Shown: in pieces, positions 1 to 35,457 of the stretch | How the letters are laid out: every line of letters begins with the position of its first letter | How positions within the stretch are numbered: position 1 is the first letter of the stretch | Source: Candidatus Treponema faecavium | GTDB taxonomy: Bacteria > Spirochaetota > Spirochaetia > Treponematales > Treponemataceae | NCBI GenBank assembly: GCA_019113455.1 | Contig: DXHG01000055.1 | Coordinates: 1 to 35,457 of the forward strand | Direction of reading: 5' to 3' | Length of the DNA: 35,457 bases | Notes under the pieces: generated by a model | The model's database searches: none | What the model saw: only the letters and a program-made list of their open reading frames with translations | Told to the model about the DNA's origin: nothing | Position numbers and translations under genes: made by a program

Positions 1-330
1 ACAGTTTTGCGAAAGCAAAACTGTGAGCGCAAGCTATTGCTTGCGCCCAGGTTCCGGGCTTGCTTCGCTGCCTAGCGTCAGCTCCGCAAGCTGCCAAGTT
101 TTGAGCTGCGCTCAAAACTTGCGACTATAAACCCACAGTGCTGGAAGGATGAGGGGGTTCGGGGGAGAAGGGACCCCGCCTCTGAAGAAGAGGTTCCCTT
201 CTCCCCCGAAAACAACTTACAGAGAATAGAAGAGAGAAAAGCACGCCCCCAGCCGCGCAGGCTGACAAAAACAAGCCCGCGGGGCACCCGCAAAGAAAAA
301 CACCCGCGCGCATCCTACCAAAGACAATTA
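1..330. repeat. Mosaic intergenic repeat, forward orientation (stem-loop modules, CAGTGCTGGAAG box, ACAGAGAATAGAAGAG box, GC-rich CGCG/GCA units)
   Basis: Perfect hairpins at 2-23 (CAGTTTTGC/GCAAAACTG), 27-46 (GCGCAAGC/GCTTGCGC) and 95-121 (CAAGTTTTGAGC/GCTCAAAACTTG). Box CAGTGCTGGAAGG at 135-147. Hairpin GAAGGGA..TCCCTTC around 168-205. The same ordered modules recur at 14.8-15.3 kb, and inverted at 14.04-14.41, 28.77-28.97 and 31.87-32.03 kb. Confidence 0.8.
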
Positions 331-365
331 TTTTATGGTATAACTACTGCGGAGGCTGTATTTCC

Positions 366-2546
366 ATGAGATTAAAGAATAAACTTGTTATTGTCGTGCT
401 TTCTGTGGCGCTGCTGCCGTTTATCGGCGGCATGTTTTTTCTCTACTATACAATACGCGATGATCTGCGGCAGACGGGAACCGCGGTGGCGGTAAAGTAC
501 GCCGATACTGTCGTGCAGGGCATCAGCAGTTACTTTAACTCATGGATGATGACGTCGGAAGTGATGAGCCGCTTTCCTGCGGTGCAGAACAAGCAGTGGC
601 TTTCCGTCGATGTGATATGCGACCGCATCGCGCGCGAACACGACGATGTTACAAGTTTTGTGATGGCGAATCTCGACGGCACGTACTGGTACAGCAATGC
701 GTCCGGCAATCCGGCGCAGGGCTACATTATCACGCAGAACGATGCGGACCCCGCTGCTGCGCCGAAAAATATCTCAAACCTTTCGTATTATAAGGCGCTC
801 ATCAGCGACAACCGCACCGGAACCGATATGCGCTATGTGTCGGAGCCGTTTATGTCGCTTGTGGACGACACCAAAATGTTCGCCATCGCATCAACGGTCT
901 TTGACGCGGACAATAAACTTACAGGCCTTATCGGCTGCACGATTACGGCAAGCTCGCTCAATAACGAATACGCGCGCCTTTTGGCAGATTTTGAAGCAAA
1001 CTTCGGCCGCGACGCGGTGCTTATCGTTACCAGCGGCGCTGACCAGCTCGTAACGCGCTATGAGTTTAACCGCGAATACGGCAGATTTATCGATTCCGCG
1101 ATAACAAGCGCCGATCTGGTGTCCCGCTCGGCGCTGCCTGCGGCGGTGCAGGATGCAATCAGGACAGCGGAAAGCGGCGGGAACGCGCAAACGTCGTTTG
1201 ACTGGGACGGAAAGCCGTATTTTATGACGAGAACGCCGCTTGAAAACGCCGACTACGCCGTCTATCTGCTTGTGCCGGAGTCGGTGCTGTTCACCACGGC
1301 GGCGCACGTGCGCAATGTGGCGGTGTGGATTGGCTTTGCAATCGCCGCCGTCGTGATTATCGCAACGTTTATTATCGGCAGCGGCATCAGCCGTTCGCTC
1401 GTGCGCACCGCGGCGGCGCTCCGCGACATATCGGAAGGTTCAGGCGATCTTACCGTGCGCCTTGAAACAAAGAACGGCGATGAAGTAGGAGACATGAGCC
1501 GCTTTTTCAACAAGTTTATAGAAACGCTTCACTCGATGATTGCCAAGATACAGCAGGAATCAGCCGCGATGGGCAGCGTGTCGTCTGATTTGGCCGTGCG
1601 CACGTCTGCGATTCAAAACGATATACAGCAGATATCGGAAAACGTTACCGACTTGAACTTCAAGACGGAAGAACAGAGCGCGTCGGCAACGGAAACGGCA
1701 AGCACAATCGAGCAGATAACGAAAAACATAGAGAGCCTTAAAAACCAGATAGAAAACCAGTCTTCCGCCGTAACGCAGTCGTCAGCCGCAATTCAGCAGA
1801 TGGTATCGAATATCAACGCCATTTCGTCAAGCCTCGACAAGGCTGCCGGCGGCTTTAAGGAACTTAAACACGCGACGGACAACGGCAAGCAGAGCATCAA
1901 CACCGTGCAGGACATGGTTACGAACGTGTCGGGACAGTCGGCAAACCTGCTTGAAACGAACGAGATTATCAACTCCATCGCGAGCCAGACGAATCTGCTT
2001 GCAATGAACGCGGCAATCGAGGCGGCGCACGCCGGAGACGCAGGCAAAGGCTTTTCTGTTGTTGCAGACGAGATACGCAAACTTGCCGAGGACTCCGCAT
2101 CTCAGTCAAAAGTCATCGCAGAAGAACTGCAGAGCATCGTTTCCAATATCGAGTCTATCGTAGGAGCAACGACGCAGGCGGAAACGGCGTTTGATACGAT
2201 CGTATCGCAGATTGCGGCGTCAAGCGATCTTATTGAGCAGATAAGTTTTGCGATGAAAGAACAGAACGAAGGAAGCAAGCAAGTGCTTGAGGCGCTCGAA
2301 AATATCCGCGATATTACTGTTGAGATACGCGACGGTTCCGTTGAAATGAACGAAGGCACGTCGGTAATTCTGCGCGAAATGACGCGCCTTACCGATCTCT
2401 CGCAGCAGGTGCAGGAAAACGCGCACCATATTGCGCAGGCGATAGAGGAAATCAGCGGCTCTATTGAAGAAATCGGTCATGATTCCGAACAGAACAACGG
2501 TTCTGTTACGGAGCTTACAAAGCTCACCAGCAAGTTTAAGCTCTGA
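366..2546 (+). CDS. Methyl-accepting chemotaxis protein with periplasmic Cache-like sensor, HAMP and MCP signalling domain
   Basis: 726-aa ORF. ATG 366 is preceded by GGAGG (351-355). N-terminal TM, ~290-aa extracytoplasmic region, second TM ([20 protein letters not shown]). Conserved MCP hairpin motif [40 protein letters not shown]. Confidence 0.93.
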
Positions 2547-2705
2547 GCGCTCAGGGCGGCGCGCAGTATGCCGCTCTCTGCGCGGCGGCTGTTCGCGTGT
2601 AATTTATCCGCGCGTGTATGGTTTATTTATAGTAGGTTTTTCTTGAATAAAATCTACTATAATATATGCTGCGGACTTGCAGAAACCAGCCGCAGCGGAG
2701 GTGAT

Positions 2706-3317
2706 ATGAAAGGCGGAACGAAAGCGCTGCTTGCTGTGTGTGTTATTGCCGCTGCCGTAGGTATCGGCATCTATGCGTCTTTTGCCAATACGTACAACCG
2801 CATAGTGGCGCTTGAAGAAACAGTTGAAAGCCAGTGGGGGCAGGTGCAGAACGTGTATCAGCGCCGGCTTGACCTGATTCCTAATCTCGTAGAAACAGTG
2901 CGGGCAGCGGCGGCGCACGAAGAAGATGTCTTTACCGAAATTGCCGAAGCGCGAAGCCGCGCCGGAGGCGTTGTTACGCTTTCTGCGGATGCGCTTGACG
3001 ATCCGCAGGCGTTCGCGCGCTTTCAGCAGGCGCAGGGCGCGCTCTCATCGGCATTGCAGCGCCTCCTGTCAGTAAGTGAAAACTATCCAGAGCTGCGCGC
3101 AAATGAGAACTTTCTTGCACTGCAGGATCAGCTTGAAGGCACGGAAAACAGAATATCCGTGGAACGCCGCCGCTTTAACGAAGCCGTGCGCGAGTACAAC
3201 ACGTATATCAGGCAGTTTCCCCGCGTCATAATCGCGAAAACCGCAGGCTTTAACGAAAAGCAATACTTTTCCGCTGATGATGAAGCGGCGCGGGCACCCG
3301 CGGTTTCATTTGAGTAA
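2706..3317 (+). CDS. lemA: LemA family membrane protein
   Basis: The ORF track starts at 2568, but ATG 2706 follows GGAGG (2696-2700) and gives the typical N-terminal anchor MKGGTKALLAVCVIAAAVGIGIYA. LemA motifs: YNRIVALEE, SQWGQVQNVYQRRLDLIPNLVETV, ENYPELRANENFLALQDQLEGTENRI. Confidence 0.9.
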   Translation: MKGGTKALLAVCVIAAAVGIGIYASFANTYNRIVALEETVESQWGQVQNVYQRRLDLIPNLVETVRAAAAHEEDVFTEIAEARSRAGGVVTLSADALDDPQAFARFQQAQGALSSALQRLLSVSENYPELRANENFLALQDQLEGTENRISVERRRFNEAVREYNTYIRQFPRVIIAKTAGFNEKQYFSADDEAARAPAVSFE

Positions 3318-3336
3318 CGGCAAACGGAGCGGCAGT

Positions 3337-4029
3337 ATGAAAACCGATACGCTGATAAAAAAACTCAAACTTACGGACAGCTCGTTTGCCCGCATTAAAG
3401 AGGCGGTTGCGCAGGCGGAACAGCACACGAGCGGAGAGATAGCGCTTGCGCTCACGTACGAAAGCGACACGTATGCGTTTTACGAGCTCTTTGCCGCGCT
3501 TACTGTGGGTTCGCTCGTGTTCGCGGTTCTGCTCCCGTTTGCACAGCCGCTGGAACAGCTGCTTGACAGTCTGTTCTGGCAGCCGTCGCCGGTGTACCTG
3601 CCGCTTTTTTTGTGGATGAGCTGCTTCGGCGTTATCATCGCGTGCTACTGTATTTTTAATATCGAGCCGATAGACCGCCGCATTGTGCCGCGTTCGGCGC
3701 AGTACCGCGCCGTGTGGAACCGCAGCCTGCGCTGTTTTACCGAAAGCGGCGTGTATCACACGGAGCGCCATTCAGGCATACTGATATTCGTGTCGTATCT
3801 TGAGCGGCAGGTGCGCATTGTTGCGGATAACGGCATAAGCAAAAAAATCTCAACCGATTTGTGGAACCTTATCGCAGGCGAGCTTGCCGCAGGTATTTCA
3901 GAAGGCAGGGCGGAAGATTCGTTTATTCAGGCGGTGCGCCGCTGCGGCGAGCTGCTTGCGGAACATTTTCCTGCACACAAAGAAAACCCCAACGAGCTTG
4001 CTGACGGCTTAGTTGTTCTGGAGGACTGA
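3337..4029 (+). CDS. TPM (DUF477-like) domain membrane protein
   Basis: ATG 3337 lies inside track ORF 3277-4029, 20 nt after the lemA stop. Has TSGEIALAL and HSGILIFVSYLERQVRIVADNGI motifs with internal hydrophobic helices. It occupies the position of the second gene of the widespread LemA-TPM-TPM arrangement. Confidence 0.75.
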   Translation: MKTDTLIKKLKLTDSSFARIKEAVAQAEQHTSGEIALALTYESDTYAFYELFAALTVGSLVFAVLLPFAQPLEQLLDSLFWQPSPVYLPLFLWMSCFGVIIACYCIFNIEPIDRRIVPRSAQYRAVWNRSLRCFTESGVYHTERHSGILIFVSYLERQVRIVADNGISKKISTDLWNLIAGELAAGISEGRAEDSFIQAVRRCGELLAEHFPAHKENPNELADGLVVLED

Positions 4030-4030
4030 T

Positions 4031-4780
4031 ATGACACGACGGTTACGCTGCATGACCGCGGTGCTCTGCCTGTGCGCAGCACTGCCGCTTGCCGCCCAAA
4101 TCTCCATACCGGAGCTGTTTGCTCCGGTTATGGATACGGCGGATATGCTTTCGCAGGAGCAGGAACACACGCTTGATACATATCTGCGGCGTTTAAGCTC
4201 CGATACCGGCGTGCAGATCGTCGTGTTTACGCTGCCTTCGCTTGGGGAATACAGCATTGAATCGTATTCCCTTGCCGCAGCAGAAGCCTGGCAGCTCGGT
4301 CAGGAGGGAGCCGATAACGGCGCGCTTTTGACAGTCGCGCTTGCCGAGCGCAGTATCCGCATAGAGACCGGCTACGGGCTTGAAGCAGACCTGACCGACG
4401 CGCAGTGCGGGCTTATTATACGGAATATCATTGCGCCGCGGTTTCAGCAGAACGACTACGCAGGCGGCATATTCGCCGGCGTACAGGCGATGGCGAGCGC
4501 CGCTGCAGGCGAACAGGCGGCGCAGGGCCTTGCAGCAAGTGAAGAAATTGAGCAGGCGATGTCGGATCGGCGATTCGATTTCAGTATTACTGATATTATC
4601 ACCGTTATCGCGATTGTCTTTATCGTTATGTGGTTCAATCCGGTCATAGGCAGCGCGTATACAGGCCGCCGCTTCCGGCGCACCGCCGGCGGCCGCTTTA
4701 AAAGCGGTGGTTTCAAAGGCGGCGGCTTTAAGGGCGGCGGCGGAAGATTCGGCGGCGGCGGCGCGTCAGGAAGCTGGTAA
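4031..4780 (+). CDS. TPM domain protein, YgcG-like (signal peptide, TPM domain, TM helix, Gly-rich tail)
   Basis: ATG 4031 is 1 nt after the upstream TGA. Signal peptide ..CLCAALPLAAQ. TPM motifs TGVQIVVFTLPSL and NGALLTVALAERSIRIETGYGLE. TM ITVIAIVFIVMWF. Tail GGFKGGGFKGGGGRFGGGGASGSW. Confidence 0.88.
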   Translation: MTRRLRCMTAVLCLCAALPLAAQISIPELFAPVMDTADMLSQEQEHTLDTYLRRLSSDTGVQIVVFTLPSLGEYSIESYSLAAAEAWQLGQEGADNGALLTVALAERSIRIETGYGLEADLTDAQCGLIIRNIIAPRFQQNDYAGGIFAGVQAMASAAAGEQAAQGLAASEEIEQAMSDRRFDFSITDIITVIAIVFIVMWFNPVIGSAYTGRRFRRTAGGRFKSGGFKGGGFKGGGGRFGGGGASGSW

Positions 4781-4867
4781 CGGGCTTACCACAGTGCAGT
4801 ATCCGCCCGCGCGGCAAGCTGCAAAACAGCTGACTCTTTACCGTCATTTTGATATACTAGGCGTATT

Positions 4868-5371
4868 ATGAGCACAGAAAACACAGAACTTTGTCCCTGC
4901 GGTTCAGGGAAGCCATACAGCAGCTGCTGTTATCCAATCATACAGGGCACCGTTTTGGCGCCCACAGCTGAGGCGCTGATGCGGGCGCGCTATACCGCGT
5001 ATGTAAAGCACGAAATTGATTTTATCATTGACACCTGCGAACATGCCGAAGGCATTAACGAAATAGACCGCAATGCGACAATCGCATGGAGCAACGAGTC
5101 CGTATGGCAGGGCCTTAAAATACTGCGTACGGAAAAAGGCACAGAAAACGATACGGAAGGCGTTGTCGAGTTTGAGGCAACATACACGCGCAAGGGCCTG
5201 CGCGATGTGCACCACGAGACAGGCAGCTTTAAGAAGATAGACGGCAAGTGGCTGTACTCCGTCGGCGTGCTGAAAACGACAACCATCGTGCGCGAAGGCA
5301 AAAAAATCGGGCGCAACGAGCGGTGCCCGTGCGGTTCAGGAAGGAAATATAAGCAGTGCTGCGGCCGCTGA
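4868..5371 (+). CDS. ychJ: YchJ family protein with SEC-C metal-binding motifs at both termini
   Basis: 167 aa. N-terminal [13 protein letters not shown] and C-terminal [15 protein letters not shown] flank an NTF2-like core, the hallmark YchJ/UPF0225 layout. Confidence 0.88.
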
Positions 5372-5382
5372 CAGACGGCGCC

Positions 5383-6165
5383 ATGCAGTATGAACTCATA
5401 ACGGGTTTTCATGCCGTTGAGGAGCGGCTGCGCCGCATCGCGCGTTCTGCGGATACGGGCACGGCGCAGTCAGAACTCCTGTACACAGCGGGAGCGGGGC
5501 CGCGCGTAAAAAAGATAGCGGCAGCGGCCGCACGCGCCCGTATCCCCTGCAAAGAAACAACGCGGGCAGAACTTGACGCGCTTGTGTCGCGCCTTGAACC
5601 TGCGTGCCGAGATCACCGCGGGCTTGTGCTGCGCTGCGCGGCTTTGCAGACAGCAGAAACGCAGCTTGACGCGTATCTTTCTGCGCTCAGCCGTCCCGGC
5701 ACGGAAAAGCAGTGCGTCATCGTGCTTGATTCGATTACCGACCCGCACAACACCGGCGCGATACTGCGCAGCTGCGACCAGTTCGGCGTGTCGCTTGCGC
5801 TGCTGCCCGAACGGCGCGGAGCGCAGGCAGGCAGCGCCGCCGTGTCTCGCGCGAGCGCCGGAGCTGACTCATGGGTGCCGTTCTGCCGCACGGCAAACCT
5901 TGTGCGCGCCGTGCAGCAGCTCAAAGACGCAGGGTTCTGGGTATACGGCGCCGATGCTGACGGCGAGCCGCTGCCGAACGTGGAGTTCACACCGCGTTCC
6001 GTTATCGTCATGGGAAGCGAGGGAAACGGCATCGCCCCGCTCTTACGCAGACAGTGCGACTGTATCGTCTCCATTCCCACGTGCGGCAGGCTTGACAGTC
6101 TCAACGTGTCAGTCGCGGCAGGCATACTGCTTTATGCCTGCACGTCCGCACATGCACGACGCTGA
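5383..6165 (+). CDS. rlmB: TrmH/SpoU family RNA 2'-O-methyltransferase, RlmB-like
   Basis: Track ORF 5356-6165 begins with a GTG overlapping ychJ, so ATG 5383 is preferred. N-terminal substrate-binding region (ITGFHAVEE). SpoU motifs [53 protein letters not shown]. Confidence 0.82.
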
Positions 6166-6182
6166 ACAAAGAGCGCAAACAC

Positions 6183-7019
6183 ATGACGGAACTGCATACC
6201 CGCCTCAAAGAACTGCGCCGCGCAAAAAAAGACCGGCTTTGCGCCGTTCGCGCGGCGTATAAAAAAGAAAAAACAGCGCTTATCGCAGACTATTACCAGC
6301 GCACGGATCCTGAAAAAGCGCGGCGCATACTTGAACGCCGCGAACTGCGTGAACAGCGCAGAGCTGAACAGGCGGCGCTGCCCAAACGCTACACGCTCGG
6401 GGAAGAAATCTTCAATTCTGTAACGCACGGCATCGGCGCGGGGCTTTCGATAGCAGCGCTCGTGCTGCTTATCGTGCGCGCTGCCGTTCATGCGCCGCGC
6501 CCTGCCGCAGGTGCGTATATCACCGGCTTTACGATATTCGGCGCAGCGCTCTTTATTCTCTATCTGATGTCAACGCTGTATCACGCGCTTACGCCGTACG
6601 GCGCGAAAAAGGTGTTCGCGGTGTTTGACCATTCTTCTATTTATCTGCTCATAGCAGGAACGTATACGCCATTTTGCCTCACAGCGCTCAGCGGTACGCT
6701 TGGCTGGGTGCTGTTCGGCGTTATCTGGGCGCTTGCTGCCGCCGGCATTACGTGCTATGCAGTATTCGGCAGCAGAATACGGGCGGTCTCTGCCGTAACC
6801 TACATACTCATGGGCTGGCTTGTCCTGTTCGCGATTAAGCCGCTTGCCGCTTCGCTCCCGCCGGTGAGCTTTAAACTGCTCATCGCCGGAGGCGCTGCGT
6901 ATACCGCAGGGTTTGTGTTTTACGCACTCAAGCGCATAAAGTGGATGCACTGCGTATGGCACCTGTTTGTGCTTGCAGGCAGCGTCCTGCACTTCTTTTC
7001 GGTGTATTTTTCTATTTAA
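6183..7019 (+). CDS. trhA: Hemolysin III / PAQR family membrane protein (TrhA-like) with ~70-aa basic N-terminal extension
   Basis: 278 aa. Seven predicted TM helices. Motifs [49 protein letters not shown]. Confidence 0.88.
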
Positions 7020-7034
7020 ACAGCACGGCGGCGA

Positions 7035-7655
7035 TTATACGATAATCCCTTTTGTGGAAGGAACCGCGCCGCCGCGGCGCCCGTCAATACGCACCGCATC
7101 CCGTATTGCACGGGCGGCTGCCTTAAACGACGCTTCAAGTTTATGATGATCGCTTCTGCCGCGCAGTACGTCGATATGCAGTGTACACAGCGCACCTGAT
7201 ACAAAGCCCTGCCAGAAATCCGCCGCCGTATCGGTCTGAAAACTCGCCGCTCCCTGTTTGCACGCGGACACAAGCGGCACGCCAGAAAGCGCTGCGTTAT
7301 ACACGAGATACGCACGCCCGCCGAAATCGACCGCCGCGCGCGCGAGCGTCTCATCCATTGGAAAGAGTGAACTGCCGCTGCGGTAAATGCCCGCACAGTC
7401 TCCGAGCGCCTGGGCAAACGCCCTGCCAATCGTAATGCCTGTATCTTCAACGAGATGGTGCTGGTCAACATCCGTATCGCCGCTGATGCGCCCCGAAAGA
7501 TCAAACAGCCCGTGTGCGCAGAACGCGCTGAGCATATGGTCGAAAAAGCCGATGGGGCACTCAACCGCGTATACGCCGCTTCCGTCAAGATTCAGCGTAA
7601 GCTGTATGTCGGTTTCTTTTGTTGTTCGCGTCAGCGACGCAAGGCGCTCCTGCAT
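7035..7655 (-). CDS. hisB: Imidazoleglycerol-phosphate dehydratase
   Basis: 206 aa. RTTKETDIQLTLNLDGSG, GFFDHML, HHLVEDTGITIGRA and HHKLEASFKAAARA are classic IGPD motifs. AAGGAA lies upstream of ATG 7655. Confidence 0.95.
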   Translation of the reverse strand: MQERLASLTRTTKETDIQLTLNLDGSGVYAVECPIGFFDHMLSAFCAHGLFDLSGRISGDTDVDQHHLVEDTGITIGRAFAQALGDCAGIYRSGSSLFPMDETLARAAVDFGGRAYLVYNAALSGVPLVSACKQGAASFQTDTAADFWQGFVSGALCTLHIDVLRGRSDHHKLEASFKAAARAIRDAVRIDGRRGGAVPSTKGIIV

Positions 7656-7667
7656 TGCACGTTCCTT

Positions 7668-8522
7668 TTATGAAATAACTTTTCTCAGTTCGTATTCAAG
7701 GATATCGGTTGCGCCGAGCTCTTTGAGTTTGGGCATAAGCGCAGGCACTTCGCTTTTCCTGACAGCGATTTTTATTGCGTAGCCGTCGTCGCCGTAGAGC
7801 GGCGCGACAGTCGGGCTGCGCATGGACGGAAGCCCGCGCACCAAGTCTTGAAACCGCGCGCGCGTTACGTTCATTTCAAGCATCACGCGGTCGCGTGCGT
7901 CAAGCACCGCCTCAAAAAGCATTTTAAGTTCGTTTATTTTCTGCCGCCTGGCCGGGTCTGCCAGCGCTGCTTTAGATGCGAACAGGCACGTTGAGCTTTC
8001 CATAATTGTATCGACAATGCGGAGCCCGTTTTCTATCAGCGTTCTGCCGGTAGCTGTATTGTCAATAATCATGTCCGCATCATCAGGCGGGAATACTTCC
8101 GTTGCGCCGTATGTGCGCACCACAACCGCATCTATGTGCTTTTCAGTAAGCCACTGCCGCGCGATATGTTCATATTCGGTGGCGGCGATAATGCGCCTGC
8201 CTGCAAGCGACTCATCATCAAGCTGTTCAGGCACCGCAGCGACAATGCGCACGCGGTCAAAGCCCAAGTCCATAATTTCTTCGACATCCGCGTTCGTCTC
8301 ACGCACCCAGTCGCGGCCGGTAAAGCCGATGTCGTGCGCGCCGAGCTCAAGCAGGCTGCCGATATTCTGCGGCTTCATCACTTTGATTTCAAGATCATCC
8401 TGATCCACCGTCGGCCGGTACGCGCGCTCAGGCAGCTTTATCGTAATGCCGGCCCCGCTGAACAGTGCGACAACATTATCGTATATACGGCCTTTTGGAA
8501 TGAGGATTTTAAGTTTTTCCAT
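7668..8522 (-). CDS. hisG: ATP phosphoribosyltransferase, long form with C-terminal regulatory domain
   Basis: The track ORF runs to 8759, but that extension overlaps the Hpt gene. ATG 8522 (MEKLKILIPKGRIYD) follows GGGAG and gives 285 aa. Motifs DIGFTGRDW, IAATEYEHIARQW, GATEVFPPDDADMIIDNTATGRTL. Confidence 0.92.
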   Translation of the reverse strand: MEKLKILIPKGRIYDNVVALFSGAGITIKLPERAYRPTVDQDDLEIKVMKPQNIGSLLELGAHDIGFTGRDWVRETNADVEEIMDLGFDRVRIVAAVPEQLDDESLAGRRIIAATEYEHIARQWLTEKHIDAVVVRTYGATEVFPPDDADMIIDNTATGRTLIENGLRIVDTIMESSTCLFASKAALADPARRQKINELKMLFEAVLDARDRVMLEMNVTRARFQDLVRGLPSMRSPTVAPLYGDDGYAIKIAVRKSEVPALMPKLKELGATDILEYELRKVIS

Positions 8523-8547
8523 AGAACAGTTAATCACTCCCTGTATG

Positions 8548-8898
8548 CTAAGATGCGTCAATCGTGGCGCACACGGACTTTTGCAGCTGTTCCGTCTCGG
8601 CGGCATATTCGTCAATGCCTGCAAACTCATCACTTCGCAGACGGCGCACGAGCTCGGTGTACCGCGCATACAGCGCCGTGAGCCCCAGATTGCCGGTAAG
8701 CCCTTTAAGCGTGTGCGTTTTATGAATCGCGTCTTCCCAGTTTTTATTGTGGATGTCATCCATGTACGCGTTCTTCTCCGCCTCTGCGGGGAACTTCTTT
8801 AAGCAGCGCACGTACAGCCCTTCGTTCTGCATAAAACGCACCAGACTTCCTGAAATGTCGGCGCCCTGAGACTGCAGCTGTTCAAGTAATGGTTCCAT
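8548..8898 (-). CDS. Hpt (histidine phosphotransfer) domain protein
   Basis: Track start 8919 is a TTG that contains the SD. ATG 8898 (MEPLLEQLQ) lies 9 nt after AAGGAGG. The Hpt signature HTLKGLTGNLGL contains the phospho-accepting His. Confidence 0.85.
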   Translation of the reverse strand: MEPLLEQLQSQGADISGSLVRFMQNEGLYVRCLKKFPAEAEKNAYMDDIHNKNWEDAIHKTHTLKGLTGNLGLTALYARYTELVRRLRSDEFAGIDEYAAETEQLQKSVCATIDAS

Positions 8899-8940
8899 AA
8901 CGAGCCGCCTCCTTTTCAATTACAGACTTTGCACATCACA

Positions 8941-10032
8941 TTATACTGACGGGGGGGGTAATTCATAGAGCTGATGATACAGCATGTCGCTAATCTCGCC
9001 AAAGCACGAGAGCAGTTTGTCGCTGAATACGCCGCACTCCCCGTTCATAATCATTGCCTTTGCTTTTTCATGCGAAAAGGCTTTTTTATAGACGCGCTCG
9101 CTTACCAGCGCGTCATATACATCCGCAAGCGATACAATCTGCGTATAAAACGGTATGTCATCCCCAATAAGACCGTCAGGATACCCGCCGCCGTCATAGC
9201 GTTCATGGTGGTGGCGGCATATTTCATAGCAGTATTTGTATAAATCATCGTTGCCGAAAAACGGTATCTGCTGCAAAATGGAACAGCCGTATATCGTGTG
9301 CTTTTTCATTTCGGCAAACTCTTCGGTGGTCAGCCGCCCGGGCTTGTTCAGTATCGTATCTGAAACGGATACTTTGCCGATATCGTGCATCGCCGCCGCG
9401 TTTGAAATCGCTTCTATTTCATGCTGCGAAAACTGCACGTCGGGCAGATGCTGCGCCGCGTACTCGAGTATGAGCTTTGTGGCGCGGCGGATGCGGCTTA
9501 CGTGCAGCCCTGATTCTCCTGAACGGAACTCAATAACCGTGCTGAGCATGTCGATAATGGACAGATGCGTTTCTTTGAGCGTCTGCGTCTGTTCCCTGAT
9601 AATGGCAATCTGTTTTTCAACACGTTTTTCCAGATTGTTTTTTATCTGATAAAGCTCAATCGCATTGAGCACGTGCTTCTGCACAATCGCAGGTACCGAA
9701 ATGGGCTTGTTGATGATATCGTCAACGCCTTTTTCAAACGCACGCAGCGCGATTTCGTTCGACGTTTCCGCCGTGATCAGGAATACCGGCAGCTGAAACG
9801 ATAAATCATTATCCGCCAGATATTGCAGCACGGCAAAGCCGTCCATATCGGGCATCATGTAATCAAGCAGCAGCGCAGCGGGCAGCGGACGGGTGCTGTC
9901 CGTAAGCAGCGCGATAGCCTGCCGGCCATTTTCTGCTTCGATAATGTCAAACTCGTCTTGAAAAATCGCAGAAAGTATTGAGCGTGCGATCTCATCGTCA
10001 TCTACAATGAGTAAAGATCTGCTTGCTGCCAT
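8941..10032 (-). CDS. Response regulator with REC domain and HD-GYP c-di-GMP phosphodiesterase domain (RpfG-like)
   Basis: 363 aa. REC motifs LLIVDDD, LLDYMMPDMDG, and K in INKP. HD-GYP motifs AAMHDIGKV and HHERYDGGGYPDGL. Confidence 0.92.
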   Translation of the reverse strand: MAASRSLLIVDDDEIARSILSAIFQDEFDIIEAENGRQAIALLTDSTRPLPAALLLDYMMPDMDGFAVLQYLADNDLSFQLPVFLITAETSNEIALRAFEKGVDDIINKPISVPAIVQKHVLNAIELYQIKNNLEKRVEKQIAIIREQTQTLKETHLSIIDMLSTVIEFRSGESGLHVSRIRRATKLILEYAAQHLPDVQFSQHEIEAISNAAAMHDIGKVSVSDTILNKPGRLTTEEFAEMKKHTIYGCSILQQIPFFGNDDLYKYCYEICRHHHERYDGGGYPDGLIGDDIPFYTQIVSLADVYDALVSERVYKKAFSHEKAKAMIMNGECGVFSDKLLSCFGEISDMLYHQLYELPPPSV

Positions 10033-10112
10033 CAGTCCTCTTCCTTCGGCACCACACTCATATCAGCTTTTGCCGCAGCACAAAAAACTACTACACCCAT
10101 AGTACCATTCGT

Positions 10113-10141
10113 ATAATACCGCGCCGTGAAAACTTAATCAA
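10113..10141 (-). promoter_or_regulatory. Sigma70-like promoter for the HD-GYP/Hpt/hisGB operon
   Basis: Minus strand reads TTGATT (10141-10136), a 17-nt spacer, then TATTAT (10118-10113), about 75 nt upstream of ATG 10032. Confidence 0.5.
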
Positions 10142-10297
10142 GATAAGTTTTTTCTTTGCAGGTTCCCTGCACAGTGCTCAAAGCCTGGAGCATACCCACA
10201 AAACAGCCGCGCGTACACACGCAGAAAACAACCCGAAGCGAACTGCGGCTTCAGCGCCGCATAAAACGGGCAAATCAAATGCACTGCTCTCTGGAAA

Positions 10298-11551
10298 TCA
10301 GAATCCGAGCTTTACGCTCGTTTTCACGCCGAGACCCGCGAGCTGAAAGCTCCGCAGAAAATCAGCCGATTGAGAAGCAACGGCAACGTTTAACTCAAGC
10401 ACGCGGAAATTGAACATAAAGCCCACGGATTGGCAGAATATTTCGTTCTCGCGGCTGCTCGCCAGGCGCAGCGCGGCAAGCTCGTGCGAGCCGATGCTGC
10501 CTTTTAAGTCGAGCGCGAGGTCATAGTCTACAAAGAACATATCAAGTCCTTCTTCCCCGTTCAGGCGGAAACAGAAATCGACCCCGCCGCTCACCGTAAA
10601 CCACCGCCAGCCGAACAGCGGCCGCACCGCCGCGTTGATGCCGATTTTAAGCGGCCGGCGAACGCCGAATGTCTCAAGCTCGGACGGTATGCCGTCCAAA
10701 TCGGGCATATTGACTGCGTTTTTAAAATCAGGCATCTCGCCGTCAAGCATTTCTTCCACGGAACCGGCAAGATTAACCGAAACCGGCACATGCGTGCGGT
10801 AATTCAGCTTGCCCGCTACGGCGGGGATATGCCGTATTGACGCGCCCACGTCAAGAAAAGACAGCACCGGATACTGCGCCGCGATCGAAAAATCAATACC
10901 GCCGACGCTCAGCATGTCCTGCATCCAGGCCATATTCGCCAAATCGTTGAGCGGGGCGAGCGTGTGAACGTCCATGTTCAGCGCGCCCTCGACAGCAAAC
11001 GAACCGTCTTCGCCTGAACGCACGCTCAGCGACGAACCGCGGCTTGTTGCGTATACTATAGGAACAAAAAACGACGAGCCTATCGAGAGTTTGAGCTTGT
11101 CTACGGAAAAGCCCACGTCGGCAGTCGCATGGGCGTACAATTCCGCGCTCACGTCTATATCGCTTGAAACAGTCTCGTTGAGCGCGTTGCCGCTGCCGAG
11201 CAGGTCGAGCAAAAGCTGCGGCACGGATGCGCTTACTACACCGTCAACGCCGGCGGAAAGACCGATATGAATACCTTTTTGCGGCCCCACGTTGAGGTTC
11301 ATAAACGCAGCGGCGTTTACGTTCATGTCAAGCGGAAGCCCTTTCCTGAGTTTCTGCGACATTTCAGTAAAATCGATGACAATCGTCTCGGTAAAAATAT
11401 CGGACGCGCGGAACCAGCCGTTCGATACGCCGGCTCCCACATCGGCGCCCAGTTCAAAAAAGCGGTGCGGCTTGTCAAACTGCGCGTACAGGCCTGCCGC
11501 GGCACACACGCACAGCGCAGCGCACAGACAGATATAGCGAAATCGTTTCAC
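10298..11551 (-). CDS. Putative outer-membrane beta-barrel protein (unknown family)
   Basis: GTG 11551 lies 5 nt after GGAGG (rc of 11557-11561), directly after the upstream TAA. The track's 11593 start overlaps the upstream gene. Signal peptide VKRFRYICLCAALCVCAAAGLYAQ. Alternating amphipathic beta-like segments. C-terminus ..SVKLGF ends in a terminal Phe, as in many OMPs. Confidence 0.7.
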   Translation of the reverse strand: MKRFRYICLCAALCVCAAAGLYAQFDKPHRFFELGADVGAGVSNGWFRASDIFTETIVIDFTEMSQKLRKGLPLDMNVNAAAFMNLNVGPQKGIHIGLSAGVDGVVSASVPQLLLDLLGSGNALNETVSSDIDVSAELYAHATADVGFSVDKLKLSIGSSFFVPIVYATSRGSSLSVRSGEDGSFAVEGALNMDVHTLAPLNDLANMAWMQDMLSVGGIDFSIAAQYPVLSFLDVGASIRHIPAVAGKLNYRTHVPVSVNLAGSVEEMLDGEMPDFKNAVNMPDLDGIPSELETFGVRRPLKIGINAAVRPLFGWRWFTVSGGVDFCFRLNGEEGLDMFFVDYDLALDLKGSIGSHELAALRLASSRENEIFCQSVGFMFNFRVLELNVAVASQSADFLRSFQLAGLGVKTSVKLGF

Positions 11552-11561
11552 GGCTGCCTCC

Positions 11562-13931
11562 TTACAATACAAACTCGCCGGTGGAAAAATCATACACGCC
11601 GTTAATGCTCACGCCCGCAGCAAGGCTCACCGATGCGCCGAACAGCGCGCCGCGCGGAATCTTGATATAGTTCTCCCCGTCTTCGCCTTTCGTTCCGGTA
11701 ACCGTTATCACAACCTTCGGATTAAACGGATACGCGTACAGCACCTTATCAAGTATATCGGCGCCCACTATGTTAACAATATCGGCTTTATCTTTTCCGG
11801 CGCCTATCGTAAACGCTTCGTCAAGTTTGTATGTTTTCTGCTCGTCAGCTGTAAGCGATTCCCACTCACGCACTGCGCCGTCAGCCGTTTTAACCCGTTC
11901 CGGCGTGTTAGTCAGCGTTGCGCGCAAGCCCGCGCCGAATTTATTGTCATACGAAACAGAAACGGTAAGTTTGTCAAGCGAGCGTATCACCTGATCAAGC
12001 GTTTCATCAAGGGAATCGGGGCTCGTCCTTCCCAGCAGGTCTCCGTCTGACGATTCACCTTCTCCGGTAAGGGATGAAAGCGACAGCTCCACCTCTGCCG
12101 TGCCGCGGGGCAGTTTCAGTTTGAGCGGAGCGATGACGAGCAGAGACGCTTCGATAGACAGCTTGCCTCCCTCAAGTTTATCTATCTCGTCTTTCGTAAT
12201 CGTTACATTGCCGCCGTCTTTTCCCGTGATGGAAATATCATACTTCACCGTGAGATCGGAGGGATACTCGTTAAGCTTCTCGGTAATCTTTTCATGATGC
12301 AAGTCAGCACTCACGTTGCCGAGCGCATATGAAAACTTCTCCGTAATTGTGCCGCCGGGCTCGGGCAGGTCTGGCCCGCTGCTCAAAAGCCGTATATCAG
12401 TAACAAGCAGATTTTCAGATCCTGCCGCCCCGGCGCCTGAAAGCGTTATCTCTCCCGCGGCGGCAATGTCTGTAAGCACGTCTTCACGCGGCTTTATGAT
12501 AAACGGATACGCCTCAATGCCGCTGAACTCAATCTGCTCGGTAAGGGCTTGACTCTCAGGAGCAATCTCTTTAATCATGTCGTTAATCGTGCTTTCAAGC
12601 TCAGAAAGATCGATGGGGGCTGTCTCGCCTTTAAGCGGATTCTCCGCTCCCTCTGTAAGATTGCTGAAAGCATCGTCCGCGAGCGTGATTGATTCCCACT
12701 CCATCACGGACGTCAAGCTGCCGCTCAGCGTATAGGCGGCTCCCGGTGCTACGGTTGTAAAGCGGTAGAGCGTCTGGTCGCCCCGTTGTTCAGACGGCAG
12801 CGCAATCTCTACGGTAAACGGCAGTATCTTTTTTCCACCCTTGTCAATAAGACTGGAGACGTCAAGTTGTGCCGGGGCAGTAAGATTTATGTCCGTGTTC
12901 CCCGCGCCTCCTTTTATAACATCGCTTGTATCGAGCAATCCGACGGTGGCCGTACTGACCGTGATTGTGATGTCGTTGCCTTCAGGCAGCGTGCTTGTAA
13001 AACTGCCTTCCGCGCCGATTTTGGAAAACTGCACCTGCTCAACCAGCCCGTCAAGATCGATTAAGTCAACCTCTTCAGTCTGGCTGAACTGCTTCGTTAT
13101 CTCGTCCGGCAGCTTGACAAGCACAGAATTGATGGTGGTTATCTCGCCCGTAACGGAGAGTGTCACGCCGCCATCAGGAACTGAGGAACCGGCTTTAATG
13201 GTGATGCTGCCGCCAAGCTTATAATCGCTGTTTTCGCCGCTTACAAGCGGCGTTTTTTCCAGAGAAAAATACCACCCGCTGCTGCTGTCTCCTTCAATAG
13301 GAGACGGGGCACCATCGCCAATAGACAGCGTAACGCCCTGCAAATCGGCGCCGTCAAAACCCGGAGTCTTAATCATAAGCTTGCCGGTAACGACAGCTTC
13401 TGCAATCGTCACGCCATCGGAAGACAGATCAGCCCCCTCAAACGCAACATTTCCTATTGGCACATCAGGGACATCAATTGGCACAGTCTGCCCGGCCAAA
13501 TTTTCACCAATAGTAAATTCGTATTCTATTTTAATGTCCGGTATCGCGATTGTCTGTTCGGGAATCTCGACATTTGTAGATTCCACATTGGCAGCGTCAA
13601 GCGCCCCGCTTACGTCAATATCAAATGTGCCCAGATTATAGTACAGCGCAAACTGCTGCATGGTGCTGTTTCCGCCGGGGTTATAGTCGTACACGGTCAT
13701 GCCGTCAGTATCGCCGCCGAGCATATCCTGTATGTCTGCGGCAGAAGCATAGTCGTCAAGTTTTTCTTCCGCCTTGCCAAGACCCACGTTAAACGTGGGG
13801 TCGGCAATAACGTTCACTTTTTTTGGCAGCATAACGCCATTGCAGCCCAGCAGAACCGCCGCGCACAGCACGCGTATACCTGCGGCGCACGCAAACCGCG
13901 CCGTTTTTTTTAACAGAGTACAGATACCCAT
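11562..13931 (-). CDS. Large acidic lipoprotein of unknown function
   Basis: 789 aa. AAGGAGG (rc of 13936-13942) precedes ATG 13931. Signal peptide ends in lipobox LLGC (Cys30). The mature part is rich in D/E/T/S/G and I recognise no catalytic motif. Tightly coupled to the downstream barrel-like gene. Confidence 0.8.
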   Translation of the reverse strand: MGICTLLKKTARFACAAGIRVLCAAVLLGCNGVMLPKKVNVIADPTFNVGLGKAEEKLDDYASAADIQDMLGGDTDGMTVYDYNPGGNSTMQQFALYYNLGTFDIDVSGALDAANVESTNVEIPEQTIAIPDIKIEYEFTIGENLAGQTVPIDVPDVPIGNVAFEGADLSSDGVTIAEAVVTGKLMIKTPGFDGADLQGVTLSIGDGAPSPIEGDSSSGWYFSLEKTPLVSGENSDYKLGGSITIKAGSSVPDGGVTLSVTGEITTINSVLVKLPDEITKQFSQTEEVDLIDLDGLVEQVQFSKIGAEGSFTSTLPEGNDITITVSTATVGLLDTSDVIKGGAGNTDINLTAPAQLDVSSLIDKGGKKILPFTVEIALPSEQRGDQTLYRFTTVAPGAAYTLSGSLTSVMEWESITLADDAFSNLTEGAENPLKGETAPIDLSELESTINDMIKEIAPESQALTEQIEFSGIEAYPFIIKPREDVLTDIAAAGEITLSGAGAAGSENLLVTDIRLLSSGPDLPEPGGTITEKFSYALGNVSADLHHEKITEKLNEYPSDLTVKYDISITGKDGGNVTITKDEIDKLEGGKLSIEASLLVIAPLKLKLPRGTAEVELSLSSLTGEGESSDGDLLGRTSPDSLDETLDQVIRSLDKLTVSVSYDNKFGAGLRATLTNTPERVKTADGAVREWESLTADEQKTYKLDEAFTIGAGKDKADIVNIVGADILDKVLYAYPFNPKVVITVTGTKGEDGENYIKIPRGALFGASVSLAAGVSINGVYDFSTGEFVL

Positions 13932-14005
13932 ACAGCCTCCTTATGTGCACACAAGTCTGTATACGCCGCCTGAAAACATATCAGGCATAAAAAATATCCA
14001 ATTAG

Positions 14006-14034
14006 ATTATACCGTTGACGCGCGCGGTCTGCAA
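14006..14034 (-). promoter_or_regulatory. Sigma70-like promoter for the lipoprotein/OMP operon
   Basis: Minus strand reads TTGCAG (14034-14029), a 17-nt spacer, then TATAAT (14011-14006), about 70 nt upstream of ATG 13931. Confidence 0.5.
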
Positions 14035-14054
14035 GACAGGGAACACGGGTTTGC

Positions 14055-14258
14055 CGGTTTTTGCCCCTGCGGGGCGAGCTTGTTTCCTTTGCAGTTCCAC
14101 TGCGGGGCGGTTCTGCGCTTGCACGCGCGGCTGTTTTTCTTCGCAGGTCTCACCCGCAGGGTGGGTTCTGCGCTTGCATGCGGGCTTGTTTCCTTTGCGG
14201 GTCTCACCCGCGGGGTGGTTCTGCGCTTGCACGCGGGATTTTTTCTTTCTTATTCTAG
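14055..14258. repeat. Tandem repeat, ~54-bp unit (53-55), ~3.7 copies, ending in the TTCTTTCTTATTCT box
   Basis: TTCTGCGCTTGCA(C/T)GCG recurs at 14111, 14166 and 14219. The intervening segments are mutually similar: CTGTTTTTCTTCGCAGGTCTCACCCGCAGGGTG versus CTTGTTTCCTTTGCGGGTCTCACCCGCGGGGTG. A degenerate unit starts near 14055. Confidence 0.85.
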
Positions 14259-14415
14259 TCGCAAACCTTCGGTTTGCTTACGCAGTTTTAGGGCTGTGCC
14301 CTAAAACTGCCAGTTCAGCTATCTGTCGTTAGCCTGATAGCTGAACCACAGCACAGGGGCTTGTCGCTGCGCTCCAAGCTACCAAGTTTAAGGCTGCGCC
14401 CTAAACTTGCATAGA
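14259..14415. repeat. Cluster of REP-like stem-loops (AGTTT(T/A)AGGG..CCCTAAAACT type)
   Basis: Hairpins GCAAACC-TTCG-GTTTGC (~14260-14277), CAGTTTTAGGGC/GCCCTAAAACTG (~14283-14309), CAGCTATC..GATAGCTG (~14315-14345) and AAGTTTAAGG..CCCTAAACTT (~14384-14409). Confidence 0.75.
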
Positions 14416-14464
14416 TGGTAACTTTGCAAGATTTGGAGCAGTACTTTGTAAAGAAAAAAGACAC

Positions 14465-14725
14465 GATTTGCCGCTGGCAAAATATTTGCCGTTTAAAAAT
14501 AAAAAATTTGCCGATTACGAATGAAAAATTTGCCGTCGGACAGCGGCGCACTTGCCGATTGCAAATTTTTTGTTTGCCGTCGGCAAATGAAATGTTTGCC
14601 GACGGCGAGTGTCTCACTGGCCGACGGCAAATTTCACTCCCGATAAACGGCAAATTTAAAATTAGCAATCGGCAAATTTTTTATTTGACATCGGGAAATT
14701 CTTTTAGTTTCCCGGCAGGAAACTT
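14465..14725. repeat. ~260-bp element densely packed with TTTGCCG / CGGCAAA motifs, copy 1
   Basis: TTTGCCG at 14467, 14485, 14507, 14529, (C)TTGCCG at 14551. Palindrome TTTGCCGTCGGCAAA at 14573-14587. TTTGCCGACGGCGA at 14595. GGCCGACGGCAAA ending at 14631. CGGCAAA at 14648 and 14670. CGGGAAA at 14692. TTTCCCGGCAGGAAA at 14708-14722. Forward motifs fill the left half and reverse motifs the right half. Confidence 0.85.
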
Positions 14726-14729
14726 TTCG

Positions 14730-15300
14730 CGGCGCTCTAAACTTGCGACTTTGTCCATGCAAGTTTAGGGCGCAATGCGCCCTAAACTTGGCAGCTTGCC
14801 GCTACGCGGCAAGCCTCAGTGCTGGAAAAGAGGGAGAGGGCTGGAGAGGGAGGAATACCCGCTTCTGAAGCAGATGTTTTTCTTCCTCTTCAGAAAAATA
14901 AATTATAGAGAATAAGAAAGAAACAAGCCGTGCATGCAACCGCAGAACCTCTCCACAGCGAACTGCAAAGAAAACAAGTCCGCGTGCGAAACGCAGCGAC
15001 TGGCACCCAGTGCTGGAAGAGAGGGTGTACGCTTACTGCTCGGACTAACGCTCTCGCAGTAAGCTGGCAGTTTTGAGGCAGAGCCTCAAAACTGCGTAAG
15101 CAGACCGTAGGTCTGCGACCAGGTGCCTCTCCCGCCCCAGAAAAACAAATTATAGAGAATAAAAAAGAAAAAACGCCCGCGTGCACACGCAAAAGCAAAA
15201 CCGCAGGGAACTGCAAAGAAAGCAGCTGCGCGTGCAAAACGCAGAAAAAACACCCCGCAGCGGGCTGCGAAACTGCCGCCGCACGTGCAGCGTGCAGAGT
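14730..15300. repeat. Two tandem forward copies of the mosaic repeat
   Basis: Hairpins 14735-14815. Copy 1: CAGTGCTGGAAAAGAGGGAG at 14816, AAATTATAGAGAATAAGAAAGAAA at 14898, CCGCGTGCGAAACGCAG near 14980. Copy 2: CAGTGCTGGAAGAGAGGG at 15008, hairpins CAGTTTTGAGGC/GCCTCAAAACTG and GCAGACC/GGTCTGC, AAATTATAGAGAATAAAAAAGAAA at 15147, CCGCGTGCACACGC and CTGCGCGTGCAAAACGCAG to about 15300. Confidence 0.8.
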
Positions 15301-15334
15301 AACTGCCGCTGCTCCAAGCCTCCGCTCTCCAAAC

Positions 15335-15363
15335 TTGTCAAAAAACATATTTGCCGCTATCAT
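15335..15363 (+). promoter_or_regulatory. Sigma70-like promoter abutting purD (possible leaderless transcript)
   Basis: TTGTCA (15335-15340), a 17-nt spacer, TATCAT (15358-15363), then only 6 nt (AGCGGT) before ATG 15370. No Shine-Dalgarno sequence. Confidence 0.4.
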
Positions 15364-15369
15364 AGCGGT

Positions 15370-16704
15370 ATGAAAGTCATGGTAGTCGGTTCTGGCGGCC
15401 GGGAACACGCCATCAGCTGGGCGCTGGCAAAAAGCCCGCGCGTGGATACCGTTGTCTGCGTTCCCGGGAACGGCGGAACGGCATATGAAACAAAATGTGT
15501 CAATATTGATCCTGCTGCGTACAGCTGCCCGCCGCAGCTGGGGGAACTTGAGCGGTACGTCTATATCGCCACGCAGGAAGGCTGCGCGTTTGCGGTTATC
15601 GGACCTGAGGCTCCGCTTGCGGCGGGGCTTGCCGACATGCTTGAGGATGCAGGGATTCCGGCTGTCGGGCCGCGAAAACAGGCGGCGCAGCTTGAGGCAA
15701 GCAAGGATGCTGCCAAGCAGTTTATGAAAAAGTACGGCATTGCCTGCGCAAAAAGCGAATCGTTCCGTGATCCTGAGCAGGCGCACAAGTATATCGATGA
15801 GCAGGGAGCGCCTATTGTAATAAAAGCCGACGGTCTCGCCGCCGGAAAAGGCGTCGTTGTTGCCAAAACTGCCGAAGAGGCGCACGCAGCCATACGCGAT
15901 TTTATGGAAAAAGACACGCTCGGCGGCGCGGGAGCCACGGTTATTATAGAAGAATATTTGACGGGAACGGAAATCTCGATGTTCGCCGCCGTGTGCGCTG
16001 CGCCGAAACTCACCGATGCTGCCAGATCCTGCATCACGCCGCTTATGTATGCGCGCGATCACAAGCGCCTGCATGACGGCGCGCAGGGGCCCAATACGGG
16101 CGGCATGGGAGCCGTTGCTCCGCTTACGGATATAACAGCGCAGCAGTACGATGATTTTATACAGTATATTTATATGCCGACGTTTGCCGGCATTGTCGCA
16201 GAGGGCTGGGATTATAGGGGATTTTTATTTTTCGGGCTCATGCTTACCAAAGACGGGCCAAAGCTCCTTGAATACAATGTCCGCCTCGGAGACCCTGAAA
16301 CACAGGCGCTGCTGCCGCTTCTGGACAGCGACTTTGCGGAGCTGTGCGAGGGACTTGCAGGCGGCAAGCTCGGCGACTGCGGCGTCTCATGGAAGCAGGG
16401 GTTTGTATGTGCTCCGGTTGCCGTCTCGGGCGGGTACCCGGGCAGTTATGAGAAAGGCAAACGCATCAGCATCGATAATTCACGCTATGACGCGGAACAT
16501 GTCAAAATCTTTATCGCAGGCGCGAAAGCGGCAGACGGCGGCCGGCTTGAGACAAGCGGCGGGCGCGTGCTTTCGGCTGCGGCATACGGAACGACCGCTC
16601 AAGAGGCGCGCTCCCGCGCGTATGAGGCGCTTGAAGCCGTTTCATTCGACGGCATGTTTTACCGCCGCGACATCGGACTCCCCGGCGCGGCTGATTCGAC
16701 ATAG
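15370..16704 (+). CDS. purD: Phosphoribosylamine-glycine ligase
   Basis: The track ORF starts at 15181 inside the repeat. ATG 15370 gives the canonical N-terminus MKVMVVGSGGREHAISWAL. ATP-grasp motifs IVIKADGLAAGKGVVVA, EEYLTGTEIS, LEYNVRLGDPETQ, GGRVLS. 444 aa. Confidence 0.95.
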   Translation: MKVMVVGSGGREHAISWALAKSPRVDTVVCVPGNGGTAYETKCVNIDPAAYSCPPQLGELERYVYIATQEGCAFAVIGPEAPLAAGLADMLEDAGIPAVGPRKQAAQLEASKDAAKQFMKKYGIACAKSESFRDPEQAHKYIDEQGAPIVIKADGLAAGKGVVVAKTAEEAHAAIRDFMEKDTLGGAGATVIIEEYLTGTEISMFAAVCAAPKLTDAARSCITPLMYARDHKRLHDGAQGPNTGGMGAVAPLTDITAQQYDDFIQYIYMPTFAGIVAEGWDYRGFLFFGLMLTKDGPKLLEYNVRLGDPETQALLPLLDSDFAELCEGLAGGKLGDCGVSWKQGFVCAPVAVSGGYPGSYEKGKRISIDNSRYDAEHVKIFIAGAKAADGGRLETSGGRVLSAAAYGTTAQEARSRAYEALEAVSFDGMFYRRDIGLPGAADST

Positions 16705-16710
16705 CAGCCG

Positions 16711-18927
16711 CTATTCTTTTGCCGCGTAATACATGCGCTCAAACGCTTCCGCCGTAACGGGGCCTGAATACAGGTAGCCCTGCGCCATATCGCAGCGCGC
16801 GCGGCGCAGAAACGCCGCCTGTTCATCTGACTCAACGCCTTCGGCTACGGTGCGGATATGCAGGCGGCGCGCAAGCTCAAGGACGCTTTCGATAATCGGC
16901 TCGTTTTTGCTCCATTCTTCCACATCTTCTTCTGCACCGAAAAAACTTCTGCTCAGCTTGAGCACGTCAACGGGCAGACTGCCGAGCGCATTAAGCGAAC
17001 CGGCGGAGCCGAAGTCGTCAAGGGAACACCGGTAGCCCAGTTCATGGATGCGCGCAATGAGGTCTGAAAGCAGCGCGCGGTGCTTTGCCGCCGCAGTACC
17101 TGAAAGCTCAAGTTCCAGATATGCCGCAGGCACGCCGTAGCGCGTCCTGATATACTCAAAGCGGTCAAGAAAGCTTTCGTCTTCGATATACGCTTCTGAC
17201 ACGTTGACCGAGATCACGCACGGCGTGCGGCCGCCGTCGATCCAGCGGCGGAGCAGCGCGCACACAGTCTCAAATACGTATGCGTCAAGCTCAAGCACAA
17301 AGCCGCTGCGTTCAAGAAATGGAATAAACTGCCCTGGAAGCATAAGCCCGCGCTCAGGGTCAATCCAGCGCACGAGCGCTTCTGCGCCGCAGATAGCGCC
17401 GGTCTCAAGCGCGTATTTAGGCTGCACATACACGATAAACTCTTTGTTTGCAAGCGCGTCGGTCATTTGCTTTTCTATGCTCTTTTCGTGCAGCAGCTGT
17501 TCCCGCTCTTCTTCCTTAAAGAACGCGCAGTGTATCAGCGAGCCGGTTCTGCGCCGGCGCGCCGTACTCAGCGCGATAGCCGCCTTGTCTTTTATTGAGT
17601 CTATATCTGCGCCGCCGGACACGGCGCACAGGCCGGCATACAGGCCGATAAGGAACGTGTGCTCATCGTCAGGCTCCCGGCTGTTTATCTTCCGCGACAA
17701 GAGCTCAAGGCGTTCAAGCGCGATGCGGTTTGAATAATACTTCATGAGCAGCAAAAACGCGTCTTCCGTGTCGCGCGCGGCGATTTCTCCCGCGGTAAGG
17801 ATGCCGCCTATGCAGCGGTACACGTGCCTGATTGCCCAGTCTCCTGCCGCGCGGCCAAAGCTTTCGTTTATCACACGCAGCGCGTCTATATCGATGCGCA
17901 CAAGCACGTACGGCGTGCCCGGCTCCTGCGTTATGAGTTTCCGGGCTTCCAGCGCAAACCATATTCCGTTGCCGCCGTCAAGCAGCGGGTCGCTGAACAC
18001 AGCCGTCTGCAACGTGTGCTGGTAGCGCACGGACGTATACCCGAACAGCGCGCTCATGATAAACACTGCAAGCAGCACAAACGCGCACAAAAGTACAGAC
18101 GATATAAAAAGCGATTGCAGCCTGCCGCTCAGCGCCGATTCGGGCATAACAGTGATAAAGTACCAGCCGCTGCACGAAAGCGGCTCGTATGCCATATACA
18201 CCCACGTATCAGCCGCCTTAACGCGGATTGTGCCGTTTTCGCGGTTCTGCAGCGCCTGCATGAATCCTTCCGTTTCAGAATCAAACTGCGAAAGCGCCTC
18301 AAAAAAAGTCTCCTGTACAGAGCCCCCGGGTACGCTGCCGCAGAGCACCGCGCCGTCTGCTGCAGAGATTACAACTGAACCAAACTCGTCTGTGAACCGG
18401 TGGTGCGCCGCAAGGAACGCATCCGCCTCGCTCACTGCAAGCATCCCGTTCAGCGTGAGCGGCGCGCCTGAGTCTGCGGCAAGCGGCTCGCTCAGCACAA
18501 ATACCTCCGTTTGCAGCACGTCATCGTATACCGGTCCCGAAACGCATATGCCGCCTTGAGGCCGCTCCGCGCTGTCTGCACCCGCAGACACGCTGAAGCG
18601 GGCAAAGCCGCCCGCCGCTGCAGGCGCGTCTTCTGTCCCGAGCAGGCGGGCAGAAGCGGCTTCTCCGCCGGCTGCCGCAAGCGTCTGTGCAAACAGCGCG
18701 AGCACGCCCTGCCGTTCGCCAAGATACTGCTCAAACGCCGCGGCAGCGCCGCCTGAAATGCCGGCTATCGTGCGCTCTGCTTCTTCCCGGAACAGGCTGT
18801 TCATACGGAACAGGTGTATTGTATAGAAAATCAAAATACACACGATAATACCGGCAATCACCGGTATGCCGGCTTCAAAACCGCGCTGCAAAAGCGCCGG
18901 CTTGTTCTTTATCTCTCTGTTTTTCAT
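16711..18927 (-). CDS. Membrane sensor protein with degenerate GGDEF domain and EAL c-di-GMP phosphodiesterase domain
   Basis: 738 aa. TM, ~250-aa extracytoplasmic region, second TM. GGDEF-like domain with TEDAF in place of GGDEF (..IAARDTEDAFLLL). EAL domain motifs GAEALVRW, SLDDFGSAGS, AEGVES. Confidence 0.9.
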   Translation of the reverse strand: MKNREIKNKPALLQRGFEAGIPVIAGIIVCILIFYTIHLFRMNSLFREEAERTIAGISGGAAAAFEQYLGERQGVLALFAQTLAAAGGEAASARLLGTEDAPAAAGGFARFSVSAGADSAERPQGGICVSGPVYDDVLQTEVFVLSEPLAADSGAPLTLNGMLAVSEADAFLAAHHRFTDEFGSVVISAADGAVLCGSVPGGSVQETFFEALSQFDSETEGFMQALQNRENGTIRVKAADTWVYMAYEPLSCSGWYFITVMPESALSGRLQSLFISSVLLCAFVLLAVFIMSALFGYTSVRYQHTLQTAVFSDPLLDGGNGIWFALEARKLITQEPGTPYVLVRIDIDALRVINESFGRAAGDWAIRHVYRCIGGILTAGEIAARDTEDAFLLLMKYYSNRIALERLELLSRKINSREPDDEHTFLIGLYAGLCAVSGGADIDSIKDKAAIALSTARRRRTGSLIHCAFFKEEEREQLLHEKSIEKQMTDALANKEFIVYVQPKYALETGAICGAEALVRWIDPERGLMLPGQFIPFLERSGFVLELDAYVFETVCALLRRWIDGGRTPCVISVNVSEAYIEDESFLDRFEYIRTRYGVPAAYLELELSGTAAAKHRALLSDLIARIHELGYRCSLDDFGSAGSLNALGSLPVDVLKLSRSFFGAEEDVEEWSKNEPIIESVLELARRLHIRTVAEGVESDEQAAFLRRARCDMAQGYLYSGPVTAEAFERMYYAAKE

Positions 18928-18996
18928 ATTCCGCCGCCATATACGCTTAATAACGTGAATGATATATCCTATTTATGGCAGAGATTTGGTTTATAG

Positions 18997-21087
18997 TCAA
19001 ATGCGGAACAGCAAATCCGAGTATGACGGGAACGGCTTATATTCGTCTCCCAACAGAGACTCTATCTCGTCCGCAGCGGCGCGCGCCTTCTGCATCGCCG
19101 GAATAACGGAGTCTGCGTAAAACCGCGCGCACGCCGTCGTGCTTGCAAACGCGTGCGCCTGCTCATACTGCACGTTCAATTCCTGTACGCCGGAAGAAAG
19201 CTCGTCGGCAAGCGCGGAGAGCCGGCGCACGGTTTCTTCCGCCGCCGTGCACGATGCGTCGGGCACGGCCTGCTTCATCGCGGTAATGCTCAGCGAGACG
19301 TCGCGGATATACCGGAACACTGCCGGCAGAATCTGCTTCTGTATCATGTCTATCATCGTGAGCACTTCGATATTCAGCGTCTTGTTGTATGACTCAAGCA
19401 TAATCTCGGTGCGCGAGCGTATCTCTACTTCTGAAAACACCATGTGGCGCGTAAATACTTCCATGCTCTTTTGGTCAAGGAAATGCGGCATCGCCTCCGC
19501 CGTCGTGCGCAGGTTCGCAAGACCGCGCCGCGCTGCTTCTTCCACCCACGCCTCGTCGTAGCCGTTGCCATTGAATATAATGCGCTTGTGTTTTTTTATT
19601 GTTCGTTTTATCAGCGCGTTTATCGCCTGTGTAAAATCGGCGGCTCCCTCAAGCTCGTCCGCAAACTGGCGCAGCGATTCCGCAACAATCGTATTCAGCA
19701 CGATGTTCGGCCCCGATATTGAAAGCGCCGACCCTGGCATACGGAACTCGAACTTGTTGCCCGTGAACGCAAACGGCGACGTACGGTTGCGGTCTGTTGT
19801 GTCTTTAGGGAACGCCGGCAGCGTGTGTACGCCGACAGTCATCACTTCCTTTTTGCGCCGTCCGTACGGCTGCCCCGTCTCGATAGCTTCAAGTATCGCA
19901 CTCAGCTCGCTGCCCAGGAATATCGATATAACAGCAGGCGGAGCCTCAAGCGCGCCCAGCCGGTGATCATTGCCCGCCGTCGCCACAGAAAGGCGCAAAA
20001 GCTCCTGATACTCGTCAACGGCTTTTATCACGGCGGTCAGAAACAGCAGAAACTGCGCATTTTCTGCAGGCGATTCTCCCGGGTCGAGCAGGTTCAGACC
20101 GGTATCGGTCGAAAGCGACCAGTTATTGTGCTTGCCGGAACCGTTCACGCCGGCAAAGGGTTTTTCGTGCAGCAGGCACACGAGTCCGTGGCGCAGCGCC
20201 ACTTTCTTCATCATTTCCATCGTGAGCTGGTTATGATCCGCGGCGATATTCGTTGTTGTGAACACCGGCGCAAGCTCGTGCTGCGCGGGCGCCGCCTCGT
20301 TGTGTTCCGTCTTTGCCAGTATGCCGAGCTTCCACAGCTCCTCGTCAAGCTCGCGCATAAAAGCTGCGATGCGCGGCTTTATCGCGCCGAAATAGTGATC
20401 GTCAAGCTCCTGCCCCTTAGGCGGCTTGGCGCCGAACAGCGTCCGCCCGCAGAACACCAGATCAAGACGCTGGTCAAACAGCGCCTTGTCAACAAGAAAA
20501 TACTCCTGTTCAGGGCCGACTGTCGTTATCACGTGACGCGCCGACGTATTGCCGAACAGCCGTACGATGCGCATCGCCTGCCGGTCAAGCGCCTCCATTG
20601 AACGCAAAAGCGGCGTTTTCTTGTCGAGCGCCTCGCCTGTATACGAACAGAACGCCGTCGGAATACACAGCGAGCCGTCCTTGATAAACGCGTACGACGT
20701 GGGATCCCACGCGGTGTAGCCGCGCGCCTCAAACGTTGCCCGAAGTCCGCCCGACGGAAAGCTCGAGGCGTCAGGCTCTCCTTTTACGAGTTCCTTGCCG
20801 GAAAACTCCATGATAACGCCGCCGTCTCCCGCCGGAGAAATAAAGCTGTCGTGCTTTTCTGCGGTAACGCCGGTCATCGGCTGAAACCAGTGTGTATAAT
20901 GCGTTACACCGTGCTCCACCGCCCAGTCTTTCATCGCGTTGGCAACAATATTCGCCACGTTCAGGTCAAGCGGCGTGCCGTCTTTTACGCACCGCTTCAG
21001 CGCCTGATACGTGTTTTCAGGCAGCCGCTGACGCATTATCGTGTCGTTAAACACCATACAGCCAAATAGTTCCGGCAGTTTTTTCAT
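18997..21087 (-). CDS. Glutamine synthetase type III
   Basis: ATG 21087 ([15 protein letters not shown]) follows GGAGA. The track's 21141 start runs into a terminator hairpin. 696 aa, typical GSIII length. Motifs [54 protein letters not shown]. Confidence 0.93.
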
Positions 21088-21108
21088 AGTCGTGTCTCCA
21101 GCTGCAAT

Positions 21109-21147
21109 AAAAAAAAGGCGGTGTGCGCACCCGCCGCTCACACCGCC
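21109..21147 (-). terminator. Intrinsic terminator downstream of tRNA-Ala, immediately upstream of the GSIII RBS
   Basis: Minus strand: stem GGCGGTGTG (21147-21139), a 13-nt loop, CACACCGCC (21125-21117), then T8 (21116-21109). Only 21 nt remain before ATG 21087. Confidence 0.65.
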
Positions 21148-21171
21148 AGTTCACATGAACTACACCGAACA

Positions 21172-21245
21172 TGGAGAATATGGGAGTCGAACCCACGACC
21201 TATTGATTGCGAACCAATCGCTCTAGCCAACTGAGCTAATTCCCC
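21172..21245 (-). tRNA. tRNA-Ala (anticodon CGC)
   Basis: Hand-folded 74-nt cloverleaf: acceptor GGGGAAT/ATTCTCC with the G3:U70 Ala identity pair, D arm GCTC-AGTTGGCTA-GAGC, anticodon arm ATTGG-TTCGCAA-TCAAT, T arm GTGGG-TTCGACT-CCCAT, discriminator A. CCA is not encoded. Confidence 0.9.
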
Positions 21246-21256
21246 AATGTGTTTGC

Positions 21257-21285
21257 AGTATACTGCATACTCGCATTTTGTTCAA
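21257..21285 (-). promoter_or_regulatory. Sigma70-like promoter for tRNA-Ala
   Basis: Minus strand reads TTGAAC (21285-21280), a 17-nt spacer, TATACT (21262-21257), 11 nt before the tRNA 5' end. The -35 overlaps the HAD gene stop codon. Confidence 0.55.
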
Positions 21286-21965
21286 GGCCGTTTTATATTA
21301 TTTTTTACCAAATGCGGCCCCAATACCTGCGGAATTTGATAGATAGACGGAAGGTGCGGATACGCTTTGGCGTGTTCGGGGATTTCTGAGCCGCTGTCAG
21401 GACGCACCCACACGCCGACGCCTCCAAGCTGCACGTAGCCGTCGATATATTTCAGGTGATCATCAAAAAACGCCGTGTCTTCTATTGTATAGCCCGCGCT
21501 GCGCACCGCCGTATAGTACGCCTGCGCATATGGCTTGCCGCACAGGCTGTTGCTTTCTATTGTATGCACGCCGGTAAACAAATCGAGAATATTAAAAAAG
21601 CGCAGCACGCGCTCGGCATGGACATAGGGCGCGTTTGTCAGCACCGTCATCGGCATATCTAAAGATTCAAGAAACGGCCGAAGTTCCGGGTCAAAGTCAA
21701 GTTCGGCAATCTCTGACGCAGGATGCACTGCGGCAAAAAACGCCTCGGTATCGGTAAGCCCGTAGTCGCGGCACAGCCAGCCCAGCGTGGTGCCGCACGA
21801 CTCAAGCCCCGCACGGCGCAGCCGTGAGCCTTCTTCAAGCGGCACGCCGATAAAGTCCGCGACAAACCGGCTCATGCGCTCGGAGATTCCCCTGTCCATT
21901 GCCGAAGAAGCCGGATACAGGGTATTGTCCATATCAAACAGGAGATGACGTATCTGCATATACAT
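21282..21965 (-). CDS. HAD-superfamily hydrolase, pyrimidine 5'-nucleotidase-like
   Basis: 227 aa (or 225 aa from ATG 21959). HAD motif I LLFDMDNTLY, motif II VLTNA, C-terminal FFDD. Resembles the TIGR01993-type family from memory. Confidence 0.8.
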   Translation of the reverse strand: MYMQIRHLLFDMDNTLYPASSAMDRGISERMSRFVADFIGVPLEEGSRLRRAGLESCGTTLGWLCRDYGLTDTEAFFAAVHPASEIAELDFDPELRPFLESLDMPMTVLTNAPYVHAERVLRFFNILDLFTGVHTIESNSLCGKPYAQAYYTAVRSAGYTIEDTAFFDDHLKYIDGYVQLGGVGVWVRPDSGSEIPEHAKAYPHLPSIYQIPQVLGPHLVKNNIKRP

Positions 21966-21989
21966 GCCGTTCCGGCGGTAAGCGGCGTA

Positions 21990-23669
21990 TCAATAGCCGT
22001 CAGACATGGAGCGGTTAATATCGCGCTGGTACAGCTCCTGATACACAACACTGCGCGTTTTAAGCATATCCTTGATATTCTGCGCAAACGGCATAAACCG
22101 CCAGAATATACCGCGGACTTCTTTAGGCAGACGCTGCACGCCCGCGCTTTCTTTTGTCATCCACAGCACGTAGTCGGCAATAAAGTAATCTTTAATATCG
22201 CCTTTAAGCTTTTCAGAAAGCAGCCACTGGTAATACTGACCGGTGAGACCTTCTTCCATCCAGTAATACGATGCTTTTTCTTTTGCCACCTGCCAGCGCA
22301 GGTCGGCAACGGCGGTGAGAACCGCGATTCTGAGATCCTTGGGATACATGGGAACCGCGATGCGGCCGCGGCTGGTAATGCGGTTGTAGCGGTCAAACGG
22401 TTCCCAGCACATGCCCATATCGCCGTATGTCGGCAGCAAAAGCACATACGGCACAATGCGGTTTGAAACGTTTTTATGCACGCGGCAGAACGCATTCGGA
22501 TCGATAGATTCAATCCAGGCAAGAATATCAACGACGTTTTCCCTGAAACCGGTAGTACGCGGCATACAGTGATAATACTCGCGCGTGAATATCGGGAAAT
22601 GGTTGCCCTTGCGACCGACTGTCATCTTTGCCATCTGGCGCACCGTGTCGAACTCCGTCATAATATCGGCGGAACTCACCTCGGCAGCAGCGGACGTATC
22701 GGACATGCGCCTGAGCAGCGCGTTTTCCGTTTCTTTTGCTTCGGTCAGTTCACGGAACAGGTTGCCAAGCTCGCGGTCTGTTTTAAGCAGCATGCGCAGC
22801 CGGTCATTGATTTCCGTAATCATGCGCTTTTGAGAATCGGTATAGGTGTTTGAATGGTGCGGCGCTCCGCTGAACGGCGTGTGCTCGCACAGCTGGTCAA
22901 CACGCGAACGCAGTTCAGCTTCAAGCATCGAGCGCTGGTTTTCCTTGCCCGTGATAAGGTTTTCGACATTCTGCAGCTTGCCTGAGTTTTTGCTCAAAAG
23001 CTGCTGTATATGGGCGGCTTCTTCCGAAGCGCTTCCGGCATTTTTTCTGGCGGGGCGTCCCTCGTCGGTCATCGAAATCGTAAGCCTTCCCTGCGCAATC
23101 TCTCGGAACCATTCGTCAAGATAATACACCGGTTCTCCGGTGCGGTTTTCAACAAACACGGAAGAAAACGTCTGGCGCTGTTCAGCCGTAAACAGCGAAG
23201 GCAGCACAACGGCAAAGCGCATGAGCATCCGCTTGCACAGCGCGATTGACGAACTGCCCATTTTAGGAGCAAGGCCGCGCAGGAATTCCCAATACGCGGA
23301 TGTCAGCTGCTGACGGAACACCGTTCTGTCAGCGGGATCCGTCGCTTTTAAGTACTTGGAAAGCAGCGTGTGCAGGCGCTGCGCAGACGCATTTTCTCCT
23401 GACAACGCCGTCTTGTAATACGTCGGATCGTCAAACACCGTCTGCGGCTGCGCAGAAAAAAACTCCTTAATCGGCTCAAACGACTTGCGGCTCAAATCAA
23501 CATCGGAAGCACGCGTCTCACGCCCCGCGCTGCTGTCCTCTGCGGGAACATATACACCGTCGGCGTCAAATGATGCAACGGGAGGCTCTTCAAAATCCGT
23601 ATCGGGAACCGTTTCTTCCGCCGCCGCAAGCAGCGCCGCAATCTCAGGACTCAGTTCGCTGTCACTCAT
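21990..23669 (-). CDS. Hypothetical protein, 559 aa, no recognised domain
   Basis: Long uninterrupted ORF with host-like GC. Acidic, disordered-looking N-terminus, central coiled-coil-like segment (LQNVENLITGKENQRSMLEAELRSRVDQL), Trp/Tyr-rich C-terminal half. Strong promoter abuts the ATG. 24 nt upstream of the HAD gene. Confidence 0.75.
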   Translation of the reverse strand: MSDSELSPEIAALLAAAEETVPDTDFEEPPVASFDADGVYVPAEDSSAGRETRASDVDLSRKSFEPIKEFFSAQPQTVFDDPTYYKTALSGENASAQRLHTLLSKYLKATDPADRTVFRQQLTSAYWEFLRGLAPKMGSSSIALCKRMLMRFAVVLPSLFTAEQRQTFSSVFVENRTGEPVYYLDEWFREIAQGRLTISMTDEGRPARKNAGSASEEAAHIQQLLSKNSGKLQNVENLITGKENQRSMLEAELRSRVDQLCEHTPFSGAPHHSNTYTDSQKRMITEINDRLRMLLKTDRELGNLFRELTEAKETENALLRRMSDTSAAAEVSSADIMTEFDTVRQMAKMTVGRKGNHFPIFTREYYHCMPRTTGFRENVVDILAWIESIDPNAFCRVHKNVSNRIVPYVLLLPTYGDMGMCWEPFDRYNRITSRGRIAVPMYPKDLRIAVLTAVADLRWQVAKEKASYYWMEEGLTGQYYQWLLSEKLKGDIKDYFIADYVLWMTKESAGVQRLPKEVRGIFWRFMPFAQNIKDMLKTRSVVYQELYQRDINRSMSDGY

Positions 23670-23675
23670 GAGGCG

Positions 23676-23705
23676 ATTATATCATTCCCGTTGCGATACC
23701 GTCAA
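23676..23705 (-). promoter_or_regulatory. Strong sigma70-like promoter with extended -10, abutting the 559-aa ORF (leaderless candidate)
   Basis: Minus strand reads TTGACG (23705-23700), an 18-nt spacer ending in TGA, TATAAT (23681-23676), then 6 nt (CGCCTC) and ATG 23669. Confidence 0.55.
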
Positions 23706-23789
23706 CGCATGAAAGTCAGGTCTTGTTTTTCTTTTGCTGCAAGCCGCTGCGGGGCGGGTTGTTGCAGGCTGCCCCTGCAAAGGGCGGGC

Positions 23790-23816
23790 AAAAAGATGGG
23801 GCGCGAAACGCGCCCC
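23790..23816 (-). terminator. Intrinsic terminator of the ytfQRT-yjfF operon
   Basis: GGGGCGCG-AAA-CGCGCCCC hairpin (23798-23816), followed on the minus strand by ATCTTTTTG. Lies 45 nt after the yjfF stop. Confidence 0.6.
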
Positions 23817-23861
23817 GGAAGGAAGTAAGAAAAAGAGAGTATCTGTTCTGTGTGTATTCCT

Positions 23862-24890
23862 TTACTGGCGCTTGCGCGTTACCGCTGCAAAAATGCTTTG
23901 CAGTACAATAAAGAAGCACAACAAAAGCGCAATACAAATGCGGACCCACCACGAAGAAAGTGTGCCTTGGAACGAGATAAATGTCTGGATAACGCCCGTT
24001 ATCAGCACACCGAAGAGACTTCCGATAACGTTGCCTACGCCGCCGGTAAGCAGCGTGCCGCCGATAACGGCAGAGGCGATAGCGTCCATCTCAAAACCGC
24101 GCGCCTGTTCGACAAAGCCGCCGCACGTATTGAGGCAGAACACGAATCCGCCGAGCGCGGCAAGAAAACCGTTGAGCACGTATACCTTAAACTTGACCAT
24201 GCGCACGTTCAGACCCATGAGCATGGCTGACTGTTCGTTGCCGCCGACAGCGTAAATGGAGCGGCCGAACTTGGTGTATTTGAGCATGACGTATACTGCG
24301 GCAAGCACAACGAGCGCAATAATGACGCTCGGATAAATATATGGGTCTACCATCATGCCGCGCCGGTTCACGTAGCCGCCGAACGGCAGCGTAATACGCG
24401 CCTGCGCCATCGCAAGGAACGTCTCGTTCGTAATGCTGATCATGTCGCGGCTGATAACGGCGGTAAGACCGCGCGCAAAGAACATGCCGGCAAGCGTTAC
24501 GATAAACGGCTGTATCTTTAAGAACGCCACCAAAAATCCCTGCACCACGCCGAACACGATGCCGAATAACAGTACGATCAGGATCGACGGAACTGCGCCC
24601 ATGCTCATGCGTTCCATCATGTAGGCAAGCATCATACATGTTACGCCGACCATTGAGCCGACGGATATGTCTATGCCGCCGGTTAAGAGCACGATTGTCA
24701 TGCCGACAGCGACAACAATAAGACCGGCGCTGCTGATAAACAGATTCAGGAACACCTGCGTGCGGCCGAAGTTCTTGTCCGCAAACACAATCATGCCGAT
24801 GATGTACATCACGAAAAAGAGCCCGATCGTAATCAAAAGCAGAAAGTTATTTGATAAAAACCTGTTCAGTTTTGCATTCTGTATTTTCAT
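23862..24890 (-). CDS. yjfF: Sugar ABC transporter permease, YjfF-like
   Basis: 342 aa, ~9-10 TM helices. BPD_transp_2 motif LTGGIDISVGSMVG. Last gene, in the same order as E. coli ytfQRT-yjfF. Confidence 0.85.
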   Translation of the reverse strand: MKIQNAKLNRFLSNNFLLLITIGLFFVMYIIGMIVFADKNFGRTQVFLNLFISSAGLIVVAVGMTIVLLTGGIDISVGSMVGVTCMMLAYMMERMSMGAVPSILIVLLFGIVFGVVQGFLVAFLKIQPFIVTLAGMFFARGLTAVISRDMISITNETFLAMAQARITLPFGGYVNRRGMMVDPYIYPSVIIALVVLAAVYVMLKYTKFGRSIYAVGGNEQSAMLMGLNVRMVKFKVYVLNGFLAALGGFVFCLNTCGGFVEQARGFEMDAIASAVIGGTLLTGGVGNVIGSLFGVLITGVIQTFISFQGTLSSWWVRICIALLLCFFIVLQSIFAAVTRKRQ

Positions 24891-25955
24891 TTATGCAGCC
24901 CTCCCTGCAGCGGCCTTGCGGGCGCGCAGACCGGCAAAGAATTTCTTGAGTTCCGGAGACTGAAGCGACACGATAATAACAACCACGATCGCTTTATAAA
25001 TCGGCAGCTGGTCAGCCGTAACGCCCATCGCATACAGAGAAGTCGTCAGCGCCTGAATCGTGATGGCGCCGATAACGCTTCCGGCAAGGGAGAACTTACC
25101 GCCGCCGAGCGAATTGCCGCCGAGCGCGACAGCAAGGATCGCGTCAAGCTCCATATTAAGGCCGGCGTTGTTCGCGTCTATTGAATACACGCGCGAGGTG
25201 ATAATCATACCGGCGATACCGGAACAAAGCCCGCAGAACGCATACGCAAGAAACACAATCTTTGTCGAGCTCAAACCCACAAGCCGCGACGCCGTCGGAT
25301 TGATGCCGACTGCCTGAATATACACGCCGAGCGCGGTGAATTTCAGCAGCGCCCACGTAAGCACTACAACGATAGCCGCCACGAGCACAGGCGTCGGCAC
25401 CGGAAGCCCGGGCACGAACGAACCGAGCAGGCGGTACTGTTCGTTTCGTACATACAGAATCAGACCGTCCGTAATCAGCTGCGCAATACCGCGGCCGGCG
25501 GTAAACAGAATCAGCGTTGCAACCATCGGCTGTATCTTCATTTTGGCTACGAGGAATCCGTTCCACGCGCCGCACAGCGTGCCGGTCAAGAGCGCGAGCA
25601 GAAAACCAACCGCGTACGGCACATTGTATGTATCTCCGGAACCAAGCGAAAAACACGCCACCGCGCCGGCAACTGCGCTTACCGCACCGACCGATATATC
25701 CGTACCGCCGGATGCGGCGACAACGAGCGTCATGCCGACAGCAAGGATAACGAGCTCGCTGCCGCGGTTAATAATATCGATGATATAGCCGTACAGCACG
25801 CCGTTCTGGATGCTGATATTAAAAAACGACGGCGTTTTAACGATGTTGAACAGCACGACCAAACACAAACACAGCAGCGGCAGGAACAGCTGATGACGGT
25901 ATATCTTTGACCAGCTGAATCCGCCTTTCGTCTTGAGTGCCTTAGTATCGCTCAT
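24891..25955 (-). CDS. ytfT: Sugar ABC transporter permease, YtfT-like
   Basis: 354 aa, multi-TM. Motif ASGGTDISVGAVSA. Its start overlaps the ATPase stop by 4 nt. Its stop abuts the yjfF start. Confidence 0.85.
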   Translation of the reverse strand: MSDTKALKTKGGFSWSKIYRHQLFLPLLCLCLVVLFNIVKTPSFFNISIQNGVLYGYIIDIINRGSELVILAVGMTLVVAASGGTDISVGAVSAVAGAVACFSLGSGDTYNVPYAVGFLLALLTGTLCGAWNGFLVAKMKIQPMVATLILFTAGRGIAQLITDGLILYVRNEQYRLLGSFVPGLPVPTPVLVAAIVVVLTWALLKFTALGVYIQAVGINPTASRLVGLSSTKIVFLAYAFCGLCSGIAGMIITSRVYSIDANNAGLNMELDAILAVALGGNSLGGGKFSLAGSVIGAITIQALTTSLYAMGVTADQLPIYKAIVVVIIVSLQSPELKKFFAGLRARKAAAGRAA

Positions 25956-27472
25956 TTATTTCCTCCGGCTATCGCCATCATGATTTCCGACTGCGTAAGA
26001 TGCAGCCCGTCAAGCTCGCCGACTTTCGCTCCGTCGCGCAGAACGCCGAGCCGCGATACGGTACGCAGCATTTCTTCGATTTCAGAAGAAATAAGCAGCA
26101 CCGACATGCCTTCTTTTGCAAACTTGACAACCAGTTTCAGGATTTCTGTCTTGGTGCCGACGTCTATACCGCGCGTCGGTTCGTCAAGGATAAGGAACTC
26201 AGGATGCGTCAGAAGCCAGCGGCCGATAATCACTTTCTGCTGATTGCCGCCGGACAGGTTTTTAATCGCCGTATCGCGGCTGGAAGTCTTTATCTGCAGA
26301 AGCTTGATATACTCGTCGGTAAACTTTTCCTGGTCTTTGCGGCTGATAAGCTTAAAGATGCCGCGCTTTGCCTGCAGTGCGATAATCAGATTCTCGCGCA
26401 CGGACAAATCGGCAAAAATGCCTTCTACCTTGCGCTCCTCAGGCAGGAATGCCATGCCGTTTTTCATCGCCACGATCGGCGCCGTTACGCGCACCTTGCG
26501 CCCGTTTACGCGGAGCGATCCCTTATCCGGCTTGTCCGCGCCGTAAATAGCGCGCGCAAGCTCCGATCTTCCCGAGCCGAGCAGCCCCGTAAGACCGACA
26601 ACCTCGCCTTTGTAAATGTCGATATCAAACGGCTTGATCGTGCCTGCGTGCGCAAGCCCGTGCGCGCTGATAACAGGTGTCTCTCCCTCATGCGAAACGG
26701 CCTCTTTGCCCTCTGTGCTTTTAATGTCTTCCCGGTCGTCAAAGTCCTTGCCGAGCATCTTTGCGACAAGCTGCACGCGCGGCAGTTTTTCCGTCTCATA
26801 CTCGCCGACAAGCGTGCCGTTCCGCAGCACGGTAATGCGGTCGCACACTTCGTACACCTGCTCAAGAAAGTGCGTAACAAAGATAATGCCTATGCCGCGC
26901 TTCTGCAGCATACGCATCATGCTGAACAGCTTCTGCACTTCCTGATCGTCAAGACTGGAAGTCGGCTCATCGAGAATCAATACTTTTGAAGATATATCTA
27001 CGGCGCGCGCAATCGCAACCATCTGCTGAATCGCGACCGAATAGTTTTCCAATTTTTTCGTAACATCAACCGGTATCTGCAAATCATCAAGCAGCTTCTG
27101 CGCGCGGCTGTTCATTTCTTTCCATGAAATAAAACCGGCCTTGCGCGGCTCCCGCCCGATATAAATATTTTCAGCAACAGACAGGTTCGGACACAGGTTT
27201 ACTTCCTGATATACGGTGCTGATGCCGTTTTTTTGTGATTCCTGCGGCGAATGATTTATAATCGGGTGGTCTATACCGGCAACGCGGATCTCTCCGGTTT
27301 CAAACTCATGCACGCCGGTCAGCACCTTTATCAGCGTAGATTTTCCCGCTCCGTTTTCGCCCATCAGCGCGTGGATTTCGCCAGCGCGGAGAGTAAAATC
27401 AACAGTATCAAGCGCTTTCACTCCGGGAAAGTTCTTTGATATGCCTTTCATCGTTAATACAATATCACCCAT
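25952..27472 (-). CDS. ytfR: Sugar ABC transporter ATP-binding protein with duplicated ATPase domains, YtfR-like
   Basis: ATG 27472 (MGDIVLTMKGISKNFPG) follows GGAGAAA. The track's 27553 start lacks an SD. Walker A GENGAGKST, signature LSVAIQQM, Walker B ILDEPTSSL. Second domain GLLGSGRSE, LSGGNQQK, LILDEPTRGID. Confidence 0.92.
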   Translation of the reverse strand: MGDIVLTMKGISKNFPGVKALDTVDFTLRAGEIHALMGENGAGKSTLIKVLTGVHEFETGEIRVAGIDHPIINHSPQESQKNGISTVYQEVNLCPNLSVAENIYIGREPRKAGFISWKEMNSRAQKLLDDLQIPVDVTKKLENYSVAIQQMVAIARAVDISSKVLILDEPTSSLDDQEVQKLFSMMRMLQKRGIGIIFVTHFLEQVYEVCDRITVLRNGTLVGEYETEKLPRVQLVAKMLGKDFDDREDIKSTEGKEAVSHEGETPVISAHGLAHAGTIKPFDIDIYKGEVVGLTGLLGSGRSELARAIYGADKPDKGSLRVNGRKVRVTAPIVAMKNGMAFLPEERKVEGIFADLSVRENLIIALQAKRGIFKLISRKDQEKFTDEYIKLLQIKTSSRDTAIKNLSGGNQQKVIIGRWLLTHPEFLILDEPTRGIDVGTKTEILKLVVKFAKEGMSVLLISSEIEEMLRTVSRLGVLRDGAKVGELDGLHLTQSEIMMAIAGGNK

Positions 27473-27566
27473 TTTCTCCACTTCTTTTTCCACTTCCATT
27501 CTAAAAAAACGGGCACAACCATCAGCGTCAAACAGGTTGTGCCCGTATACCAAGCGTTACAAAAAA

Positions 27567-28571
27567 TTAGTATGCGCGGTTAGGCAGTTCGGCAGCAGCG
27601 TTCTTGATGTCGAATACGCCTTCGTCAACATACTGCTTCTTTTCTACCGGTTCACCGGCTTCAAGCTTCTGAATGATTTCTGCTACACGCGGACCATGCA
27701 GCGGGTTGCATTCAACAGCGCAGTTGATTTCGCCGGCGATAATGCGTTCAAACGCAGCGCGCACCGCGTCAAACGTGATGATAATGATGTCTTCGCCGGG
27801 TTTCTTTCCGACAGCCTTGATAGCATCGATAGCACCAAAGCCCATGTTGTCGTTTTCAGCGATAACGATGTCGATATCGGGATATGCCTTGAGGAAAGAC
27901 TCCATGACTTCCTGACCCTTGCTCTGGGTGAACTCACCGGTCTGCATCGCGAGGATGTTGTAGCGCTCCGGCTTTTCGCCCATGAGGCGGGTAACGCCCT
28001 CGGTGCGGCCGACCTGCGCAGAAGCGCCGATTGTTCCCTGCAGGATAACAACGTTCATCAGCTCGTCGCCGCGGCCGATTTCTTCAAGATACGCGTCCAG
28101 CCATTTGACTGCGTCTTCACCTTCTTTTACGAAGTTGCCGCCGACCCAGCATACGTACAGAGACTCGTCAGTTACTTTAACTTCGCGGTCTGAAAGGATA
28201 ACCGGAATACCGGCAGCCTTGGCTTCAGAAAGAACAGTTTCCCAGCCGGTCTCAACAACAGGAGCCAATACGATATAGTCAACTTCCTGCTGAATAAAGT
28301 CGCGGATAGCGCGGATCTGGTTTTCCTGCTTCTGCTGCGCATCGTTGAAAATCAGCGTGTAGCCGTTTTCGGGAACAAATGTCGTCTGGAAAGACACCGT
28401 GTTGGCGGTGCGCCAATCCGATTCCGCACCGACCTGCGCGTAGCCGACAACAATCGTGTCATTGCCTGAATCAGCGGGAGCTGCCGCCGCACCTGAATCC
28501 TGACTGCCGCCGGCAAACGCAGCGCCGGCCATCAGAGCACAAGCCATCACACCTGCAACTAATTTTTTCAT
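27567..28571 (-). CDS. ytfQ: Periplasmic sugar-binding protein, YtfQ (galactofuranose-binding) family
   Basis: 334 aa with signal peptide. Strings shared with E. coli YtfQ as I remember it: QVGAESDWR, QQKQENQI, APVVETGWETVLSEAK, LQGTIGAS, GEFTQSKGQEVMESFLKA. Confidence 0.88.
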   Translation of the reverse strand: MKKLVAGVMACALMAGAAFAGGSQDSGAAAAPADSGNDTIVVGYAQVGAESDWRTANTVSFQTTFVPENGYTLIFNDAQQKQENQIRAIRDFIQQEVDYIVLAPVVETGWETVLSEAKAAGIPVILSDREVKVTDESLYVCWVGGNFVKEGEDAVKWLDAYLEEIGRGDELMNVVILQGTIGASAQVGRTEGVTRLMGEKPERYNILAMQTGEFTQSKGQEVMESFLKAYPDIDIVIAENDNMGFGAIDAIKAVGKKPGEDIIIITFDAVRAAFERIIAGEINCAVECNPLHGPRVAEIIQKLEAGEPVEKKQYVDEGVFDIKNAAAELPNRAY

Positions 28572-28638
28572 TGTACACTCCTTTTCTCGTACAAACGATA
28601 GATCCGGCAGACGGCGCCGTGCCGCCTGTCATACACTT

Positions 28639-28667
28639 ATAATACAACTGCCTTACTGTTTTGTCAA
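28639..28667 (-). promoter_or_regulatory. Sigma70-like promoter of the ytfQ operon
   Basis: Minus strand reads TTGACA (28667-28662), a 17-nt spacer, TATTAT (28644-28639), about 65 nt upstream of ATG 28571. Confidence 0.55.
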
Positions 28668-28770
28668 TAAAAAACAAAACAACTTTTCCAATAAAACAGC
28701 AAATAAGCAGTAAAATGTATTCTTAATAAAAACAATATTGGCGCAAATATAACAGCAACTGGTATTGCCT

Positions 28771-28970
28771 CACGCGCGTGCAGTCCTGTTTGCAGTTTCA
28801 CTGCGGGGGATGTTTGCGCTTGCACGCGGGCTTTTTTCTTCCTTATTCTCTGTACTATGCTTTTCCGGGGAGGGAGGAAACCCTTCCTCTCCTCCGGCAC
28901 TGCGGCTTGCCGCGGTTCAGTAAACGGCACGCTCCAGGCTGTTAAGTTTAGGGCAGAGCCCTAAACTTGT
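28771..28970. repeat. Mosaic repeat, inverted orientation (left flank of the low-GC cassette)
   Basis: TTGCAGTTTCACTGCGGGGGATGTTTGCGCTTGCACGCGGGC matches the 14.1-kb tandem unit. Followed by TTTTTTCTTCCTTATTCTCTGT, then GGGGAGGGAGGAAACCCTTCCTCTCCTCCGGCACTGCGG (28867-28905, the reverse complement of the CAGTGC(T/C)GGA box), and hairpin AAGTTTAGGGC/GCCCTAAACTT (28944-28968). Confidence 0.8.
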
Positions 28971-29071
28971 ATGAGTACAGCCGCATTTCGTTCACACAGC
29001 AAGCCTCTGTTCATACGCTGTTTGCTTATAAGAAAGTAAATGCTGATGCCCTAGTCTTAAAATGCGCAGCA

Positions 29072-29100
29072 TTGACATTTTTTTTTTTTTTGTCATATTG
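29072..29100 (+). promoter_or_regulatory. Promoter-like site TTGACA-T14-TGTCATATTG upstream of the cassette; homopolymeric spacer
   Basis: TTGACA at 29072-29077. Uninterrupted T14 at 29078-29091. Then GTC and ATATTG/TATTGT as -10 candidates at 17-18 nt spacing. TGACA/TGTCA also form an inverted repeat around the T tract. ATG 29139 is 40 nt downstream. Confidence 0.45.
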
Positions 29101-29138
29101 TGGCATTACCCAACAGCATATACATAGGGAGAAAAAAC

Positions 29139-29522
29139 ATGGGAATATATGAAAAAGCGGCGCTGAAAGCCGCGGCACAGTTACGGGAAAACAAAAACGC
29201 CAATCCTGAAACGATCTGGAAAAAAGCTGTCGCGGAATTTACCGACAGCGTGAATTCTATTTACAAGGGCTGTCCCAAAAATACCTTTCTCGGTCTGCTC
29301 TACGCCAAAAAGATACAGGGGTTGGAAAGCGTTTCAAATATACTGTTTGTATCTAAAGAACAAGAGTATGCACTTAAAGCATGCGAATTGCTTAAAGAGC
29401 ACCCGGAACATGCCGCGGAATCACGCGGAAAATTCTGGGACAGGATTTCGCATACGGCGCATCAGCAGCAGCTTGATGTAGTTTTTGCTTTCTATAACGC
29501 AGGTTTGCTGAATCTGCAGTAA
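29139..29522 (+). CDS. Small soluble hypothetical protein (127 aa), mostly helical by eye
   Basis: ATG 29139 follows GGGAGAAAAAAC (SD GGGAG at 29127-29131). The track start 29100 is upstream. No TM and no signal peptide. Contains KGCPKNTFLGLLY. GC clearly lower than the neighbours. Confidence 0.7.
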   Translation: MGIYEKAALKAAAQLRENKNANPETIWKKAVAEFTDSVNSIYKGCPKNTFLGLLYAKKIQGLESVSNILFVSKEQEYALKACELLKEHPEHAAESRGKFWDRISHTAHQQQLDVVFAFYNAGLLNLQ

Positions 29523-29547
29523 CCCATAGCAGAACAGGAGCGTATAT

Positions 29548-29964
29548 ATGCTGACAGACGAAGAATGGAAAGAAATCAAAGAAAACAGGGAACGGGATCG
29601 CAAAAAAGACGAAGACCGGCAAAAATACGGCACGCATAAAAAGCACGGAAATTACAATGCGTATGTAAATCCGTGGTGGTATGTACTGCTTGGTCTGCAG
29701 CTTATCTCATTTGTGTATTCACTTTTTGTGCAGCACTATATTTCTATAGCAAACATATACTATATTGTACTTATCATTATGCGTATCAGCGGAAAAATAA
29801 CGACTGTCTATTTTTGGCCCTGGTATCTGGTCGGCGGATTTGCAATAGGTATAATAGAATATCGGGTTTTTATTCTGCCGCAAATTAACGCCAGTGTTGA
29901 CGCCTACATGTCAAATCTTTTTTCAATTTTGTTTGTGCTCGGTCTTGTCAACAGCTGTTCATGA
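29548..29964 (+). CDS. Small membrane protein (138 aa): charged N-terminus plus ~4 TM helices
   Basis: ATG 29548 follows AGGAG (29534-29538), 25 nt after the upstream stop. KE/R-rich N-terminus MLTDEEWKEIKENRERDRKKDEDRQKYGTHKKH. Hydrophobic helices WWYVLLGLQLISFVYSLFV, IYYIVLIIMRI, FWPWYLVGGFAIGII, LFSILFVLGLV. Sample lines give about 30-45% GC. Confidence 0.7.
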   Translation: MLTDEEWKEIKENRERDRKKDEDRQKYGTHKKHGNYNAYVNPWWYVLLGLQLISFVYSLFVQHYISIANIYYIVLIIMRISGKITTVYFWPWYLVGGFAIGIIEYRVFILPQINASVDAYMSNLFSILFVLGLVNSCS

Positions 29965-30004
29965 TACGCGTTCGCAGTACACTCGCAGCTTCACGGCATG
30001 TGCG

Positions 30005-30090
30005 GACAAACCGCAGTGCTGGAAGAGAGGGGTTCCTCCCGCTCCAAAACTCGTGCGTGCTTGTTTTTTGCTGCAAAAAACGATACTGTA
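30005..30090. repeat. Truncated mosaic repeat, forward orientation (right flank of the cassette)
   Basis: CCGCAGTGCTGGAAGAGAGGGGTTCCTCCC (30011-30040) is the inverted partner of 28867-28905. Followed by CGTGCGTGCTTG and the AT palindrome TTTTTTGC-T-GCAAAAAA (30064-30080). Confidence 0.7.
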
Positions 30091-30094
30091 GCGT

Positions 30095-30778
30095 ATGCCG
30101 ATATCCGCTGATTTTCCGTTTCAGGAGTATCTGCCGTTCTGGGACGCGCTGCCGCGCGAACTGCAGACAGAGCTCCGCGCAGCAGCGCAGCTCAGGCATG
30201 CGCATACAGACCAGGTCATACATACCGGCGGCCGCTGCGACGGCTTTTTTATCATCGTCAGCGGCAGGCTCCGCTGCCGCACCGCGGCAGAAAGCGGGCG
30301 CAGCATAACGCTTTTCAGGCTCTTTGCGCACGACGTGTGCCTGTTTTCCGCATCATGCATTTTAAAAAGCATCTCGTTCACCGTAACGATTGAAGCCGAA
30401 TGTGATACAGACTATCTGCGCATCCCGCCCGCCGTGTACCGGCGCGTCAGCGCCGCTTCTGCTCAGGCGGCGCAGTTTACCAACGAAATACTTGCTTCGC
30501 GCTTCTCCGACGTAATGTGGCTCATGGATCAGCTTTTGAATCGGCGTATGGACGCGCGCATCGCGGGTTTTCTTATAGAAGAGGCGCGCCTGTGCGGCAG
30601 CGATACGCTGCACATCACGCACGAAAAAATTGCGCAGCATTTGGGAAGCGCGCGCGAAGTCGTTACGCGCGTACTCAACTACCTCGCGCACGAAGGCATG
30701 ATCACGCTTTTCCGCGGCGGCATTGCGATTGCCGACAGCGCACGGCTGTCAGAGCTCGCAGAAGACGCCGTTCCGTAA
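30095..30778 (+). CDS. Crp/Fnr family transcriptional regulator
   Basis: 227 aa. N-terminal cNMP-binding-like beta-roll (FFIIVSGRLRC). C-terminal HTH ITHEKIAQHLGSAREVVTRVLNYLAHEGMI. No SD upstream of the ATG. Confidence 0.85.
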   Translation: MPISADFPFQEYLPFWDALPRELQTELRAAAQLRHAHTDQVIHTGGRCDGFFIIVSGRLRCRTAAESGRSITLFRLFAHDVCLFSASCILKSISFTVTIEAECDTDYLRIPPAVYRRVSAASAQAAQFTNEILASRFSDVMWLMDQLLNRRMDARIAGFLIEEARLCGSDTLHITHEKIAQHLGSAREVVTRVLNYLAHEGMITLFRGGIAIADSARLSELAEDAVP

Positions 30779-30852
30779 CTCTGTCACAGACGGCAGCGCT
30801 CCCGTTTGCTATATTTGTTCCATAATACAGCAACACAAACGGAGGTACATAC

Positions 30853-31161
30853 ATGATAACTGAAGTTGCCAGCAATACGTTTAAGACCGAAGTGCTCGAC
30901 GCCGCGTCTCCGGTGCTCGTTGATTTCTGGGCGCCGTGGTGCGGGCCCTGCCGCATGTTTTCTCCGATAATCGAGGAATTCGCACAGGAACAGGGCGCAA
31001 ACGTTAAAGTAGCGAAAGTCAATATCGATAACGCGCCTGACCTTGCGCAGCAGTACGGCGTTATGGGCGTACCGACAGTCGTGCTCTTTAAAAACGGCCA
31101 GCCGGTGCAGCGAGCTGTAGGCGTGCAGCCCAAAGAAGCCCTGCGCGCCATGGTGCAGTAG
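30853..31161 (+). CDS. trxA: Thioredoxin
   Basis: 102 aa. Active site WAPWCGPC, GVMGVPTVVLFKNG. SD GGAGG is 7 nt upstream. Confidence 0.95.
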   Translation: MITEVASNTFKTEVLDAASPVLVDFWAPWCGPCRMFSPIIEEFAQEQGANVKVAKVNIDNAPDLAQQYGVMGVPTVVLFKNGQPVQRAVGVQPKEALRAMVQ

Positions 31162-31175
31162 ACCGAACTGAACAC

Positions 31176-31203
31176 AAAAAACTCCCCGCACGGGGAGTTT
31201 TTT
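31176..31203. terminator. Bidirectional intrinsic terminator between convergent trxA and the hdeD-like gene
   Basis: AAAAAA-CTCCCCG-CA-CGGGGAG-TTTTTT: a GC-rich stem flanked by an A6 run and a T6 run. Confidence 0.8.
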
Positions 31204-31232
31204 ATATGAACAGGCGTTCCGGCTGCACGGCG

Positions 31233-31790
31233 CTACTCGTCTGCGTCGGAGACCGAATCCGGCTCAATGACGAGCGGGCGGTTCCGCCATTCCCACACGA
31301 CAAAGCCCGCGCCGAACACGATGAGCAGCGCGCCCAATACGCGCACGAGCATAATGCCGATGGAGGCGGGCATCGCAAACAGAATCGCCGCCAGTATTAT
31401 CGAAAGCGCAATCTCGCCCCAGTAGTATGTTGTGCCGTACCCCGCCTGACGTATTTTTGCCGTCAGGTATATCTCGGCAAGCGCCGCCAGAAGCAGATAC
31501 GCGCCGAGCAGGTACAGCATGACCGTCCACACTGCGCCGGCAAGCGCAAGCGGCAGCGCAACAGCAGCAATGCCCACCGCGATGCTGGCAATACCGCGCA
31601 CGAGCGCCACGCGGCTGAAATATGAGTCGTCAAGCAGCCTGCGCACATACACGACATTGTACAGGCCGTTGATGACAGCAGCGATGCCGAGCACGATAAC
31701 GGACACCCTGATACAGGCTTCGGGCGCGAAAATCATTAAAAGTCCGATGACCGCAGACAGGATGCCGGTACTGATATACGCTTTTCTCAC
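31233..31790 (-). CDS. HdeD/DUF308 family membrane protein
   Basis: 185 aa. GTG 31790 follows GGAGGA. Six TM helices in repeated pairs with the pattern GILSAVIGLLMIFAP..VLGIAAVINGL typical of DUF308. Confidence 0.78.
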   Translation of the reverse strand: MRKAYISTGILSAVIGLLMIFAPEACIRVSVIVLGIAAVINGLYNVVYVRRLLDDSYFSRVALVRGIASIAVGIAAVALPLALAGAVWTVMLYLLGAYLLLAALAEIYLTAKIRQAGYGTTYYWGEIALSIILAAILFAMPASIGIMLVRVLGALLIVFGAGFVVWEWRNRPLVIEPDSVSDADE

Positions 31791-31874
31791 TGATTTATCC
31801 TCCGTTTACAAGATAGTATTCCATTAGCAGTTAGTATATACGGTAATGCAAAAAAACAAAAGTCTGAAAGCGCA

Positions 31875-32035
31875 GCGGCAGCTCTGCAGGTTCCCCACGG
31901 GATGTTTCTGCGTTCGCACGCGGAGCTTTTTCTTTGCACGCCGCGGTATTTCAGCTGCTGCGTATGCACGCGGCGTTTTTTTCTTATTCTCTGTAATTCG
32001 TTTTCGGAGAGGACTAAGTCCGAGCAGCAATCACA
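31875..32035. repeat. Mosaic repeat, inverted orientation (two ~53-bp GC-rich units plus the TTCTTATTCTCTGT box)
   Basis: TTTCTGCGTTCGCACGCGG (~31905) and CTGCTGCGTATGCACGCGGCG (~31956), then TTTTTTTCTTATTCTCTGTAATTCG (31976-32000). Same order as 14055-14258 and 28771-28860. Confidence 0.75.
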
Positions 32036-32059
32036 CACGCTGATAAAACCAGAGTAAAT

Positions 32060-32325
32060 ATCCCGGCATCAGATTTCCCATTTAAAAAATAAAAATTTGG
32101 CGATGGCAAAATTTTATTTTGCCATTTATCCTGAGTGAATTTTGCCGATGGCCAGCGAGACACTTGCCGTCGGCAAACGTTTCATTTGCCGACGGCAAAC
32201 AAAAAATTTGCAATCGGCAAGTGCGCCGCTGGCCGACGGCAAATTTTTTACCGGATAAACGGCAAATGTAAATTTTGCCATCGGGAATTTTTTTGCCGTC
32301 GGCAAATCTCTTGCCGCAGTACGCA
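32060..32325. repeat. TTTGCCG/CGGCAAA-dense element, copy 2, inverted relative to 14465-14725
   Basis: By hand alignment, the reverse complement of 14529-14700 matches about 32085-32250 block for block: GAGACAC-TTGCCGTCGGCAAAC-TTTCA-TTTGCCGACGGCAAACAAAAAATTTGCAATCGGCAAGTGCGCCGCTG-CCGACGGCAAATTT. The central ~110 bp is nearly identical; identity is lower in the arms. Confidence 0.85.
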
Positions 32326-32397
32326 GCGCCAGTGCAGCAATCGAACCGCAGAGACTGGCAGAAAAAGAGCCGCGCGTGCAAGCGCAGACATTCCCTC

Positions 32398-32427
32398 TTG
32401 ACAAGAAAAACGCTTTTGCGCTAGTAT
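32398..32427 (+). promoter_or_regulatory. Sigma70-like promoter for initiator tRNA
   Basis: TTGACA (32398-32403), an 18-nt spacer, TAGTAT (32422-32427), 12 nt before the tRNA 5' end. The -35 directly follows a repeat unit CCGCGCGTGCAAGCGCAG. Confidence 0.5.
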
Positions 32428-32439
32428 ACCCGCACACGA

Positions 32440-32512
32440 CGCAGGGTAGAGCAGTTGGCAGCTCGTCGGGCTCATAACCCGGAGGCCGTAGGTTCGAGTC
32501 CTACCCCTGCTA
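32440..32512 (+). tRNA. Initiator tRNA-fMet (anticodon CAT)
   Basis: Hand-folded: acceptor CGCAGGG/CCCTGC(T), D arm GAGC-AGTTGGCA-GCTC, anticodon arm TCGGG-CTCATAA-CCCGG with the three consecutive G:C pairs diagnostic of initiators, T arm GTAGG-TTCGAGT-CCTAC. Position 1:72 is unpaired (C1/U72). CCA is not encoded. Confidence 0.88.
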
Positions 32513-32520
32513 ACAGAGAA

Positions 32521-32549
32521 AGTCTGATACAGCGTATCAGACTTTTTTT
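32521..32549 (+). terminator. Intrinsic terminator after tRNA-fMet (overlaps the kinase stop codon)
   Basis: AGTCTGATAC-AGC-GTATCAGACT (10-bp stem), followed by TTTTTT (32544-32549). Confidence 0.8.
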
Positions 32550-34074
32550 ATTCCCCTGACAGCCGACAGACATGAAACGCAACGGTAAAGCGCGTTTCTC
32601 CGTCTGCGCTTTCGGCGGTAATGTGCGCGCCGTGGCGTTCGGCTATCTGACGTGCTATCGCGAGGCCAAGCCCCGTTCCGCCCGTTCTTTCGGTATTTGA
32701 CGCGCGGTAAAAACGATCGAATACGTGCGGCAGTGCTTCAGGCGCAATGCCGCTGCCGTTGTCGCGCACGCAGGCGCTGACAGCGTCCTGGCTGCGGATG
32801 AGCGAGAGCGATACTTCTGCCCCTTCGGGAGAAAACTTGACAGCGTTGTCAAGCAGTATCAGCAGAAGCTGGCGGATGCGCCCGTAATCGCCTAAGACAG
32901 TGCAGTCTTTTTCTGTGCTTTTAAACACGATGCGCACCGATTTAGGCGCGGCAATGCGCCGCGCCGCGCGCACCGCATCCCGTGCGACGTCGTGCAGGTC
33001 AAACGTTTCTTTTTCGAGGCGGAACTGCTCGTTCTGCAGGCGGGAGAGATCGAGCAGATCGTTTATGAGCCGTGAAAGCTGTTCTGTCTCGCGCTGCATC
33101 TGCGCGTAGTATTCTGCGGTCTCTGTCTCGCCGCGTACCGCTCCGCTTAAAAGCATTTCAACCGAACCTTTGAGCACCGCCGCCGGCGTGCGCAGCTCAT
33201 GCGATATATTTGCAAAAAAGTCGTCGCGCATCCGGTCAAGCGACTTGCGCTCCTGTTCTGCCTGTTCAAGCCGGCCGGCAAGCGAGTCAACGTCGGCGGC
33301 AAGCAAGCCGATTTCGTCATCGTCGTTCACGCCGCAGCGTTCACCGTAGCGGCCTTCGGCAAGGCAGCGCGCCGTCTCCGAGATGCGCACGAGCGGGCGG
33401 GTAAACCGCCTGCTGAGAAGGAACGCCGCACCGGCAGCGGCCGCCGCCGCAGCCGCCGCCCCGAGCGCGAGCGCGTGCAGCGCGGGCGTTACCGCGCTGA
33501 GCACGCTGCTTTCCGGCGAGAAAAGCAGCGCTGCGCCTGCGGTATTTCCTGAATTGTCCCGTATCGGCACGCCTACGATAAGCGCTGCCGTGCCGAAGCC
33601 TGGGCCGCTGCCCGGGGGCAGGCGCTGTTTAAATGACGCCGAAGAGCCGTCAAGCAGGCCGGCGACCGCCTGCCGCAGTTCCTGCGGCAGTTCCTGTGCG
33701 GCGGCTGTGTACGATTCTGCGTACGGGACGTGATTTCTGCCGTGCATCCGGTTCCCGCCGCTTGAATCGGTGCGCATACACTGCATATTCATGCCGCGGT
33801 CTGCTATCCACATATCGGTTACAGCTATCTGTTTAAGAAACTGCCGGTAGATCCCAAATACACGCCGTTGTGCGCTGCCGTGCATACCGTATGGGCCGAG
33901 CGTCTGCGCGACGGCGAACGCCTGTTCGGTCATATGCTGCTGCTGGAGATTCGTCTCATGCAGGCGGAACAGCGACACGAATACAATGGTAAGCACGAGC
34001 GTAAAAAGCAGCAGCACCGCCAGAAAATACACGGCAATGCGGGAAAATATCGATGTCTTCATACGTGTTTTCAT
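32548..34074 (-). CDS. Sensor histidine kinase (two TM, HAMP, HisKA, HATPase_c)
   Basis: 508 aa. H-box FFANISHELRTP, N-box LLDNAVKFSP, G-boxes DNGSGI and GGTGLGLAI. 4-nt overlap with the upstream response regulator. Confidence 0.92.
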   Translation of the reverse strand: MKTRMKTSIFSRIAVYFLAVLLLFTLVLTIVFVSLFRLHETNLQQQHMTEQAFAVAQTLGPYGMHGSAQRRVFGIYRQFLKQIAVTDMWIADRGMNMQCMRTDSSGGNRMHGRNHVPYAESYTAAAQELPQELRQAVAGLLDGSSASFKQRLPPGSGPGFGTAALIVGVPIRDNSGNTAGAALLFSPESSVLSAVTPALHALALGAAAAAAAAAGAAFLLSRRFTRPLVRISETARCLAEGRYGERCGVNDDDEIGLLAADVDSLAGRLEQAEQERKSLDRMRDDFFANISHELRTPAAVLKGSVEMLLSGAVRGETETAEYYAQMQRETEQLSRLINDLLDLSRLQNEQFRLEKETFDLHDVARDAVRAARRIAAPKSVRIVFKSTEKDCTVLGDYGRIRQLLLILLDNAVKFSPEGAEVSLSLIRSQDAVSACVRDNGSGIAPEALPHVFDRFYRASNTERTGGTGLGLAIARQIAERHGAHITAESADGETRFTVAFHVCRLSGE

Positions 34075-34760
34075 TGGACGCGCTCAAACCGATAGCCTGC
34101 GCCGCGCACCGTTTCGATTGACCAGTCTGGATGGCTGGCGGCGGCGAGTTTTGCGCGCAGCCGCTTGATGTGCGAATCCACGGTGCGCGGATCGCCGTAG
34201 TAGTCTATGCCCCACAGCTGATCGAGGAGCATATCGCGCGTAAATACGCGCCCCGCGCCTGATGCGAGCGTCCACAGCACGTCTGTTTCGCGTTTAGTCA
34301 GCACGACCGGTTCCCCGTTTATTTCTACGCGGTACTCGTCGAGGTCTATGCGGAGGCTGCCCGCGTGCAGTGTGCGCCGCTGGCTCGGCACAGTTTCGCG
34401 TCCGATGCGGCGCATGACAGCGCGCACGCGCGCCATGACTTCCGCAGGCGAAAACGGTTTTACAATGTAGTCGTCCGCACCGATGTCCAGCCCCATGATT
34501 TTTTCAAATTCTTCGCTGCGCGCCGTTATCATGAGCACGGGTACGGTGCTTTCAGCTCGTATAAGACGGCATACCTGAAAGCCGTCTATTTGGGGCATCA
34601 TCACGTCGAGCAGTACAACTGCGGGCTCTTCAGTGCGGAAGAGTTCGAGCGCCTGAGCGCCGTCGTATGCGGCGAGCGGCGTGAAACCTTCTGCGCGGGC
34701 GGCGTCGCAGAGAATACGCACGAGCTGTTTGTTGTCATCCGCGATCAGCATAACTGCCAT
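34071..34760 (-). CDS. OmpR/PhoB family response regulator
   Basis: 229 aa. REC motifs MLIADDN, LLDVMMPQIDG, DDYIVKPF. Winged-helix motifs LTKRETDVLWTL, VDSHIKRLRAKL, IETVRGAGYRF. Confidence 0.93.
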   Translation of the reverse strand: MAVMLIADDNKQLVRILCDAARAEGFTPLAAYDGAQALELFRTEEPAVVLLDVMMPQIDGFQVCRLIRAESTVPVLMITARSEEFEKIMGLDIGADDYIVKPFSPAEVMARVRAVMRRIGRETVPSQRRTLHAGSLRIDLDEYRVEINGEPVVLTKRETDVLWTLASGAGRVFTRDMLLDQLWGIDYYGDPRTVDSHIKRLRAKLAAASHPDWSIETVRGAGYRFERVQ

Positions 34761-34942
34761 ACTGCGTCTCCTTGTCTATGCGATAAAAATATTCTACTAT
34801 ATATATGTGTCAAACACATGGCAGTGTACACGGTAAAAAACAATAAAATATATGCGTTCTGCCGTATATTTGACACACACGCGGTATATGATGCGCGTGT
34901 CAGTTTGACAATACTATAACATCCCGATAAGGAGAAACACAA

Positions 34943-35457
34943 ATGAAAAAAACATGGTGTATGGCCGCAGCGCTTGTTCTGCTCGCGGCGGCGGTTCCAG
35001 CAGCCGGCTGGGGAGCGCAGGGCGCGGAGGAAGGAACGACGTATACGGTAGAAGAAATGCTTGAGTTTGCCGTTCAGGATGAATACCGTATGCAGCGCCT
35101 GTACGGTGTTCTGCAGCCTGATAATTACTGGGCACGCAGCCCGCATATGGATATGCTTGCAGTGCTGTGCGCGCGCTACGGTGTCGATGTTCCCGCAGAC
35201 AATCCCGACGCATATGAGCTGCCGCAGGCTTCAGACTCCGCAGAGAGCGTGCTGCAGGCAATAGAAGACGCGCAGGCTGAATCCGTGGGCATGTACAGCC
35301 GGTTCCTTGCAGAAGATTTGCCCGCTGATGTGCGCGATGTGTTTTGGCGGCTTCGCAGCTCAGGCGAACGGCAGCTTGCCGCACTGCAGCGCGGCGGGTA
35401 CGGCTACGGCCCTGCCGCAGGCGGCGGATATTACGGACGCGGCAGAGACTTTGGTGC
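34943..35457 (+). CDS. Secreted protein, possibly ferritin-like/DUF2202-like; 3'-partial at the window end
   Basis: Not in the ORF track because there is no stop before the window end. ATG 34943 follows AAGGAGA (29-35). My own translation: MKKTWCMAAALVLLAAAVPAAGWGAQGAEEGTTYTVEEMLEFAVQDEYRMQRLYGVL..DMLAVLCARYGVDVP..ESVGMYSRFLAEDLPADVRDVFWRLRSSGERQLAALQ. Open through 35457. Signal peptide present. The family call is tentative. Confidence 0.7.
   Translation, partial: MKKTWCMAAALVLLAAAVPAAGWGAQGAEEGTTYTVEEMLEFAVQDEYRMQRLYGVLQPDNYWARSPHMDMLAVLCARYGVDVPADNPDAYELPQASDSAESVLQAIEDAQAESVGMYSRFLAEDLPADVRDVFWRLRSSGERQLAALQRGGYGYGPAAGGGYYGRGRDFG

Follow-up and report, generated by a model that had tools for sequence, protein, structure and literature searches.

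The TTTGCCG-rich stretch at positions 14465-14725 of the analysed window (35,457 nucleotides, contig DXHG01000055.1 of Candidatus Treponema faecavium) is, with near certainty, one member of a dispersed repeat family and not a one-off operator. A BLAST search with the element detected 141 loci in the source MAG (G000; 2.2 Mb, 245 contigs, 83% complete, 53% G+C), and an nhmmer search with a profile built from 66 copies detected 151 loci, distributed over 128 contigs. All copies together make up 28 kb, corresponding to 1.3% of the assembly and 7.6% of its non-coding DNA, and this palindrome-array family is the largest single repeat in a MAG where about 13.5% of the non-coding DNA is repeated five or more times. 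The initial annotation had suggested an iteron or operator-type array, and this reading fails as a locus-specific one because the same ~250-bp element recurs at 151 loci, including a second copy in the window. The family is probably a lineage-specific, non-coding and non-autonomous foldback or mosaic repeat, the palindromes of which are putative protein recognition sites.

The copy at 14465-14725 (copy 1; profile match C174:14463-14719) contains 10 exact TTTGCCG/CGGCAAA heptamers, all between 14467 and 14676, which is a density more than 100 times that expected by chance. The forward heptamer TTTGCCG is found at 14467, 14485, 14507, 14529, 14573 and 14595 and the reverse heptamer CGGCAAA at 14581, 14625, 14648 and 14670, and there are further variants with one mismatch (CTTGCCG, TGGCAAA, CGGGAAA and TTTCCCG). 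The initial description of a motif-saturated palindromic array with forward copies to the left and reverse copies to the right was accordingly upheld, with 10 exact copies plus the one-mismatch variants. In the 35.5-kb window as a whole there were 40 heptamer matches compared with 11.9 ± 3.1 expected from dinucleotide-preserving shuffles, and half of the 40 were concentrated in two clusters. Inverted-repeat analysis placed the symmetry centre of copy 1 at 14580, the middle base of the perfect 15-bp palindrome TTTGCCGTCGGCAAA (14573-14587), and gave a complementarity of 76% for the arms 14526-14579 and 14581-14634 and of 79% for the arms 14479-14536 and 14647-14704. Both TTTGCCGTCGGCAAA and the second palindrome that had been quoted, TTTGCCGACGGCGA at 14595-14608, are in place. 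Tandem Repeats Finder reported a 22-bp period, and the copy consists of about 11 units that are quasi-palindromic about 14580, with the five best-conserved central units (14529-14631) at exact 22-bp spacing.

The closest credible coding sequences end at 13931 and start at 15370. To the left is a gene encoding a lipoprotein-like protein of 789 aa without Pfam family (11562-13931, minus strand) and to the right is purD (15370-16704, plus strand), with the GARS_N, GARS_A and GARS_C domains, and both genes point away from copy 1. The second copy of the element (copy 2, 32073-32310) is inverted, about 83% identical to the first, and located between a DUF308 gene (minus strand) and tRNA-Met (plus strand). 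Both window copies are thus found within divergent spacers.

The repetition of the motif had been recognised from the start, but the unit is not an irregularly spaced heptamer. In the consensus a 15-bp palindrome of 6-3-6 geometry (TTTGCC-N3-GGCAAA) and a 7-bp AT-rich linker after it make up the unit, which recurs with a period of 22 bp, occasionally 23 bp. A full copy of about 250-300 bp (copies range over ~200-330 bp) strings roughly 11-13 units into a concatemer and has a median of 8 full sites; 318 pairs of neighbouring sites were spaced 22 bp apart and 128 pairs 45 bp apart. In the central five units two of three distinctive linkers, CAGCGGCGCAC and GTGTCTC[A/G]CTGG, are kept between copies. 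Some of the outer units retain just the centre-facing half-site (TTTGCCA... or TTTCCCG... on the left, ...CGGCAAA or ...CGGGAAA on the right), and since these half-site-only units point inwards from both ends the element is a foldback centred on the perfect TTTGCCGTCGGCAAA. Full-length copies terminate in TTTGCCGNCGGCTGWCAGATTTCCCGTTTAAAAAATAAAAA... and its mirror image, their ends reading TTTGCCGNCGGCTGWCAGATTTCCCG...CGGGAAATCTGWCAGCCGNCGGCAAA. The element forms an imperfect inverted repeat over its entire length, but the start and end points of the profile matches are scattered. Copies differ in how many outer units they have and in how these are ordered, and the unit variants at positions -1 and +1 indicate that units have been swapped between positions. 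The whole module of about 250 bp, linkers included, is copied as a unit.

The consensus has a G+C content of 41% compared with 53% in the genome, and within the 22-bp period, which corresponds to about two helical turns, a 9-bp GC core is succeeded by an AT tract of 13 bp (G+C autocorrelation peak at lag 22). Among the mirrored consensus positions 75/93 were Watson-Crick, and 74.7% of the mirrored cells paired as compared with 22-39% in slid controls. A cruciform or structured RNA had been proposed, with folding as a check, and a strong fold was indeed predicted for the element both as DNA (-74.9 kcal/mol, z = -10.3) and as RNA (-110.5 kcal/mol, z = -8.6). The cruciform potential is in other words real in silico.

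The dispersal of the family has left its mark on the assembly. Sixty-eight contig ends, or 14% of all contig ends, fall inside a copy, with the breaks spread over the conserved centre, and the family is therefore one of the chief causes of the fragmentation. The sequences flanking the copies are mutually unrelated, any 12-mer being common to at most 7 of the 229 flanks. This ruled out an extra terminal module as the 'true' TIR, given that no 12-mer was present in more than 7/229 flanks.

Within the source MAG, 234 perfect 15-mers were located inside arrays and 6 outside, and these 6 were truncated arrays, solo end units or one chance match in coding DNA. A search of the source MAG for isolated operator sites in front of a regulator gene found none, and since the perfect 15-mers are practically confined to the arrays there is no independent operator regulon. 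The motif frequency was 32 per kb inside the arrays and 0.85 per kb outside, which confirmed that the motif exceeds its background in this genome. Outside the arrays TTTGCCG/CGGCAAA is nonetheless common in coding DNA (rank 25 of 8178 7-mers, about 7 times the mean count), where it probably reflects codon and composition preferences (GGC-AAA, TTT-GCC). Given that the bare heptamer is common in coding DNA, only the arrayed 15-mer palindromes are diagnostic.

These data also bear on the idea that the stretch is a locus-specific iteron or operator array controlling its neighbours, or alternatively a structured RNA gene. Plasmid iteron arrays and partition-centromere arrays are single loci beside rep or par genes on their replicon. 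The element resembles iterons and sopC-type arrays in having phased sites of protein-binding type about 22 bp apart, and differs from them in its 151 chromosomal copies, in giving no plasmid or phage match and in having no adjacent rep or par gene. The high local motif density and the strong predicted fold would fit an operator array or an RNA gene, but the 151 copies have unrelated neighbours and are not accompanied by solitary operator sites, and with respect to the downstream gene the arrays show only a weak preference for one orientation (16 to 6). For an RNA gene, the variation in mirrored pairs is adverse: 509 cells were pair-breaking and 19 compensatory, no better than in slid controls, and RNA structure under selection was rejected on this absence of covariation. 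Rfam gave no match above threshold, the best being MIR6201 with 28.7 bits, where the gathering score is 69, and Gut-1 was likewise below threshold (25 bits, gathering score 50). Both the locus-specific array and the RNA gene are accordingly extremely unlikely. A conserved small ORF was also rejected, no reading frame being open across copies, and together with the positions of the nearest credible coding sequences this agreed with the non-coding status originally assigned. A single promoter-like site, and a weak one, was present in the array. Because neither covariation, an Rfam match nor a conserved frame was found, the palindrome array is here treated as an element that would act at the DNA level.

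The 68 full copies had a median pairwise identity of 86.6% and a maximum of 96.4%, and their median identity to the consensus was 91%. With no pair of copies more than 96.4% identical, the alignment gives no sign of current or very recent copying of the element. The variation was unevenly distributed over the unit: 3.6% of the cells were non-consensus in the canonical hexamers and 6.1% in the degenerate half-sites, compared with 16.8% in the central triplets and 17.6% in the linkers. The conservation of the hexamers was also seen in the unambiguously aligned central five units, and a weaker effect was present among rare copy-private variants (1.8% in the hexamers versus 2.9%, odds ratio 0.60), although the cells compared here are not mutually independent. 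Concerted evolution among the approximately 20 identical half-sites of each array, or subfamily structure, could partly contribute to the conservation. The pattern is that expected if a protein or the copying machinery recognises hexamer pairs, and the substitution data support such recognition. The possibility raised in the initial annotation, that the stretch is a decayed MITE without conservation of the heptamers, was thus right in that the stretch belongs to a repeat family and wrong in that the heptamers are kept between copies.

The distribution of the element outside the source genome was narrow. The source MAG itself is that of a spirochaete, with three FlaA genes compared with none in 14 control genomes. 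The element was absent from 30 close relatives including the sole same-genus genome, in which the coding DNA is 65-68% identical and synteny is lost. The pattern GGCAAA-N6-8-TTTGCCNNNGGCAAA occurred 247 times in the source MAG, whereas of 400 other genomes of the family (24 genera) 399 had no match and one had a single match. When all GTDB species representatives were scanned, one true extra copy was obtained, on a 2-kb contig. A metagenome scan with GGCCAGCGGNGCACTTGCC returned 60 matches, of which 60/60 were due to chance and none matched the profile, and an exact-protein look-up of purD for other strains gave no record. The plasmid and phage collections and the literature contained no match to the element and Rfam none above threshold, in agreement with the earlier remark that no described element carries the motif. 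As far as these searches extend, the array family appears to be restricted to one lineage.

The contig with the extra copy (L009 = CASFEZ010000068.1, 2067 bp) comes from an 'uncultured Eubacteriales' bin. Its array (1847-2067) is 96% identical to copy C167 and adjoins an hsdS-like fragment and a gene of the Phage_integrase family (ORF 588-1664). The remaining sequence of the contig had no match to the source MAG, and since the other contigs of that bin are without the element this contig was judged to be probably mis-binned. Four matches in rumen Bacteroidales (L010-L013) were rejected as members of the family. They represent a coding triple repeat in which TTTGCCGTCGGCAA occurs three times near the 5' end of a conserved coding region; this coding repeat is unrelated to the spirochaete element, and the 15-mer alone is thus not diagnostic.

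The genomic position of the arrays was examined for the 66 internal copies, using our own crude gene calls with a codon-usage filter, which reproduced the obvious genes of the window. Divergent spacers contained 35/66 copies (12.9 expected by base pairs), tandem spacers 28/66 (42.8 expected) and convergent spacers 3/66 (10.3 expected), and this distribution departs from expectation (p = 3e-11). The copies are overwhelmingly located in spacers that lie upstream of genes, most of all in divergent ones, and about a quarter of the divergent spacers of at least 100 bp contain a copy. Most simply, the arrays would be retained where the DNA is not transcribed, either because they are harmful if transcribed or because they are working there.

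Other repeat modules are found next to the arrays. To the left of copy 1 there are 3.2 tandem units of a 54-bp 'mosaic' repeat (14074-14245, plus strand), each with a terminator-like hairpin and a T-run directed towards the array, and on the other side terminator-like mosaic-repeat hairpins (14980-15273, minus strand) are also directed towards it. This mosaic repeat is a different dispersed repeat from the palindrome array. The mosaic units flanking copy 1 contain 12 terminator-like hairpins versus 3.1 expected, all of them inward. Genome-wide, the hairpins of this type located less than 400 bp from arrays were inward in 73 cases and outward in 43, a modest bias. A REP-like perfect hairpin, CAAGTTTAGGGCGCA/TGCGCCCTAAACTTG, is a further dispersed module, located at 14760-14790 with an inverted partner at 14400-14415 on the other side of the array, and the same module also follows the array on contig C44.

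One explanation for this setting is that the host has adopted the arrays as architecture, in the form of phased binding platforms for an abundant lineage-specific DNA-binding protein or of intrinsically curved or cruciform-prone DNA that insulates or tunes neighbouring promoters or absorbs supercoils in untranscribed divergent spacers. The enrichment in divergent and depletion in convergent spacers would agree with such a role, as would the 73 to 43 excess of inward terminator-like hairpins in the flanks, the 22-bp period of about two helical turns with its alternating GC cores and AT tracts, the hexamers that are kept even among rare copy-private variants, and the absence of a transposase. 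However, the element is missing from the relatives including the same-genus genome, and therefore is not an ancient host system. The distances between array and gene start are moreover broad (median 214 bp), the array has a single weak promoter-like site, and a protein that binds it was not found. The same distribution would result from a selfish element that is purged from transcribed DNA. We therefore regard adoption by the host as unlikely, and the preferred reading as a non-autonomous foldback repeat accommodates the positional bias equally.

With regard to mobility, no target-site duplication was visible on inspection of 60 flank pairs and the termini were not sharply defined. Within the source MAG there was no empty paralogous site, that is, no place where both flanks of a copy were adjacent elsewhere, and no multi-copy protein family. 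Matches to DDE_Tnp_1, DDE_3 (IS630) and TnpB were absent from the source MAG, and the sole transposase detected belongs to an IS3-family element with an rve domain and an orfA/orfB layout (C44:106-1548, partly covered by L018). This element has the inverted ends TGAACTGCCCCCCC (TGAACTGCCCCCCCCAAAAAAAAAGTTGGACAAGAA) and an apparent 3-bp target-site duplication (TGC), and its insertion site is in the mosaic module located after a TTTGCCG array. This IS was rejected as the parent of the arrays, as its inverted ends are its own and unrelated, it has a 3-bp duplication, and it is merely inserted beside the array.

The family has several properties in common with MITEs and foldback elements (Correia, RUP and the eukaryotic Foldback). 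It is small, non-coding and multi-copy (~200-330 bp at 151 loci, where MITEs are smaller than about 600 bp), has long imperfect inverted halves with a variable number of subrepeats, and breaks short-read assemblies, and its internal subrepeats are possibly multiple transposase-binding sites. Eukaryotic Foldback elements have long inverted ends made of short tandem subrepeats. The array differs from these groups in that neither sharp termini, target-site duplications nor a related autonomous element were found and in that its subrepeats are themselves palindromic. Judged from the assembled sequence, it appears to lack the target-site duplication and the autonomous parent needed for the label MITE.

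We also considered a REP/BIME-type element, for which a RAYT (Y1 transposase) would mobilise hairpins of single-stranded DNA. The RAYT gene of such systems is present in the same genome and is usually flanked by REPs. No match to Y1_Tnp (RAYT/IS200; PF01797) was found in the 83%-complete MAG, whereas the control genomes did match. The arrays do share with REP, BIME and REPIN sequences the clustering of abundant, species-specific extragenic short palindromes in alternating orientation and at high copy number, with no target-site duplication seen. REPs are, however, palindromes of 20-40 bp with a GTAG or CGTC tag at one end, and they are mainly located downstream of genes, between unidirectional and convergent ORFs (PMC3733652). 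The palindromes here are 15 bp and carry neither tag, the arrays are located upstream of genes and in divergent spacers, which is opposite to the position of REPs, and an entire 250-bp module with its linkers is copied as a unit. Membership in the REP/RAYT group thus fails on size, tag, transposase and location, and movement by a RAYT is highly unlikely.

In architecture the closest analogue of the palindrome array is the neisserial NIME, of which it is not a member by sequence. In a NIME, dRS3 sites (ATTCCC-N8-GGGAAT) alternate with lower-GC RS spacers and give a wave in G+C content, the numbers of units are dynamic, and a site-specific protein is suspected, no transposase being known (PMC1797815). 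The likeness to the array lies in the 6-bp inverted arms and lower-GC spacers with their regular G+C wave, the dynamic numbers of units, the intergenic location, the confinement to one lineage, the lack of a known transposase, the mixing with other repeat modules and IS insertions, and the suspicion of a site-specific protein. The differences are in site geometry (6-8-6 in dRS3, 6-3-6 here) and site sequence, in the spacers (RS families of 50-150 bp as opposed to conserved linkers of 7 bp), in the whole array being a conserved foldback of about 250 bp copied as a unit, and in the host phylum. To our knowledge, dRS3 flanking RS elements of 50-150 bp is found only in Neisseria.

By this analogy the 6-3-6 palindromes could be targets of a site-specific (tyrosine) recombinase, the arrays having been both assembled and spread by recombination and not by transposition. 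Four tyrosine recombinase genes are present in the source MAG. One of them (C35:327-1160, L087; 277 aa) is Xer-like and has its stop codon about 180 bp from the end of a full array (C35:1-150); it is followed by three paralogous ORFs without a family match. The Xer-like tyrosine recombinase on the extra contig (L009:588-1664) likewise has an array about 180 bp past its stop codon. The core site of classical tyrosine recombinases has an overlap of 6-8 bp. In addition to these two adjacent genes, NIME-like recombination would be in line with the ragged ends, the variable number of units, the lack of visible target-site duplications, the exchange of units between positions (the -1/+1 variants) and an architecture analogous to dRS3 with its 6-bp inverted arms, lower-GC spacers and G+C wave (PMC1797815). 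On the other hand, the central spacer of 3 bp is too short for the classical core, no recombination products were observed, and the two recombinases share only 26% identity over 150 aa, while their adjacency to arrays can be due to chance given about 150 arrays in about 860 spacers. Spread by such a recombinase is accordingly quite unlikely.

Under the preferred reading of a non-autonomous foldback repeat, hexamer pairs such as TTTGCCGNCGGCAAA would be the sites of a dimeric sequence-specific DNA-binding protein, and sites two helical turns apart might allow it to bind cooperatively along the same side of the helix. The foremost candidate would be the transposase or recombinase that copied the element, and this protein may be absent from the 83%-complete MAG or have been left unassembled. 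Arrays would grow and shrink via slippage of units or unequal exchange, and copies might survive mainly in untranscribed spacers because a strong hairpin would be harmful elsewhere.

Repeats interspersed between genes, among them REP/BIME, NIME, Correia and MITEs, have been described chiefly in Proteobacteria and in a few Firmicutes, and their mobilising proteins and functions are often unclear. We file the present family as a lineage-specific interspersed palindrome-array repeat, kin in kind to these known repeats yet new in form. It is distinguished by its 22-bp-phased 6-3-6 palindrome, by being the dominant repeat of a gut spirochaete, by having no recognisable transposase and by a positional bias opposite to that of REPs. 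In practical terms, the family explains why the MAG broke into 245 contigs and could provide a marker for strain typing. It is conceivable, though we think it unlikely, that the arrays, far from being dead selfish DNA, together offer a single lineage-specific dimeric DNA-binding protein or recombinase some 900 or more phased 6-3-6 sites, kept in untranscribed, terminator-shielded divergent spacers and serving either an architectural or insulator role or a NIME-like one; such a system would be without precedent outside Neisseria and Proteobacteria. Were there a dedicated binding protein, the family would offer a tractable case of the genome-wide amplification of a short operator-like site.

Follow-up and report, generated by a model that had tools for sequence, protein, structure and literature searches.

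A small strain-variable accessory islet with a DUF6979 gene in a Treponema species

Phage morons are accessory genes which carry their own promoter, as exemplified by the bor gene of lambda downstream of Rz. The same slot just after Rz is filled by enterobacterial genes of the DUF6979 family, and in the lambdoid phages 4A7 and SfI these genes directly follow Rz. The family corresponds to PHROG 5039 and is annotated as 'DUF6979 family protein' in prophages of E. coli, Salmonella and Dickeya. Its members are single-domain proteins of 125-135 residues with a K-x-C-P...L motif and a predicted all-helical fold. Two other types of system are relevant here. REP/BIME-like repeats and MITEs are short, hairpin-forming and modular, while bacteriocin/immunity, abortive-infection and toxin-antitoxin operons place a small soluble or exported protein before a small polytopic membrane protein.

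Here we examine a two-gene locus in 35,457 nucleotides of DNA from the spirochaete Candidatus Treponema faecavium (the window). As in phage morons, the islet is small, compositionally distinct and equipped with a predicted promoter of its own. However, no surrounding prophage is present (no phage gene was found within 5 kb of the islet on either side) and a search at the islet revealed no clear intrinsic terminator, only repeat hairpins, so that we do not class it as a moron. The first gene, ORF A, shares the full-length profile match, the motif, the single-domain size and the predicted fold with DUF6979/PHROG 5039. Unlike these relatives, it is located outside any prophage or recognisable defence island, next to an unrelated membrane protein. 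The repeats which flank the islet are likewise short, hairpin-forming and modular, and copies in either orientation are present in several of the longer intergenic spacers. However, they lack a transposase within 5 kb and show no obvious target duplications by eye. Their modules appear in variable order, hence the name 'mosaic', and they belong to no known RNA family since an Rfam scan yielded two tRNAs only. Lastly, the gene layout is that of the bacteriocin/immunity, abortive-infection and toxin-antitoxin operons, but family homology to these is absent. Furthermore, the pairing of ORF A with ORF B is not conserved, and that of ORF B with gene S, an additional gene of most conspecific strains, is conserved only partly.

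Boundaries and composition of the islet

The islet extends over positions 28739..30059, as homology to the corresponding locus of a sister species (L009) stops at 28738 and restarts at 30060. It measures 1.32 kb in the window strain; in most other strains of the species it reaches about 1.9 kb. Its position in the spirochaete chromosome is between the promoter of the sugar-transporter gene ytfQ and a crp-like/thioredoxin gene pair. In the sister species, whose YtfQ is 95.6% identical to that of the window at the amino acid level, ytfQ and crp are 250 bp apart and neither the cassette nor the repeats are found. When a genome collection was scanned with the Crp-like protein, the best match (59% identical) was again in L009; the window's own species was not among the matches returned. 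At the right edge and outside the islet, positions 30060..30094 (+ strand) are native DNA upstream of crp which aligns to 7965-8000 of L009, and this alignment was equalled by just 1 of 300 shuffles. The native segment contains an AT-rich palindrome, GTTTTTTGC-T-GCAAAAAAC.

The GC content of 28739-30094 is 44.8%, compared with 54.3% for the whole window. ORF A (44.8%) and ORF B (39.3%) lie well below the mean of 55.7% (sd 3.2) of 26 window ORFs, and their third codon positions deviate further (47.7% and 42.4% versus 62.9%). The initial annotation had correctly reported a drop in GC but overstated its size, as the flanking genes ytfQ and crp have 53.8% and 58.5% rather than 60-67%. Its view of the locus as a horizontally acquired accessory module agrees with our results. 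The composition is foreign, the syntenic site of the relative is empty and the content varies among strains; these properties define a small strain-variable accessory islet. Horizontal acquisition is supported because ytfQ and the crp-like gene are direct neighbours in the sister species and because the missing stretch both begins and ends near the repeats. The comparison of relatives between ytfQ and crp, which the annotation had recommended, rests on a single outgroup locus, so that it is composition alone which rules out a loss in L009. No recombinase was detected within at least 5 kb on either side, as had been noted before; this is based on Pfam matches on the identical genes of a conspecific contig (L001). 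The window contains no second copy of ORF A or ORF B. On the whole, the islet is unremarkable as accessory DNA, and only its DUF6979 member is of some interest.

Flanking mosaic repeats

The left mosaic repeat occupies 28771..28972 (families D3, D4, D6 and D10; inverted pairs I14, I19 and I24) and comprises three modules: M1 at about 28792-28863 with the core TGCGCTTGCACGCGGG, M2 at 28867-28914 in reverse orientation, and M3, a hairpin at 28930-28972. Its reverse orientation, recognised in the initial annotation, is evident from collinearity of the left flank with the reverse complement of 14744-14960. The cores of the modules are over-represented, and the minus-strand RNA fold of the left repeat has a z-score of -5.0. 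The right arm (30007..30045; pairs I1 and I6, family D13 and box search) is a partial copy consisting of the M2 module and is inverted with respect to the left copy. Two stretches pair between the arms, 28886-28909 with 30007-30030 (24 nt, 88%) and 28867-28884 with 30028-30045 (18 nt, 83%), and a small indel separates them. The inverted arms described earlier are therefore real, but the right one is merely a 39-nt fragment compared with about 200 nt on the left. The box CAGTGCTGGAAGAGAGGG is found in 4 copies in the window versus 0 expected.

M1 modules in inverted orientation are likewise found on both sides of the TTTGCCG arrays at 14 kb and 32 kb; the former had been described before and the latter shares this arrangement. 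Modules M2 and M3 are present at the 14-kb locus and were not seen at the 32-kb locus. The repeats at the islet lie 32-53 nt (left) and 14 nt (right) from the indel breakpoints relative to the sister species. In one contig (L105), the cassette is joined from inside M1 to a different upstream gene. As this is a 1.7-kb short-read contig which breaks inside the repeat, it may be an assembly chimera. We think that the flanking repeats are copies of a host hairpin-rich intergenic repeat at a recombination-prone site, and we do not regard them as the ends of an active transposon. Mosaic repeats which bound an indel may nevertheless inform how small islets enter spirochaete genomes.

ORF A and the DUF6979 family

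ORF A (29139..29522, + strand) encodes a soluble protein of 127 residues in which hydropathy analysis detected no hydrophobic spans. A Shine-Dalgarno sequence, GGGAG, is found at 29127-29131, 7 nt upstream of the ATG. The protein belongs to the Pfam family DUF6979 (PF22399; E = 4.2e-28, 98.5 bits with a cut-off of 27), and its residues 1-124 of 127 cover profile positions 1-126 of 127. It also matches phrog_5039 (E = 4.3e-17), which PHROGs lists as function unknown. No further family was detected in scans of NCBIfam, PADLOC, PHROGs and Pfam, and a search against plasmids gave no match. The initial annotation had recognised neither protein; this holds for ORF B but not for ORF A.

Identity between ORF A and members from outside the spirochaetes is 25-41%. 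In 37 DUF6979 sequences, K43, C45, P46 and L53 are invariant, and conservation is 90% or higher at W27, F50, D113 and V115. ORF A has the Q-x-D-V-V region, the K-x-C-P motif and the downstream leucine of the family. The invariant Lys-x-Cys-Pro motif is probably the functional site of ORF A. The 43 homologues range from 78 to 138 residues and fusions are absent. The AlphaFold2 model of ORF A is all-helical with eight helices (pLDDT 94.5, pTM 0.90). A fold search with this model gave no match among solved structures (best PDB E = 2.8, TM 0.28), and the best E-value in BFVD was 0.79. Sequence searches of the PDB with A, B and S returned nothing below E = 0.1, and a literature search found no paper which mentions DUF6979 or PF22399.

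The genomic contexts of DUF6979 are diverse. In addition to the lambdoid lysis cassettes, a scan of viral sequences, for which an 11-sequence subset of the family alignment served as query, revealed two IMG/VR prophage contigs (L108 and L109). There, the gene is located just upstream of an ORF which, though not annotated, we read as an endolysin, and small holin-like ORFs follow this putative endolysin. Some DUF6979 genes adjoin PDC-S11 and a type I methyltransferase, others PDC-S14. In another locus the neighbours are PbeA/PbeC and PDC-M57B, and one gene is flanked by HATPase_c_3 and Schlafen AlbA_2 genes; such defence-island neighbours are known from four or five contexts only. Of 5426 complete E. 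coli genomes, 248 (about 5%) carry a member of the family, in each case as one chromosomal copy. In a related spirochaete (L005), a DUF6979 gene occurs without a partner and with a GC content of 40.5%, compared with 53-60% for its neighbours. DUF6979 moves from genome to genome independently of other genes.

Our best guess, which relies on guilt by association with neighbouring genes, is that ORF A is a stand-alone phage-conflict gene. A broader proposal goes further: DUF6979 may represent a new self-sufficient phage-conflict family with a novel fold, which would have spread in a moron-like manner from enterobacterial prophages to gut spirochaetes and landed here within a module of S and B controlled by a promoter with a length-variable poly-T tract. 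We put this forward tentatively, as a possibility below even chances. Variants of a self-sufficient role include a single-gene defence or exclusion factor and an anti-defence factor. In any case, the family merits an experimental test: the protein is small, its model is confident and lacks a structural relative, and the gene is carried by a twentieth or so of complete E. coli genomes; its neighbours include lambdoid lysis cassettes as well as restriction-modification, Pbe and candidate defence genes. With homologues available in E. coli, the phage-conflict hypothesis can be tested at low cost.

ORF B, gene S and the rival explanations

ORF B (29548..29964, + strand) encodes a lineage-restricted protein of 138 residues. 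Its Shine-Dalgarno sequence, AGGAG, lies at 29536-29540, again 7 nt upstream of the ATG. The coordinates and ribosome binding sites given earlier for both + strand ORFs are confirmed, and so is the description of B as a highly charged N-terminus followed by hydrophobic helices. The N-terminal 40 residues, which form a predicted helix, contain 11 K/R and 10 D/E, and hydropathy places four membrane helices at about 44-62, 64-82, 87-111 and 117-138. Searches of Pfam, PADLOC, PHROGs and NCBIfam assigned it to no family. A set of 1.84 billion representative proteins contains 3 relatives of B (2 besides its own cluster), and the model derived from a 4-sequence alignment is of low confidence (pLDDT 67, pTM 0.28).

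In most conspecific contigs the gene order is S-A-B. Contigs with S are 97-99% identical to the window at the nucleotide level and 569 bp longer; the extra DNA carries gene S, whose product has 170 residues and a signal peptide. The window strain represents a recurrent form without S. The junction of the S insertion maps to 29112..29118 (+ strand), where the blastn alignment breaks, and matches positions 5410 and 5980 of L001. The S-less form occurs with an identical A allele on seven contigs, and at the window site in 3 of 4 contigs examined, which stem from separate sequencing runs. Its A allele is distinct from that of the other strains. A simple deletion of S between CATATTG direct repeats is rejected, as the window junction GCATTACCCAACAGCAT fits neither predicted product; the distinct A allele likewise speaks against it.

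Outside the species, S, A and B assort independently. The sole contig examined with a relative of B (L008) has S followed by B, and the DUF6979 gene is absent. S was found in four loci of other organisms. Two of these, from the low-GC relatives L101 and L102, lack B, so that the association of S with B is not obligatory either. In both, S starts an operon which ends in another small four-helix membrane protein. These terminal proteins were considered as homologues of B and rejected, since the profile-profile probability was 1.9%.

Overall, we consider it probable that the locus arose by accretion of independent accessory genes in an acquired islet, with no functional pair of A and B. The initial annotation had instead suggested a toxin/immunity or abortive-infection pair. 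In such a two-gene system, which might also be a membrane effector, the soluble A would be the sensing or neutralising component and the membrane protein B the one which kills or protects. The spacing of 25 nt on one strand with no terminator in between, the Shine-Dalgarno sequence of each gene, the joint occurrence of A and B in every conspecific contig and the link of DUF6979 to defence islands would fit this reading. However, the pairing is limited to one species: DUF6979 stands alone in L005, the B relative of L008 follows S without A, and about 15 further distinct DUF6979 loci have no homologue of B. None of the 9 DUF6979 loci scored for neighbours has a small polytopic membrane neighbour, and PADLOC gave no match at E ≤ 1 for either protein. 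Within the species, A varies by 5-7% at the nucleotide level in clustered mosaic patches (dN/dS 0.36), whereas B is 100% identical across the same contigs, which indicates that A and B do not co-evolve. Furthermore, a shortened B allele of 111 residues coexists with intact A. A pair of this kind is thus quite improbable, and we replace the label 'toxin/immunity cassette' by that of an accessory islet formed by accretion, with genes which assort independently of one another.

Three further explanations were weighed. The cassette could be the cargo of a non-autonomous, repeat-bounded element moved by a recombinase encoded elsewhere, for which the inverted mosaic repeats would serve as terminal inverted repeats. 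The arms are genuine and lie near both indel breakpoints, which is what repeat-mediated insertion would give; the inverted M1 modules around both TTTGCCG arrays and the contig with a different upstream gene point the same way. However, the arms differ greatly in length and are only 83-88% alike, the nearby recombinase, the second cassette copy in the window and an obvious target-site duplication (judged by eye) are all missing, that contig may be chimeric, and the repeats could have entered new intergenic DNA after insertion; we regard this origin as rather unlikely. Alternatively, S and B might be a bacteriocin-like exported toxin and its membrane immunity protein, into which the DUF6979 gene was inserted, the window strain having lost S and kept an orphan B. 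The signal peptide of S and the four predicted helices of the downstream B are consistent with this, as are the direct succession of S and B in L008, the similar ends of the operons headed by S in L101 and L102, and the recurrence in several samples of the haplotype with B and without S. Yet neither S nor B could be assigned to a known toxin or immunity family, homology to B was not detectable in the terminal proteins of L101 and L102, and layout by itself is weak evidence, which makes this scenario unlikely. That A and B are native core genes of unusual composition, with no insertion at all, would agree with the fact that every conspecific contig carries them at this one site. With the empty site in L009, a GC3 of 15-20 points under that of host genes and the patchy distribution of both families, it is extremely improbable.

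Under the preferred reading of independent accretion, one sigma-70-type promoter would drive a short operon, S-A-B in most strains and A-B here. A would be a cytoplasmic protein which acts by itself in the conflict between phage and host, whether by defence or exclusion or by counter-defence. B would be a small inner-membrane protein for which the exported protein S is the sole conserved neighbour; it might work with or against S, for instance as a membrane anchor or immunity protein, and such a link would leave B orphaned in the window strain. The predicted promoter lies at 29072..29099 (+ strand; TTGACA, a 16-nt spacer and TG-n-CATATT, 10 of 12 matches with TG in a promoter scan), and an identical promoter is found upstream of gene S in conspecific contigs. 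Its spacer contains a T14 tract (29078-29091), the length of which is 14, 15 or 16 T across contigs.

An accessory islet between ytfQ and the crp-like gene

Between ytfQ and the crp-like gene lies a genuine accessory islet that was acquired horizontally and varies between strains. It encodes a spirochaete protein newly assigned to DUF6979, an uncharacterised family, together with a membrane protein that is almost an orphan. The two genes of this cassette lie on the + strand, 25 nt apart: ORF A (29139-29522, 127 aa) and ORF B (29548-29964, 138 aa). The Shine-Dalgarno sites read in the initial annotation are confirmed (GGGAG and AGGAG respectively, each 7 nt upstream of the start). In the alignments, family members start with M-G/S/N-x-Y, which for A favours the ATG at 29139 over a GTG further upstream at 29100. 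The GC content is 44.8% in A (GC3 47.7%) and 39.3% in B (GC3 42.4%), against means of 55.7% (sd 3.2) and 62.9% for GC3 (sd 5.2) in the 26 window ORFs of at least 150 aa. The drop of 3 to 5 standard deviations, to the lowest values in the window, upholds the low GC noted earlier; the 60-67% given for the flanks was overstated (ytfQ 53.8%, crp-like gene 58.5%).

The gene order ytfQ, cassette, crp, trx is kept in conspecific metagenome contigs (97-99% nucleotide identity). The closest other species found is represented by L009, an uncultured spirochaete genome bin (YtfQ 95.6% identical, ABC ATPase 95%), in which 250 bp separate ytfQ from the crp-like gene; A, B, the repeats and S, a gene that adjoins A-B in most conspecific contigs, are all absent in between. 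The initial annotation had envisaged that an empty site might retain one fused repeat, which the L009 site does not carry. Homology between the window and L009 ends at 28738 and restarts at 30060, and the indel therefore corresponds to 28739-30059; the 35 nt directly preceding crp can be aligned to L009, with a score that only 1 of 300 shuffles reached. The repeats sit 32-53 nt within the left end of the indel and 14 nt within the right end. Combined with the GC3 deficit, the indel relative to this single outgroup locus supports an insertion in the lineage of the window. The proposed horizontal acquisition is thus supported by the empty L009 site, the low GC3 and the variation between strains.

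Across 23865-31789, YtfQ and the ABC ATPase share 95% protein identity with L009 but only 78% DNA identity, overall GC is 54% in the window and 44% in L009, and the Crp-like protein, thioredoxin and DUF308 protein are just 59-70% identical. GC has thus shifted strongly between the sister species, and divergence is uneven from one side of the islet site to the other. The crp-like/thioredoxin pair (30095-31161) is also adjacent in many Clostridia genomes, with about 50% identity, not far below the 59% of the spirochaete sister; there is a hint here of exchange between gut Firmicutes and spirochaetes. An AT-rich palindrome, GTTTTTTGC-T-GCAAAAAAC (30063-30081), lies 14 nt 5' of the crp-like start codon; it is partly conserved in L009 and may be an operator or promoter element.

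A promoter-like site on the + strand (TTGACA at 29072, a 16-nt spacer, TG-n-CATATT) is located 40 nt upstream of A. In strains bearing S the same promoter stands before S, which points to an operon that is probably S-A-B, or A-B in the window. The T tract of the spacer (29078-29091) is T14 in the window and in contigs L001, L002, L006 and L007, and T15 in L103-L106, which are otherwise 99.98% identical to the window; it is the sole difference between L103 and the window over 5.9 kb. L003 and L004 combine TTGACT with T15. This length variation could reflect phase variation of the promoter or an error in assembling the homopolymer. After B, where the repeat region forms hairpins, no canonical terminator was found.

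Independent assortment of S, A and B

The initial annotation had likened A and B to a toxin/immunity-type pair. In most conspecific contigs an extra 569 bp between the promoter and A encodes S (170 aa, signal peptide). The S-less form with the exact A allele of the window occurs in seven contigs and is a real haplotype, since three of the four contigs examined have it at the same site and derive from separate sequencing runs. In the more distant relative L008, the B homologue P0005 comes 39 nt after an S homologue (50% identity), with no DUF6979 gene between them. The contig L005, which has a Pfam match to a Treponema family (TP_0700), carries a lone DUF6979 gene between era and murJ, 54% identical to A and with 40.5% GC against 53-60% in its neighbours. 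In two low-GC relatives (L101, L102), S is the first gene of an operon that also encodes a lipoprotein, a small ORF that varies, and a small, unrelated membrane protein with four helices; A and B are both absent there. No B homologue was found at the other DUF6979 loci examined, and none of the nine loci with scored neighbours has a small polytopic neighbour.

Allelic variation is also unequal. A is polymorphic within the species (5-7% nucleotide differences, at least six alleles, dN/dS 0.36), with differences clustered in a surface loop of residues 62-75 (29322-29363; ESVSNILFVSKE versus ENVLQTPFESKE), whereas B shows 100% identity among these contigs and the flanks vary by 0.3-1.3%. Three contigs, one of them 318 kb long, carry a B allele cut short at 111 aa, without the fourth membrane helix (alleles P0061-P0063). 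Because S, A and B assort independently, A varies while B does not, and truncated B exists, an obligate pair is argued against, and A-B is not a demonstrable toxin/immunity pair. The defence models of PADLOC likewise matched neither protein.

The loop differences recombine among the A alleles next to nearly identical neighbouring genes, suggesting gene conversion or diversifying selection. The remaining B alleles differ by 1-3 residues. The DUF308 gene (31233-31790) is 93.4% identical to L001 and 99.5% to L006, while identity to L001 is 98.7% or higher in the genes on either side, a pattern resembling a patch of local recombination between strains.

The DUF6979 family and protein B

The profile and structure searches proposed earlier were informative for A, a full-length match to Pfam DUF6979 (E = 4.2e-28; 98.5 bits, cut-off 27) that also matches PHROG 5039 and has no hydrophobic segments. 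A profile search returned 43 family members, all single-domain proteins of 78-138 aa, in which K43, C45, P46 and L53 are invariant. The AlphaFold2 model, built from the family alignment, is confident and comprises eight helices (pLDDT 94.5, pTM 0.90). Neither the PDB (best E = 2.8, TM 0.28) nor BFVD gave a significant structural match to it, the family profile matched no PDB sequence, and no mention of the family was found in a literature search.

DUF6979 genes recur in phages. In lambdoid phages 4A7 and SfI the gene directly follows Rz. In IMG/VR prophage contigs it lies just 5' of either a putative endolysin ORF (our reading of an unannotated ORF) followed by small holin-like ORFs (L108, L109) or a long ORF, possibly a tape-measure protein (L110, L111). 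It is found in 248 of 5426 complete E. coli genomes, each time as a single chromosomal copy, and the plasmids searched gave no match. In metagenome contigs the gene has four kinds of defence-like neighbourhood: it separates PDC-S11 (DUF4268) from a type I methyltransferase, with Mrr adjoining; it has PDC-S14 directly 3'; it lies beside PbeA/PbeC, PDC-M57B and HepT/MNT; and it is flanked by a HATPase_c_3 protein and a Schlafen AlbA_2 protein. From these neighbours, which are consistent with one another, we infer, by guilt by association over a handful of contexts, that A is probably a stand-alone phage-conflict gene. DUF6979 is the most useful lead from the islet and is testable in E. coli.

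The first 40 residues of B include 11 K/R and 10 D/E; after them the hydropathy profile shows four hydrophobic spans. None of the libraries scanned has a family that matches B. A search of 1.84 billion representative proteins gave only three relatives at E < 1e-3, one spurious match set aside: its own cluster, P0005 (36% identity) and the fragment P0006. Its structure model is poor (pLDDT 67).

Mosaic repeats and mobilisation

The inverted arms described around the cassette are borne out by two pairs: 28886-28909 with 30007-30030 (24 nt, 88%) and 28867-28884 with 30028-30045 (18 nt, 83%). The left flank is a complete composite of modules M1, M2 and M3 and aligns collinearly with 14744-14960 in reverse complement. 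The right flank has the M2 module only, with a possible degenerate M1 tail. In the window, the box CAGTGCTGGAAGAGAGGG occurs four times (none expected), the M1 core TGCGCTTGCACGCGGG eight times (1.7 expected) and the M3 hairpin in two strict copies (none expected). The left repeat folds well above shuffled sequence (z = -5.0), and an Rfam scan recognised nothing in the repeats.

That these repeats moved the cassette, as first proposed, appears unlikely. The arms do lie close to both indel ends, and the arm architecture noted around TTTGCCG at 14 kb is indeed present, and at 32 kb too, where inverted M1 modules likewise flank TTTGCCG arrays. However, the arms are diverged and of unequal size, no target duplication is obvious by eye, the cassette has no known second copy and, as initially reported, no recombinase is present nearby. 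A contig, L105, links the cassette, from within M1, to another upstream gene, but may be a short-read chimera at the repeat.

L105 (1.7 kb, Logan) contains A-B and most of the left repeat. Its positions 1-800 are a different upstream region with a DUF6672 gene and join window position 28801 inside M1, through either repeat-mediated rearrangement or assembly chimerism. The palindrome TTTGCCGNCGGCAAA, repeated with a spacing of 22 bp, forms arrays at 14467-14704 and 32073-32307. They are mutually inverted (176 nt, 87%), flanked by the same mosaic modules and absent from the L009 locus, and they look like iterons or operator arrays.
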